From positions 640,001-704,000 of the forward strand of contig CAVOKF010000003.1 of the NCBI GenBank assembly GCA_963696385.1: a DNA stretch of 64,000 bases, given 5' to 3'. Below are positions 1 through 64,000 of the stretch, piece by piece (the stretch's first letter is position 1; every line of letters starts with the position of its first letter). Origin of the DNA: an uncultured delta proteobacterium. GTDB lineage: Bacteria > Myxococcota_A > Polyangia > Polyangiales > Polyangiaceae. The notes under the pieces were generated by a model, which saw only the letters and a list, made by a program, of their open reading frames with translations, had not been told where the DNA came from and did no database searches. A program made the translations under genes and the position numbers.

Positions 1-1353
1 CTCCTCAAAGAGCGCATTTTGCTCGTCGACACCCCCGGTGTTAACGACCTCGCGTTGCAGAGGTCCGACATCACCTACAGCTACATCCCGCGCGCGGACG
101 CCGTGCTGTTCTTGCTCGATGCCGGACAAATTCTGAAGGAGAGCGAGCGGGTATTTCTCCACGACAAGCTCTTGAAGGGCTCGCGAGACAAGATCGTATT
201 CGTCATCACAAAATGGGACCTGTTGTCGCCCGACGAACGGCGAGAGGCTTTCGCGTATGCGAAAAGCAAGCTGTCGACGCTCGTCCACAACCCCGTTGTC
301 TTCGCGGTCAGCGCGGAGGCTGCTTTGGCCGGTCAAGCTGCCGAAAGCGGCTTGCCCGAGCTCGTCATCCATCTGACGCGGTTTCTCGCCGAGGAGCGGG
401 GCCGCATTCTGCTGGACAATGCTCTGGGCGAGGGTTTGGGCGCCGCCGCGCTCCTGTCCAAAGGCGTGGACGCCTGTCGCCGCAGCATCCAGATGGAAAC
501 GCAAGAGCTCGATCGCCGAATCGCCGCGCTCGAGCGCGATTTGGCGGGGCAAACGGGAACGATCGAACAGCGCCGAATGCAGATCCGCGAGGACGTCGCC
601 GGCATCAAAGCGGCCACGCGCAAGGACTTGGATCGGTTCGTCGACGACGTATGCCGCCAGTTACCGAACGTCATCGACTCAGCCAAGCCTGAAGACCTAA
701 GGCAGTTCCTACCGGCTTTCCTCGAGGATGCGTTCAAGCAGTGGGCGGAGCAAGAGACTCGCGAGATCGCTACGCACCTCGAGCAGCTCGCCGAGAAGAC
801 CATCGCGTTGGTGCGCGACGACGCGCGAGACAGCGCACGGCGGGTCGCGGCGGTGCTCGGCAGCGATGCGCGACGGCTCGACGTTCACGTGGACACGATC
901 AAGTACGACGTCGGCGTGGTTGCGCTGATGTTCGGCGGGGTCGCACTGATGGCCGTCAACTTGATGGTGGGCGGGGTGCTCGCCATCGCCGGCCCTGCCA
1001 TCTTTGCGATGTTCGCGCGCGGCAAGATCCATGAAGAATTCAAGAGGCGAGCGAAGGAGCTCGGGCCTGAAGTCATGCGCGAGACCGCGAAGAAGGTCGG
1101 CCCCAAGCTGGATGCGCTCATCGAGGATTTCGCGCGCAAGCTGGACGCTTGGGTCGTCAGCGCGGGCGAGGAACTTCATCGCGAAGTCCTAGAGGTCCTT
1201 CGGGCTACCAAGGAGGCGCGTAGCGCGGGCGAGCACGACGAAGCCAAGGCCAACGCCGCCGTCGACGCCCAGGCCGCGTCGCTGGCAACGGTCACCGAAC
1301 GGATCGACAGCTTGCGTCGTGACCTCTGGCCTCTTAGTCCAGCGCCCCGCTAA
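1..1353 (+). CDS. Bacterial dynamin-like GTPase, 5'-truncated by the window edge
   Basis: Frame open from base 1 (LLKERILLVDTPG). G3 motif DTPG, G4-like TKWD, coiled-coil middle region, hydrophobic hairpin (VGVVALMFGGVALMAVNLMVGGVLAIAG). Confidence 0.85.
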   Translation, partial: LLKERILLVDTPGVNDLALQRSDITYSYIPRADAVLFLLDAGQILKESERVFLHDKLLKGSRDKIVFVITKWDLLSPDERREAFAYAKSKLSTLVHNPVVFAVSAEAALAGQAAESGLPELVIHLTRFLAEERGRILLDNALGEGLGAAALLSKGVDACRRSIQMETQELDRRIAALERDLAGQTGTIEQRRMQIREDVAGIKAATRKDLDRFVDDVCRQLPNVIDSAKPEDLRQFLPAFLEDAFKQWAEQETREIATHLEQLAEKTIALVRDDARDSARRVAAVLGSDARRLDVHVDTIKYDVGVVALMFGGVALMAVNLMVGGVLAIAGPAIFAMFARGKIHEEFKRRAKELGPEVMRETAKKVGPKLDALIEDFARKLDAWVVSAGEELHREVLEVLRATKEARSAGEHDEAKANAAVDAQAASLATVTERIDSLRRDLWPLSPAPR

Positions 1354-1356
1354 ACG

Positions 1357-1377
1357 GTACCCAGCTGCGCTGGGTAC
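1357..1377. terminator. Hairpin between convergent genes, possible bidirectional terminator
   Basis: GTACCCAGC-tgc-GCTGGGTAC: perfect 9-bp inverted repeat between the stops at 1353 and 1381; no U-tract. Confidence 0.45.
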
Positions 1378-1380
1378 GCC

Positions 1381-2349
1381 TCAGGTGTCGAGTGCTCGGG
1401 CGAGACCTTCCGGGCCGAGCGCCTGCAACGTTTCGAAGCGCATGAAGAAACGTCGCCAGTCCTTGACTACGCGGGGACCGGTCGAGTCAACGCGGAGGGC
1501 AAAATCGGTGATGCGCGTCACGGTGAAGCGCAAGGCGGCGAAGCACGCCTCGGCCCATAGCCCGCGGTGTTCGGCGTCCGTAAGCGGACGAACACACTCG
1601 TAACCGCGTCGCATGGCCGATGCCAAACGGGCCTCAATGGCTTGGCCGACGCACCAGGAGAGCACGGTGACCATCAAGTCGTAGGCGAGCGGCCCAGAGC
1701 ACGCGCTTTCGAAGTCCAGCAACGCGGCGATATTTCCGGACGCGTCCCAGAGCACGTTGTCACGAAAGAGATCCCCGTGCGTCATGGCGACCGGCAGCGT
1801 TCGATCGCGCGCGCCATGAGCTCGTCCGAGCGCACCGCGCAGCATCGGAACGAGGCCCGCCAGTGCGGCGTCGCCGCTGCGCGCCACGCCGTCCAACCTG
1901 ACAAGCAGATCCTCGTAGCGGAACCGCCCAGGGCCGCACCGCTCCGCCGCGCCCGCAACGTGCACCCTCGCGAGCGCCTCCCCAACTCGGTGCGCGTCTT
2001 CCGGCGTCACCGAACGCTGACAGCGCATCGTGCCGTCTCTCCACGGGAAAAGAGCGGCCGGCTTGCCGGCGACCACCGAGACGAGATCGCCGTCCAGTCG
2101 CCGAAGCGGGGCCGGCGTCGGCACACGCGCGGAAGCAAGCCTTTCGAGCATGGTTGCCTCCCGCACAGCACCCGCTAAGTCTTGCTCCTCGTACAGCCGA
2201 AGAAACCACCGTCGCCCACCGGCGTCGAGAGCAAAATTCGAGTTGACACTGCCTGCTGCAACCCCCACGAGCCTGCGCAGATCGCCGACGCCGTAGCCCG
2301 CGACCAATGCACGTGCGTCGTCGTCCGAGATGCGCGTGAGGACTGCCAT
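1381..2349 (-). CDS. thrB: Homoserine kinase, type II (APH/phosphotransferase fold)
   Basis: MAVLT start, GSVNSNF, HGDLFRDN, LDFE and AALRF..TRI.DF motifs typical of Pseudomonas-type ThrB. Confidence 0.8.
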   Translation of the reverse strand: MAVLTRISDDDARALVAGYGVGDLRRLVGVAAGSVNSNFALDAGGRRWFLRLYEEQDLAGAVREATMLERLASARVPTPAPLRRLDGDLVSVVAGKPAALFPWRDGTMRCQRSVTPEDAHRVGEALARVHVAGAAERCGPGRFRYEDLLVRLDGVARSGDAALAGLVPMLRGALGRAHGARDRTLPVAMTHGDLFRDNVLWDASGNIAALLDFESACSGPLAYDLMVTVLSWCVGQAIEARLASAMRRGYECVRPLTDAEHRGLWAEACFAALRFTVTRITDFALRVDSTGPRVVKDWRRFFMRFETLQALGPEGLARALDT

Positions 2350-2634
2350 GGAGGCCCGATGCTAGTCCGCCGAACGAACTCGCGAACCCAAGATGCGGTG
2401 GGAAGGTACGGCTGAGCTGAATGTGGGACCCGGCCCTTTTCGGATCGAGCGGCCTCACCCCGCGCGCCGCAGCGTGCCGACGCATTTCAGTCAAGAGTGG
2501 ACGCATGGCGCTCGACTCTGGTAAACGGCCAAGGCGTTTGGCCCGTGTCACCCCGCTGAGACGACCGAGCGAAGCGAGGGGAGACGGGCGCGGACTGAGA
2601 ATTTTTTCAAGGTTTTGCCCGAACCGAGACCGAT

Positions 2635-3270
2635 ATGGCCAAGACGAAGAAGGCGCCGGTGACCAAGGCGGGATCCATCAAGCCGCCCGCATCGACGAAG
2701 CCCGCGCCCACCAAGGGCGGGGCTGGGAAAGAGGACACCGGGCCGTCCAAGCGCAAACTTGGGCTACGCGGTGCAGCGCCATGGGCCGCGCGCCACGCCG
2801 CAAAGCATGCGGCGGAGGCGCGTGCACGCGCGGCTGAGCCTCCGCTGCCCGGGAGTGCGCGAGCCACGATCCGGACGCCCGCCGACGCCGAAGACATCAA
2901 GGAGAAAGTTCGAGATCTGCACGCAGCCCTCGCCCAGATTAAGGCGCTGCGGAAGAACCTCTCCAAGACATTTTTCGATATCGGGGTGGTCTTGAAGACG
3001 ATCGAGACACGCAAGCTCTTTGAAGCCAAGCGATTCCCGTCGTTCGAATCCTTCGTCGAGCGCGAAATCGACTTGGGCAAGACAACCGCGCTGCGACTCG
3101 TCCGGATCGTCGGCCTCTTCCAGAGAGAAGGCGCGTTGGAAGTCGGCATGGACCGTCTCTTCACGGCGATGGCCGCCATCGACTCCACGAACGACGGCGA
3201 CCTCGCACGCGTGCCGCCACCTCCCGTTTCCGCGACAGCGCTTCCTCTCAGGCCGCCCGGGCGACAGTGA
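2635..3270 (+). CDS. Hypothetical basic protein: Lys/Pro/Ala-rich N-terminus plus small helical domain
   Basis: Coding-like codon bias; C-terminal FFDIG..L..IETRKLFE..RFPSFESFVEREIDLGKTTALRLVRI resembles a DUF3102/HTH-like module. Confidence 0.7.
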   Translation: MAKTKKAPVTKAGSIKPPASTKPAPTKGGAGKEDTGPSKRKLGLRGAAPWAARHAAKHAAEARARAAEPPLPGSARATIRTPADAEDIKEKVRDLHAALAQIKALRKNLSKTFFDIGVVLKTIETRKLFEAKRFPSFESFVEREIDLGKTTALRLVRIVGLFQREGALEVGMDRLFTAMAAIDSTNDGDLARVPPPPVSATALPLRPPGRQ

Positions 3271-3334
3271 TCGGCCCACACGCACGAGCACCGGCACGCC
3301 GCGCGTCCCCGTCGCCCGCCGACTCCGATGACGG

Positions 3335-4909
3335 TCACCGGCCGCGCGGCAAAGTCACCGTCGCCCGTGTGCCCACGCCCCGCTCGCTATCGATTCGCAC
3401 TTCTCCACCGTGCTGATCAACGATTTTTCGGACGATGGACAAGCCGAGCCCGGTACCGGCTTCCTTGGTCGTAAAGAATGGGTCGAAAACCTGTGCCAGC
3501 GCAGATGGTTCGATCCCTGCGCCCGTATCGTCGACGACGAGCTGGATCCGATCGCCGTCATAGAAGGCGCGAACGCGCAGAATACCGCCCTCCTTCATGG
3601 CCTCGAGCGAGTTCATGACAAGGTTCAGCACGACTTGCTTGAGCTTCTCGGCATCCCCGAGCAAGACACACTCGCTCTTGGGGTCGCGCTCGATGACGAC
3701 ACCTCGGGCGGAAGCCGAACCCTGCTCGAGGTCCAGCACGCCTTCGATGAGCTCACCGAGATGCACCAGTTCGCTCGCGATCCCCCTTGGGCGCGCCAGG
3801 TCCAGGAACTCCGTCAGCAACCGGCTGAGCCGGCCCACTTCATCCCCGACGATTTTTGCTTTGCCGCGCAGTGCCGATCGGAACTCATCGTCGACCGGAA
3901 GCTTGTCGATTTGGCGGCCCAGCACATGCAGCTGCAGGACAGCGGCGTTCAGCGGGTTCCGAATCTCGTGCGCCAAATTCATCGCGAGACGGGCCATGGC
4001 TGAGAGGGCCTCGGCGTCCGCCGCCCTCTTCTCCAGCGCGCGCCGCTCTGTGACATCGATTCCGAACCCATAGAGAAGCGCCGGTTCGTCTCCACCGCCT
4101 CGCGCCATGGAGAAATGCCATCGGACGCGACGCCGTACGGGCGCGTCGTGCCCCTCCCACGAGCGAGCGTGAACCGAGGGGCTCGATGAAGCCGCTGCGA
4201 TGATCGCCGACGGATCGACGAAACCGGTCTCGACCTCTTGCGTTCGTCCGGCGCGAGCCAAAGCGATGGTCTCGCGCATTCGTAGGCGATCCTCGTCGGG
4301 GATCCAGCTATCGACGAAGGGCCGGCCGGCCGCCGCGCTCGGCTCAACGCCCGCGATCATCGACGCTTTTCGATTGAAGAGCGCTACGCGGTCGGTGGTG
4401 TCGAGGCCCACGACCAGAACGTCGGTAAGGTCCACCAGCGCTCGGTAACGTCGTTCGAGCTCTTCACGCTCGCGCGCCAGGCGTACCTTTGCCAGCGCTT
4501 GCTCTACGGTCGAGACGAGCTCCTCGGGGCGGAACGACTTGGGCACGAAGGCATATGCGCCCGATCGGAGCGCGCCCATGGCCGCAGCCATAGTCGCGAA
4601 CCCGGTGATCAGGATGACTTCGCCAAACGGGCATCGCTCCCGCAGCCGCGCAATGAGGTCGACGCCGCTCATGTCGGGCAGCTTCACGTCGACAATCGCC
4701 ACTTCGAAGCCGCGGGTCTTCGCAATAGCGAGTCCCTCGTCGCCTCGAGACGCCGTCACGACCTCGATCGCGTTGGATGCGGCGCTCCCGTCCGAAAGCT
4801 CCGCCGCCATCAATGCGGCGTGCAGGGAGCCCACGAGCTCCACGTTGTCATCGACGATGAGCACTCGAGCGCGCGCCGAAGGAGCGTGCGGAAGGCGGAC
4901 GAGCGACAC
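3335..4909 (-). CDS. Hybrid sensor histidine kinase (REC-PAS-HisKA-HATPase)
   Basis: VLIVDD and VDVKLPDMSG receiver; LAHEIRNPL H-box; NLVMNS N-box; DTGAGI, FDPFFTTK and GTGLGL. Confidence 0.9.
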   Translation of the reverse strand: MSLVRLPHAPSARARVLIVDDNVELVGSLHAALMAAELSDGSAASNAIEVVTASRGDEGLAIAKTRGFEVAIVDVKLPDMSGVDLIARLRERCPFGEVILITGFATMAAAMGALRSGAYAFVPKSFRPEELVSTVEQALAKVRLAREREELERRYRALVDLTDVLVVGLDTTDRVALFNRKASMIAGVEPSAAAGRPFVDSWIPDEDRLRMRETIALARAGRTQEVETGFVDPSAIIAAASSSPSVHARSWEGHDAPVRRRVRWHFSMARGGGDEPALLYGFGIDVTERRALEKRAADAEALSAMARLAMNLAHEIRNPLNAAVLQLHVLGRQIDKLPVDDEFRSALRGKAKIVGDEVGRLSRLLTEFLDLARPRGIASELVHLGELIEGVLDLEQGSASARGVVIERDPKSECVLLGDAEKLKQVVLNLVMNSLEAMKEGGILRVRAFYDGDRIQLVVDDTGAGIEPSALAQVFDPFFTTKEAGTGLGLSIVRKIVDQHGGEVRIDSERGVGTRATVTLPRGR

Positions 4910-4919
4910 GGGTGGCCCA

Positions 4920-6344
4920 TTACCCCAAATCGAGAAGGCGCCTCAATATGTCATTGACGAGTTGCGGATTGGCAGACCCTCTCGTGTGTTTCATCACCTG
5001 CCCGACGAAGAAGCCGAGCACGTTCGCCTTGCCCGCCCTCCATTGATCCGCTTGCTTGGGGTTCTCTTCGATAAGACGTCGACAAATGGCTTCGATTGCG
5101 GCCGAATCGCTGACCTGTCGAATTCCGAGCTCTTCGACGACTGCAGCCGCCGAGGTCGCAGTCCCTGCGATCTTCGCGTAAATTTCCTTCGCCTGCTTGC
5201 CGCTGATGGTCCCCCGCTCGACGAGATCGATGAGCTCGGCCAGTTGGTTGGCCGTAACCGGTATCTCCGCCGTCAGTCCGTGGGTTCGAACGTCTCTCAT
5301 GACTTCGCCCTGCACGAAGTTGGCAACCCTCGTGGCATGGCCGCTCAATGTAGCGGCTTCCTCGAAGAATGCGGCGAGCCGCGGATGGCTCGTGAGAACC
5401 TGAGCGGCATAAGGGCTCAGCCCAAGCTCACCCTCGAATCGCGCACGCTTCGCGCGAGGCAGCTCCGGCATCGTTAGGGCAAGCTCGGTCGTCAGGATTT
5501 CGTCGATGACGAGCGGCGGTAGATCCGGGTCAGGGAAGTACCGGTAATCTTGCGCCTCCTCCTTGCTTCGCATGCTGAACGTCTTTGCCTCGTCCTCGTT
5601 CCAGCCGCGAGTCTCCTGCGCGATCCTGCCGCCCGAGTCGACAATGGCCACCTGCCGATCGATTTCGTGCGCGATCGCCCGCTCGACGAAACGGAACGAA
5701 TTGATGTTCTTGAGTTCGACACGCGTGCCGAGCTTGGTTTCGCCCGCGGGACGGATGCTGACGTTGGCATCGCACCGAAAGCTTCCCTCCTCGAGGTTGC
5801 CGTCGTTCACGCCGATGAAGACGAGCACGTCCCGCATGGTTCGCAAGTACTCGGCCGCCTCGGCAGCGCTCCGAAGGTCGGGCTCGCCCACGATCTCGAC
5901 GAGGGGCACGCCGGATCGATTGAGGTCGACGACGGACATGCCTACATGGTGCACGCTTTTGCCCGCGTCCTCCTCCATGTGGACCCTCGTGATGCCGACC
6001 CTCTTGGTCACCCCTCCGACATCGATATCGAGGTGTCCCCCTTCGCTGAACGGTTCGTCGTACTGACTTATTTGATATCCCTTCGGCAGATCGGGGTAAA
6101 AGTAATTTTTGCGCGCAAAGCGGCTGTATTTCCGAATTTTGCAAGATAGGGCCAGCGCCGTCCGAGCGGCCATTCGAACGGCTTGTCCGTTGAGAACGGG
6201 CAACGCTCCGGGCAGTCCGGTGCACACGGGGCAGATCTGGGTGTTCGCCGGCGCGCCGTACGCCGTCGAGCACCCACAGAACGCCTTGGTACGGGTGAGA
6301 AGCTGCGCGTGCACTTCCAACCCGATCACTGTCTCGTAATGCAT
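4920..6344 (-). CDS. gatB: Asp-tRNA(Asn)/Glu-tRNA(Gln) amidotransferase subunit B
   Basis: YETVIGLEVHAQL, RKNYFYPDLPKGYQISQ, DYRYFPDPDLPP, GFFVGQVMK. Confidence 0.98.
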   Translation of the reverse strand: MHYETVIGLEVHAQLLTRTKAFCGCSTAYGAPANTQICPVCTGLPGALPVLNGQAVRMAARTALALSCKIRKYSRFARKNYFYPDLPKGYQISQYDEPFSEGGHLDIDVGGVTKRVGITRVHMEEDAGKSVHHVGMSVVDLNRSGVPLVEIVGEPDLRSAAEAAEYLRTMRDVLVFIGVNDGNLEEGSFRCDANVSIRPAGETKLGTRVELKNINSFRFVERAIAHEIDRQVAIVDSGGRIAQETRGWNEDEAKTFSMRSKEEAQDYRYFPDPDLPPLVIDEILTTELALTMPELPRAKRARFEGELGLSPYAAQVLTSHPRLAAFFEEAATLSGHATRVANFVQGEVMRDVRTHGLTAEIPVTANQLAELIDLVERGTISGKQAKEIYAKIAGTATSAAAVVEELGIRQVSDSAAIEAICRRLIEENPKQADQWRAGKANVLGFFVGQVMKHTRGSANPQLVNDILRRLLDLG

Positions 6345-6438
6345 CCCGCGGGTCGGTTTAGCACGCGCCGAGGCGAAGCCGTGGGGCGCCGCACGGGGGC
6401 CCGCCCTCGGTCCCTAGCCGCCGGTTGCCCCGATCCGG

Positions 6439-6732
6439 TTACCTACCGAATTGGAAAACCACCTCGCTCTGCCGGACCATGCCGAGTTCACCGCGCGCGA
6501 TGCGCTCGACGGCCGCCGGATCGTCACGGAGCTCTTGCACCTCGACGCGTAGACGCACAATTTCCCGACGCAAATCGTCGTTCTCTCGTTTCACGTCATC
6601 GAGCTCATTGTTCAGGCCCTTGAGTCGAGGGAGGCCTTCGGGCTCGAACACCAAAAGAGGCACCGCAACCAACGCCAACGACAAGATCGCGATCGGAAGG
6701 GTACGTTGAAGCAGGTCCGCGGGAGACGCCAT
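6439..6732 (-). CDS. FtsB/DivIC septum formation initiator family protein
   Basis: One TM helix, coiled coil, C-terminal VERIARGELGMVRQSEVVFQF. Start placed at ATG 6732. Confidence 0.85.
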   Translation of the reverse strand: MASPADLLQRTLPIAILSLALVAVPLLVFEPEGLPRLKGLNNELDDVKRENDDLRREIVRLRVEVQELRDDPAAVERIARGELGMVRQSEVVFQFGR

Positions 6733-6792
6733 GGACGCGCAGGATCGCACGAGCCGGCTGCACGCGCCCACTTCTCGCTCTATCCTGCAAGC

Positions 6793-7434
6793 GTGACGTT
6801 GGAACTCGCTCGCCGGCTGCTCCGGACCGATGCCGTCGATCACGACGCGCTCGCCACGGCTCTGCTCGAGTCCGAGGCCCGCCGGGTGCCGCTGGCGACA
6901 GCTCTCGTTTCAACGGGGGCGCTCGACGCGCCACGGCTGGCGCGCCTCCTCGAAGGCGCCTACGGCCCATTCATGGAATCGATTGTCCCGTGCATGGCCC
7001 TCGTTCGGGCCCTTCCCCTGGGAATCTGCGAGCGGCTGCTCGCGGTTCCGGTCGGGCGCAACCCGGCCACCGGGGCGGTCGATGTGGCGTTCGTCCAACC
7101 GACCGATGGCCATGCGATTCGAGAAATGGCGTATTGGCTGCGGGCCCCCGTGCAAGCCGTGCGTACGACCCTTGCCGCTCTTCGGATCGCGCTCGCAAGC
7201 TCGAGCGACAGCGAGACCCGCACACCCTATGGTTCCATCCGGCCGTCGGCCACCGGCCAACCGGATCGATCGAGCCCGATCCAGGCGCTTTCGGAGCCGA
7301 GCCTCGCAGGACCCCCGTCTTCGGCGAGTCCCATCACCGAACGAGGACCCTTTCCCTCTAGCTCTGCCGGGCCGGATGCTGCGCCGGTTCCGACGATGCG
7401 TGGGCCCCTTGCGCGTCGAAACCCGGAGCGATGA
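6793..7434 (+). CDS. Stand-alone GspE/PilB N-terminal (MshEN-like) domain protein with Pro/Ser-rich tail
   Basis: Degenerate MshEN repeats, then [14 protein letters not shown]...[22 protein letters not shown] start 6 nt after TATCCT. Confidence 0.65.
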
Positions 7435-7501
7435 CCGCGCGCGAGACACGAACCTACGGTATGGCTGCGAGCAAACCGCAACCGCCCCCCTGAGGTCCGC
7501 C

Positions 7502-9166
7502 ATGTCGGAGAACTCCAGGCTCCGCCGCCGATGGGCCGAGCAGACCCTAGCGCCGCACGAAGGCAAGGAACCACCGCGCCCCCGTGTCGCAAACCTGGCG
7601 GGACACGCCGATGCGGCCGACCTGTACGGTCCGGACGACCTCGAAGCGATCGCTTTCGATCCGTCGCGCGATCTCGGATTTCCCGGGGAGCCACCTTTCA
7701 CCCGCGGCGTCCAACCAAACATGTACCGCGGCCGGCTGTGGACGATGCGCCAATACGCCGGGTTCGGCACGGCCAAGGAATCGAACTCGCGGTATCGTTA
7801 TCTGCTGTCGCAGGGACAGACCGGGTTGAGCGTGGCCTTCGATCTTCCCACTCAAATGGGGCGCGACTCGGACGATCCGCGTGCACGCGGCGAAGTGGGT
7901 CGCGTGGGCGTTGCGATCGATTCGATCGAAGACATGCGCACGCTACTCGAGGCGCTGCCGCTCGACCAAATCTCGACGTCGATGACGATCAACGCCACGG
8001 CGGCGGCCTTACTCTGCCTCTACGTTGCCGTAGCGGACGAGCGAGGAGTATCCCGGGAGGCGCTCCGCGGGACGATTCAGAACGACATCCTAAAAGAGTA
8101 CATCGCGCGAGGGACGTATATCCATCCGCCCGGCCCGTCGATCCGCCTGATCACGGACCTCTTCGCCTGGTGCTCGAGAGAAGTGCCGAAGTGGAACGCG
8201 ATTTCGGTCAGCGGGTATCATATCCGAGAAGCTGGAGCCGACGCCGCCCAGGAGCTCGCTTTCACGATGGCCAACGGCATCGCATACGTCAAAGCGGCGG
8301 TCGACGCCGGCCTCGACGTCGATCGCTTCGGGGGACACATTTCCTTCTTCTTCAACGTTCAAAATGGCCTTGTCGAGGAGGTGGCGAAGTTCCGCGCCGC
8401 CCGACGCATGTGGAACACGCTCATGCACGAACGCTTCGGCGCGAAGACCGATCGCGCCCGAGCTCTGCGTTTTCATTGCCAGACCTCCGGAGCGAGCCTC
8501 ACGGCGCAGCAGCCGCTCGTCAACGTGGCACGCGTGACCGTGCAAACGCTGGCTGCGGTGCTGGGCGGCTGTCAGTCGCTCCACACGAACGCGTATGACG
8601 AAGCGCTCGGCCTCCCGACGGCGGAAGCGGCCACGATCGCCTTACGCACGCAACAGGTGGTCGCTCACGAGAGTGGAGTGGCGGATTTCGTCGACCCACT
8701 CGCAGGCAGCTATGCGGTGGAATCGCTGACGAGCCGGCTGGAGAATTTTGCCTTCGAGACGATCGGGCGCATCGATGCCATGGGCGGAATGGTGACCGCC
8801 ATCGAGCAGGGCTACCCGCAGCGTGAAATCCAGAGAACAGCGTACGAGCATCAGCTCGAGATCGAGCGCAAGCAACGCGTCGTCGTCGGAGTAAACGCCT
8901 TCGTCCAGGATGCGGCTCCGGTGCCGGTCGCGCAAAGCGATCCCAGCGTCGAGTCCAGTCAAATCGGGAGATTGAGAGCCATGCGCGCGCGGCGCGACGC
9001 CGCCGTTCACGCCGCCGCGCTGGAGCGAGTCGAGCGAGCGGCTCGCGGCACCGACAACGTCGTTCCTCACCTCCTCGACGCGGTCAAGGCGTACGCGACC
9101 GTGGGCGAGATTGCCGATGTCCTCCGGCACGTTTGGGGTGAGCATTCGGAAGCTCTCGTTCTGTGA
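7502..9166 (+). CDS. Methylmalonyl-CoA mutase large (substrate-binding) subunit, no B12-binding domain
   Basis: [53 protein letters not shown]; Tyr/Arg specificity pair; no DxHxxG domain. Confidence 0.92.
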
Positions 9167-9278
9167 GACTGTCGCCTAAAAACGCGCCGGCGCGCACCAT
9201 CGAGCGCGAGCGCGTCGTGGATGATACTTGAGACGGTCACGACACGCCGATCCCGCGACGTGGTAAAAAAGCCCTTCG

Positions 9279-11060
9279 ATGCCGTCGCTTTCGGTCATCC
9301 ATCGTATTTCGATCCCGGCGCCCGCCACGCATCTCGTCCACGTGGAAACTACGGTGTTCGATGCGCGCGACCGGTTGCCGGACGTCCTCGTCGCGTTCAT
9401 GGCCGTGTGGACCCCCGGATCCTATCTCGTGCGCGAATACGCGCGGCATGTTGAGAGCTTCGCGGCAGAGGCCCCAGCGCGCGCTTCGAAGGTTCGGAAG
9501 AATGCATGGCGGATCGAAACTGGAGACGGCTCGCGGGTAGTCGTCCGGTACCGCGTTTACGCAGGCGAGCTCACCGTGCGCACCAGTCACGTCGACGACT
9601 CGCACGCGTTTTTGGTCGGCGCCGCGCTCTTTCTCGCCATCGAGGGGTATGAGGGGGCAGGGGCGCGAGTCGAAATCGCAGCGCCGGCCGGCTGGCGTGT
9701 GGCGACCTCTCTGCGTCGATCCACCGGCGCCGAAAACGTGCACGTGCTGGAGGCTCCTGATTTCGAGACACTCGTCGACTCGCCGATCGAGATTGGCACG
9801 CATCGCAGCGAATCTTTCGACGTGCTCGGCAAGCCACACCGCTACACCATATGCCCCGAGCGAGCGATAAGCTCCACGGATCTCAAGCGACTCGTCGACG
9901 ACACGAGGACGATCGTCGAAACCGAGGCCAACCTGTTCGGCGGGAAACTTCCGTACGAAGAATACGATTTGATTCTTCATCTCTCGACCCGCGCCCGGGG
10001 TGGACTGGAGCATCGATCGAGCGCCGCCCTCATCGCTCCCGCAAGCAGTTTCGTCAGCCGCGATGGGTATCTGGACCTGCTTTCCCTCGTCGCTCATGAG
10101 TTGTTCCACGTCTGGAACGCAAAACTCATTCGCCCCGCCGGGCTGTGGCCCTATCGTTATCAGGAGGAGTGCTACACGCGCCTTCTCTGGTGGTTCGAGG
10201 GCGCGACGAGCTACTACGATTGGCGCGTCCTGGCGCTGTCACGCCTCTGCACGCTGGAAGAGTATCTCGATCACCTCGGCGCGGAGATCGCTTACTTGGA
10301 CCACACGCACGGGCGACTCGTCCAGTCGCTCGAAGAGGCGAGTTACGATGCGTGGATCAAGCTCTATCGACCCGACGAAAACTCTTCGAACGCCAGCGTG
10401 AGCTATTATCGAAAGGGGGAAGTCGTTTGCGCATTGCTCGACATCGAGCTTCGCGCGCGCACGGGCGGTGAAGCGACTCTCGAAGCCGTCGTCAAGCACC
10501 TGTGGGAAGAAGTCGGTTTGCGCGGACGACCCGTTCCAGAAGACGGTATGCAGTCGATTCTCGAGGGTGTCGCGAAAACGCCGCTGGCCGACCTGTTCGA
10601 AGCGTGGATCCGTACCCCCGGCGAGATCGATTACGCGGCCACACTCGCGCGCGTGGGACTGTCTGTCGAGCGGACGTCGCGTCCGGACGCGCCGCCGGCT
10701 TCGCTCGGCGTGCGGCTGCGATCCGATGCCGGTCGAACGGTAGTCGCGACCGTGATGCGGGAATCGTCCGCAGATCGAGCGGGGATCAGCGCCGGCGACG
10801 AGCTCGTAGCGATCGACGGAGTCCGCATCGACGGTGCGAATATCGACGCGCCCCTGCGAGCTACGCGGGCCGGGCAGTCGATCGACGTCGCGCTCGTGCG
10901 CGACGGTCGCTTGATCCATGTGAGCGCCGGGCTGGATCCGCCACGGCTCGATCGCGTGAAAATAGTCGGGCAGCGTGATCCGACGCCCGGCGCGCGCGAG
11001 GCCTTCACGGCCTGGCTCGGGCACCCCTGGCCCCCGGCCCGATCGAGGATGTCGCCGTGA
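9279..11060 (+). CDS. M61 family metallopeptidase with C-terminal PDZ domain
   Basis: WTPGSY, GGLEH, HELFHVWN (HExxH), WWFEGATSYY, SYYRKG, PDZ (AGISAGDELVAIDG). Confidence 0.93.
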   Translation: MPSLSVIHRISIPAPATHLVHVETTVFDARDRLPDVLVAFMAVWTPGSYLVREYARHVESFAAEAPARASKVRKNAWRIETGDGSRVVVRYRVYAGELTVRTSHVDDSHAFLVGAALFLAIEGYEGAGARVEIAAPAGWRVATSLRRSTGAENVHVLEAPDFETLVDSPIEIGTHRSESFDVLGKPHRYTICPERAISSTDLKRLVDDTRTIVETEANLFGGKLPYEEYDLILHLSTRARGGLEHRSSAALIAPASSFVSRDGYLDLLSLVAHELFHVWNAKLIRPAGLWPYRYQEECYTRLLWWFEGATSYYDWRVLALSRLCTLEEYLDHLGAEIAYLDHTHGRLVQSLEEASYDAWIKLYRPDENSSNASVSYYRKGEVVCALLDIELRARTGGEATLEAVVKHLWEEVGLRGRPVPEDGMQSILEGVAKTPLADLFEAWIRTPGEIDYAATLARVGLSVERTSRPDAPPASLGVRLRSDAGRTVVATVMRESSADRAGISAGDELVAIDGVRIDGANIDAPLRATRAGQSIDVALVRDGRLIHVSAGLDPPRLDRVKIVGQRDPTPGAREAFTAWLGHPWPPARSRMSP

Positions 11061-11542
11061 GCGGCCTAGGACCCAAGTCACGGGCCGCATCGCTCACCGA
11101 AATGACCGAATACGTCTTGCCGCCACACGCAAACCTCTTCGGCACGGTTTTCGGTGGCCAGATCATGGCATGGATCGACATTTGCGCGGCCGTATGTGCC
11201 CAGCGCCACGCCGGCCGACCGTGCGTCACGGCCTTCGTCGACGACATGATGTTCAAGCGCCCCGTTCGTGTAGGACAGGTGGTTCGGCTCCGCGCCCAAC
11301 TCGTGGCAACCTTCCGGACATCGATGGAAATCGAGGTGAGCGTGTGGGGCGAGGACATGTCGACGGGTGAGGACTGGCCTACCGTCGACTGTCGAACGAC
11401 TTTCGTGGCGATGAACGACGCGCGCATGCCGACGTTGGTGCCGCCGCTGATTCTCGAGTCCGAAGAGGACCGGGCGGCGCACGCCGCCGCGGAGGAACGG
11501 CGGCGAGTGCGGCTGGCAAAGCGGCTGCGATCGCCGGTTTAG
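11057..11542 (+). CDS. Acyl-CoA thioesterase (HotDog fold, YciA-like)
   Basis: VLPPHANLFGTVFGGQIMAWID, TSMEIEV; 4-nt overlap with the upstream gene. Confidence 0.9.
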   Translation: MSGLGPKSRAASLTEMTEYVLPPHANLFGTVFGGQIMAWIDICAAVCAQRHAGRPCVTAFVDDMMFKRPVRVGQVVRLRAQLVATFRTSMEIEVSVWGEDMSTGEDWPTVDCRTTFVAMNDARMPTLVPPLILESEEDRAAHAAAEERRRVRLAKRLRSPV

Positions 11543-11616
11543 CGCGCGGTACTCGCGCAAAGACGGCCAGGTCGCGCAGCGCACGGCGCCCTACCTCGGA
11601 TGGGCTCGCGGTCGGT

Positions 11617-12837
11617 TCACGCCAAGAGCGCGCGCGCACGAGTAGCAGCGATCTGCGCTGCGCCCTGGGTCACCACTTTACCGAGCCTTAGCCGATGAAC
11701 GCGCTGGGCTGCAAAGGACTGTGCCCCGACGAACAGCGCATCCGGACACCGGACGACGAAGCGCTCGAGGTCTCGGCGAGAGGGTCCGTAGAAGATCTGG
11801 ATAAACTGTGCACGGGCGCGAAGGTCTCGGGCGAGCCGTGATCCCTTCATCTCATCGTCCCAGTCGCAAACGTCGATCGATCCTTCAGGGTCGCGCTGGA
11901 AGGATCGCGCAAGATAGCGACCGGCCAGCACGCCGTATTCGATCGCTTGCGCAATCCCCTCGCCCGTGGCGGCATCGATTCCTGCCGCTTCGCCCACCAG
12001 CATTCGCCCACCGCGTGCGAGCCGCGTCGCAGGCTCGAAGCCTCGCTCCGCGTAACGCTTCTTCGCGTACACACGCGGATCGAGGCCGAGAGCTCGAAGC
12101 CGTGCGTCGAGCAGCGTTCCGAGTTCCTGCGTCGGCTCCTGATGCTGCGCGTCGGGCCCGATGACTTTCAGCCGGTACACCCCGCGAGACACGAGGGGGC
12201 GACCCGCGACGATCGTCGGAAAATCCCAAGCGTACCCGGCAAGAGTGGGGTCGGTCGCGTCGAAGTGCAAGAGGGCGCGATTGCGATCCCCTGCCATCGG
12301 CTCCGTGTCGACCTCGACGACTTGTGCGCGCAGCCTGCCCCAGCCTATCCCGAGGGACCGGCGAACCACGCTCCCGACCCCGTCGCAACCTACGACGACA
12401 CGGGTCCGGAGACATCCCGCGCTCGTCTCCAAGAGAACTCCGGCCGGACCCTCGTCGCGCATGCCTTGTACACAAACGCGATCGCGCACCTCAACACCCC
12501 GCGACGCTGCGGCTCGCGCGAGCGCGTGGTCGAATTCGCGCCGCCGAACGACGCGGCCGATGGCTCCCGGTGACGCCGACGACTCCCCTCGAGTTGCCCG
12601 AAACGAGATCCCGTCGATGGGCACCGACTCCCCGTCGAATCTCACTCCCATGGCGCCCAGCAGGACGTCGCCGCGGCCGCCCAATGCGCCGGCGCAGGGC
12701 TTGTCACGCGGATACCCGGCTTTTTCGAGGAGAACGACACGGTGCGCCATCGCAGGCGCCGAGTGCGCCAGCGCAAGCGCCGTTGCGGCACCGGCTGGGC
12801 CGCCACCGACGATGACGACATCCGCGTCGAACCCCAT
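11617..12837 (-). CDS. FAD-dependent oxidoreductase, geranylgeranyl-reductase-like family
   Basis: DVVIVGGGPAG Rossmann motif, RDKPCAG, GCDG, LVGEAAG...TGEGI. Confidence 0.85.
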   Translation of the reverse strand: MGFDADVVIVGGGPAGAATALALAHSAPAMAHRVVLLEKAGYPRDKPCAGALGGRGDVLLGAMGVRFDGESVPIDGISFRATRGESSASPGAIGRVVRRREFDHALARAAASRGVEVRDRVCVQGMRDEGPAGVLLETSAGCLRTRVVVGCDGVGSVVRRSLGIGWGRLRAQVVEVDTEPMAGDRNRALLHFDATDPTLAGYAWDFPTIVAGRPLVSRGVYRLKVIGPDAQHQEPTQELGTLLDARLRALGLDPRVYAKKRYAERGFEPATRLARGGRMLVGEAAGIDAATGEGIAQAIEYGVLAGRYLARSFQRDPEGSIDVCDWDDEMKGSRLARDLRARAQFIQIFYGPSRRDLERFVVRCPDALFVGAQSFAAQRVHRLRLGKVVTQGAAQIAATRARALLA

Positions 12838-13060
12838 CAAGGCGCTCTTACCGACGCTCGGAGGCGAGCTCGTCGTACAACGAGGAGTGCCGGACGTCGC
12901 CCCGTACCAGTGGATTGGCGAGAGGCGCGGCGTCGAGCCATGCCGAGAGGACACACGGGAAGCACGACGGCGGCGACGTTTAGCGGTCCCTCGCGCGGAT
13001 CGCCAGCGGACCCTGCCCACGAACGCGCCGCAGGCGTGCTAAGGTCGCCGCGCAAGAGCG

Positions 13061-15139
13061 ATGATCCCAGCATCGGATCCCGCCTTGGACGCGACCGCAA
13101 CGGCCGAGATGGCTGCGGATGCAAGTCCCCCGGCTTTGCGGGTGACCTGCGAGCACGCCGAGCGATGCGGCGGCTGCCCCCTGATCGGCTTACCGTACGC
13201 TGACCAGCTCGTCCTCAAGCGCGGAAGAGTCGTCCAGGGCGCTAGGAGGTATCCGGCCCTCGAGCTCGTGCACACGGAGCGGGTCCTGCCGGCACATCCG
13301 TTGGTCGGCTATCGCATCCGGGCGAAGCTCATCGTGGCTCCGGGCGCGAAGGTCGGGTTGTTCGCGAAGGGCGGGGGCCACCAGATCATCGACATACCGA
13401 AATGTCGCGTGCTCGCCCCCGCTCTCGCACGGGTTGCCGCCTACCTTCGCCGACGGATGGAGTCGGAGCATTCCGGCGGAGCCTTCGATCCATTCGATCC
13501 CACAGGTCCCGGCTCGCTTCGCGCCGTCGACTTGCGCGAAGCGCGTAACGACGGGGTAACCCGCGTCCTGGTGACATTCGTCGTGCAATTGCCCCGGCAG
13601 GCCGACCTTTCGGCTTGGGTGATCGCGGCGGAAGACATGATGCGCGAGCTCCCGGACGTCGTCGGCGTTGCGGCCAACCTGCACACCGGCGACAGCCCTC
13701 AGGTACTCGGCTCCCACACGGTCCCCCTCGCGGGGGTGTCCTCGACTCCAGACCGGATTGGCAGGTCCGTCCACTTGGCGACCTTCGGTTCGTTCGTTCA
13801 GGTCCATCGAGGTCAGGCCGAGCGCGTGCAACGGCTCCTGGCCGCAGCGGTTGCGTCGTTGAATCCGAGCGGCCGCGCGCCACGGGTGCTCGATCTCTAC
13901 GGGGGCTCGGGTGGGATCGCGCTCGGTCTCGCGGCAGCCGGCGCGAGCGTACGACTGGTCGAGTCCTTTGCGCCCGCGACTGCACAAGCGCGCCAGGCCG
14001 CACGAGAACAGTCGCTCGACGTCGATGTTCATTGTTCCGACGTCGCCACGGCGCTTCGCTCGTTTTACGAGCGCGCGGAACACTTTGACGCGGCAGTCGT
14101 GAACCCACCACGACGAGGAATGAGTCCTCAGGCGCGCGAGTCGCTCGCGCGCCTTGCGCCATCGCTCGTCGCCTACGTTTCATGCGACCCGGAGACGCTT
14201 GCACGCGACCTCGATCACTTCTCTCGGCTCGGCTACGACACCACCTCCCTGCGACCGCTCGACATGATTCCGCTCACGGACGAAGTCGAAACTATTGCAG
14301 TACTTCGCCGTGGAGGCATCCCGGTCCCGCGCGTCGCTTACGAGAACGACGAGGTCATCGTCGTCGACAAGAGCGCTCACGAACCGACGATGCCCCAGGG
14401 GGAGTACGCGTCGTCGCTCCTTACCCGTGCCCGGAGGCTGCCTGGAGCGCAGAATGCCGTCGCCGTGCACCGGCTCGACGTGGGGACGAGCGGGCTCGTC
14501 GTGCTCACGCGGCGCCCGGAGCATTTGGCCAAGTGGAAGCGAACGATATTCGCGCCAACGACGCGTACGATCTATGCGGCTGGGGTCCGCGGGGTGACTC
14601 CATCGAAAGGGACGGTGACGCGCGACCTGCGCGAAGAGGGCGCGCCACACCCGGCCCGAACCCGCTACAGACGCTTCACCATCGCCTCCGGGCACAGCAT
14701 CCTGCGCGTCGTTCCCGATCGTGAGAGGACTCACCAGATCCGCCGCCACTTGGCGTCGATCGGCCATCCCGTCCTCGGCGATGTACGCTACGGCCATGGA
14801 CTGACGAATCGGCACTTCGAGGAGAAGCGCGGCCTCGATCGAACGTTCCTGCACTTGGTCCGTCTGGAGTTCGACGATCCGGATACGGCGACTCGAGTCG
14901 TGGTCGAGTCGCCGTTACCCGGCGATCTTTGCTCGGTGCTCGAGCGCATCATCGGCCCGGATACGATCGGGCTTCTGGAACACGACAACTTCATGGGCAC
15001 GGCCCGAGCGTCCAGCGCGCCTCCCGCCGACACGGAGGTCCTGCCGGGATCCGAGACTCCCCTCGACGTCGACGCCCGCTTTCGCACGATTCGGCCCGAA
15101 CTGACCGATGACGAGGCGTCGGCCGCCGACGAATGCTGA
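13061..15139 (+). CDS. Fusion of RlmC/RlmD-type rRNA m5U methyltransferase and RluA-family pseudouridine synthase
   Basis: N-half: CEHAERCGGC Fe-S motif, SFVQV, VLDLYGGSG, NPPRRG, YVSCDPETLARD. C-half: VVDK, HRLD..TSG, THQIRRH...GHPVLGD..YG. One uninterrupted ORF. Confidence 0.88.
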   Translation: MIPASDPALDATATAEMAADASPPALRVTCEHAERCGGCPLIGLPYADQLVLKRGRVVQGARRYPALELVHTERVLPAHPLVGYRIRAKLIVAPGAKVGLFAKGGGHQIIDIPKCRVLAPALARVAAYLRRRMESEHSGGAFDPFDPTGPGSLRAVDLREARNDGVTRVLVTFVVQLPRQADLSAWVIAAEDMMRELPDVVGVAANLHTGDSPQVLGSHTVPLAGVSSTPDRIGRSVHLATFGSFVQVHRGQAERVQRLLAAAVASLNPSGRAPRVLDLYGGSGGIALGLAAAGASVRLVESFAPATAQARQAAREQSLDVDVHCSDVATALRSFYERAEHFDAAVVNPPRRGMSPQARESLARLAPSLVAYVSCDPETLARDLDHFSRLGYDTTSLRPLDMIPLTDEVETIAVLRRGGIPVPRVAYENDEVIVVDKSAHEPTMPQGEYASSLLTRARRLPGAQNAVAVHRLDVGTSGLVVLTRRPEHLAKWKRTIFAPTTRTIYAAGVRGVTPSKGTVTRDLREEGAPHPARTRYRRFTIASGHSILRVVPDRERTHQIRRHLASIGHPVLGDVRYGHGLTNRHFEEKRGLDRTFLHLVRLEFDDPDTATRVVVESPLPGDLCSVLERIIGPDTIGLLEHDNFMGTARASSAPPADTEVLPGSETPLDVDARFRTIRPELTDDEASAADEC

Positions 15140-15170
15140 GGCACGGCGAGCCCCATCCAGGCCCGAGCGT

Positions 15171-15386
15171 TCACGGATCGCTTCGGACGGCGCCAAGCTC
15201 GGTGCACAAGTCGTCGAGGACCGCATCGAGTTCGCGCATTCGTTCCACCGGGGCCGCCACCACCAAGTCGCCGCCATGGTCGGCATGGATGCCCGCCAGG
15301 CCATCGCAGGCCTCCACGACTCCCTTGAAGTACACGACGTCACGGGCACGCAAAATGACCCGTCGGACGACCATCCCCTCTCCCAT
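15171..15386 (-). CDS. Small conserved protein, DUF4911-like
   Basis: RARDVVYFKGVVEACDGLA pattern resembles DUF4911; start placed at ATG 15386. Confidence 0.6.
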   Translation of the reverse strand: MGEGMVVRRVILRARDVVYFKGVVEACDGLAGIHADHGGDLVVAAPVERMRELDAVLDDLCTELGAVRSDP

Positions 15387-15607
15387 GCAGGCTGCGGTCG
15401 GTCTCAGGAGCACGATCGCGATACTCTCACGTCTTGACGGGGCGGACCGGCCCTTCGCCGTCGGCCCCGCCTTCACGGCTTCGCTGGCGGTGCAAACGCG
15501 AATTGACGCCCCGGGCGCCCCGCGCTCGCGGGCTGCCGCTTCCGCCCCAATAAACCGTGGGCGAACACCGCGAGCGCACGCTAAGGTCTTGGCCGCGGAG
15601 AGCGGAC

Positions 15608-16165
15608 ATGATCCAGGACATGCAAAAGGAGCTGGGGGCCTCGCTCGCGAAATCGCATGATGCGCTCAAGCGCGAGCTCACCAAGCTTCGTGCCGGCCGG
15701 GCCAGCGCCTCGCTGCTCGACGGCATTCGAGCCGACTACTACGGCACCCCCACGGCTCTGGCGCAGATGGCTCACATCAACGTACCGGAACCGCGTCTCA
15801 TCGTTGTGAAACCTTGGGACAAAACCCAAATTAAAGCCGTCGAGAAGGCGCTACGTGAAAGCGATCTGGGCCTGAGCCCGCAAGTCGATGGAGACCTCAT
15901 TCGGGTTCCGCTGCCGCCGCTCACCGAGGAGCGTCGGCGGGAGTTCGTCAAAATTGCTCGCAAGTACGGCGAAGAATGTAAGGTCGCAATTCGGAAGTCT
16001 CGCCATGACGCACTCGACCTTCTCGGACAGCTCGAGGCCGAGGGCGAATCGAGCGCAGACGAGGTCGACCGCGCGAAGAAAAAGGTCGAAGAACTCGTCC
16101 AGGACGCCGTCAAGCACGTGGATGCGATCATTGCGAACAAGGAAAAAGACATTCTCGAGGTCTAG
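15608..16165 (+). CDS. frr: Ribosome recycling factor
   Basis: LRAGRA, DYYG.PT.L.Q.A, PPLTEERR, KEKDILEV. Confidence 0.97.
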   Translation: MIQDMQKELGASLAKSHDALKRELTKLRAGRASASLLDGIRADYYGTPTALAQMAHINVPEPRLIVVKPWDKTQIKAVEKALRESDLGLSPQVDGDLIRVPLPPLTEERRREFVKIARKYGEECKVAIRKSRHDALDLLGQLEAEGESSADEVDRAKKKVEELVQDAVKHVDAIIANKEKDILEV

Positions 16166-16211
16166 TGCTCTGCTTGACCGTCTTGGCCGGGAGCGCAGCG
16201 GTCTCGCGCGC

Positions 16212-16240
16212 TTGACACGCCATGGGGCGGGTGAAAGGCT
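16212..16240 (+). promoter_or_regulatory. Putative sigma70-type promoter for the PP2C phosphatase
   Basis: TTGACA-17 nt-AAGGCT with TG extension; GGAGG Shine-Dalgarno downstream. Confidence 0.45.
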
Positions 16241-16267
16241 TTTCGTGTTGGAGGTTTCGGCGCTTTG

Positions 16268-17119
16268 ATGCGGGCAGTCGCGGCCGGGCTGAGCGACGTG
16301 GGGCTCCAGCGCGAGCACAACGAGGATTCGTTCGTCGTTCTCAAGGAGTACGACCTGTTCGTGGTAGCGGATGGCATGGGCGGGCACCGCGCCGGTGACG
16401 TTGCCTCGCGCATCGCCACCGAAACGATTTCCGAGTTCTTTCGCACGACCGCCAACGAGGACATCACCTGGCCGTTCCATTTCGATACGAACTTGAGTGA
16501 GGAGGAGAACCGGCTGCTTACGGGCATTCGCGTTGCAAACCGGCAAATTTTCGAGCGGTCAACGCGTTCGCGCGAGTGCCACGGAATGGGAACGACCGTG
16601 GTGGGCGCGATGTTCAGCCCCAAGAAAGGCCGCATGTTCATCGGACACGTCGGCGACTCACGTTGCTACCGGGTCCGGCACGGCGCGATTCAACTGCTGA
16701 CCCGCGACCACTCGCTCATCAACGATTACCTCTCGGCCATGCCCGATTTGACCGACGAGCAGCGAAACGAACTGCCCAAGAACGTCATTACGCGCGCGCT
16801 CGGAATGCAGGACCACGTCGTCGTGGACCTCCAGCACGACGATCCCCTCGCCCACGACGTTTATGTGCTCTGTTCCGATGGACTCAGCGGCATGGTCGGC
16901 GACGATGAGATCGAGCAAATCATCGCCGGAACGAGCGATGTCCGAGAGGCGTGCCGGCGCCTCATTCAGCGCGCCAATGAGCGCGGTGGCGAAGACAACA
17001 TCACGGCCATTCTTATCAAGATCGAAAATTCCGAGGATGCCTCGGACGCGTCCACCCGGCAGGAGACGCACGGCGGCGCGAGTGCGAATCCGAAGCCCGA
17101 AAAGAAAGTCGGCACATAA
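16268..17119 (+). CDS. PP2C-type Ser/Thr protein phosphatase (Stp1/Pph1-like)
   Basis: REHNED, VADGMGGH, HVGDSR, LCSDGL, GGEDNIT. Confidence 0.95.
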   Translation: MRAVAAGLSDVGLQREHNEDSFVVLKEYDLFVVADGMGGHRAGDVASRIATETISEFFRTTANEDITWPFHFDTNLSEEENRLLTGIRVANRQIFERSTRSRECHGMGTTVVGAMFSPKKGRMFIGHVGDSRCYRVRHGAIQLLTRDHSLINDYLSAMPDLTDEQRNELPKNVITRALGMQDHVVVDLQHDDPLAHDVYVLCSDGLSGMVGDDEIEQIIAGTSDVREACRRLIQRANERGGEDNITAILIKIENSEDASDASTRQETHGGASANPKPEKKVGT

Positions 17120-17246
17120 CCGAGCTTCGCCTGGCGGCGCACACCCGCCGCCCCCTCCATGCCGAATCCTTGCGCGCACGGCTCCCGTCGATCGGGCGAG
17201 CGAAGCTTGACCATCGCTGGGCGAACGGCTATCCCGCGCGATCCCG

Positions 17247-17960
17247 ATGGTCAAAGCGATCTTCACGGTCCTCGGCGGCTTCTGCGTGTACGTCATGGCG
17301 ACGCTGTCGTACGCCGGTATCGCCGTGCTCATGGGGATCGAGAGCGCGTGCATCCCGCTGCCCAGTGAACTCATCATGCCGTATGCGGGAGCCTTGTCGC
17401 ATCCGGCCGTCGCCGCGGAGCTCGGCTCGCAATACGGCCTGACGTTGCCCGTGTTCAATCTTTTTTTTGCCGCCGTCGCAGGGGCGGTAGGCTGCAACCT
17501 GGGCAGCGAGGTGGCGTACTGGATCGGCGCAAAGGGCGGCCGGCCCGCCATCGAGAAATACGGCCGATACTTGCTCGTTTCGAAACACGAGATGGAACTG
17601 GCCGATCGCTGGTTCGATCGGCACGGGGAGATCATCATCTTCGTCGCACGGCTGCTCCCCGTCGTCCGCACGTTCATTGCGTTTCCTGCCGGCATTGCAC
17701 GAATGAACCGGACGAAATTTCACGTTTACACATTCCTCGGCTCGGTGCCCTGGTGCCTTGCTCTTGCGTACGTCGGACAGCAGCTCGGCGTCCGGTTGCT
17801 CGATGAGCACTCCCCCCTCAAGGGCTTCATGCACAAATTCGACGTCGTCATCGGGGCATCGATCGGTCTCGCCGTCGTCTATTTCGCTTGGTCTCGTGTA
17901 AACGTGTACCGTCAATACCGCGCAGAGGAGAGCGCAGCGGCGGCTGCCAAGACCGACTGA
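17247..17960 (+). CDS. DedA family membrane protein
   Basis: [26 protein letters not shown], several TM segments. Confidence 0.92.
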
Positions 17961-18006
17961 GCCACGCTTTGTCAGGCCGGCATCCGGCCGGCGCTACACT
18001 CTTCAA

Positions 18007-19752
18007 ATGACCGACGTGCCCATCGCGGGGAGACCCAACCCCGACGACTACGTGTCCGACGGTGAGTCGCCCGTGAATCTGGAGATGATTCGCCGTGCCG
18101 TCGCCGCGTGGCGAGCGGGAACATTGGCCCAATCCGTCGCAAAAATGCCACCTCGACAGGCTCGCTTCTCGACATGGAGCGACGTCGAGGTGCCGGATGT
18201 CTTGACGCCCGCGGAAGTTCCTATCGACTACCTCCGGGACCTCGGCATGCCGGGCGAATACCCATTCGCGCGTGGTGTTCAGCCGACGATGTACCGCAGT
18301 CGGCTCTGGACCATGCGCATGTTCGCCGGGTTTGGCACGCCCGAACAGACCAATTCCCGTTTCAGGTATTTGCTCGCACAAGGTCAAACGGGCCTCTCGA
18401 CGGCGTTCGATTTCCCGACTCTCATGGGGTACGACAGCGACAGTCCCCGCGCGCTGGGCGAAGTCGGAATGTGCGGTGTCGCCGTCGATACGTTGCGCGA
18501 CATGGACGTCTTGTTCGCGGACATTCCGCTCGACGCCGTCACGACGTCGATGACCATCAACGGTCCCGCCGTCGTTTTGCTCGCGTTCTATGTGGCGCTG
18601 GCGGACGTGCGCGGAATCGCGCGCAGCTCGATCGGCGGAACGGTGCAAAACGACTGCCTGAAGGAGTTCATCGCGCAGCACGCATGGCTCGTGCCTCCCC
18701 GGCCGGCGATGCGAATCGTGACCGACATGATTGCGTTCTGCGCCCGTGAGGTCCCGCGCTGGAACACGGTGAGCGTCAGCGGATACCACATTCGTGAGGC
18801 CGGTGCGACGGCCAGTCAGGAGCTCGCATTCACGATCGCCGACGGGATCGCCTATGTGCAGAGCGGGATCGAACGCGGTCTCGACGTCGACGACTTCGCA
18901 CCGCGGATTTCTTTTTTTTTCGACGTGCACAACGATTTCTTCGAAGAAATCGCGAAATTTCGCGCCGCACGCCGAATGTGGGCGCGCATCCTAAAGGATC
19001 GCTTCGGCGCGACGAAGGCCGAAAGCATGAAACTTCGCACGCATGCGCAGACCGCCGGCGTTACGCTCACCGCTCAGCAGCCGCACAACAATGTCGTCCG
19101 CGTGGCGCTCCAGGCGCTGGCGGCGGTTCTCGGCGGCACGCAGTCGCTCCACACCAATTCCCTCGACGAAACGTATGCGTTACCGACCGAAGATGCGGTG
19201 ACGATCGCACTTCGAACGCAGCAAATTCTCGCCGAGGAGAGCGGCGTCGCGAGCACCGTCGACCCACTGGGTGGCTCCTGGTACGTCGAGCAGGCAACCG
19301 ACCGGATCGAGCGCGACGCGCTCGAGTACATCCGCCGGATCGACGAGTTGGGTGGCATGGTCAGCGCCATCGAGAAGGGATACCCGCAGCGCGAGGTGGC
19401 GGCGAGCGCGTACCGTCTCCAGCGGCAACTGGAAGCGGGTGAGCGCGTCGTCGTTGGAATCAATAAGTATGAGAGCGATCGGCTGCCTGCGATTCCGCTC
19501 CTTCGGATCGACGAGACAGTTTGCCGGACCCAGATCGACAACCTGAGGCGCGTGAAAGCCTCGCGGGACGCGTCGCGGGTCGAACGAGCGCTCGCCGCGG
19601 TGCGCATGGCAGCGGCGGCCGAACCGGGAACCTCAGGGGCCAACCTGATGCCACCCATCATCGAAGCGGCGAAGGCCTATTGCACCCAGCAGGAGATCTG
19701 CGACGTTCTGCGGAGCGTCTTCGGCACGTACAACGACCCGGCGGAATTCTGA
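18007..19752 (+). CDS. Acyl-CoA mutase large subunit with isobutyryl-CoA-mutase-type specificity residues
   Basis: WTMRMFAGF (Phe) and [12 protein letters not shown] (Gln) replace the Tyr/Arg of MCM; no B12-binding domain. Confidence 0.85.
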
Positions 19753-19766
19753 AGCCACGTGGACCG

Positions 19767-21224
19767 TCACCCTGGCCCGAGCGATGCCTGGTTCGACGTG
19801 GCGTCGACCAGCGCGCGGCCGGCCTCTTGGCCCTGGCGAATGCAATCGGGAATCCCGACGCCGTCGTACCCACCGCCGGCCACCCGAAGCGATGGATCGA
19901 CGCGTGCCAGCCGCTCTCGAACCGTACGCATCGCGGCGAGATGTCCGACGCGCATCTGGGGGCTCGCGCGATCGAAACGGAAGACGCGCGACCACTCGGG
20001 CCGTGCGTTCAACCCCATGAGTTCGCATAGCTCGTCCCGTGCAAGCTGCTCCATGCCTTCGTCGTCGCGCGCGAGCTCGCCCTCGTCGCTCGCCCCTCCA
20101 AAGAATGTCCGAACGAGCGCGTGCCCATGCGGCGCGCGGTCGCGCCACTTGCTGGACACCCATGTGGCCGCGAGAACGGAGCGGCCGGCAGAGCGCGGGA
20201 CGACGAACCCCGCACCATCGAACGGGCGCGTCAGATCGGCGGCGCGATAGGCAGAAAACACGGTGGCGGTCGAGACGTAGCGCACGGTTGCGAGTGCACG
20301 CGCGGCTGGCTCATCGAGCGAAGTAAGAAGCGTAGAGGCCACGTCGGCCGGCACGGCGAGAAGCAAGCCGTCGGCCTCCATGCGATCCTCAGCGTCAAGT
20401 TCCAAAGTCCGACCACGCCCTCCGTATGCCACGGAGGTTACGGACAAGTTCGGCCGAAGCACCACGCCGTCGGCTCGCAAGCGATCCTGCAGCGCGACGA
20501 CCAGAGTCCCGACTCCGTGCTTCAGCGAGACAAACCCGCTCGCTGCGCTCGCTCCCGATGCCTGGCGCCGCCGCCGCACCGCGACCATGCCGCGCACGAG
20601 CGACCCGTATTCGCGCTCCATGGCGACCAGCTGGGGAAAGCCCGCGCGAATCGACAGCTCGCGAGCGTCGCCCGCGGAGATTCCCGCGAGCAGCGGAGCC
20701 ACCAACCGCTCTGCGGCTTCCCGACCAAGCCGACGCTCCGCGAAATCGGCGATCGATTCGTCATCGTCTCCTTCGAAGCGACGCGCCGGGATGAACCGCT
20801 CCAGAGCCATCCTGATTTTGCCACGCCAGGAGAAAAGCGGCGTTAAAGCGAGCGGCGTCCACTTCGTTGGCACACCGAGCACCATGCCCTCCGGTACGGC
20901 ATGCATCCGGTGCCCCCAGGCGACGTAGTATCGCCGCGCCGCATCCTCGGTGCCGACCAGCGAGCTGCCCAACCCGAGTGCGCGCGCGAGCTCCGTTGCC
21001 TGGGGTTTGGAGGCCACCCACGAGTCCGGTCCCGCGTCGAGGAGAAAGTCGTCCACTCGACGCGTGAGCAGATTGCCGCCGAACCGACCCGCGCGCTCGA
21101 TGACGGTCACCGACACCCGACGCCCGATTTCACGCGCACGCGCTGCCGCGGAATGCGCCGCGGCCAGACCCGTGATCCCGCCTCCGACAATCGCGATATG
21201 CGGAATGCGCGCCCCGTCATCCAT
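19767..21224 (-). CDS. hemY: HemY-type proto/coproporphyrinogen oxidase
   Basis: IVGGGITGL, GPDSW...KP, SSKW..RAP, GVGIPDCIRQG; overlaps the hemH stop. Confidence 0.93.
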   Translation of the reverse strand: MDDGARIPHIAIVGGGITGLAAAHSAAARAREIGRRVSVTVIERAGRFGGNLLTRRVDDFLLDAGPDSWVASKPQATELARALGLGSSLVGTEDAARRYYVAWGHRMHAVPEGMVLGVPTKWTPLALTPLFSWRGKIRMALERFIPARRFEGDDDESIADFAERRLGREAAERLVAPLLAGISAGDARELSIRAGFPQLVAMEREYGSLVRGMVAVRRRRQASGASAASGFVSLKHGVGTLVVALQDRLRADGVVLRPNLSVTSVAYGGRGRTLELDAEDRMEADGLLLAVPADVASTLLTSLDEPAARALATVRYVSTATVFSAYRAADLTRPFDGAGFVVPRSAGRSVLAATWVSSKWRDRAPHGHALVRTFFGGASDEGELARDDEGMEQLARDELCELMGLNARPEWSRVFRFDRASPQMRVGHLAAMRTVRERLARVDPSLRVAGGGYDGVGIPDCIRQGQEAGRALVDATSNQASLGPG

Positions 21225-22134
21225 GCGCGATGAGCGGCCGCGCGATGTCCTCGAGTACGTCGACGAAGTCGTCGCTGGCGTTCAGCGACGGAACTCGGTC
21301 GAATGTGAGCCCGAAGTCGGCGGCCAAGCGCCGGGCCTCGATGTCCAGGTCGTACAGAATCTCGACGTGATCGGCCAGAAACCCGACCGGCGCAACGATG
21401 GCGTGACGATCGTTGCGCCGGGCAATGTCGCCGAATGCTTCGCGCAGGTCCGGACCGATCCATTCGATTGACCGGCCATCGGACCCCGGCCCCGACAAGG
21501 CTTGACCCTGGAAGGCGAGCGCGACGCGTACGACGCGGGCGACGCGCGACTGCACCGCCGCCGTTATCGCACGGACGGCGGCGCCCACTTCGCGCTCATA
21601 CGGATCGCCACCCAAGATGACGAACTTCGGCAGACTGTGCGCCGTCATGACGATCGTCGTTTGTTCGGGCGCGGGCGACTGGGCGATCGCCGTGACAATG
21701 CGTGATGCGAAGGCCTCGCAAAGCTTGGCGTTTTGTCCCCAATTGGACGAACAAACGAGCTCGACTCCCACTTCGGCTGCGGGCGCGCGCGCGTCCGCTT
21801 CGTAGACCGCGGCCGAGTGCTGCGCGAGGGGTAGCAGTATGACCCGCCGCACTCCACTGGCGGCCAGCGCGATCAGCCGATCGCGCACGTAGGGCCTCCA
21901 CAGCCGGTTCGCCCATGCCACGCGAAGCCCCAAGCGAGCTTGCAGTTTTCGCCCAAGCTCTTCATTGATCGCGTTAAGCGGAGACGCCCCCCCGATTGCC
22001 TCATAGCGGCGGCGAAGCTCCGCAATGAGGCCCGGGGGGGCCGGACGGCCGCGCCGTACGTTGGTCACGAACGAGTCCAAGTCGTCGAGGTTCTCGACAG
22101 TACCGTGAGCTACGAGCAGCAGGGCCGAGCTCAT
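21217..22134 (-). CDS. hemH: Ferrochelatase
   Basis: RYEAIGGASPL, TAHSLP, WIGPD, GFLADHVEILYDLD; ATGA overlap with the hemE stop. Confidence 0.93.
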   Translation of the reverse strand: MSSALLLVAHGTVENLDDLDSFVTNVRRGRPAPPGLIAELRRRYEAIGGASPLNAINEELGRKLQARLGLRVAWANRLWRPYVRDRLIALAASGVRRVILLPLAQHSAAVYEADARAPAAEVGVELVCSSNWGQNAKLCEAFASRIVTAIAQSPAPEQTTIVMTAHSLPKFVILGGDPYEREVGAAVRAITAAVQSRVARVVRVALAFQGQALSGPGSDGRSIEWIGPDLREAFGDIARRNDRHAIVAPVGFLADHVEILYDLDIEARRLAADFGLTFDRVPSLNASDDFVDVLEDIARPLIAHG

Positions 22135-23150
22135 CGTGCAGTCGCCATCGCAACGTGATCGACCACCGCGCGCACGTGATCGACCGGCGTCTCGGGCAAG
22201 ATCCCGTGGCCGAGATTGAAGATATGACCCACGCGTCCAGCCGCAGCGTCGATCGCACGCTGAGCGTGCTTCACCGCGACCTCGCGAGTGGCCAAAAGCG
22301 CACATGGGTCCATGTTGCCCTGGATGGCAAGCCGGACGCCGACGCGCCTCCACGCCTCGGCAAGCGGGGTGCACGAATCGACTCCTATGACGGTACCGCC
22401 GGCATCGCTCATCAGCTCCAAGAGCATCGACGTCCCGGTCCCGAAATGGATGACCGGAACGCCCGTCGTCTCGATATCGGCGAGCACGCGGCGAACGTGG
22501 GGTCGTACGTACTCGGCGTAGTCGTCGGGCGCCAGGTGACCGACCCACGAATCGAACAGCTGGACTGCATCGACCCCGGCCGCGATTTGCGAACGCAAGT
22601 AGCGGCGGATGACCTCGGCCAGTTTCTCCATCAGCTGATGCCAGGCGTCGGAAGCACCGAACATCAGCTTCTTGGTCTTTGCGAAGCTCGCGCTCTTTCC
22701 GCCTTCAACCAAATAGCTCGCCATCGTAAAGGGCCCGCCGGCAAAGCCAATGAGCGGTACGTCGAGCTCCGGCTTCAGAAGTCGGATCGCCGAGAGGACG
22801 TACGCAAGCGACTCCTCCGGATCGATCAGACGCAAGCGCGCGATCTGAGCGCGGTCCGCGATGGGTTCGTGGATCACCGGGCCCTCGCCCTTGGCGAACT
22901 CGAACGACGCGCCCATGGGCTCGAGAGGCAGCAGAATGTCCGCGAAGAGAATGGCGGCGTCGACGCCGAGACGCAGCGGCTGCATCGTCACCTCGACCGC
23001 AAGTTCGGGCGTTTTGCAAATGTCGAGGAGCGAATGGGTCTCGCGCATTCGTCGGTACTCGGGCATATAGCGCCCGGCTTGGCGCATGAACCAAACGGGG
23101 GTGCGGTCGACGGGTTGTCTGCGGCATGCGCGCAAAAAGCGATCGTTCAC
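22131..23150 (-). CDS. hemE: Uroporphyrinogen decarboxylase
   Basis: PVWFMRQAGRYMPEY, AILFADIL, QLFDSW, FNLGHG. Confidence 0.97.
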   Translation of the reverse strand: MNDRFLRACRRQPVDRTPVWFMRQAGRYMPEYRRMRETHSLLDICKTPELAVEVTMQPLRLGVDAAILFADILLPLEPMGASFEFAKGEGPVIHEPIADRAQIARLRLIDPEESLAYVLSAIRLLKPELDVPLIGFAGGPFTMASYLVEGGKSASFAKTKKLMFGASDAWHQLMEKLAEVIRRYLRSQIAAGVDAVQLFDSWVGHLAPDDYAEYVRPHVRRVLADIETTGVPVIHFGTGTSMLLELMSDAGGTVIGVDSCTPLAEAWRRVGVRLAIQGNMDPCALLATREVAVKHAQRAIDAAAGRVGHIFNLGHGILPETPVDHVRAVVDHVAMATAR

Positions 23151-23233
23151 CGCCCGACCGTAGCAGCGGACCGCGGACGTTGCCCAGGCGGATGACGACC
23201 CGCGGTCGCACGTCCACGCTCATCGGCTTTCGT

Positions 23234-25282
23234 TCAAGTCTTCTGATTGTAATTCGTGTTCTCGAGAAGGATCACATTCGTCTTCGAGCGGGTCTCACCC
23301 ACGCTCGTCACGTAGACCGCTGGCTCGTCTTGCACCGGACAGACTTTCTCACACGCTCCGCAGCCAACACAAAGGCTCGGGTCCACGTGCGGACGTTGCA
23401 GATGCACCGTCTTGTACGGCGGGGGCGTCCCATCCCGGCCCGGCTTGCTGTCGCGAAGTGGCGCGTCAACTTCCTCGACCCAGATCGCTTTGGGAGATGT
23501 TGGGCAGAACTCTTCGCACACGATGCACGGTGTTTGCATCGCCCACGGCAAACAACGTCCTTGATCGTAGAAGGCTGTCCCCATTTTGATGGGCGGTTGG
23601 CCCTGCCCCATCTTCTCCTTTTCTGTGATCTTCTGGATGGCCCCGGTTGGGCAGACTTGACCGCAGAGCACGCATGAGAACTCGCAATAGCCGATTCTCG
23701 CGATCAAGATCGGCGTCCACAGCCCCTCGATTCCAGACTCGAAGAACGCAGGGTGCAACGCGTTATTCGGGCAGACCTTCATGCACTCGGCGCATCGTAT
23801 GCAGCGTTCGAGGAAGGCGCGTTCCTCGACCGCGCCGGGCGGACGGATCATTTTCGAGTGATAGTTCACATCGAGAGTATCGGCCGCACGCGCCGCGGGA
23901 AGGAACATCGCGCCGGCACCCACCGTGGCGAGGGCCGTGCGGCGCTGAACATCGGGCGCCGTAATCGTGCTTCGGCGGTTCGGCAAAAACGCGAATTTGA
24001 TGACATCTTCCGGACACGCATTCTCGCAGTTCATGCACATATGGCACTCGTCCTGACGCCATTTGACGCCGCCCTGCGGTGAGTCGGCGCCTTGGCAGTG
24101 AACGAGGCACAAATTGCAATCGGTGCATTTCGCGTGGTCCTTGGTCATCCCGAACAGCGCAAACCTCGAGAATACTCCGAGGAAAGCGCCGAGTGGGCAG
24201 AGCACGCGACACCAGAAGCGCGGAATGAATCGGTTTGCAAAGAGCACAGCAACGAAAAGGAAGACGATGAACCAGGTCTGATGAAAATAGAACTGCTTGG
24301 ACTGCCAGACCGTTTGCGCGAGCCAGTCCTGGGCGTGATCGGCCGCGGCCTGGACGGGGCGCGAGTGCAAGTCCTGCGCGGCACCCAGCGCCCGATGCGA
24401 CATGTATTGCAGGCCAGGGATGACGCCGAGGCCGATCGACCGGACCGCGATGCAAATGGGATCGAACAGGCCCCCGATCGCGCTTCCCGCGACCCCCAAG
24501 ACCAAGAACCCGTACAGCAGGTAGTACTTGACGCGCTGGTAAGCGCGGGTCCTGTTCGCCTCGACGCGAGACGCGCCACGGCCAGCCCTGCTCGGCAAGA
24601 GCCACGCGAAAAAATGGTGCAGTGTCCCGAACGGGCAAATCCAACCGCAGAAGACGCGTCCCACGACCATCGTCAATGCCAGCAACGCCACGCTCCAGAG
24701 CAGGCCACGGTAGACGGCGTGCGTCGAAAGAAGGGTCATCGCGGCGACGAAGGGATCGGCCAAAAGGAACCCCTCGACCGGCAGCGGAAGACGAACCGGC
24801 GCGTCCGCTCGGGCAGCGAAACTCCCACGAAATGTCGTCTGGAACAGGAAGTAGGCGAACAGCGCAAAAAAGAGAACCTGGGAAATCCGGCGCGCCCACT
24901 TCAGGACCACGGCGATCCGACGTGGCGGAATCCCGCTGCCAGGGCGCCTCGTTCCCTTCGCCGGGGGCCGAGCCGCCGAACCGGGCGAAGGCGAAGTCGA
25001 GGGCGCCGCGGCATTCGCTTTCGGCGCAGCCGCCGAAAGCGCGTTCGCTGGCGTTCCAACGGCCGTATCGAATGCCCCGGGCCCGCCTGCTCCTGGCCCT
25101 GGCGTCGCGCTCATGGCACGCCCGATCGGCGTCGCGGTCTGCCGATCGATCCCGCTCACGATCCCGACACGTCCGGTTTTCCACGGAATCGGTTCGACGT
25201 GCGGATGTACGTCCGGAGAGCCCTGCAAGACGGCCGTGTCGAGGCACACTCCAGCGTGATCCGGGGCTCGCGGCTGCGCCAT
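23234..25282 (-). CDS. Membrane polyferredoxin: NapH/MauN-like domain fused to NapG/MauM-like domain
   Basis: CGWICP and CRVLCP motifs, TM helices, about six CxxCxxCxxxC(P)-type clusters, IRPPGA. Start uncertain (25282 or 25114). Confidence 0.85.
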   Translation of the reverse strand: MAQPRAPDHAGVCLDTAVLQGSPDVHPHVEPIPWKTGRVGIVSGIDRQTATPIGRAMSATPGPGAGGPGAFDTAVGTPANALSAAAPKANAAAPSTSPSPGSAARPPAKGTRRPGSGIPPRRIAVVLKWARRISQVLFFALFAYFLFQTTFRGSFAARADAPVRLPLPVEGFLLADPFVAAMTLLSTHAVYRGLLWSVALLALTMVVGRVFCGWICPFGTLHHFFAWLLPSRAGRGASRVEANRTRAYQRVKYYLLYGFLVLGVAGSAIGGLFDPICIAVRSIGLGVIPGLQYMSHRALGAAQDLHSRPVQAAADHAQDWLAQTVWQSKQFYFHQTWFIVFLFVAVLFANRFIPRFWCRVLCPLGAFLGVFSRFALFGMTKDHAKCTDCNLCLVHCQGADSPQGGVKWRQDECHMCMNCENACPEDVIKFAFLPNRRSTITAPDVQRRTALATVGAGAMFLPAARAADTLDVNYHSKMIRPPGAVEERAFLERCIRCAECMKVCPNNALHPAFFESGIEGLWTPILIARIGYCEFSCVLCGQVCPTGAIQKITEKEKMGQGQPPIKMGTAFYDQGRCLPWAMQTPCIVCEEFCPTSPKAIWVEEVDAPLRDSKPGRDGTPPPYKTVHLQRPHVDPSLCVGCGACEKVCPVQDEPAVYVTSVGETRSKTNVILLENTNYNQKT

Positions 25283-25285
25283 GCG

Positions 25286-26338
25286 TCAGACCTCCCGCAC
25301 CCGCAGGCTCTCCCAATCGGTCGTCCCAAGCCCCCGCCGTTCGCCCATGGCCAGATAGGGCAGATTTTCGCGCTTTTGACCGATGAGCGTGCACCCGTAC
25401 GCATCCGCCGCAACTTGATCGACCGTTGCGATGACCGTGTGGACGTCCTTTGCGTCGTCGATGTTCCCGCCCTGCGGGCCGTTTCGCATGAGCACTCGCC
25501 ACGCGTCCACGACCACCAGCGTCGGGCGCATGAACGTCGCGAGGTCCGCAATGGACGCGTCGATGCTCTGGTGCAAGCGGTTTCGCCGTCCGCCGAGCAC
25601 CCCGTACCAATTTTTCATCGCCGCCGTGAACTTGGCGAGATTGTGGTGCTTGGCGACCGGAACGTTGATCACCTTGTCCGCATCGACCAGCGTCGTGAAG
25701 ATCGGCCACTCGTCGAGAACATCACCCTTGAGGCGCATCGTTCGGAAATGATGCTCCTGGGGCAGGACCACCTCCGCGCCCAACTCGTACGCGGCCCGCC
25801 AAATGCCCGAACGCTGAAAGCAGCGATTCGGGTCGTTGCACGATCCGTCGGCGACGACGACCTTCTTCGCGCCCGCTTCGAAGGCCATGAGGATGACTGC
25901 CGCGACCACTTCGGGGTTCGTGTTGGCGGCATGGATCGGCATGCGGTCCCAACCGATATTGGGTTTGACGACGACGACATCTCCCCTCGAGACGAACTTG
26001 CGCATGCCCCCCATCGCATCGACCGCCCTCCGGACCAGCTGCGCGGGAGTGGCGCTCGGGCCGGGCGAGTCATCGCCCCGATCCTTCGGAGCCGCACGTG
26101 CGATCGCCAACTGCGCGTGCTCCGAGTCCCGATCGACCATGCGATAATCGCGCACCTGGCGGGCTGAACTGGACCGGGCCACGTCGAACCCACCGCGGTC
26201 CCACACGCTGCGCGAACCGGCGGCCGCTGCCGTCAGCACGCCCATCGTCGTACCCGCACGCACGAGGACCTCGCGGCGCGTCGGCCGGGCGACGTCCTCC
26301 GGGGTGCCCGGCGCGGGAAGCTGGCTAGGGCGTTTCAC
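25286..26338 (-). CDS. DUF362 domain protein with twin-arginine-like signal
   Basis: TRREVL plus hydrophobic stretch, VVVKPNIGWDR, INVPVAKHH, MKNWYG, DQVAAD. GTG start placed 6 nt after TATAAA. Confidence 0.85.
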   Translation of the reverse strand: MKRPSQLPAPGTPEDVARPTRREVLVRAGTTMGVLTAAAAGSRSVWDRGGFDVARSSSARQVRDYRMVDRDSEHAQLAIARAAPKDRGDDSPGPSATPAQLVRRAVDAMGGMRKFVSRGDVVVVKPNIGWDRMPIHAANTNPEVVAAVILMAFEAGAKKVVVADGSCNDPNRCFQRSGIWRAAYELGAEVVLPQEHHFRTMRLKGDVLDEWPIFTTLVDADKVINVPVAKHHNLAKFTAAMKNWYGVLGGRRNRLHQSIDASIADLATFMRPTLVVVDAWRVLMRNGPQGGNIDDAKDVHTVIATVDQVAADAYGCTLIGQKRENLPYLAMGERRGLGTTDWESLRVREV

Positions 26339-26495
26339 GTTCGATTTATATCTCGCGGCGATGGGGATCGGCAACTTGCCACCTCATTCAGCGACGCCCC
26401 CCCAGCGGGTCAGCCCGCTGGTCCGTCTCAAGCCTCGCGGCCTTCGGCCGTTCCGATCTCGATGAAGGAGCCGATTCGCGGACGAATCGCACCCC

Positions 26496-26753
26496 ATGCT
26501 CGACGTCGAAACCTGCGCGGACTGCGGCATTCATTCCCCAGAGGCGAGCCCGGAGCGGACGCTCACAAGTTCCGCCGGATGGCGCTTGATGCGCGAGCGG
26601 CGCGTCGACGGCACGTGGAATGCCGTGTGGCGGTGCGCGCACTGTTGGAAAGCGCACAAAGTGCGAGCTGCGGTCGACGCGGGTACCACCACTGGAATCC
26701 GCGCCATCGTGAAATCGCCGGGGCTGCCACCACGGCTCCGCCGCCAGGGCTGA
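26496..26753 (+). CDS. Small putative zinc-finger protein
   Basis: CADC...GWRL...WRCAHCW: two CxxC pairs in 85 aa. Confidence 0.6.
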   Translation: MLDVETCADCGIHSPEASPERTLTSSAGWRLMRERRVDGTWNAVWRCAHCWKAHKVRAAVDAGTTTGIRAIVKSPGLPPRLRRQG

Positions 26754-26877
26754 CCTCGCGCGTCTCGCAAGCCGTGTGACGACCGGGGAACGGATCGCCT
26801 CACCGAGCGCACCCGCTGAGATCCACGGCGAGCACCCGCTGCCCGGGAGCCCGCCGACCGTCAACGCATCGACGTAT

Positions 26878-28527
26878 TCATTTCGGCGGTCGCCCGTGCC
26901 CCGGGCCCAGGATTTCGTTCATCTTCGCCACTGGGTCGAACTGCTCGACGTGCGGCGGGTGATGGCAGCCAACGCAACCGGACGGGGATGGGCTGGCGAT
27001 GATTCGCGACCGATCGCTCGGATCCAGCGCGTGTCTCGATCCGGGTCCGTGGCACACCTCGCACTGGACATCCCGCAGCTTTTCGACGTGCGTCACCGTG
27101 CTTCCGCCGGGCCGCTCGTAGCCCGTCACGTGGCATGAAACGCAATCCAGATTGAATTCTTTGAACTGAGACGAGATCGCTGCGTATGCGTGCGAATGCC
27201 GCGTTCCAAGCCAAACTTGCCGGGGACCCGGGTGACACGCCGCGCAGGCGTCGATTCCAATGTATGTCGCCTGGTCGGAGGTTGCCGGAAGAGGAAGGCG
27301 ACCATCGAATTCGACGCGATTGTGCTCGTCGACGGCCTTGTAGTATCCGAGCATTTCAGCGTCGATCGTCGGATCCTTTCCGAGCGAATCGCGAATTTCT
27401 TTGACGGAATACCGAAAAAAATTCCCCTCCGACGGCGGAGGTTTGATGTCTAGAGCCGCGCGCTCCTGTTCGAGCCGCGCCAAGTCCTGGCGACGACCTT
27501 CAAGATCCCGCGTACTGACGATCCGGTCGCGTTCCCAGGCGGCAATCTTTACGTGAAGCTCGTCGATTCTCCGTGAAAGCTCTTCCCTCCGTGTCGCGAG
27601 CTCCAATCCCGTCGCGTCGCCGAACTTGAGCAATTGGCCTGTCGAGACTGGCTCGCGTACGTACAGATCGAGTACCGCTACGCTCTGCAGGTGGTTCGCG
27701 GACTGTGCGATCAGCACGTCACCGACGCGCTCGCCTTCGGGCGCGACCGTGTTCGAGTCCCCGTCGGATTTCACCGAACCGACGACCACTGCCGTCAGTT
27801 CGGGAACCGCATCCGCGATCCTCTTTGCCTCCCCTCGTCCCACTGCGGCCAACGCGATCAGGATGTTGGCGCCCTCCGCTTTGGCTCGCTCGACGCCCTG
27901 CCGGATGTCGGCTTCAGGGTCTTGACGCGCCTCGCGGCTCGCCGCCTGACCGTAGCCGACGAAGCCCACTTTGAGCCTCCCTTCAGCCACCACCCGAACG
28001 GCCCCCGATCCGAACGACGCGTCTCCCGCATCCGTGCGAGTGTCGACCAGGGGTACCGATCCGGCTTCGTCCGCCAGCGCTTTCAACCCGTCCGCCCCCT
28101 CGACCCAATCGTTTACCCCCGGAGCGAAGGCCGCGAAATCGAGCCCGCGCAGAATACGGGCCATGGCATGGGCCTTCGCTCGATCTTGATCGGACTTGTC
28201 CGCCTCGAGCTTTGCGTCCATGAAAAATAGGGGCCCTGCCGACACGACCCACTGCGCCGCCACCTCCCGCCGCGCGCGCTTGACCCACGCACCAAAGTGA
28301 TTGAGACCGCCCAGCTGATCGCGGGTGCATCCGCATGGTTCGATGGCTCCGGCCAGGTCCGAAACGAAGTAGAGTCGGAGAGTCGGGGCAAGCTCTTCTG
28401 TCCCGCCCAAAGGCGAACGAACGTTCGACGGAGGCGACGAATGACAGCCTTCGCAAGCGGCGAGGCCCACGGCCAAGGCGAGTATAACGAGCGCAAGGTG
28501 AGAAATAACGCGGAGAGGCTGCGTCAT
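26878..28527 (-). CDS. Lipoprotein: UshA/5'-nucleotidase-like domain plus tetraheme cytochrome c (c554-like) domain
   Basis: Lipobox LAAC; SDLAGAIEPCGC...GG; C-terminal CAACH, CVSCH, CEVCH, CVGCH. Confidence 0.85.
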   Translation of the reverse strand: MTQPLRVISHLALVILALAVGLAACEGCHSSPPSNVRSPLGGTEELAPTLRLYFVSDLAGAIEPCGCTRDQLGGLNHFGAWVKRARREVAAQWVVSAGPLFFMDAKLEADKSDQDRAKAHAMARILRGLDFAAFAPGVNDWVEGADGLKALADEAGSVPLVDTRTDAGDASFGSGAVRVVAEGRLKVGFVGYGQAASREARQDPEADIRQGVERAKAEGANILIALAAVGRGEAKRIADAVPELTAVVVGSVKSDGDSNTVAPEGERVGDVLIAQSANHLQSVAVLDLYVREPVSTGQLLKFGDATGLELATRREELSRRIDELHVKIAAWERDRIVSTRDLEGRRQDLARLEQERAALDIKPPPSEGNFFRYSVKEIRDSLGKDPTIDAEMLGYYKAVDEHNRVEFDGRLPLPATSDQATYIGIDACAACHPGPRQVWLGTRHSHAYAAISSQFKEFNLDCVSCHVTGYERPGGSTVTHVEKLRDVQCEVCHGPGSRHALDPSDRSRIIASPSPSGCVGCHHPPHVEQFDPVAKMNEILGPGHGRPPK

Positions 28528-28571
28528 TTGGTGATCCGGGCGGCCTCCGCATAGATACACTCGTCGTCCGC

Positions 28572-30656
28572 ATGTCGTCGGGCGAAAAGCCTTCGGGGCG
28601 ATCCGTTCCCCGACCGCTGTCGAGCGGTCCAGTCAAGTTCGGGCCATTCTGGCTCGACGCGCGCTTGGCCGTGGGCGGAACAGCCGAGGTGTACATGGCG
28701 CGGCCGATCGATCGCGCGGCTTACCCGCCCTCTCTGGTCATCAAAAGGCTTCTGCCGCAATTCGTGGGAGACCCGGAGGGGCGCACCATGTTCGAGCGGG
28801 AGGCGGCCCTGCATGCGGCTGTGCGCCACCGAAATGTAGTGCAGGTCTACGCATACGGCGAAGTCGGTGACGAGCCATGGCTCGCCATGGAGCTCATCGA
28901 CGGGTGCGACCTCTTCCGCTTGCTGCGACGGCTTTCGAGCGATGGGCGTGCCCTCGCGCCCGGACTCGCGACCTACATTGCCCGCGAACTCCTGAGCGCG
29001 CTTGAAAGCGTCCATGCGGCTTGTGACGTCGGCGGTCAGCCGATGGGGATCATTCATCGCGACGTGACGCCGTCGAACGTCTACCTGTCGCAACTCGGCC
29101 AAGTGAAGCTCGGCGACTTTGGAATCGCGCGATCGATGAGCCGGCCCACCGTCCGCGGCGCGGCCAGCGACATGCTCAAAGGTAAGTTCGCGTACCTTGC
29201 CCCCGAGCAAGTCGCCGGCGAGCCGTTCGATCATCGTGCCGACCTATTTGCGCTCGCAGCGGTGCTCAGCGAAACGATGCTCGGTCATCCCCTCTTCGGG
29301 GGCAGCGGTCAGCTGGCCGTCCTTCTGGCTATTCGAGATTGCCGAATCGACGCACTGCGCCACGCGAGCAGAGCCATGCCCGATGGCCTCTTTGCCGTTC
29401 TCGAGCGAGCGCTCGCCCGAACGCCGGAAGCGCGCTTTCCGACGGCCGCCGCCTTCTCCGAAGCGCTCGCACCCTTCGACGTCAATCCCCAAGCCGCGCG
29501 GGCCGAGCTCGGCGCGCTCGTCCGCTCCGTGCAGGCGACTCCCTCGGTCGAACAAATGCAAGCGGTCCGCGACAGCGCACGCAAGCTCCGCCTCCCGCGA
29601 GCGTCGTCGGTCGCGGAGCCGCCGACGAACGCCGCTTCCGAGCGAACCACGGGCGAGTACACGGCGGTTCCCTCGTTTGTCACCACAGCAGGCGGGGCCC
29701 GGTTCGGTCCGTGGCCATTTGCGCGGCTGGTCGAAGCCATCGCAACCGGTGTCGTCGGTCGTGGGGACTTGGTCGATTACACGGGAAGAGGCCTCCAACC
29801 AATCGAATCGATCGAAGACCTCGCGCGTTTCTTGCCGACCATGGGTGCCACCACGGACCGCGTCACAGGAATCGGAGCACCCGAGTTCGTCGACGAGGTG
29901 TCCACGACGGCTCTCGTCACGGTGCTTCTCCGGGTCGTGGAGCACGCAGCGACCGGAGTTCTCTTTGCCGAGGGGCCCGCGGAATCGCGACGTACGCTTC
30001 ACGCGGACGCCGCGGCCGGCCGCAAGGAGCTTTACTTCGTGGCGGGCAGGCTCCATCACGTCGCTTCCAACAACGCGAGCGAGCTTCTTGGCGAATACTT
30101 GGTGCGCCGAAAAATTCTCTCCCGGAGCGAGCTCGATTTCGCGCTGGCCGTCTTGCCTCGCTACGGTGGCAGAATGGGAGACACGCTCATCGGCTTGGGG
30201 CTCGTCGGATCGCTCGATATGTTTCGCGCCATTCGAGAACAGGGCTGCGATCGGATCGTCGACCTGTTCCGATGGCCCACAGGCAGACTGACGTTTTTCT
30301 CGGGCCAAACGGCGCCCCACGTCCAGTTTCCCCTGGACCTCGAGCTTCCGCCGCTGATCCTGGCTGGGATCGACGCCGCGTTCCCCGCCGAGGCTCCCCT
30401 CGCCGCCTGGCGCGATCGACTCGAAGGCCTCGTCGCCCCGATGTCCGCGCCTCCGCCGAACCTGCGCACGGCCGCTTGGCCCGCGATCGCGAAGCGGTTG
30501 CTCGAGTGCGTCGACCGGGCAACCCCCGTGCGCGGAGTGCTTGCCGCGGTTGCTCGCGACGGGACGACTACGGTAAATGACGCCCTTCGGGCGCTTGAAC
30601 TGCTGATCGCTGCGCGTTTGCTTTCCTTTGAAAAACCGCCGCGTGCCTCTGGCTGA
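28572..30656 (+). CDS. Ser/Thr protein kinase with GYF-like and DUF4388-like C-terminal domains
   Basis: VIKR, HRDVTPSN, DFG, GKFAYLAPE; later GPWPF motif and KELYFVAG...SELLGEYLVRR. Confidence 0.92.
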   Translation: MSSGEKPSGRSVPRPLSSGPVKFGPFWLDARLAVGGTAEVYMARPIDRAAYPPSLVIKRLLPQFVGDPEGRTMFEREAALHAAVRHRNVVQVYAYGEVGDEPWLAMELIDGCDLFRLLRRLSSDGRALAPGLATYIARELLSALESVHAACDVGGQPMGIIHRDVTPSNVYLSQLGQVKLGDFGIARSMSRPTVRGAASDMLKGKFAYLAPEQVAGEPFDHRADLFALAAVLSETMLGHPLFGGSGQLAVLLAIRDCRIDALRHASRAMPDGLFAVLERALARTPEARFPTAAAFSEALAPFDVNPQAARAELGALVRSVQATPSVEQMQAVRDSARKLRLPRASSVAEPPTNAASERTTGEYTAVPSFVTTAGGARFGPWPFARLVEAIATGVVGRGDLVDYTGRGLQPIESIEDLARFLPTMGATTDRVTGIGAPEFVDEVSTTALVTVLLRVVEHAATGVLFAEGPAESRRTLHADAAAGRKELYFVAGRLHHVASNNASELLGEYLVRRKILSRSELDFALAVLPRYGGRMGDTLIGLGLVGSLDMFRAIREQGCDRIVDLFRWPTGRLTFFSGQTAPHVQFPLDLELPPLILAGIDAAFPAEAPLAAWRDRLEGLVAPMSAPPPNLRTAAWPAIAKRLLECVDRATPVRGVLAAVARDGTTTVNDALRALELLIAARLLSFEKPPRASG

Positions 30657-30672
30657 GCCTGCGCTGCGCGGC

Positions 30673-32040
30673 ATGCGGCGGTTGTTGCCGATTGCGTTGC
30701 TCATGGGAGAACCGTCGGCGCGCGCCGAACCGTACGCGCCATCCGCCGCGGCCCCGACTCCACCGAACGCAACGAACGCGACCGCCTCCGGGTCGGGTTC
30801 CGCGCCGGCTGCGCCCGCGCAGTCGGGATTGCAGTCGCCGCCCCCCTCGCGGCCGGCCTCGGACTCAGAAGTCCTGCAGCCGCGTCGCTACGAGCTGGCG
30901 GGCTTCCCGATCGTCGGCGGCACGAGCGACATCGGCGTCCAGTTCGGCGCTGCTATTACCTTCACGCGGTTCCACGATCTCGATTTTCCTTATGCGTGGA
31001 ACATCGACCTGTTGCTCTCGGGCAGTTTCAAGGATGAGGCGAGCCGCGTCCGTTTGGAGCAACAGAGCCACGTCCTGCGCCTGGACGCACCGGATCTTTT
31101 CTCGGGAAAGGTGCGCCTGGACACGCGGGCAAGCTTCCAGCGAACCGTCAACGCCGGCTTCTTCGGACTCGGCAACACATCGACTCCACTCACGTGCGGG
31201 TCCCCCTATTACTGCAACGAATACGTCCAAGAAGAGGGGCGCGTACGCCTGATCGGGAGGGCGCAGACGGGCGTCGCCGGGCTCGCCTTCGCGTTCGGTG
31301 CCAATCTCAGGTACGAATCTCCAACCGTCTATCCGAATTCGGTCCTCTCATCGGACATCGCAATCGCTTCAACGGGCCAGGTTCCCCGCGCGATCGGCGC
31401 GCAGCCTGCCTTGCTCGGTGGACTGTCGGCGGGCCTGATGGTCGATACCCGCGACAGCGAGTTCATCACTCAACGCGGCATCTTCTATCAGCTGGGCGTC
31501 GGCCCGACGGTTGGCTCCGCCGAGCGCGTGAGTTACGGCGAAGCATCCGCCGTGATCGCGCACTATGCTCCCTTGGGGGGACCGTTTACGTTCGCCAGCC
31601 GATTCGTTTCCTCATTCCAGTTCGGACGCGTACCCTTTTACGATCTCGACCAAGGCGGAGTCTTCGAGCCGCAATACTTGTTCGGCGGCGAAACCGGCGT
31701 GCGGGGCGTGCCTCAAGGGCGGTATGGTGGTCGGGTCAAGATGCTCTCGAATACGGAAGTGCGAAGCACGCCGATTCCACGATTCGATCTGTTCGGACAG
31801 CATCTTCGCATTGGTACGACCACCTTCTTCGACGCCGGCCGAGTCTGGCTGGACTACAAAACGATTTCACCCGCCGACGGCAACACCATCCGACTCAAGT
31901 ATGGAGTCGGTGCCGGTGTTTTCCTTCAGTGGGGCGAGGCCGCAATCTTTCGCATCGAAGCGGCCTATTCGCCCGACGCCGTTGCCGAAAGTCCAAACTT
32001 GCCCGTCGAAATCTATGTCTCCGATGGCCTCATGTTCTAA
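30673..32040 (+). CDS. Omp85/BamA-TamA family beta-barrel outer-membrane protein
   Basis: Signal peptide, Pro-rich linker, GGETGVRG (VRG motif), FFDAGRVW, C-terminal Phe. Confidence 0.8.
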   Translation: MRRLLPIALLMGEPSARAEPYAPSAAAPTPPNATNATASGSGSAPAAPAQSGLQSPPPSRPASDSEVLQPRRYELAGFPIVGGTSDIGVQFGAAITFTRFHDLDFPYAWNIDLLLSGSFKDEASRVRLEQQSHVLRLDAPDLFSGKVRLDTRASFQRTVNAGFFGLGNTSTPLTCGSPYYCNEYVQEEGRVRLIGRAQTGVAGLAFAFGANLRYESPTVYPNSVLSSDIAIASTGQVPRAIGAQPALLGGLSAGLMVDTRDSEFITQRGIFYQLGVGPTVGSAERVSYGEASAVIAHYAPLGGPFTFASRFVSSFQFGRVPFYDLDQGGVFEPQYLFGGETGVRGVPQGRYGGRVKMLSNTEVRSTPIPRFDLFGQHLRIGTTTFFDAGRVWLDYKTISPADGNTIRLKYGVGAGVFLQWGEAAIFRIEAAYSPDAVAESPNLPVEIYVSDGLMF

Positions 32041-32070
32041 TCGACCGCGCGGCGAGCCCGACGCGGCGAG

Positions 32071-33549
32071 TCACTTGGCCAAAGCCGCGCCGCCGGAGAA
32101 GGGCAGCAGCGACTTCAAATCCTGATCGTTGTACCGGAGCTGGAGCCCCAAGAAATAATCGCGTTCTGCCGGATAAAACACATTGTCGACCCCACCGAGT
32201 AGCCATAGATGTTTGATGAATTCGTACGCGACGAAAACGCGGTACCGAGGCTGTGGCTCGACGCTGAACCCGAAGAGATCGTTGACGATCTCGATGCGAT
32301 CCTGCAACAAGTGGATATCCAACCCGATGCCGCCGGTCGACTCCTTGATGCCGAATCGACCCGTGAACGGTCCGAGCCGCTTCGCAATCTGCAACGAAAA
32401 CAGGAACGAATTGGTCGTGGTCGTGGTGATCGTCTGATAGTGTTGAGGTTTCTGAATATCCGTCGTGTCGACGTTCGTCTCCGTAATCGACGTGAGTCCA
32501 CGTGGATCGTTGATGAGCTCGATGTCGAAATATTTGTCTTCGGACGGCTGCAGCCGAAGCTCGACGTAATTCTTGATGGTATTCGCTAGAAAGTTGTAGT
32601 CCGTGCGCAGGCCGACGATCGTTTGCACCCGCGTGAGCGTTTGTACGTAATCGTTGACCCCCTCTGCAACCCCTTGCACTTCGTTGATCAGCTGGTCGTC
32701 TTTGGTCAGTTTGCCCACGGTGCCCTCGCCGCGGTCGATCCGACCGGTCACGCTGTCGATGTGCGAGAGCGCGCCTTCCAGACTCTTGCTCGCGCGATCC
32801 AGCCGTTCGAACGTATCCCGAAGCTCGCCCTTCTGAGCTTCCGGCGTCTGGCCTCCGGTCGCCAAGAGCTGCCGAGCGTCCTGCGTGACGACTCGAACGT
32901 TTTCCAGAATCTGCGACAATTGCGGGTTCGCGTTCCGCGTGATCTCGTCCACGTTACGCAGCGTGTCGTTCAGGTACTCCCGGTTCTCCCGGATCGCATG
33001 ATTGATGGCGTCGGTGGCGTCGGCCAGATTCTGCAAGATGCTGCGAATGTTTTGGCCTCCTTGGTCGGTGCCGATCGACCTCGCGAGTTGCTCGGCCACC
33101 AAGCGTACGCTGTCGGCGATCTGCTTAACCTCGTCCAGGATTTGTCCGGGCGTCGCCTCTTCGACGATGACGCGAATCTCGTCGCCGTCGTGGAGCCTGG
33201 CGCGGTCAGCGGTGCCCGGCGTGAGGACCACCAGAGACTCGCCGAGCAACGAAGCCGCCTTCTTGCCGAGCGTGGCGTTCTCGTAGAGTGCCACGTCGCC
33301 GCGCACTTTCACGTCGAGCTGTGCCTGCCCGTTCACGAGGCGAATCGCATCGAGCGTTCCGACGGGAATGCCCGCGATCGAGACGCGCGAACGGCTTGCC
33401 AATCCCGTCGCATCGTGGATGAAGGCGTGCACCGTATAGCCACCGCCCCCGCCCGCCTCAGGGCTGATGAATCGGTAAATTCCGTAGCTTGCGGCTCCCG
33501 TCAAGACGACGAAGAGTCCAACCTTGGCCGCCTGCGTGCCCTTCGCCAT
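32071..33549 (-). CDS. MlaD/MCE family protein
   Basis: N-terminal TM (KVGLFVV), DATGL..RSRV.IAGIPVG MCE motif, helical region, GEGTVGKL. Confidence 0.88.
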   Translation of the reverse strand: MAKGTQAAKVGLFVVLTGAASYGIYRFISPEAGGGGGYTVHAFIHDATGLASRSRVSIAGIPVGTLDAIRLVNGQAQLDVKVRGDVALYENATLGKKAASLLGESLVVLTPGTADRARLHDGDEIRVIVEEATPGQILDEVKQIADSVRLVAEQLARSIGTDQGGQNIRSILQNLADATDAINHAIRENREYLNDTLRNVDEITRNANPQLSQILENVRVVTQDARQLLATGGQTPEAQKGELRDTFERLDRASKSLEGALSHIDSVTGRIDRGEGTVGKLTKDDQLINEVQGVAEGVNDYVQTLTRVQTIVGLRTDYNFLANTIKNYVELRLQPSEDKYFDIELINDPRGLTSITETNVDTTDIQKPQHYQTITTTTTNSFLFSLQIAKRLGPFTGRFGIKESTGGIGLDIHLLQDRIEIVNDLFGFSVEPQPRYRVFVAYEFIKHLWLLGGVDNVFYPAERDYFLGLQLRYNDQDLKSLLPFSGGAALAK

Positions 33550-33625
33550 CTGCTCGACGGCGGCTACCGTACCAGTGAGCTGGCCCCGTGAGGAGCTTGT
33601 CGCTGGCCGCAGTACGCCACGGCCC

Positions 33626-35260
33626 TCACGGCTCTTCGTAAATGGGCTCGGGCTCGGTGCCCTCGGTCGGGACCGATCCGGCTGAACTCGCCGAGGGGAG
33701 GGCGATGCCGTCGAGCTCTGCATCGAGCTCGCCCCGCCGCCTATCGAAGTCGTCGCGCAAGACGTGCGGAACGGTGCGCACTCCGTCGAGCCGAAGCGTC
33801 ATTGGATCGACAAAGACCCCGTTGCGCTTGATCCCGAAATGCAGGTGCGGCCCCGTAACCCGGCCCGTCTGGCCCACGTACCCGATAAGCTGCCGCTGCT
33901 CGACGTGTTCGCCAACGTGCAAGCCGGCCGCGTAGCGGGAAAGATGGCAGTAGATACTCGTGATCCCGCCCGCATGCGAAATTTCGACCTTGTTTCCGCA
34001 CGGCCCGCCGTTGCCCACGCTTGTCACAACGCCCGCGGCCGTGGCGTAAACCGGCGCGCCCATTGGCGCCGCGAAATCCACCCCGTTGTGAGGCATCAAG
34101 ACGTGCAGCACCGGGTGCATGCGGTGGGGATTGAAGCGCGACGCAATCCTGGCGAGCGGTACCGGGGCGCGAAAGCCGCCGTGAAGTGGCTGTCGACCTT
34201 TTGCGTCGTACCATCCGCGACGTTTCCGCGAGTCGTTGGTCGAGTCTCCGTCACCGATCGCGTACACCCGAACCGCCGGCGCATTTGCGCTCGCCGGAAA
34301 GTACTCGACGGCGTCGAGCGAAATCCAACGCACGAGCGCGCCCTCGACCTGCTCCTGGGTGCCGACGATCCGAAGGCGCGAGCCCGGCCGAATGTCCGAA
34401 AGCTCGGCGTGACCGTCGAGCGCGTCGTCGAGCATGGAAAGCATGTCGTCGACCGGCGTCAGACCCGCTTCCGTCAGCGAGGTGCGCAGGTCCGCGCCGA
34501 CCAGCACGGCTCGGCCGACACGAACGCGTGACGTCTGCAGATCGAGGCGTCGCGTTTCGAGCGACGTCGTACCGTCAGACTCCACTTCCTCGCGAGCCTG
34601 CCACACGTCGGAGGCCGTGCTTGCGAGTTCGAATGCGACGACGCGCCCGGTGGCCTTCTCGATCGCCAGGGTCACCGTGTCCGCCGGGCTCAAGCGATCG
34701 ATGCTACGCGCGGCACCGAGCGATTGCGTGACGCGCTGGGCTTCGTTGGGCGACAGCCTGACTGCAGCGAGAACGGCGAGCAGCGACCGGTGACCGACCA
34801 CGTCTTCCACGACACGAACGCCCGAAGCTTCCGAGAGTTGCGTGACGCGCCACACGGCCGCGTGGAACGGCGGCGCCGGGACTTCGGCACTTGCGGTCCG
34901 GTCCTTCGTCGCGCCGCCAACCACAGTCTCCGACGCGGCGACCGTCGCAGCAAGCGACGCCGCACTCACGGCAGGCGCATTGGCTCCCCCCGATCCCCGC
35001 AAGGCGATCGGCGCGCCGAGAAACGCGCCGAGGACCGCAGCGGCTCCGCCCGCAATCGCCAGTGCCATCCGCGCGCCGAACCGAAAGCCCCATTTTCGCG
35101 GCAGACCGCCTTTTTCCGCTCCAGGGGAAGAGCGGGCGATCGTCGCGGCGTGCGGAGTCTCGACTTCAAGGGAAGCGCTGTCCACGGGCTCCGTGGCGCC
35201 TGCGCGTTCCCCCTCGTCCGGCGCACACTCGCTCGGCGTCTTGGGCTCGGAACCCTGCAC
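33626..35260 (-). CDS. M23 family metallopeptidase (MepM-like)
   Basis: RMHPVL, HNGVDF, YCHLS, TGPHLHF; single TM near the N-terminus. Confidence 0.9.
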   Translation of the reverse strand: MQGSEPKTPSECAPDEGERAGATEPVDSASLEVETPHAATIARSSPGAEKGGLPRKWGFRFGARMALAIAGGAAAVLGAFLGAPIALRGSGGANAPAVSAASLAATVAASETVVGGATKDRTASAEVPAPPFHAAVWRVTQLSEASGVRVVEDVVGHRSLLAVLAAVRLSPNEAQRVTQSLGAARSIDRLSPADTVTLAIEKATGRVVAFELASTASDVWQAREEVESDGTTSLETRRLDLQTSRVRVGRAVLVGADLRTSLTEAGLTPVDDMLSMLDDALDGHAELSDIRPGSRLRIVGTQEQVEGALVRWISLDAVEYFPASANAPAVRVYAIGDGDSTNDSRKRRGWYDAKGRQPLHGGFRAPVPLARIASRFNPHRMHPVLHVLMPHNGVDFAAPMGAPVYATAAGVVTSVGNGGPCGNKVEISHAGGITSIYCHLSRYAAGLHVGEHVEQRQLIGYVGQTGRVTGPHLHFGIKRNGVFVDPMTLRLDGVRTVPHVLRDDFDRRRGELDAELDGIALPSASSAGSVPTEGTEPEPIYEEP

Positions 35261-35473
35261 TTGACATTAGGCCTTAGCGGCAGACGGGTGCGGGCGCAAA
35301 CAGAATTGACTCGGGTCCGCACCGCCCCCCCCTTTCCGTGGCAACGCACGGACAGTTACACCTTCCAGCCCGTGACGCATTCGTCGTACTCTCAGGGAGC
35401 GGCCTTTATCGAGCCGGCAGGGGCCACGGGGGCACGCCAGGTCGAACTCCACGGGACCCGCAAGGGCCACACC

Positions 35474-36184
35474 ATGGACGAGCAAACAAAGCAACGACTG
35501 CTGCTGGGCCGCGAACACTACCAAAAGAGAGAGTTCGACAGGGCCGAGCCGCTGCTCCGGCAGGTGCTCGAGAAGAGCGATCGACTCGCCGACGTCCATG
35601 ACATGCTCGGAGTCATTTGCCACGGTCACGGCAATTTCGTGCAGGCAGAACATCACTTCGAGCGAGCGCTCGCGATCAACCCCAGTTACACGGAGGCCGC
35701 GCTCAACCTCGCCGTGACCTACAACGATCGCGGGAAGTACGACGCCGCACGACAGACCTACGCGCGGATCCGCGGGATGGCGAGCGACAGCGCGCATGTG
35801 CTGGACCCGTTCGCTCGCGGCAAGATCGCAAACATGCACGCCGAAGTCGCCCAAGCGTACGCCGACGCGGGTCTCCTTCACGACGCGATTACCGAGTATG
35901 AAAGGGCGGTTCGCCTTTGCCCACAGTTCGCTGATTTGCGAACCAAGCTCGGCACGCTCCTCCGCGAGACCAACGACCTCGGGCGCTCCCGAGAGCAATA
36001 CGAGGCGGCCGTCGAAGCGCGCCCGAACTACACTGCAGCGCGCATCCAGTTGGGCGTCACGCTCCTCGCGCTCGGAGAGACCGATGCGGCGGCCGAGCAA
36101 TGGCGAAGGGTCCTCGAGCTCGATCCGGACAACGTCCCGGCACGCATGTACCTGCGCGTCTGCGGATCAAGTGGACACGAGTGA
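35474..36184 (+). CDS. Tetratricopeptide repeat protein
   Basis: Several TPR units (ALAINPSYTEAALNLA, CPQFADLRTKLG, VLELDPDN); start at ATG 35474. Confidence 0.85.
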   Translation: MDEQTKQRLLLGREHYQKREFDRAEPLLRQVLEKSDRLADVHDMLGVICHGHGNFVQAEHHFERALAINPSYTEAALNLAVTYNDRGKYDAARQTYARIRGMASDSAHVLDPFARGKIANMHAEVAQAYADAGLLHDAITEYERAVRLCPQFADLRTKLGTLLRETNDLGRSREQYEAAVEARPNYTAARIQLGVTLLALGETDAAAEQWRRVLELDPDNVPARMYLRVCGSSGHE

Positions 36185-36925
36185 CCACATCGAACGCGAA
36201 TCGTGCAGCGCGGCCCACTCGCCGTGCGCGTCGAACACGCGCTCGAAGTGCGGCAGCGTCGATCGTGCAATCGACTCCATGGCCGGTGGGCGGATGCCCG
36301 AAGCTACGACTGAGGTCACCCCGTACTCCGCGATGCCACATGGGACGATCCAGCGATAGGCCGTCAGATCCGTCGACACGTTGTAGGCAAAGCCATGCAT
36401 CGTTACCCAGCGTGAGATCCGCACACCGATGGCGCCTATCTTCGCAGCGACCTTCGCCCCACCGGGCAGCCGCGGATCGCCCGCCCATCTCCTCGGACGG
36501 TCCGCATCGACCCAAACGCCCACGAGCTTTGAGTCGCCTTCAAGGAAGCTGGCCTCGATGCCCATGTCGTGAGAGATGCCGATCATCACGTGGGCTAGGT
36601 CTCGCACGTAACGACGTACGTCACATCGATCCGGCCGCAAGTCGAAAATGGGGTACGCGACCAGTTGGCCGGGCCCATGGTACGTGACGTCTCCTCCCCT
36701 GCCGGTCTCGTGGACCTGGATGCCCCGGCTCGTGAGCTCCGTGCGCGAGACGAGAATATTGTGCGCACGGGCTGTTCGACCCAACGTGATGACGGGGTCG
36801 TGCTCGAGCAGAAGGACTGTGTCACCCACCGCCCCGGCGATGCGCGCCCGAAGGATCTGCTCCTGAAGGGCGTGCGCTTGCAGGTAAGGCACACGGCCTA
36901 GCCAGTGGGCGACGAACCGGCGCAT
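36167..36925 (-). CDS. lipB: Octanoyltransferase
   Basis: LEHDPVITLG, RGGDVTYHGPGQLV.YP, KIGAIG, HGFA, IVPCG. Confidence 0.96.
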   Translation of the reverse strand: MRRFVAHWLGRVPYLQAHALQEQILRARIAGAVGDTVLLLEHDPVITLGRTARAHNILVSRTELTSRGIQVHETGRGGDVTYHGPGQLVAYPIFDLRPDRCDVRRYVRDLAHVMIGISHDMGIEASFLEGDSKLVGVWVDADRPRRWAGDPRLPGGAKVAAKIGAIGVRISRWVTMHGFAYNVSTDLTAYRWIVPCGIAEYGVTSVVASGIRPPAMESIARSTLPHFERVFDAHGEWAALHDSRSMWSLVST

Positions 36926-36955
36926 TACCGAGGGGCGCGACTGAGAACCGCTCGT

Positions 36956-40013
<3,058 letters not shown>

Positions 40014-40143
40014 CGGCAACGATGGGTTTCGACTGTAACAGATTCGACCCGCTCCCAAAGGCGCTTTGTCCCTTTGTACTGTAGGCTTGGGTCCGGAGCC
40101 GCTTGCGCATGCGGCGAGCCCGTGAAACGGTTCGCAAGACGAC

Positions 40144-40818
40144 ATGTCGGCCGGCAGAAACGTGGAGACTCTCGGCGCACAGGGCGAGCGACTCGGCGCC
40201 CGAGGCGAGCGAATGGGCGCCCTCGCCCACGTGCGTCGCGTCCTGATCGTCATCGCGGGATACGCCGCCGTCGGTATTTTTGCGGTCGCGGCATCCGTGC
40301 TTCTGGGCCGCGATCCCATGGCGTGCGACGGATGGATCGGAGCGCACCATGCCGCCTCGCTCCTCTTGAGCCTCGGGCTCGGGGTGCCCCTTGGCGCAAT
40401 CACCATCGTTTCGACGCGCATTGTCGTCCGCCGCTCGTCTTGGGCTCACGCACTCCACGAGGCGCTGCGGCCTGCGGTGCACAGTGCTGACGACGTGACC
40501 GTTTTCGCCGTCGCAGCGGCCAGCTCGGCTGGCGAAGAACTCCTCTTTCGAGGTCTTCTCGTGCCCATCGTCGGGGTGTTCGCTTCGTCGATCCTGTTTG
40601 GCGCCGTGCACCAAATTCGCGGGCCCGCGCGATGGCCATGGATGGCTTGGGCCACGCTCATGGGTTTTCTTTTTGCAGCCGTATTTGCCTCGACCGGCAG
40701 CCTTGCTGGACCCCTCGTCGCGCACGCTGCCATCAACCACTCGAACCTTCGCTTCTTGCGCGACAACAGCCGGATTCCGCGAAGGCGCTCCTTGGGTGGA
40801 CTGCTCCGCCGGCCCTAA
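40144..40818 (+). CDS. CPBP (CAAX/Abi) intramembrane glutamic protease
   Basis: EELLFRG, FGAVH, HAAIN; TM helices. Start uncertain. Confidence 0.85.
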   Translation: MSAGRNVETLGAQGERLGARGERMGALAHVRRVLIVIAGYAAVGIFAVAASVLLGRDPMACDGWIGAHHAASLLLSLGLGVPLGAITIVSTRIVVRRSSWAHALHEALRPAVHSADDVTVFAVAAASSAGEELLFRGLLVPIVGVFASSILFGAVHQIRGPARWPWMAWATLMGFLFAAVFASTGSLAGPLVAHAAINHSNLRFLRDNSRIPRRRSLGGLLRRP

Positions 40819-40991
40819 CCTAGGGCTCCATTCTCCAAGTCAGACCCAGTCGCTTCGATCCGCCCGGTTGCCTCGACGCGATCGACTTCGATCTGCTCGT
40901 TGCGCGCCTCGAGTCTGAGGGCCTCGCCGTCGTAGGGGCAGACAGCCGAAGCGCCGACTTGAGGCTCTGCGCATCGTGGACAGAGTTTCAT
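40815..40991 (-). CDS. Small zinc-ribbon protein, 58 aa
   Basis: MKLCPRC...CPYDGEAL, a double-zinc-ribbon-like pattern, just downstream of glnE. Confidence 0.5.
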   Translation of the reverse strand: MKLCPRCAEPQVGASAVCPYDGEALRLEARNEQIEVDRVEATGRIEATGSDLENGALG

Positions 40992-41019
40992 CGGACGTGT
41001 ACGTGCGCGATGGTCTGCA

Positions 41020-43944
41020 TCACCGCGTCCCCAGAACCCGATGGTACGCGGCACGAACCTCGCGCGTCACCATCACGTAACGATCCAGAAGAAGCTGGTC
41101 TGCCCGCGCGCGCGGGGCGTCGCGCATTCCCATGCGTCTCGCCAGCGTCACGAGACCGGGCGCTCCTTCCTCGAGCAGACTGACGCTCACTCCGTGCGAA
41201 ATGCGCAAGCGTTGCTCGAGTCTTCGCAGAAATAGCCACGCGTCGCGAAGCGTTTCCGCCAAAGGCGCCTCGATGTACGCGCACGTCTCGAGAGCGGACA
41301 GCGCGACTTCGGTCTCCGTAGCGCGCACCCGCGGATCCAAGCCGTAGCGCATCTGAAGCCACTGCGTCGCAAACTCGATGTCGACGAGCCCGCCACGGCC
41401 CACCTTCAAGTCGTATCGGGAGGGCGAGCGATCGAGCCGCTCGTGTCCAAGCTCGCGCTCCATGCGTCCTCGCAAATACTGCAGGCGCTGTGGGTCCGGA
41501 GCGCCGCGCTCGAACGCAGCGCGATGAGCGATCTCGATGACCCGTGCACCCAACTCGGGGTCACCTGCGCAAGCGCGAGCCTTCACGAGCGCCTGGCGCT
41601 CCCAGCTTTCGGCGCGTTCGTCCTGATATCGTCCGAAGCCGTCGAGCGAGACCACGAGAAGGCCCTGATTGCCCGACGGACGAAGTCTCGTATCGAGAGA
41701 GTAGCCAACGCCCTCGCGATGCGGGGTCTCCATCAACCGGAGCACGCGTTGGGCGACGCGGGCGAATCGCTCCGGGGCCGCCTCGTCGATCGCCTCGTAC
41801 ACGAAGAAAATATCCAGGTCCGATCCGTACCCGATCTCGCGCCCACCGAACGTTCCCAAGGCCACGACGGCCAGGCCGCGCGCGCCGCCTCCTCCGTCCG
41901 GGCTTGCTTGCCCCGACGGCGCCGTGCCACTCGTCTCGCACAATGCGAAGTTTACGGCGTGGGAGAGGATGGCGTCGGCCAGTGCCGTCAGGGCACGCGT
42001 GACATCGACCGTTCCCAGCTCACCCGCCAGGTCGGCAAGACCGACCTCGAAGGTGACACGCCGCTTCGCGCGGCGAATTGCGCCAACGAACGCATCCACG
42101 TCGCGGGCGTCGTCCGGAGAAAGCGCGGCCACCTCCTCGTCGACCTGAACGCGTGGAACGTCGGCCGACGGTGCGCCGCGCGCATACAAAACGCGGTCAA
42201 CGAGATCGGGATGACTCACGATCGACTCCCCGAGAAAAGCGCTGGCCCCCAAAAGCGAGCAGAGTGCGCGCACCAGCCGGGGATCGTCGGCCAGAGCGCG
42301 AACATAGGCACCGGGCGTGGCAAGACGAGCGAAAAATGCCGACAGAAGACGCGACGCCTGTTCCGGGTCGGCGGCATCCGCGAGGGCGTCGATAAGACGG
42401 GCCGAAAAATGGGGATCTCGATCGCGCGTCGTCGCCGCGAGCGGACTGTCCGGCTTGCGCGCGAGAGACAGGAGATGTCGTGGCAAGTCGACGCCAGCAG
42501 CGCCGAAGCGCCCCGACGCGGCTCGTGCGACAGCCCCCTCGTCGTGCGAATCGAGAGCCGTCCATAGCCCCCCCAGCGAAGGGTCTTCGCGCAACGCCCC
42601 CGAAGGCCCCAGCGACGCGAAACGCGCCGAGACACGTGCACGAACTGCGTCGATCTCGCGCACGAGCGGCTCCGATCCGTCGTACCCGAGCGATCGCGCG
42701 ATGCGGTCGCGCATGGGTTCTTCCCGAGGCAGTGTGTGTGTCTGCTGCCCGGTCGCAAACTGGATGCGGTGCTCGAGTCGCCGCAAAAAAAGGTACGCGT
42801 CAGCGAGCTCCTGTTCTTCGCGCTCGGTCACGAACCCGCCCGCCCGCAGACGCCGCAGAGCTTCAACGGTATTGCGGCATTGTACGCGCGGCTCGCGCCC
42901 ACCCCAGACGAGCTGCAAGCCCTGGGCGAAGAACTCGATCTCGCGGATGCCACCGGGGCCGATCTTCAGGTCGTCGCGTGCCAGGGCCCCGGCCTCGGTG
43001 CGCGCGCGGGCAAGCATCGCGGCCATGTCGTCGATGACGCGCGGATCCACTGCACGACGCCATACGAACGGGGCCAAGGCTGAAAGAAGAGAGTCGCCGA
43101 AGCGGAGATCCCCGGCAATCGGCCTGGCGCGCACGAGTGCCGCGCGCTCCCACGATCGACCCCACGTTTCATAATAGCGCTCGGCCGCCGCGAGTGCGTT
43201 GACCAGCGGTCCTCGCGTCCCCTCGGGCCGCAAGCGAAGATCAACCCTCCAAGCCACACCGTCCTCCGTGGCGTCGTCGATCGTTGCAACGAACCGCTGT
43301 GCCACTCGAGTGAAGTGCTCGTGCAGCGTGTGCGCGGGGCCGCCCCCCACCTGCGGCGGGCGCACGACCCCGTCGTCGGTCTCGTAAAAGAGTGTGAGGT
43401 CGACATCGCTTCCCGCGTTCAGCTCCCGCCCGCCGAGCTTGCCCATTCCGATGACGACGAATGCGCACGGAGATCCATTTGCGGCGAAAGGTTCACCGAA
43501 CCGAGCCTGCGCCCACGTGGCAGCCTCTGTGAGCGCGATTTCGCAGGAGACGTCCGCCAAGTCGGAGAGCTCTCGGGCCGTTACGTCGACGTCTTGCCCT
43601 GGATACGCAAGGACTTCTCGCACTGCGATGCGCAGCTTCTCTCGAGCGACAAAGCGTCGCAGTCCGCGCTGGACGCGCAGCCTATCGGTGACATCGCCGA
43701 CTGCCGTCGCTGCGAGGCGACGGTACGTACGCAAGTCGCGCGCCTGCCGAGTCCCGCGGGCGACGGCGACAAGGTCTTCGGGATGCGCATGGATCTCAGG
43801 GGCGAGGCCGGGGTACGCGCAGGCGACCAGAGCGCCGAGTTCGATGACGTCTTCGCGAGGTCGCTCTCCGAACGCGTGGAGACGCGACGTAATGAGCACC
43901 CGCGCCGCCTCGGCATCGTGTGGAGCGACGTCGATGGCGCGCAT
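41020..43944 (-). CDS. glnE: Glutamine synthetase adenylyltransferase/adenylyl-removing enzyme
   Basis: Duplicated nucleotidyltransferase domains: GMGKLGGRELN.GSDVD, VDLRLRPEG, GGREIGYGSDLD, LDTRLRPSG, WERQAL. Confidence 0.95.
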   Translation of the reverse strand: MRAIDVAPHDAEAARVLITSRLHAFGERPREDVIELGALVACAYPGLAPEIHAHPEDLVAVARGTRQARDLRTYRRLAATAVGDVTDRLRVQRGLRRFVAREKLRIAVREVLAYPGQDVDVTARELSDLADVSCEIALTEAATWAQARFGEPFAANGSPCAFVVIGMGKLGGRELNAGSDVDLTLFYETDDGVVRPPQVGGGPAHTLHEHFTRVAQRFVATIDDATEDGVAWRVDLRLRPEGTRGPLVNALAAAERYYETWGRSWERAALVRARPIAGDLRFGDSLLSALAPFVWRRAVDPRVIDDMAAMLARARTEAGALARDDLKIGPGGIREIEFFAQGLQLVWGGREPRVQCRNTVEALRRLRAGGFVTEREEQELADAYLFLRRLEHRIQFATGQQTHTLPREEPMRDRIARSLGYDGSEPLVREIDAVRARVSARFASLGPSGALREDPSLGGLWTALDSHDEGAVARAASGRFGAAGVDLPRHLLSLARKPDSPLAATTRDRDPHFSARLIDALADAADPEQASRLLSAFFARLATPGAYVRALADDPRLVRALCSLLGASAFLGESIVSHPDLVDRVLYARGAPSADVPRVQVDEEVAALSPDDARDVDAFVGAIRRAKRRVTFEVGLADLAGELGTVDVTRALTALADAILSHAVNFALCETSGTAPSGQASPDGGGGARGLAVVALGTFGGREIGYGSDLDIFFVYEAIDEAAPERFARVAQRVLRLMETPHREGVGYSLDTRLRPSGNQGLLVVSLDGFGRYQDERAESWERQALVKARACAGDPELGARVIEIAHRAAFERGAPDPQRLQYLRGRMERELGHERLDRSPSRYDLKVGRGGLVDIEFATQWLQMRYGLDPRVRATETEVALSALETCAYIEAPLAETLRDAWLFLRRLEQRLRISHGVSVSLLEEGAPGLVTLARRMGMRDAPRARADQLLLDRYVMVTREVRAAYHRVLGTR

Positions 43945-44079
43945 CTTTAACGCAGACTAATCCCGCCACTGCGGGGCGTTAAGCCAGGAACGCTCGACGA
44001 TAGGGCCCTCGCACGAGTGTTCGTGGCCGCGGTTCTCCGCGGTTCTCAAAGGGCCCGTCGCCGCAATTTGGGAGCGGAG

Positions 44080-44787
44080 TCAGCGCCGCCATGTCGACCC
44101 CCAAAGCGGAAACATCATGATGGCCGCCCAATCGAAGAGGGCGTGTGCCAGGATGCCCGGCGCGAGTCGCCCGAAGAAGCGCGCCATGCCTGCCCAAAGG
44201 AAGCCCCCGCCGAGCGCCGCAACGAAGACCACGGGGTTCGGTCCCGCGCCGGAGCCCAGCGCAACGGCCGTCGGAACGGTCGCGGCAGCATAAAGCCCTG
44301 CCGCCCAAAGCCACGCGAAGCGTGAACCGAAACGGTCGGCAACCAGCTGCGTGATCATGCCCCGCCACAAGACTTCCTCGGCCGCCGACGCCACGATGAG
44401 CGCCGTGGCGACAGCACCCGCGTGGGCCTGCAGCTCGCGTGGATCGCCGATCTGCCCGTACAGCGACACGAGCCAGATCTCGCGCGTCGAGCCCACCGGA
44501 GCGGCGGCCCGGGCGAAGCCCCATGCGACGGCAAACAGAACGAGAGCGCCGAACAACCCGCGCGTGAAGTCTCCCCACCGCGGGGTCATCCACCCGCGCA
44601 AAAGCCCCTGCCGCTCTGCCCATACGGCGGCGATCGCGGCCAAGACGACCGTGGGACCTTCCGCGAGGAGCCAGAACGCCGTTCTCGCCGCGCGCTCGGG
44701 TGAAAATGCCAGGTACCAAGCCGCGCTGCTCACGACGAAGACGACCGCAACGAAGAGGGCCGCAGCAGAACGCATGGCGAGGGTCAT
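44080..44787 (-). CDS. CPBP-family membrane protein, second copy
   Basis: AEEVLWRG, HALFD, TM helices; the FxxxH His appears replaced. Confidence 0.75.
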   Translation of the reverse strand: MTLAMRSAAALFVAVVFVVSSAAWYLAFSPERAARTAFWLLAEGPTVVLAAIAAVWAERQGLLRGWMTPRWGDFTRGLFGALVLFAVAWGFARAAAPVGSTREIWLVSLYGQIGDPRELQAHAGAVATALIVASAAEEVLWRGMITQLVADRFGSRFAWLWAAGLYAAATVPTAVALGSGAGPNPVVFVAALGGGFLWAGMARFFGRLAPGILAHALFDWAAIMMFPLWGSTWRR

Positions 44788-44902
44788 CACGTAATCGAAA
44801 CGTGGCGCCCGTGCGAGCCACGTTGGACGAACGGTCCTGTCCACCCGGTCGCGCATGCGCGGTCGGCATGGGCGACGGATCGAATTCTGATAGTCTCGAC
44901 CC

Positions 44903-45976
44903 ATGGCCCGCGTCGTTGCCGCTACAGCGTCTGCGATTGCGCGCTCGTTCGGCTTGCTCGTGGTCCTGGCGATTGCCGGAGCCGGTGCCCTTTTCTTGGG
45001 GTGCAACGCAACGACCCGGGTCGATGCCGGTCATGTCGGCATCCGCGTGAAGCTCGCGGGAAGCGACCGGGGTGTGCAGGACATGCCCGTCGTGACGGGA
45101 TGGGTCTTTTTCAACCCTCTCACAGAGCAGATCGTTCTCTTCCCGACCAGCGTGCAAAACGTCGTCTGGTCGCAATCCGCGCACGAAGGCAAACCTTTCG
45201 ACGAATCCATCACGTTCAGCTCGAACGAGGGCGTCAACATCAGTGCCGACATCGGCCTGTCGTTTCACATCGAGCCGGGGCTGGCTCCACGGCTCTACAA
45301 CCGCTTCCGGCTCAACGATCTGGCCGTGCTTGCGGACGGCTACATGCGCAACACGGTTCGCGAAGCGTTCAACGACGTGGCGTCGCGACTGCCAGTCCAG
45401 GAGATTTACGGCGGCGGGAAGAGCAAAATGCTCCATGACGTGACGCAGAAATGCCGGGACGTCTTCAGCAAAGACGGAATCGTCATCGACCAGTTGACAA
45501 TCAACGGAGCGCTTCGCCTACCGCAAAACGTGATGGACGCGATCAACCGAGCGATGGAGGCGACGCAGAACGCGATTCAGAGCCGCAACCGCGTCGCTCA
45601 GGTCGAGGCGGAAGCTCAGCAAGCGATCACCCAAGCGCACGGGCAAGCCGAGGCCGCAAGACAGAAGGCCGAGGGTGAGGCCGACGGGTTGCTGATCCGT
45701 GCGCGGGCCGAGGCCAAAGCCAACGAAATCATCCGCCTTTCGATGACGCCGGCCGTTCTCCAGTACCGAGCGCTCGAGCACTGGGATGGCAGGCTGCCCG
45801 TCTACAGCGCGGGGCAACTGCCCTTGCTGACGTTCGATGCCGCAAAACTTGGCGCGCTAGGCAACGAAGGAGCTCGGCAAAAGGCGCTTCAGCAGCTGCT
45901 CGAAGAGACGGATGCAAACAAGGCCGCGAAGACGGCGCCCGAACCCCCGCCGCCCGCCACGACGCCACCGAACTGA
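44903..45976 (+). CDS. SPFH (band 7/prohibitin) domain protein
   Basis: N-terminal TM, VDAGHVGI, SPFH core, Ala/Glu/Gln coiled coil, WDGRLP. Confidence 0.88.
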   Translation: MARVVAATASAIARSFGLLVVLAIAGAGALFLGCNATTRVDAGHVGIRVKLAGSDRGVQDMPVVTGWVFFNPLTEQIVLFPTSVQNVVWSQSAHEGKPFDESITFSSNEGVNISADIGLSFHIEPGLAPRLYNRFRLNDLAVLADGYMRNTVREAFNDVASRLPVQEIYGGGKSKMLHDVTQKCRDVFSKDGIVIDQLTINGALRLPQNVMDAINRAMEATQNAIQSRNRVAQVEAEAQQAITQAHGQAEAARQKAEGEADGLLIRARAEAKANEIIRLSMTPAVLQYRALEHWDGRLPVYSAGQLPLLTFDAAKLGALGNEGARQKALQQLLEETDANKAAKTAPEPPPPATTPPN

Positions 45977-45989
45977 ATGAAAGCGATGT

Positions 45990-46018
45990 TTGACGTTCCC
46001 GTCGAATCGCGGTAGATG
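45990..46018 (+). promoter_or_regulatory. Putative sigma70 promoter for the HARE-HTH gene
   Basis: TTGACG-17 nt-TAGATG. Confidence 0.55.
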
Positions 46019-46174
46019 TCGTCGCGACGCGTAGCGTGCGGCTCGCACCAGGTTGGCAGGGTCGGCGCAGGCGCGGAGTCGTTTTTTTTCAAGAGCGCCC
46101 GGAACGGTCATAGCGGCCAATCCAGCGGCGCCCCGAACAGGGGGCCCCGGCAAGGGGACGAACGAAAGCCGAAC

Positions 46175-47809
46175 ATGACGTTCATCGAAGCTGCTGCGGA
46201 GGTTCTCCGCCAAGCGGGTAAACCGCTTCATTACAAAGAGATCACCGAGCTTGCCATCGCAAGCAACCTTCTCTCTCACGTGGGCAAGACGCCCGAGGTC
46301 ACGATGAGTCATCGCCTGACGGCGGCGGTGAAGAAGGACGACAAGGACGTCCCCATCGTAAAGGTCAAGCCCGGGATCTTCGCGCTCCGCGAATGGGAAG
46401 AGCCGAAGGCCAAAAGAAGAGGCGCCCCCACGGCGCCGGACGGTGAAGCCGGCGCTTCAGAGGAGGTTGGCGAGGAAAACGGCGCACTCGAAGTCAATGC
46501 TCTCGAGATTGAGGCCGCTTTGCGCGGCGCGGAGCAGAACCGCGAGACCGCCGCCGAATCCGACCTCGAGGACGAGGGCTCGGACGGTGACCGCGCAACG
46601 CCCGTATCGGGTGAAGAGGCCCTGCGGGCAGACCTCGCCGCTCGAGGCGCCGAGCTGTTCGACGACGAAGACGACGACGACCAGCCGATCCTCGCCCCGT
46701 TGTCCCAACCCGAGACGACGACCGCGCAGGGCGAGGGAGGACGACGACGAAGACGACGGCGCCGGAGGGGTCGAGGCGGCAACAGCCAGGCCGATACCGG
46801 TTCTGGCTTCGCTCCGAACGCTTCCGCCGACAAGCCGTCTCCATCGCGAGTCGAAGTCACGCTCAGTCAGCCTCCAGTAGCGGCCCCTGCCGAGGGGGAC
46901 GACGGAATCGAGGCTCGCGAACAAGCTGTGGCGGCGCGACCGGTCGTTCGCGATCGGCAGCAGATTATGGCCGGCGGACAGCCGACCGGAATCGACGTCC
47001 CGTTGGGGGAGGGCGAAGAGCTTGCCGGGCGCGAGCTCGCCGACGCGGTCGCACTCGTTCTGGCCTCGTTCGATCGCAACAGCGGGCCGGCTCCCGTTCG
47101 CGCGGTCGCCGACGCCCTGCTGCGCCGGGGGCGGCTGCAGGGCGACCCGATCTTAGGAGTGGCTCAGGTGGGCGCGACGGTCCGGGCCGATAACCTTCGT
47201 CGTCATGCCAATGGACAGCGGATTCGCTTTCGGTTGGCCAGCAATGCACGAGTGGGCTTGACGGACTGGTCGCTCGGGGGCGAGCTGCCTCGGCTCGAAC
47301 AGGAAGTTGTCGCCGCCGTCGAGCGTTACCGAGAGGCGTCGCGGCGCGCGTTGCTCCGCCGCATCCAAGAGTTGCCCGGCCATGCTCTGATCGAGCTCGT
47401 TCTGGTCGCGCTCGAACGGGTCGGAATGATGAATCTGAGGACCGTTCGGCGCTCGGGATCGCCCGGCGGCGAGGCGCACTTTTCGGCCCTGCACAGGACG
47501 GGGGGCGATGTCATTGCCACCGCACTCGTGATTCGAAAAGACGGGCGCGAGATCGGGCGAGAACGCGTCACGGATCTCCGAGGTGCTCTTCATCATTACG
47601 GACCTGCGACGACCGGGTGGCTGATCACGACCGGACAGGTGCTGTCCGGGGCGCGCGAAGAGGCTGCTGCTGCGGGCGCGGCTCCGGTGACGCTCTACGA
47701 CGGCATCGGTTTGTGCAAGCTACTCGAGGAGATCGATGTCGGCGTGGTGAAGACCCGATTCGCCGTCGCGATCCCGGACCTCGAATTGCTCGAGACACTC
47801 CGCGGCTGA
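46175..47809 (+). CDS. HARE-HTH (RNAP delta/ASXL-like) protein with C-terminal Mrr-like restriction-endonuclease fold
   Basis: MTFIEAAAEVLRQAGKPLHYKEIT...GKTPEVTM winged helix; IGRERVTDLRGAL...GWLITTG...LYDG..L Mrr-like domain. Confidence 0.8.
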   Translation: MTFIEAAAEVLRQAGKPLHYKEITELAIASNLLSHVGKTPEVTMSHRLTAAVKKDDKDVPIVKVKPGIFALREWEEPKAKRRGAPTAPDGEAGASEEVGEENGALEVNALEIEAALRGAEQNRETAAESDLEDEGSDGDRATPVSGEEALRADLAARGAELFDDEDDDDQPILAPLSQPETTTAQGEGGRRRRRRRRRGRGGNSQADTGSGFAPNASADKPSPSRVEVTLSQPPVAAPAEGDDGIEAREQAVAARPVVRDRQQIMAGGQPTGIDVPLGEGEELAGRELADAVALVLASFDRNSGPAPVRAVADALLRRGRLQGDPILGVAQVGATVRADNLRRHANGQRIRFRLASNARVGLTDWSLGGELPRLEQEVVAAVERYREASRRALLRRIQELPGHALIELVLVALERVGMMNLRTVRRSGSPGGEAHFSALHRTGGDVIATALVIRKDGREIGRERVTDLRGALHHYGPATTGWLITTGQVLSGAREEAAAAGAAPVTLYDGIGLCKLLEEIDVGVVKTRFAVAIPDLELLETLRG

Positions 47810-47812
47810 GAG

Positions 47813-48904
47813 ATGCCCTGGGTCGGCACGTGGGTCGGGCTGCTCGCGGCAACTTCAATCGCGGCAGCGCCGCCAACCGTGGCTCAAAAGGGCCGGCCGT
47901 TGGCGACGGCCGTGAGGAATGCGAGGAGTCCGAGATCCCATCCCTCGCACCTGCCCCCGGAGCCCAACGTCAAGCTCGCCCTGGATGCACCGACGACTCG
48001 CGATCGCTGGAGCATTCGCGTGACCAACGACGGCGTCGTTCCAGTCCGAATCGTGGCCGACGCCCGGTTACTCACGCTCGATGTTACGCCGAGGAGTGCA
48101 CGCCAATCGGTGCACTGCGAACTTCCAACGACGATGCGTCCGGAGGATCCACTCGAACGCGCCATCGTGCTCCCACCGAGCCGCACGTTCGTCGAAACGT
48201 TCGAGCCACGCCTGTACTGTTTTGGCCAGAGAGGCTTCGATGCGCTCGCGTCCGGCGCCATCGTGGTCGGACACTTGGGCTCGAGCGGCGGTCCCGGAAC
48301 CGCGTTCTCGGAAGTCACGCCCATCGACGGGATCGAGCCCGAGATCGCGTCGATCCGCATGCTGGACGCCCCGCCCATAGCTCTGCCCGACGAGCGATCC
48401 CTTCCGCGGTCGATCCCGAGACCGGCAGGCGACGATCCGCTGGGAACGCCCAAACTCCGGCTCGAATCAGCCGACGCGATCGACGCCGCGTCGCCCGAGG
48501 ATGTCGAAATCCCGATAACGCTCCACAACGAGAGCACGATCGCCGTAACGCTGCGTTTTCGTCCAGAAATGCTCGGGTTCGAAGTGGCTGCACCTACGGC
48601 GGACCATCGCTGCACGTGGCCCACCCTGCCCTCTGCGCCCCTTCGGGAGCTCTTCACGACGATTGCACCGCATTCCGCCGCGCATCTCACGGTCGTGCTC
48701 GGTGCGTATTGCGCCGACCATACCCTCGACCGCAGCGGGCTCCTGCTGGTTCGCGCGTGGCTGGACACCCGCGGAGCGGGCGGGGCGACTTTGGGACTGC
48801 GCACCTTCGAGGGACGGTTGATGGGCACCTCGCCGACCGTCGTTCGACTGCAGCGCGGCAACGCGCCTCAACCGCTCGTACGACCGCGCCTGCAGAGCTA
48901 CTGA
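47813..48904 (+). CDS. Hypothetical exported protein
   Basis: Hydrophobic N-terminus and two similar beta-rich halves with Cys; coding-like bias; starts 3 nt after the upstream stop. Confidence 0.6.
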   Translation: MPWVGTWVGLLAATSIAAAPPTVAQKGRPLATAVRNARSPRSHPSHLPPEPNVKLALDAPTTRDRWSIRVTNDGVVPVRIVADARLLTLDVTPRSARQSVHCELPTTMRPEDPLERAIVLPPSRTFVETFEPRLYCFGQRGFDALASGAIVVGHLGSSGGPGTAFSEVTPIDGIEPEIASIRMLDAPPIALPDERSLPRSIPRPAGDDPLGTPKLRLESADAIDAASPEDVEIPITLHNESTIAVTLRFRPEMLGFEVAAPTADHRCTWPTLPSAPLRELFTTIAPHSAAHLTVVLGAYCADHTLDRSGLLLVRAWLDTRGAGGATLGLRTFEGRLMGTSPTVVRLQRGNAPQPLVRPRLQSY

Positions 48905-49029
48905 GGCAGAAAAATGGCACGTCGCAAGGCACGCTTCCCATTTTTCGGACGTTGCCCGGGGGTCCTTGCGGGCCGCAGGGCAGCGCGTATGTTCGTGCAG
49001 CTGCCGTTGTGGATAAACCGAGCGCTCCG

Positions 49030-49557
49030 ATGCCCCGTTACGAGTACCCCATTTTGACGCACGATCTTGACGTCTCGGGCAAGCAATTTCGCTTCCCGGT
49101 CCGAGCGGCTTGGCTGCGCGGCGCATTGGAGGGAACGGACGTCCGCCCCGCCGACCGCGACGGCAATCTCGACGTGCGGCTCTCAAGGAGCGGGCGCGAC
49201 GTCGTGGTGCGCGGTGTTCTTCGAGCCGAGCTGATGGTGCTGTGTGCGCGGTGTCTTGAACCGACACGCATCACGGTCGAGGACGAGGTCACGGCTCTCG
49301 CCGTAGAGACGCCCGCACACGGCACCGCACATGCCGAGGAGCTCGAATTGGCCATCGCGGACGCCGATACAATCCCGTTCGATGGTGAGACCGTCGTGCT
49401 CGATGACCTCGTCCGCGACCAGCTGCTCCTTGGCCTTCCGATGATCCCCTTGTGTTCCGAGGCTTGCGCGGGTATCAGCCACGGGGCCGAAAGCGGCCTG
49501 CCTGACGAGGCCCTGGACCCAAGGCTGCGGCCCCTGATGAGACTGAAGAAGACGTAG
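49030..49557 (+). CDS. yceD: YceD/DUF177 family protein
   Basis: CARCL, LDDLVRDQLLL.LPM.PLCSEAC.G, DPRL..L; directly upstream of rpmF. Confidence 0.9.
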   Translation: MPRYEYPILTHDLDVSGKQFRFPVRAAWLRGALEGTDVRPADRDGNLDVRLSRSGRDVVVRGVLRAELMVLCARCLEPTRITVEDEVTALAVETPAHGTAHAEELELAIADADTIPFDGETVVLDDLVRDQLLLGLPMIPLCSEACAGISHGAESGLPDEALDPRLRPLMRLKKT

Positions 49558-49570
49558 AAGGAGAACTGTC

Positions 49571-49762
49571 GTGGCCGTCCCCAAGCGACGCAAGAGCCGT
49601 TCAAAACGAAACATGCGACGTGCGCAACATGACAAGGTCGAGGCGCCGAACCTGGTTGCCTGCCCGAATTGTGGAGAACCCGTCGCGTCGCACCGTGCCT
49701 GCGCTTCGTGCGGCCATTACAAGGGGCGTTCCGTCAAACCCGGAACGGCATCGACCGAATAG
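49571..49762 (+). CDS. rpmF: 50S ribosomal protein L32
   Basis: MAVPKRRKSRSKRNMRR, CPNCG..H..C..CG.Y. Confidence 0.97.
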   Translation: MAVPKRRKSRSKRNMRRAQHDKVEAPNLVACPNCGEPVASHRACASCGHYKGRSVKPGTASTE

Positions 49763-49858
49763 ACGCTCGCAAACCGGCGCGGCCCGTGTCCGGGCGGCCT
49801 TCAAGCCCGAGATTCCCGAGGTCAAGCGAGCGCCGGAGAAGGCGCGGGCGGATGGATC

Positions 49859-50809
49859 ATGAGCATCGCATGGCTTTTCCCCGGCCAAGGCTCGCAGTTT
49901 GTGGGCATGTGCAAGGACGTCGTAAAGTCCTCGAAGGCGGCACGCGCGATTTTGGAGCGCGCCAACGATGCACTGGGCGAATCCCTCTCCGAGTTGATTC
50001 TGGAAGGCCCGGACGATCGACTGACTCTGACCGTCAACGCGCAGCCTGCTCTCGTGGCGACCAGCTGCGCGGTCCTCGAGGCCATTCGCGAACGCCTGCC
50101 GGGCTTGCCTCTACCCGCATTCGCCGCGGGGCACTCGCTCGGCGAGTACTCCGCGCTGGTTGCCGGCGAAGCCCTGTCCTTGGAGGATGCCGTTCGTCTC
50201 GTGCGCACGCGCGGCAGGGCCATGCAAGAGGCGGTGGCCCCGGGCACAGGAACGATGAGCGCAATCGTCGGAATGGATCCCGAGCGGCTTGAGGCAATTT
50301 GTGCCCAGGCGGCGGAGGGAAGCGTCGTCGCGCCAGCCAACTTCAACGCGCCGGGGCAAGTCGTCGTCGCGGGACATGCGGCCGCCGTCGCGCGCGTCGG
50401 CGAGCTCGTGATCGCTGAAAGGGGCCGCGCCATTCCACTCAAAGTGAGTGCCCCATTCCATTGCGCTCTCATGGCACCGGCGGCGCGCACACTGGAAGCG
50501 GAGCTCGCGTTCGTGAACGTGCTGCCCCCCCGTTTCCCCATCGTGGCGAATTTCGATGCGTGTGCCAATATCGATCCGTCCCGCGCGAGAGAACTTCTCG
50601 TCCGCCAAGTGGACGGGCCCGTGCGCTGGGACGCAAGCGTCCGCTTCATGGTCGCCCACGGCGTCACTCACGCGCTCGAAGTCGGGCCCGGGAAAGTTCT
50701 CGCCGGTCTCGTCAAGAGGATTGCCAAGGAGGTCAAAGTGCTGAGCGTCGGAGACCTCGCTTCGCTCGGAGAACTGCACTCCTTTATGGCCGAGGCAACG
50801 AGCCGCTGA
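49859..50809 (+). CDS. fabD: Malonyl-CoA:ACP transacylase
   Basis: FPGQGSQ, GHSLGEY, VSAPFH, EVGPGKVL. Confidence 0.96.
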   Translation: MSIAWLFPGQGSQFVGMCKDVVKSSKAARAILERANDALGESLSELILEGPDDRLTLTVNAQPALVATSCAVLEAIRERLPGLPLPAFAAGHSLGEYSALVAGEALSLEDAVRLVRTRGRAMQEAVAPGTGTMSAIVGMDPERLEAICAQAAEGSVVAPANFNAPGQVVVAGHAAAVARVGELVIAERGRAIPLKVSAPFHCALMAPAARTLEAELAFVNVLPPRFPIVANFDACANIDPSRARELLVRQVDGPVRWDASVRFMVAHGVTHALEVGPGKVLAGLVKRIAKEVKVLSVGDLASLGELHSFMAEATSR

Positions 50810-50841
50810 CGCAAAGCGCCATCCGCCCTCGCGCTTGAGTG

Positions 50842-50870
50842 TTGAATGGCCGGCGCGCGGCGTCTATAAG
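50842..50870 (+). promoter_or_regulatory. Putative internal sigma70 promoter upstream of fabG
   Basis: TTGAAT-17 nt-TATAAG; GGGAG Shine-Dalgarno before ATG 50892. Confidence 0.6.
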
Positions 50871-50891
50871 CGGCTCGCACGCGGGAGATGC

Positions 50892-51638
50892 ATGTTTCGA
50901 CTCGATGGCCGAATCGCCCTTGTCACCGGGGGCTCACGCGGAATTGGACGCGCATGCTGCGAGGCGCTCGCAGAAGCCGGTGCGACGGTCGTCGTCAACT
51001 ACCTCAAAGGCGAGGCAGCGGCGCGCGAAGTCGCCGACGTCATTGTCGCGAAGGGTGGAAAAGCCGACGTGGTCGGTTTCGACGTCGCCGACACGAAGGC
51101 CGTCGATGCCGCGGTCGAGGACATCATCAAACGGCATGGCAAAATCGACATCCTGATCGCCAACGCTGGGATCTCAATCGACGGCCTGCTCGTGCGACTC
51201 AAGGACGCGGATCTCGAGAAGCTTTGGGCGACCAATGTCCGCGGCGCGATCGCCTCGGCGCGCGCGGCGAGCAGGAGCATGATGCGAGGACGCTGGGGCC
51301 GCATCATCTTCGTGTCCAGCGTCATCGGCGAAATGGGCAACCCCGGCCAGACCGCTTACGCAGCGACCAAGGCAGCGGTGATCGGCGCGGCGAAGTCGAT
51401 CGCGCGCGAGTACGCTTCGCGCCATGTGACCACGAATGTCGTCGCACCGGGCTACATCGATACGGATATGACAGCCACGATGAGCCCCGACCACAAGGAG
51501 CAGCTGATGAAGACGATCCCCCTCGGTAGAGCGGGAAGCGCGCGCGAAGTTGCTGCAGCGTGCGTGTACCTCGCAAGCGACGAAGCGGGATACCTAACCG
51601 GCCAAGTGTTGCGGGTGAACGGCGGGCTGTACCTCTGA
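50892..51638 (+). CDS. fabG: 3-oxoacyl-ACP reductase
   Basis: [29 protein letters not shown]. Confidence 0.95.
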
Positions 51639-51717
51639 CTTTCGACGGCGCGCAGCGGTTCCCGCGCCTCTGCCGCTCGACTCTCAATCGTTTTTCCTAT
51701 ACGAGGCGAACACACCC

Positions 51718-51960
51718 ATGGCTACTGACATTCCCAGCGAGGTCAAGCGCATCATCAAAGAGCAGCTCGATGTCGACGAGAAGGACATCAAGCTCGAGTC
51801 GAGCTTCATCGACGACCTGGGCGCTGACTCGCTCGGCCTCGTCGAACTCGTGCTCGCGTTCGAGGAGGCCTTCGAAATCGACATTCCCGACGAGGACACC
51901 GAGAAGATTCGGACCGTGCAGGATGCGATCGACTACATCGAGAAGCACGCTAAAAAGTAA
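51718..51960 (+). CDS. acpP: Acyl carrier protein
   Basis: [19 protein letters not shown]. Confidence 0.97.
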
Positions 51961-52008
51961 CGAGAAGGTATCGGCCCGGGGACAACTCGGGCCGACTGAG
52001 CTCTCGCC

Positions 52009-53253
52009 ATGGAACGCGTCGTCATCACCGGCATCGGCCTCGTTACCCCTCTCGGAATCGGAACGAGAGAGAGCTGGAGGGCCCTGCTTGCGGGTGAGAG
52101 CGGCGTCAGCGCGATCACTCTCTTCGACTGTTCGAAATTTCGGGTTCGGATCGCTGGAGAGGTGAAGGGCTGGGAACCCACGCGCTGGATCGAGCGGAAG
52201 AAGCTGAAGGAGATGGATCGCTTCATGGAATTCGCGCTCGGCGCCGCCTCCTTGGCGATTCTCGACGCCAAGCTCGAGCTTTCCGATTCAGCGCGCGAGC
52301 GCGCCGGATGCTTCATTGGCAACGGGGTGGGGGGCCGATTTTCGCTGGAAAAGACGAAGGAAACGCTGTTGACGAAGGGACCTACGCGGGTCAGCCCTTA
52401 CGCGATCCCCACGATCATCGGCAACCTTGCCGCTGGACAAGTCTCGATCGCGCACGGTTTGAAAGGGCCGAGTTACTGCACCACCAGCGCGTGCTCGAGC
52501 GGCGCGCACGCTATCGGTGAAGCGGGCGAGTGGATCCGTCGGGGCAAAGTGGACGTCATGATCGCCGGTGGCACCGAAGCGACGATTTCGCCCGTAGGCA
52601 TCGCCGGCTTCGAAGCGATGCTCGCGCTCAGCAAGCGCAATGACGATCCGGCGCGGGCGAGCCGCCCGTTCGATCGCGGGCGCGACGGGTTCGTCTGCGG
52701 CGAAGGGGCAGGAGTCATGGTCCTCGAGTCGCTATCGCACGCGAGAGCGCGCGGCGCTCGCGTATACGCCGAGGTCGCGGGCTACGGCGCGTCCAGCGAC
52801 GCCCACCATCTGACTCAGCCGGCGCCGATGCATGAAGGGGCTCAAAGAGCGATGCGCATGGCACTCGAGGACGCGCGCATTTCGCCGGATGCCATGGACT
52901 ACGTGAATGCGCACGGCACGTCGACGCAGATCGGAGACCTCGAAGAGTCACGCGCGATCGCCAAGGTTTTTGGCGCCAGTGCGATCGACAAGAAGTTGTG
53001 GGTCAGCTCGACGAAGTCGATGATGGGTCATTTGCTCGGAGCAGCGGGTGCCGTCGAGACCGCGATCTGTGCCCTGGCTGTGGCCGAGGGGTTGGTCCCT
53101 CCGACCATCAACCTCACCGATCCCGACCCCGAGTGCACTCTCGACTACGTGGCCAATACGGCGCGCGAACGACGGGTACGACACGCCATGAACAATTCGT
53201 TCGGCTTTGGCGGTACGAACTGCGCACTGGTGCTGTCGCGTGTTGACGCATGA
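52009..53253 (+). CDS. fabF: 3-oxoacyl-ACP synthase II
   Basis: [34 protein letters not shown]. Confidence 0.96.
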
Positions 53254-53309
53254 CCGCGACAACCCCGGCTCGATGACGGGCTCAAATCACCCGTGCTAAG
53301 GCCAGGCCC

Positions 53310-53810
53310 GTGAAATGCCCGTTTTGTTCGCAGCTCGACAGCAAGGTGACCGACTCTCGAACCTCTGCGACGGGTGACGTCATACGGCGTCGCCGCGAAT
53401 GCGAAGGGTGTGGACGCCGCTTCACGAGCCGAGAGCGCGTGGAGGACGTGCTCCCGGTCGTCGTCAAAAAGGACGGTGTTCGCGAGCCGTTCGATCGAGA
53501 AAAAGTGCTTCGGGGTGTGCGCCTCGCGTGCAACAAGCGCGCGGTGGCGATGAATCGCATCGAGCAGTTCATCGACGAGCTCGAGCGCCAATTGATCGAG
53601 AGCGAGGCCAAGGAGGTCGACAGCAAACAGATTGGTGAACGCGTGATGAAGCTCTTACGCGAGGTCGATGAAGTCGCCTATGTTCGCTTCGCAAGCGTGT
53701 ATCGAAGCTTCCGTGATATCGAGGAATTCCGATCCGAGCTCGACAAGATGGCTCGGGCGAGGCGATCCGAAACGGCCGTCGAAGGCCCCCCCGGAGAAGC
53801 GCAACGATGA
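53310..53810 (+). CDS. nrdR: Transcriptional repressor NrdR
   Basis: MKCPFC...RRRREC..C, ATP cone, VAYVRFASVY. Confidence 0.97.
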   Translation: MKCPFCSQLDSKVTDSRTSATGDVIRRRRECEGCGRRFTSRERVEDVLPVVVKKDGVREPFDREKVLRGVRLACNKRAVAMNRIEQFIDELERQLIESEAKEVDSKQIGERVMKLLREVDEVAYVRFASVYRSFRDIEEFRSELDKMARARRSETAVEGPPGEAQR

Positions 53811-54940
53811 CGGAGGTTGACCCGTCTGACGTCGTCTTCTCGGAGGAAGACGAACGCTTCATGGCCCTGGCATTGGAAGACGGCGCGCGTGGCAATCCCT
53901 CTCCCAATCCGCACGTCGGCGCTATCCTCGTCAAAGACGGACAGGTCGTCGGCAGAGGCCATCACGAGCGCGCGGGTGAGCACCACGCCGAAATCGTCGC
54001 GCTGCGTCAGTCCGGGAAGCGCGCAGCCGGCGCAACTTTGTACGTCACCCTCGAGCCCTGCAATCACGTGGGTCGGACGCCGCCGTGCACGGACGCGCTC
54101 GTCGCAGCCAACGTTGCGCGTGTGGTCGTAGGATGCTTCGATCCAAACCCGCACGTGACCGGTGGAGGAGTGGCCCGGCTACGCAGCGCCGGCGTACGCG
54201 TCGACGTCGGCTGCCGGGAAGCCGAGGCTCGGCGGATGATTGCTCCATGGGCGAAATTCGTGACGACCGGAATTCCTTACGTGGCGCTCAAGCTCGCGCT
54301 GTCGCTCGACGGGCGAATCGCGTCACGCACAGGAGCTTCCAAATGGGTCACCGGACCCGAGGCCCGCGCTCGCGTTCACTCGTTGCGCGCGCAGCAAGAC
54401 GCCGTCATCGTCGGCATCGGCACGGTGCTGGCGGACGACCCTCGCCTCACGGTCCGCGACGCACCCGGCCACAGTCCGCTTCGCGTCGTGTTCGACACGC
54501 GCCTGCGCGTGCCGCTCGCGTCGCGCCTGGTGCAGACGGCGCGCGAGGTGCCCACGTGGGTTCTCTGCACGACGGATGCGCCATCCTCCAACGAGGACCA
54601 GTTGGTCGAGCGCGGGGTCGAGGTGCTCCGAGCGCCCCCTTCGGCGGAAGGTCGCATCGAACCGACCGCGGGGCTGCGCCTGCTCGGATCCCGGGGCATC
54701 GTGAGCGCCATGATCGAGGGCGGAGCGGAGCTGGCCGGAAGTCTCCTGGCAGGAGGAGTCATCGATGAGCTGCATGCGTTTATCGCTCCGATCCTGCTCG
54801 GACCCCGCGGACGACCTGGAGCGGTCGATTGGGCCGGGCCCGCCACGCCCGCCGAAGCACCATGTATCGCCGACCCCCAGTGGGAAGTGTGCGGAGTCGA
54901 CGCGCACGTTTGGGGAGCCGTTCGGCATCCACCGCGATGA
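53807..54940 (+). CDS. ribD: Riboflavin biosynthesis deaminase/reductase
   Basis: PNPHVG, HAE, TLEPC.H.GRTPPC, SLDGRIA, IEGG. Confidence 0.96.
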   Translation: MTEVDPSDVVFSEEDERFMALALEDGARGNPSPNPHVGAILVKDGQVVGRGHHERAGEHHAEIVALRQSGKRAAGATLYVTLEPCNHVGRTPPCTDALVAANVARVVVGCFDPNPHVTGGGVARLRSAGVRVDVGCREAEARRMIAPWAKFVTTGIPYVALKLALSLDGRIASRTGASKWVTGPEARARVHSLRAQQDAVIVGIGTVLADDPRLTVRDAPGHSPLRVVFDTRLRVPLASRLVQTAREVPTWVLCTTDAPSSNEDQLVERGVEVLRAPPSAEGRIEPTAGLRLLGSRGIVSAMIEGGAELAGSLLAGGVIDELHAFIAPILLGPRGRPGAVDWAGPATPAEAPCIADPQWEVCGVDAHVWGAVRHPPR

Positions 54941-54979
54941 TCTCGCCAGCGGCTTGGAGGCGCATTAGATTACAAGAAG

Positions 54980-55501
54980 ATGGCCGTCCGCACGATCCTG
55001 CACTATCCCGATGCCCGACTTCGTGTCGCCGGGCGCAAAGTCGAGGCGCTTACGGAAGAGCTTAGGGGTTTGATAGACGACATGGCAGAGACGATGTATG
55101 CGGCGCCTGGCGTCGGTTTGGCAGCCACCCAAGTCGGCGAGCTCTGGCAAATCTTCGTCGTCGACTGCGCGTCCGAGGGGGACGCCAGCGATTTTCGTGT
55201 GTTTGTCAACCCCGAGATCATCACGAGCGAAGGGAAAATGGCCTCGGAAGAGGGCTGCTTGAGTTTTCCGGGCGCACGCGAAGACATCGAGCGCGCCGAA
55301 AAAGTGCGCGTCCGAGCCCGAGACGGCCACGGGCGGCCCTTCGAGCTGGAGGCCCAAGGCCTTCTCGCCATTGCAATTCAGCATGAATACGACCATTTAC
55401 AGGGGGTGCTCATGATCGATCGCCTAGGCCCGCTCAAAAAGCGTCTGCTTCACCGAAAAATGCTCAAGCGCGGGGAGAGTGCGACTGCCGCATCAGGCTG
55501 A
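54980..55501 (+). CDS. def: Peptide deformylase
   Basis: GVGLAATQ, EGCLS, QHEYDHL. Confidence 0.97.
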   Translation: MAVRTILHYPDARLRVAGRKVEALTEELRGLIDDMAETMYAAPGVGLAATQVGELWQIFVVDCASEGDASDFRVFVNPEIITSEGKMASEEGCLSFPGAREDIERAEKVRVRARDGHGRPFELEAQGLLAIAIQHEYDHLQGVLMIDRLGPLKKRLLHRKMLKRGESATAASG

Positions 55502-55642
55502 ATCCTACGCATCAACGAAACACTGTCGGCTGAGGTCGCCACTGCCCACGGCCCGTGGAAACATTCGAAGCGAACGACGCGTTTCGGAGCCGGACCCCAT
55601 CGATCCGTTCCATTGCCCCGTACCATTTCCCCCACAGCGCTA

Positions 55643-56896
55643 GTGACCACTTCCATCCCCCTCCAATCCATCCGCCAAGACGCGCCGTCCGACGCGGTCA
55701 CCACTTATTTCGAGCAGCTCGCCCGGGTGCCGCTCCTCACTCGGGAGGGCGAGGTCGACCTCGCCAAACGCATCGAGGACGGCGAGAGGCAGGCCCTAAG
55801 TGCCATCGCCGGCTCCACCGTTGGCGCGCGCGAGCTCGGAGCGTTGGGCCGCGCGCTGCGCGATCGGAAGCTTCGACTGCGTGACATCACCCGCGCCACG
55901 GTCGATGACGACGGGGGCGATGATGAAGACGGGACTGTCCGCGCCATCGGGGAGGCGCTCGAACGCGCAGGGGCGATAGCGCGATCTCGCCGGGTCGGGG
56001 CGGGTGCCCGCGGCGAGTTGGTCGAAGCCCTCCTGGAGGTGCGTCTTACTCGTCGTGCCTTTGACCGGATCGTAGCCAAGCTGCGAAGCACGCGCGAGGA
56101 TGCGCCCGTCACGCGGCGACGCGCATTGGACGCAACGCTCGGTGCCATTCGCTCCGGGGAAGCCAAGTCCGAACGGGCAAAGGCCGCCCTGATCGCGGCA
56201 AACCTCAGATTGGTCGTATCGATTGCCAAACGCTACCGCAACCGCGGTCTGCACCTGCTCGATTTGATTCAAGAGGGCAATTTGGGCCTCATGCGGGCCG
56301 TCGACAAGTTCGAGTACAAGCGCGGGTACAAGTTCAGCACATACGCTAGCTGGTGGATTCGGCAGAGCGTAAGCCGCGCCATCAGCGACCAGGCGCGCAC
56401 CATTCGCATCCCGGTGCACATGGTCGAGACGCACAATAAGCTCTCGAAGACGTTGCGCGACATGGTCCAGGAAGGGGGCGAGGAGCCCACCCCGGAACAA
56501 ATAGCCGCCCGGATGAACGTACCGGTCGAGAAGATTCGAATGCTTCTGGAAGCAACGCGCGATCCGGTCAGCCTTGACTCGCCGGTTGGCGAAGACGGCG
56601 GCGCAACGATTGGCGACTTTGTCGAGGATCTTTCGTTCCGTGCTCCCGACGACGCGGTCGGCGACAAGGAGCTTTCACACGAAACGCGCGAGCTTCTCAA
56701 GCTTCTCACCCCACGCGAGGAGCAAGTGCTGCGAATGCGGTTTGGAATCGACTCGCCTGGCGATCAAACGCTCGAGGATGTCGGCAAGAACTTCGAGCTG
56801 ACGCGAGAGAGGATCCGTCAGATCGAGACGAAGGCTCTTCGGAAGCTGCGCCTGCCTTCATTCCACAGAAAATTGAAGGTTCACATCGAGAGATGA
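55643..56896 (+). CDS. RpoD-like (primary-type/group 2) sigma-70 factor lacking region 1.1
   Basis: Region 1.2 [57 protein letters not shown]. Start uncertain (TTG 55613 or GTG 55643). Confidence 0.9.
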
Positions 56897-56902
56897 AGCG
56901 TG

Positions 56903-58846
56903 TTACCGCGCCCGTTTGAAGAGGGCCGCCTCGAGCGTCACGCCGCGTGCCGCGAAATCACCCGTGAATCTTGGGATGTTTCCTGTCACCACGAAAGTCG
57001 GCTCGCCGACCGCTTCCGCATTCGAGATGAAGAGGTCGGCCACGCTGACCCCCTTCGCATCGGACCCGATGAGTTCAGAGATTCGCAGAACCCGAAGGCG
57101 CTGGTCGGTCGGCGAACGTCCCATCTCGACGGCCACGTCGAAGGACTCGCCGACCGCCTCGCGTGCAACCTCGATCGAGGTGCCAGGACGCGCCAGGGCT
57201 ATCTGAGCGGCCAGCCGGGCGAGCCCCTGCCGCATGGACGGCGCCCCGACGCCTCCGAAGACGCCCTCGAAGCCCTCGGCAATGGCGTCGATGGCAGCCG
57301 CCGCCAGCTCGCCACGGAGCGATCCGAGCGAAACGTGGCCGGCTCCGAGTCGCGTGGCGGCCAGCAGCGTCCGCACCGCATCGGGTCCCTCTCTGGGCCG
57401 AAGTCCAATTGCCTGAGCCTGGGGGCCCACGGCAACGTCTTCCTCGTCCTGGAACATAGCCACTCGTTCACCGACAGGCGTGGCCGCTACGAGCGCACCG
57501 AGCATCGGTGCGATGAGCGTGGGCCCCGAGCCAATGACCAGAACGTTGGCGCGCGCAGCCGCGCAGGCCTCGAGAAATACCGCCATGGGACGCGACAGGG
57601 CACCGGTGCGCACGAGTTCGTCGAACGTCACGTCGAAGCGTCGCGGTTTACGAATGGCGAGCACCCAAGATTGCGCAACCGGAGGCCCAACCGCGACCAG
57701 GCGGGCGCCCCGGGGCAATCTTCGGTCGACGATGGGCTCGCCGGCCCGAAGGGGCTCGCTCGTACGTCCGGCCAGCCGGGCGATGGCGCGACGGACGACA
57801 GGCTCGCTCGTGAAGCCTGGCTCCGCCAGAAACGACTGCCCGTTCCTGGTGGCGAGCACGTAGTCTGGCCGCCAAACGTGAATCTGAGTCACGGAATCAT
57901 CGTCGAGGAGCGGGCCCAACGGCCCGACGTCGACGAGCTCGCGAATCGCGTCGCGCGAGAGGGTCTCGAGATCCACCCCTTCGGGTGCTTCCCCTTCGAC
58001 CCGCATGGCCTTCGCTTGGTCGCGAACGGCCCGCTCAATCTGTTCTAACTGCGCATCGGAAACTTCGAATGCCTGATCCATCGAAGCCAGATCGATCGCG
58101 TCGGCCACCCGATCGACCAGGGTAATCAGCGCCAGGCGTCGTGCCGCCTGCTGAGGTCCCTCCCGCGGCGGCGATCGGCCGGGCACTGGAGCCGTCGGTC
58201 GCGCCGCGAGTGTCGATGCTGGAAGCGACTGACGCTGCGGCGCCCCCGATCGTTCAGGAGCCACCGTCACGGACCGCGGACGCGGCTCCAGACGCTGCGG
58301 AAGGCGAGGAGGCGCGGGCAACATGGGCATGGACATCCCGCGCAGCTCGGGCGCGCTTTCGCTGTCTGGATCGCGCTCGAGCGGGAAATGGCTCACGTTC
58401 TGCAGTTCTGGCGGTGGCGCCGCGGCGGACCGGGCGACGAGTCCGGCAGGCGCTGCCGACGTCAGGGGGGTCGACGGGCCCACCGCGGGCGAGGAGCCTG
58501 GATCGAGTGCTGATGTTCGCGCGACGGGTGCTTCGGCCGGTCGACCGGATTCTTTCCCGGTCGCCTCCAAACGGAGAACGAAGTCACCGATGTAGATTTT
58601 GTCGCCCTCGCGAACGAGCGTCGCTTGCGAAATTTTTCGACCGTTTACGTACGTCCCGTTCGTGCTCCTCAAGTCGGTAACGATGAAGCGTGCGTCGCGA
58701 AGAAGCAGACGGGCGTGATGCTTCGAAACATTGCCCTTTGGCAGCATCAGGTCATTGCCCTGCACTCGCCCCACGCTGATTTCACCCCCTTCGAAAGCTT
58801 CCCGTCGCTCGGTCCCTCCTTTTTCGTTGATGACGATCGTGAACAT
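56903..58846 (-). CDS. FHA domain fused to CpaF/TadA-like ATPase domain with degenerate catalytic motifs
   Basis: FHA (GR...VSKHH...STNGTYVNG); CpaF-like GPLGPLLDDDSV, VDRRLPRGAR, IRK; Walker A/B not intact. Confidence 0.85.
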   Translation of the reverse strand: MFTIVINEKGGTERREAFEGGEISVGRVQGNDLMLPKGNVSKHHARLLLRDARFIVTDLRSTNGTYVNGRKISQATLVREGDKIYIGDFVLRLEATGKESGRPAEAPVARTSALDPGSSPAVGPSTPLTSAAPAGLVARSAAAPPPELQNVSHFPLERDPDSESAPELRGMSMPMLPAPPRLPQRLEPRPRSVTVAPERSGAPQRQSLPASTLAARPTAPVPGRSPPREGPQQAARRLALITLVDRVADAIDLASMDQAFEVSDAQLEQIERAVRDQAKAMRVEGEAPEGVDLETLSRDAIRELVDVGPLGPLLDDDSVTQIHVWRPDYVLATRNGQSFLAEPGFTSEPVVRRAIARLAGRTSEPLRAGEPIVDRRLPRGARLVAVGPPVAQSWVLAIRKPRRFDVTFDELVRTGALSRPMAVFLEACAAARANVLVIGSGPTLIAPMLGALVAATPVGERVAMFQDEEDVAVGPQAQAIGLRPREGPDAVRTLLAATRLGAGHVSLGSLRGELAAAAIDAIAEGFEGVFGGVGAPSMRQGLARLAAQIALARPGTSIEVAREAVGESFDVAVEMGRSPTDQRLRVLRISELIGSDAKGVSVADLFISNAEAVGEPTFVVTGNIPRFTGDFAARGVTLEAALFKRAR

Positions 58847-58911
58847 TCAGCTCCCTCGGAACGCTGCGGCCGTTCGCGCCCGTCCCATCGCGCGCCAGCA
58901 CGTCCCCGAGG

Positions 58912-58940
58912 ATTGTCGAAGCAGCCCGGCAAGCAGTCAA
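58912..58940 (-). promoter_or_regulatory. Putative sigma70 promoter for the FHA-CpaF gene
   Basis: Minus strand TTGACT-17 nt-GACAAT; GAGGGAG Shine-Dalgarno before ATG 58846. Confidence 0.55.
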
Positions 58941-58992
58941 CTTGGGCGGCGTTTTTGCCGAACGGTGGTTGCCGGCCCGCTCGTCCCCCCAG

Positions 58993-59193
58993 TCAGGTTC
59001 GACCGCGCTGGCCCCTGGGAGCGGCTTCCGCGCGGACCTCGCTGGCCACTTCTCCGAGGAGCTCACCGGCAAGGGCCATGACATGGCGCACTTCATAGCC
59101 GCTGCTCCGGAGCTCTCGGTAAATGGTCTTCGCCAGAATAGAGAGCGCGCGGGAATCGCGGGCGCCCGGTGTCTCGCCGAACGGTAGGGCCAT
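58993..59193 (-). CDS. Small helical hypothetical protein, 66 aa
   Basis: ILAKTIYRELRSSGY...VMALAGELLGEV amphipathic helices; sigma54-like promoter upstream. Confidence 0.7.
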   Translation of the reverse strand: MALPFGETPGARDSRALSILAKTIYRELRSSGYEVRHVMALAGELLGEVASEVRAEAAPRGQRGRT

Positions 59194-59252
59194 GGGTTGT
59201 CGGATTCAGGTCGCTCCACATCGGGCGACCACGTTGCTCCGCGGCGGACGAA

Positions 59253-59269
59253 AGCAAGACGCGCGCCAA
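59253..59269 (-). promoter_or_regulatory. Sigma54 (-24/-12) promoter
   Basis: Minus strand TTGGCGCG-CGTC-TTGCT matches YTGGCACG-N4-TTGCW with one mismatch and exact spacing. Confidence 0.7.
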
Positions 59270-59418
59270 ACATCGATTGGCACAAACCATCGAGGCTTTC
59301 ATGGTCTTGGGGGGACCCGATGCGTGGTCGAATGCGCAGGCAGCGAAACACGCTTCGCGCTGGGCCTCGGCACCCGGCGACTGCCGGGCTGGCGCGGCGG
59401 ATGATAGCTTTGCGCAAC

Positions 59419-60873
59419 ATGGCGATGCCCCATCCTCGCAGCGATGGGCGCGCTGCCGCCCCCTCAAGCAAACTTCCGGCGCGCACGGGACGGCTCGCCA
59501 CCCTGGTCCAGCCCGAATCGCGCCCTCGTCGTCTTCTCCTCGCACTGTTCGTGTATCTCGTGACCACGGCGATCTTCGCTGCGTTCGCGGGAGCACAACG
59601 GCTCACGGTCCATACCCCTTTCAATCACTTTGCTCTCCTGGCAGACGCCTGGTTGCACGGGCGCCAAGACCTTGCGGGTGGCCCGCCGGCCTACGCCATG
59701 AACAACGACTTCGCCGAGTTTCACGGCAAGACGTACATCAGTTTTCCTCCACTGCCGGCGCTCTTGATGCTGCCGTTCGTGAAGCTCGCGGGTTCCGCGG
59801 AGAATTTCCGCGACGGCCAATTTGCGGTGGAGCTGGCGGGCCTTGCGCCTGCCGCGTTGTTGCTGGTGCTCGAAAAGCTTCGCCGAACGGGCCGGTCATG
59901 GCGAACGGAACGTCAGAACGTCGCGTTAGCGCTGCTTTATGCCTTCGGAACGGTCTACTTTTTCTCGGCGGTCGAGGGAACCGTGTGGTTCGTCGCCATG
60001 GTCGTGGGCGCGGCCGAGGGCGCGCTCTACGCGCTCTGGGCGCTCGACGCCGAGCGACCCGCTTTGGCGGGCACGATGCTGGCCTGCGCTTGGCTGACTC
60101 GGACCCCCGTGTTTCTGACCATCCCGCTCTTTGCGTTGGAGGCGTTGAGGGTCTCGGTCAAAGGCGAGCTTGCCATGTCCGGGAGCCTCGTCGATCGAAT
60201 TCGCGCGCTCCCATCTGGCGTCGACTTCCGTGCACTCGCACGCCGGTACGCTCTGTTTTCGGGGCCGATCGTGGTTGGTTTCGGAATCGCCGCCTGGTTG
60301 AATTGGACCCGCTACGGCCGCGCGACTCCTATTTGGTTCGATCACGAGTTCCTGACGGTCGGATGGCACACGCGGATCATGAAGTGGGGCCTCTTCAGCT
60401 ATCACTACCTCGCAAAGAACCTGGGGATCATGCTTTCGAGTTTGCCGTGGCTGCCGCCGCGCATCCTTGCAACGGCCGCAGCCCCCTTTCAGATCAACGA
60501 ACACGGTCTGGCGATCTGGTTCACGACCCCCCTCTACTTCTGGGTGCTCTGGCCCAAAGGTCTCGAAGGCGACCGGCCGAGAAAGTGGCTTTACGCCATC
60601 GTGGTCTTGTCTGCCGCGATTCCTGCAGTCGGCGATCTCATTTATCAGAACTCCGGATGGCGAACTTTTGGGTATCGTTTTTCCAATGACTACTCCGCTC
60701 TTCTCTTCGTCCTCATCGCCATCGGATCTCGCCCGATGCGCCATCTCTTCACGGCGGCGGCGATCTGGAGCGTGGCCTGGAATGCCTTTGGCGCCGCCAC
60801 GTTCGACAAGGCGTCGATGGATCGATTCTATTTCCGCGATGGCTCTCAGACGATCGTTTACCAACCAGACTGA
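59419..60873 (+). CDS. Polytopic membrane protein, possibly GT-C glycosyltransferase-like
   Basis: Many TM helices, YISFPPLPALLM, GWRTFGYRF. Start uncertain (59401, 59419 or 59425). Confidence 0.7.
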   Translation: MAMPHPRSDGRAAAPSSKLPARTGRLATLVQPESRPRRLLLALFVYLVTTAIFAAFAGAQRLTVHTPFNHFALLADAWLHGRQDLAGGPPAYAMNNDFAEFHGKTYISFPPLPALLMLPFVKLAGSAENFRDGQFAVELAGLAPAALLLVLEKLRRTGRSWRTERQNVALALLYAFGTVYFFSAVEGTVWFVAMVVGAAEGALYALWALDAERPALAGTMLACAWLTRTPVFLTIPLFALEALRVSVKGELAMSGSLVDRIRALPSGVDFRALARRYALFSGPIVVGFGIAAWLNWTRYGRATPIWFDHEFLTVGWHTRIMKWGLFSYHYLAKNLGIMLSSLPWLPPRILATAAAPFQINEHGLAIWFTTPLYFWVLWPKGLEGDRPRKWLYAIVVLSAAIPAVGDLIYQNSGWRTFGYRFSNDYSALLFVLIAIGSRPMRHLFTAAAIWSVAWNAFGAATFDKASMDRFYFRDGSQTIVYQPD

Positions 60874-60913
60874 GCGAGGTCGACGCTCGGTCGAGCGAAT
60901 CGCCCCAGCCCGG

Positions 60914-61564
60914 CTACCGAGGCCGTTCGATCCGCTGGCCCGATTTGACTCCGTGCCGCCGCGCCCACCCGGCGTTCACCTCGAGCACCCAGCGCGATGG
61001 GCAACCGACTCCGCGCGCCTCGTCGTTGAGGGTCGGCGCATTCTCGACGATGCCCACCACCAAGCCGTCGAAATCGACGAAAATCAGGTCGAGTGGGATG
61101 CACGTGTTGTGCATCCAGAACCGGTGGTCTTCGCGAACGCCCAAGTCGAAGAGCATCCCCTGGTCTTCGCCCAACGATTTCCGGTACATTAACCCGCGCA
61201 TCGTGTCGTGCGGCGAGCGCACGACCTCCGCATTCACGGAGACGCCGCTCACGTCTTCGAAGATGACGCGGACCGTAGGAAGTCTGGCAGGCGAGCCGGA
61301 GGCCTCGGGATCCGCTGGACAGTCTGCGACTGGCCCCGGTGGCAAGGCGGCCGGCGGCCCCTCCGCCGTCGCACGAACGCAACGGTCGCCGGAAAGCCGC
61401 TCCGACGTGCCGGTCGCGACCGGGCCGTCGCTCGGCGGCGGCGCATGCGCGGGCTTCACCGGTTCGCCCGTGGCGGCAACCGCGTGCGCGAAATCCTCTT
61501 GCGCCGGCCGTTGGCAGCATGCCGCCCCCAGGGTCATTACGAGAGCCATCGAGACGGAACGCAT
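60914..61564 (-). CDS. DUF192 family lipoprotein
   Basis: Lipobox-like GAAC; RGLMYRKSL...GMLF, FWMHNT.IPLDLIF, VLEVNAG. Confidence 0.88.
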   Translation of the reverse strand: MRSVSMALVMTLGAACCQRPAQEDFAHAVAATGEPVKPAHAPPPSDGPVATGTSERLSGDRCVRATAEGPPAALPPGPVADCPADPEASGSPARLPTVRVIFEDVSGVSVNAEVVRSPHDTMRGLMYRKSLGEDQGMLFDLGVREDHRFWMHNTCIPLDLIFVDFDGLVVGIVENAPTLNDEARGVGCPSRWVLEVNAGWARRHGVKSGQRIERPR

Positions 61565-61827
61565 GGCCCGCTCTACCGCGCTGCGCACGGGGGCGACACA
61601 GATAAAAACGGCACCGCATAGGGGCCCGGGGGGGGAGAGCCGGCCTACGCGGTGCCGCTCGCCTACGATGCGACGAGTATGCCAGGCTGCGCACCGAAGC
61701 GTTCTCGAGAACTTGCGCCGCGTGCCACGGAGGTCGGCGTTCAGAAACGAAATGAGCCGCCCGCCGAGGATTTCACAATTGAAACGACCCTCGTCGGTTC
61801 GATCGCTATGGAGATCCTGTGGACAAT

Positions 61828-62005
61828 TCAGGGCTCCGCCGTGGTCGGCGAGGGCAGACCACGCGCCAACACGATGAGCTCGTCGCATTCCCCTGCCGCT
61901 TCTGCCGGTGCCGCCGCGGTCGAGGCGCGTGCAAGGCCGAACAGGCGGCTCCTGACGCTCTCGATCCCTTTCGGGACCCTCATGGGCGCTTCTGGTCTCC
62001 CTAAC
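61828..62005 (-). pseudogene. 3' fragment of a gene interrupted by the IS; 5' part at 63923 to beyond 64000
   Basis: Removing the IS and one target-duplication copy restores a stop-free frame: GKLDVLDLPIAPADLALWPPQRESLGRPEAPMRVPKG...TAEP*. Confidence 0.65.
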
Positions 62006-63922
62006 CTGAAGTTCCCCGCCCGCCGGGACACAATGCGGCCTATTTTCCCTGGATCCGTCGAAATCGCGGCCTGAGTTACTGCCTACACGGCGATGGCTTC
62101 AAGTAGCTGGAGGGCTCTCGCTTGCTCGGGTGACGGGACGGTCAGCATGGTGAAAGTCTGGCCTTCGTTGTCGGCTCCGACGGGCGCGAAGGTGCTTCGG
62201 GTGATCGTGGCGAGATTGGCGAGAAGGGTACGGAAGCTGTGGACGGGCGCCCCGTCCTCGCTTCGCTTGGTGGCGACCTTATCGAGTGCACCGGGCGACC
62301 GGGTGGCCGGCGCGACCGGGTCTCTCGTGTTCTTGGCAGCCTGGTCCTCGTCCGAGAAGAGGACCGGTCGCCACGCTTCGCGCATGTGCCACTCCACGTA
62401 GAAAGCGAGCGTGCACAGGAAGATGTGCGCTCGGACTCGGTTTTCCAAGTGGTGGTGAATGGGGCGCACCTTCAAGTCGATCGTCTTGATGGATCGGAAT
62501 GCGCGTTCGACATTCGCGAGCTTCTTGTAATGGCGAACGGCCTGTTCGTCGCTGGTCGACTCTTGGCTCAAGGACGTACGAATCACGTATACGCCGTCGA
62601 GTGCTGCCTCCTCTGCGATGCGATCCTCGCGGAGGCGATACTCGAATGTGGAATCATGGATTTCGAGTAAGAAGTGCTTGGCCACCTTATGCTTGTTGAT
62701 CACTTTTCCGATCCGTAGCCCGATCGCTGCTTTGCCCACCAGCTTTCCGCGAGCCACAATTCTCTGCACCGCGTCGAGTTCTTTGCGTGTCGCGTCGACA
62801 AGGCTCTGGCGCTTGTGTGCGCGCAATCGTGCGAGATCGTGGTTCTTGCATGCGATCAACCGCTCACCGGCAAGTTTTGGGTCCCGCACGGAAAACAGAT
62901 TGCGTTCGTCGAAGAGTCCGAGTTGCAGAACGCCCGAGTGCACGAGGGATCGAATGCGACCGCTCTTGAGCGCGGTAACCCAGGTCATCCCACCGGTTTT
63001 GCGAAGCGACGAAATCTGTTTCTCCGTGATCATCCCGCGGTCACCCACAATCACGAATCCGTCAATCCCGAAGTCGGATCGAACACGCTCCACCTGGTCG
63101 AGGAGCGTCGTCGAATCGGATGCGTTTCCCTCGTAAACCTGGACCGCAATGGGACAGCCCCGTTCATCGGTGAGAAGGCCATAGTTGACCTGCAGCTTGC
63201 CCTTCTTGCCATCGCGGTTGTATCCGAACTTGGCAAGCGGACATTGGTGTCCTTCAAAATAGCTCGATGACAGATCGTAGAGCACCAACCCTTGCTGGCG
63301 CAGGTGACGCGTCGCCAACTTCTTCTCGATCGCGTCCTGCCGCTCGAAGAGCCAATCCATGGCGTCGTACAGGTCATCTTCGGTCGCATCCGCGACCCCG
63401 AGGTCTTCGGGCAGGGTCGTGGTCTTCCAGGCCCTCGTCGTCGCGAGCTTGCTCTGGGCATCGGTGATGCGCGCCACCAACAGGGCCATCACCAGATCGC
63501 GCTGGCGGCTTGGTTGTCGGTCGATGAGGACCTCGAGCCCCAACTTGCGAATGACTTGCCGAACGGCGTCGACCGCACCGTGGCTTTGGTCGCGCACCTT
63601 TCGGATCGGCCCGTCCGGGCCAAACAAGGGCTCCCCGCGGAGCGCTCGCCGCATCCCCTCCACCTGCTTTTCCGTCAACGACGACAGGTTCGCCAGCGTG
63701 CGCGACTTGACCCGTCCGCCCTCTCGATACGACTCGCGCAGCAGGATCGCCGGTGGAGAGCCGCGGTTCGGCACGGTTGCGATGTACATGCCTCCGCATC
63801 ATGCACATCGAATCGATAATGGAAAGCTATTTCTATCTGTTTACATGCCTACATTTCGGGTCAATTTTGCCGATTCCACAGCAAGATCGCGAACTTCGGC
63901 GATTTTGGTTCAGGAACTTCAG
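62006..63922 (-). mobile_element. Complete IS1634-family insertion sequence, 1917 bp
   Basis: Perfect 10-bp terminal IRs CTGAAGTTCC (62006-62015) and GGAACTTCAG (63913-63922); flanking direct repeat CCTAAC (62000-62005, 63923-63928). Confidence 0.92.
62083..63789 (-). CDS. IS1634-family DDE transposase
   Basis: LLRESYREGG.VK.RTLANLS, LYDLSSSYFEG, GDRGM, VERAFR..K, RVRAH; intact 568-aa ORF. Confidence 0.93.
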   Translation of the reverse strand: MYIATVPNRGSPPAILLRESYREGGRVKSRTLANLSSLTEKQVEGMRRALRGEPLFGPDGPIRKVRDQSHGAVDAVRQVIRKLGLEVLIDRQPSRQRDLVMALLVARITDAQSKLATTRAWKTTTLPEDLGVADATEDDLYDAMDWLFERQDAIEKKLATRHLRQQGLVLYDLSSSYFEGHQCPLAKFGYNRDGKKGKLQVNYGLLTDERGCPIAVQVYEGNASDSTTLLDQVERVRSDFGIDGFVIVGDRGMITEKQISSLRKTGGMTWVTALKSGRIRSLVHSGVLQLGLFDERNLFSVRDPKLAGERLIACKNHDLARLRAHKRQSLVDATRKELDAVQRIVARGKLVGKAAIGLRIGKVINKHKVAKHFLLEIHDSTFEYRLREDRIAEEAALDGVYVIRTSLSQESTSDEQAVRHYKKLANVERAFRSIKTIDLKVRPIHHHLENRVRAHIFLCTLAFYVEWHMREAWRPVLFSDEDQAAKNTRDPVAPATRSPGALDKVATKRSEDGAPVHSFRTLLANLATITRSTFAPVGADNEGQTFTMLTVPSPEQARALQLLEAIAV

Positions 63923-64000
63923 CCTAACGACTCCCGCTGAGGCGGCCAAAGGGCGAGGTCCGCCGGGGCGATTGGCAAGTCGAGCACGTCGAGCTTCCCA

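Follow-up and report, generated by a model that had tools for sequence, protein, structure and literature searches.

A TRAM-less m5U methyltransferase fused to a TruC-like domain whose pseudouridine synthase motif is missing from much of a mainly myxobacterial family

The fused gene and its distribution

The window, a stretch of DNA of 64,000 nucleotides, includes an open reading frame of 692 codons, uninterrupted by stops, in which a COG2265 m5U methyltransferase is followed by a pseudouridine synthase domain of the RluA family (Table 1). A first-pass annotation had proposed that the two families are combined in one ORF, and domain models do hit both halves of the product, NCBIfam and Pfam placing the methyltransferase at residues 20-417 and the RluA-family domain at residues 424-629. 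The motif positions given in that annotation, with CEHAERCGGC at residues 30-39, YVSC at residues 372-375 and HRLD from nt 14468, were confirmed, and the junction it placed near nt 14330 agrees with the domain bounds, which give nt 14320-14330. Searches of the PDB by sequence and by structure returned the two halves solely as separate proteins. Automatic annotation mislabels the fused proteins as RlmD or plain pseudouridine synthase; the automatic Pfam labels already list both domains.

The gene is flanked by two ORFs about 9 kb apart, at 7400-9166 and 18007-19752, which we take from their sequence to be methylmalonyl-CoA-mutase-like large subunits, and frr lies at 15557-16165, with a PP2C phosphatase gene directly 3'.

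Table 1. Coordinates of the fused gene and its features in the window
Feature	Position	Strand	Evidence or remark
Fused ORF, 692 aa	13061..15139	+	TRAM-less COG2265 m5U methyltransferase, TruC-like RluA-family domain and low-confidence tail
m5U methyltransferase half, residues 27-418; central and Rossmann domains, no TRAM	13139..14314	+	TIGR00479 158 bits (below cut-off); best sequence and fold matches RlmCD/RumA
Fe-S motif C30-x5-C36-x2-C39	13148..13177	+	Aligned to RumA C81/C87/C90
Fourth Fe-S ligand C115	13403-13405	+	Aligned to RumA C162
F245-V-Q247, uracil-binding motif	13793..13801	+	RumA F263/Q265; each kept in 126/128 clusters
NPPRRG, residues 348-353	14102..14119	+	Same as E. coli RlmC; R351-G353 in predicted inter-domain interface
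Catalytic Cys375	14183..14185	+	RumA C389; kept in 127/128 clusters
E408-V-E410	14282..14290	+	General base E410 kept; phosphate-binding His (RumA H422) replaced by Glu408
RluA-family, TruC-like domain, residues 421-632, short thumb region	14321..14956	+	PF00849 64.7 bits
HRLD, flipping Arg471 and catalytic Asp473, intact	14468..14479	+	R471Q in 91% sister and RNA-library contig
Motif IIa T503-I-Y505, lesion 1 (Lys at 503 in intact set)	14567..14575	+	Catalytic-set comparison
E555-RTHQIRRH, lesion 2 (Gly555 in intact set); HQxRRH TruC-type	14723..14749	+	Catalytic-set comparison
LDRxFxH, residues 592-598, kept upon catalytic loss; 593-594 in predicted interface	14834..14854	+	
GDL, residues 621-623; 621-622 with predicted contacts to 63-64 and 381-385	14921..14929	+	

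The fusion gene is real and conserved, and not an assembly error. Both halves occupy a single ORF at all 80 genome loci kept as a subset of the 179 relatives found, and their joint presence in the complete Labilithrix luteola and Sorangium chromosomes refutes an assembly artefact. The junction is spanned by DNA contigs from runs X3 and X7, which come from different studies (the X3 study being that of a possible source), and no indel was listed for the four sequencing runs compared at the fusion gene; the separate ORFs in relatives or read error that the first-pass annotation had named as ways to be wrong were looked for in these loci and runs and not encountered. That two neighbouring genes were joined by an assembly or sequencing artefact has next to no chance of being right: a few short database proteins do match the second half alone, but most of these come from contigs no longer than a few kb and are named methyltransferase, several of the 11 examined on longer contigs begin inside a domain or run out of frame, and the fused loci and bridging contigs of other runs stand against it. 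A search for unfused close relatives among shorter proteins gave mainly fragments. In RNA runs, the gene was represented by two short contigs from a single library, insufficient to prove expression.

All 120 homologues listed contain both halves, PF00849 included, at a similar length and with query coverage of 85-100%, and a fusion match (E<=1e-75) occurs in 94 of 121 family genomes. In a phylum sample of 251 genomes, for which top-scoring loci were inspected, full or remnant fusions are present in at least 36 genomes from 13 families. Among ESM Atlas clusters, those combining the two Pfam families come mostly from Myxococcota, and one remnant-type protein is assigned to a Planctomycetota MAG. 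The fusion was not found in G224, a genome of the same genus (97% complete, 180 contigs), which has a stand-alone TruC-like gene and an RlmD-type gene. The neighbourhood across the 80 loci involves local synteny only, with frr at 19 and a geranylgeranyl-reductase-like gene at 39 of them, and neither an RNA gene nor another hint of the target was found in the fusion-gene neighbourhood. An exhaustive profile search supplied the clusters for comparisons across the family; of the 150 best representative clusters, 139 reach the methyltransferase end; the second domain is present in 135 of these 139 and whole in 128.

The two halves and the erosion of the second

The methyltransferase half is TRAM-less, as had been described: only 6 more open codons lie upstream of the ORF start, and space for a TRAM domain is therefore absent. 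The first Fe-S Cys is preceded by 29 residues, without the N-terminal TRAM domain of RlmD and RlmCD, and an N-terminal extension of more than 45 aa is absent from 113 of 117 clusters of the fused family. The top 13 Foldseek matches of this half are RlmCD, RumA, archaeal and TrmA structures, RlmCD being the top PDB match both by sequence and by structure. With residue roles in RumA-type catalysis taken from the available part of PMC6235398, N348, R351 and E410 align to RumA D363, R366 and E424, the His found in RumA, RlmC and RlmCD (H422) is replaced by Glu, and the catalytic set F/Q/(N,D)/C/E is retained in 125 of the 128 clusters. The half is likely to be catalytically intact, and m5U formation is predicted. 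NPPR in place of DPPR, which the first-pass annotation had listed as a deviation, is not damage because E. coli RlmC itself carries NPPRRG; nor does it prove RlmC identity, since NPPR is also found in TRAM-bearing myxobacterial paralogues.

The second half exceeds the PF00849 cut-off of 26.8 bits, and its structural matches are RluC, RluA and RluD. Its earlier assignment to the RluA family stands on this model and on the fold; identity with RluA proper does not, RluA giving the lowest of the named-family scores (TruC 72, RluC 66, RluD 62 and RluA 46 bits), all of which are far below cut-off (328 bits for the TruC model NF008321). The sequence carries the TruC-type HQxRRH and a downstream NR motif, RluA having HQxRVH, and its thumb-region spacing is 13 residues shorter than that of RluA (79 vs 92); none of the marks of RluA proper (best match, HQxRVH, full thumb loop) was found. 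The best tree joins the second half with TruC-like proteins (79/96), a grouping favoured by the stand-alone comparison set, which consists of the top hits of the fused profile, and AU tests of its placement gave p 0.45 for an RluA sister position and p 0.385 for RluC, neither being rejected. The second half looks nearer to TruC than to RluA, a preference that is statistically undecided. Stand-alone TruC-like genes were matched in 13 of 69 genomes (E<=1e-38, a threshold that misses some, such as L090); two genomes with an intact fused motif also carry one. No stand-alone TruC-like gene was found in this genome, which has five other RluA-type genes, stand-alone or separately fused, besides RluD. 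A RluD-like paralogue in G000 (L008:1333-2670, minus strand) has SKALRHQIR instead of TGRTHQIR as motif III.

Loss of the flipping Arg abolishes RluA activity. This Arg (R471) and the catalytic Asp (D473), whose roles are described in the available text of PMC12710931, are both retained in 45 of the 128 clusters, compared with 25 of 26 stand-alone controls, and the catalytic motif is lost in the other 83. The RLD motif is kept at 43 of the 80 genome loci (again 25 of the 26 controls) and R-x-D in 107 of the 116 closest homologues, while just 43 of 128 clusters have Asp, flipping Arg, Tyr and salt-bridge Arg together. A set of 16 residues, catalytic or on the substrate side, decays jointly, with bimodal scores (60 clusters at 0-3 and 40 at 14-16), and the motifs SG, GHS, HP-GD, LDRxFxH and DL persist after catalytic loss. 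On a tree of the methyltransferase half only, built from 127 clusters and the window protein after one cluster without catalytic Cys or Glu had been dropped, the R-x-D state changes 27 times (shuffled mean 37), at least 10 of these changes being forced by starred branches. The changes are read as repeated losses because regain of a whole active site would be unlikely. In about one third of the lineages, the pseudouridine catalytic set is complete, and these enzymes are likely to have remained bifunctional. Since so many clusters (83 of 128) are without the motif, retention of the fusion cannot be explained by joint catalysis on adjacent uridines.

In several families, the domain has shrunk to a remnant of some 130 aa that still holds the C-terminal motifs. 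Fusions of this remnant type, in which the tail measures about 125-200 aa and is devoid of every pseudouridine catalytic motif, were seen at L045, L048, L051-L054, L056, L057, L064, L065, L070 and L173. Foldseek on a remnant-type model gave solely methyltransferases among the best 50 matches listed, and the PUS fold of the remnant is suggested by sequence alone, at 21-87 bits. Of 14 remnant-type genomes, 10 gave no TrmFO match, and the genomes without TrmFO hold 3-4 COG2265 matches; tRNA U54 methylation in these TrmFO-less genomes must either be carried out by some COG2265 paralogue or be absent.

The copy in the window has 14 of the 16 catalytic-set residues, with the changes K503T and G555E, and keeps R471, D473, Y505 and R561. 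The first-pass reading of RERT for TGRT is a true deviation, with E555 in place of the Gly of the intact set. R-x-D is kept in 2 of the 61 clusters with both K503T- and G555E-type changes, against 37 of 37 with both positions intact; close homologues with both lesions retain it in 8 of 11 cases. One 91%-identical relative has R471Q and another keeps HRLD. Values of dN/dS for window versus sister are 0.18 vs 0.22, with 31 and 15 nonsynonymous differences, too few to show relaxation. The earlier suggestion that one half could be impaired holds for the pseudouridine half, which appears to be eroding, and fails for the NPPR-bearing methyltransferase half. We infer early decay of the pseudouridine half in this copy, which may still be active as a pseudouridine synthase, activity being clearly the less probable of the two states.

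Docking, ancestry and the likely target

The pseudouridine domain is under purifying selection where the Arg has been lost: dN/dS is 0.086 for the Arg-less domain vs 0.103 for the methyltransferase half in 11 Sorangium genes (NG86, non-independent pairs). A 5-gene group with an RDD/RED motif keeps Arg and Asp and was left out of this evidence. Structure prediction gave a pTM of 0.82 for the full protein and 0.92 for one remnant-type protein. Folded as two chains, the halves reached a docking score of 0.81, compared with 0.00 for the best of 3 controls, with contact agreement of at least 88% between runs and a partner pLDDT of at least 86; the docking mark is reached by 116 of 157 solved pairs and by 2 of 215 mismatched pairs. 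Because the input consisted of two parts of a single chain and a paired alignment, the score is support for rigid packing, short of a demonstration. The predicted interface involves residues 60-66 and 351-390 against 438-456, 587-594 and 620-629, positions that, as a set, are only slightly above the domain average in conservation (0.52 vs 0.47). Residues 60-66 and 351-353 adjoin Q59 and R351, which correspond to RumA R110 and R366, and these RumA residues contact the RNA backbone at or next to the TRAM cleft according to the available part of PMC2528175. The predicted docking places the pseudouridine domain against the methyltransferase close to the TRAM cleft; by sequence mapping only, the domain would occupy the TRAM side.

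In a methyltransferase tree of 57 rows, a single clade (95/97) contains 15 of the 16 fused proteins. Separately from RlmD and RlmCD, this clade falls into a branch (89/94, not starred) that also holds RlmC and ten stand-alone proteins of myxobacteria; the fused proteins lie outside the RlmC clade proper (100/100). AU tests on 36 rows gave p 0.449 for RlmC as sister, p 0.079 for RlmD, which is disfavoured without being rejected, and p 0.0125 for RlmCD, which is rejected. The fused protein scores 125-158 bits with RlmC models, far below their cut-offs of 553-558. The RlmC/RlmD-type label of the first-pass annotation is consistent with the shared branch, a weak one, and is not borne out by the RlmC models. 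Stand-alone members of the RlmC-containing branch occur in six fusion genomes too, so the branch cannot be equated with U747 enzymes. Trees of both the methyltransferase half and the pseudouridine domain support a single origin of the fusion.

Only one other COG2265 gene is present in this genome, TRAM-bearing and grouping with RlmD, and the genome also encodes TrmFO and TruB. The TruB gene stands against replacement of TruB by the fused protein, and replacement of TrmFO by the full fusion is rejected on the presence of TrmFO in 17 of 20 other full-fusion genomes. The 23S rRNA keeps U746, U747, U1939 and U576 (E. coli numbering), with the loop sequence G745-U-U-G-A-A-A-A. Where E. coli has U955, the aligned position of the 23S rRNA at G000:C4:653461-656418 (L016) is an A, and a search of the genome for an RlmA zinc-ribbon domain gave no match. 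Because the genome has a separate RlmD and TrmFO, and U747 in its 23S rRNA, U747 would be the likeliest methylation target. The U747 determinants of RlmCD (F145/Q162/N249) are not conserved in the fused protein, and RlmC is without them too. It has been speculated that TRAM is unnecessary for U747 (PMC5614603, available part), and m5U747 is described as the least conserved m5U site (PMC3241648, available part).

We tentatively favour, at a little under an even chance, an intact methyltransferase predicted to act on 23S U747, with the docked TruC-like domain serving as a structural or RNA-positioning module whose own catalysis is dispensable across the family and probably weakened here. The history of the family is best read as that of an ancestrally bifunctional enzyme whose pseudouridine domain has repeatedly turned into a non-catalytic module. 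The transition would have involved an ancestral TRAM-less COG2265 enzyme acquiring a C-terminal TruC-like synthase. By family chemistry, the target U would be flipped by the methyltransferase and attacked at C6 by C375, SAM would donate a methyl group to C5, and E410 would take the proton, releasing the product. The docked domain, predicted to sit where the missing TRAM would be, likely braces the catalytic domain and positions the RNA, and isomerase activity would be retained in about one third of the lineages and lost in the rest.

The same architecture with a fading half could also belong to a methyltransferase retargeted to a uridine that is unmethylated in E. coli, which could lie in 23S or 16S rRNA, for example at the U576 equivalent, or in tRNA outside position 54, an alternative that is unlikely and still deserves weight. 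COG2265 paralogues do shift sites, as in the case of RlmS/YfjO, which makes m5U620, equivalent to U576 in E. coli numbering (bioRxiv 10.64898/2026.04.17.719261, available part). U576 is present in the 23S rRNA of this genome, the RNA-contact residues are unlike those of all characterised members (H422 to E408 and FQxN to VQxH), and several same-branch paralogues occur together in six genomes. However, the sole other COG2265 gene is RlmD-type, mirroring the E. coli pair of RlmD and RlmC; NPPRRG, K89 and the loss of TRAM are common to RlmC; and no RNA gene or other hint turned up in the neighbourhood. Similarly doubtful is a wider proposal in which the pseudouridine domain replaced TRAM, about one third of the lineages are two-active-site enzymes placing both modifications, m5U and pseudouridine, in the same RNA at a site not known from E. 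coli, and the rest form a series, repeated at least 10 times, leading from a bifunctional enzyme to a methyltransferase with a 130-aa pseudoenzyme targeting module.

That this copy is fully bifunctional, making psi746 and m5U747 in the loop of 23S helix 35 as the first-pass annotation had suggested, is improbable. It is consistent with the intact HRLD, Y505 and R561, with a 23S loop that fits the RluA consensus (PMC12710931, available part), with an RluA sister position that is not rejected and with the clusters that keep the catalytic pair, in which the rest of the set is co-retained. However, RluA scores lowest among the named families, the thumb is short of that of RluA, K503T and G555E are present in a lineage whose sister has R471Q, clusters with both lesions rarely keep R-x-D, and any of the five other RluA-type genes could supply psi746. 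The 746/747 pairing is possible without being supported, and nothing specific to psi746 was found.

Still less probable, with only a slight chance, is a tRNA T-arm enzyme whose TruC-like domain would hold the T-stem (psi65) and whose methyltransferase would be responsible for m5U54. The TruC-like affinity of the second half, the lack of a stand-alone TruC-like gene in this genome, the occurrence of U65 in 19 of 45 parsed tRNAs and the missing TrmFO matches in remnant-type genomes would all agree with it. However, TrmFO is present here and in most other full-fusion genomes, two genomes with an intact fused motif have a stand-alone TruC-like gene as well, and in TrmFO-less genomes another COG2265 paralogue can act on U54.

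Relation to known systems

RlmC of E. coli makes 23S m5U747, RluA makes psi746 and tRNA psi32, and TruC makes tRNA psi65. With RlmC/RumB, the fused protein shares the absence of TRAM, the four Fe-S Cys, NPPRRG, a Lys (K89) at the position of RumA R132, the full catalytic set and the weakly supported branch, whereas it differs in the added 210-aa C-terminal PUS domain and in the Glu at H422. RlmD/RumA and RlmCD/YefA have the same fold and mechanism, but the fused protein is TRAM-less and its genome has its own RlmD-type gene. TruC and the myxobacterial TruC-like proteins share HQxRRH, the downstream NR motif and the lack of an S4 domain with the second half, which, unlike TruC, is fused, has lost its catalytic motif in most lineages and falls far short of the TruC cut-off. 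The family fold, HRLD and the lack of an S4 domain are shared with RluA, from which the second half departs in having HQxRRH rather than HQxRVH, a shorter thumb and a score of 46 bits. RlmKL likewise combines two rRNA-modifying catalytic domains in one chain; these are two methyltransferases, both active, and not a methyltransferase-isomerase pair. Human RPUSD3 has an RluA-family domain without the catalytic Asp and with no detectable activity, according to the available parts of PMC12710931 and PMC12716993, but it is stand-alone and eukaryotic, whereas the fused family involves repeated, graded loss inside a fusion with a predicted active enzyme.

A second, independent fusion in G000 (C8:155782-157515, minus strand, L003) consists of an RluA-family domain followed by an RlmI/RlmK-like SAM methyltransferase, and fusions of this type have matches in 34 of 41 family genomes; ESM Atlas clusters with PF00849 and PF10672 are commonest in Bdellovibrionota, Verrucomicrobiota and Myxococcota. 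In Bacteroides finegoldii (L222:224-1982), rlmD is followed directly, on the same strand, by an unfused RluA-family pseudouridine synthase gene.

No description of an m5U methyltransferase-pseudouridine synthase fusion was found in a full-text literature search, which covered few subscription journals. The architecture would be previously undescribed, each domain being known singly. In this family, one domain can be compared in active-looking, half-eroded and remnant form across cultured, non-pathogenic bacteria, making testable how COG2265 enzymes move to new targets when TRAM is absent and how a catalytic domain is converted to a targeting module.
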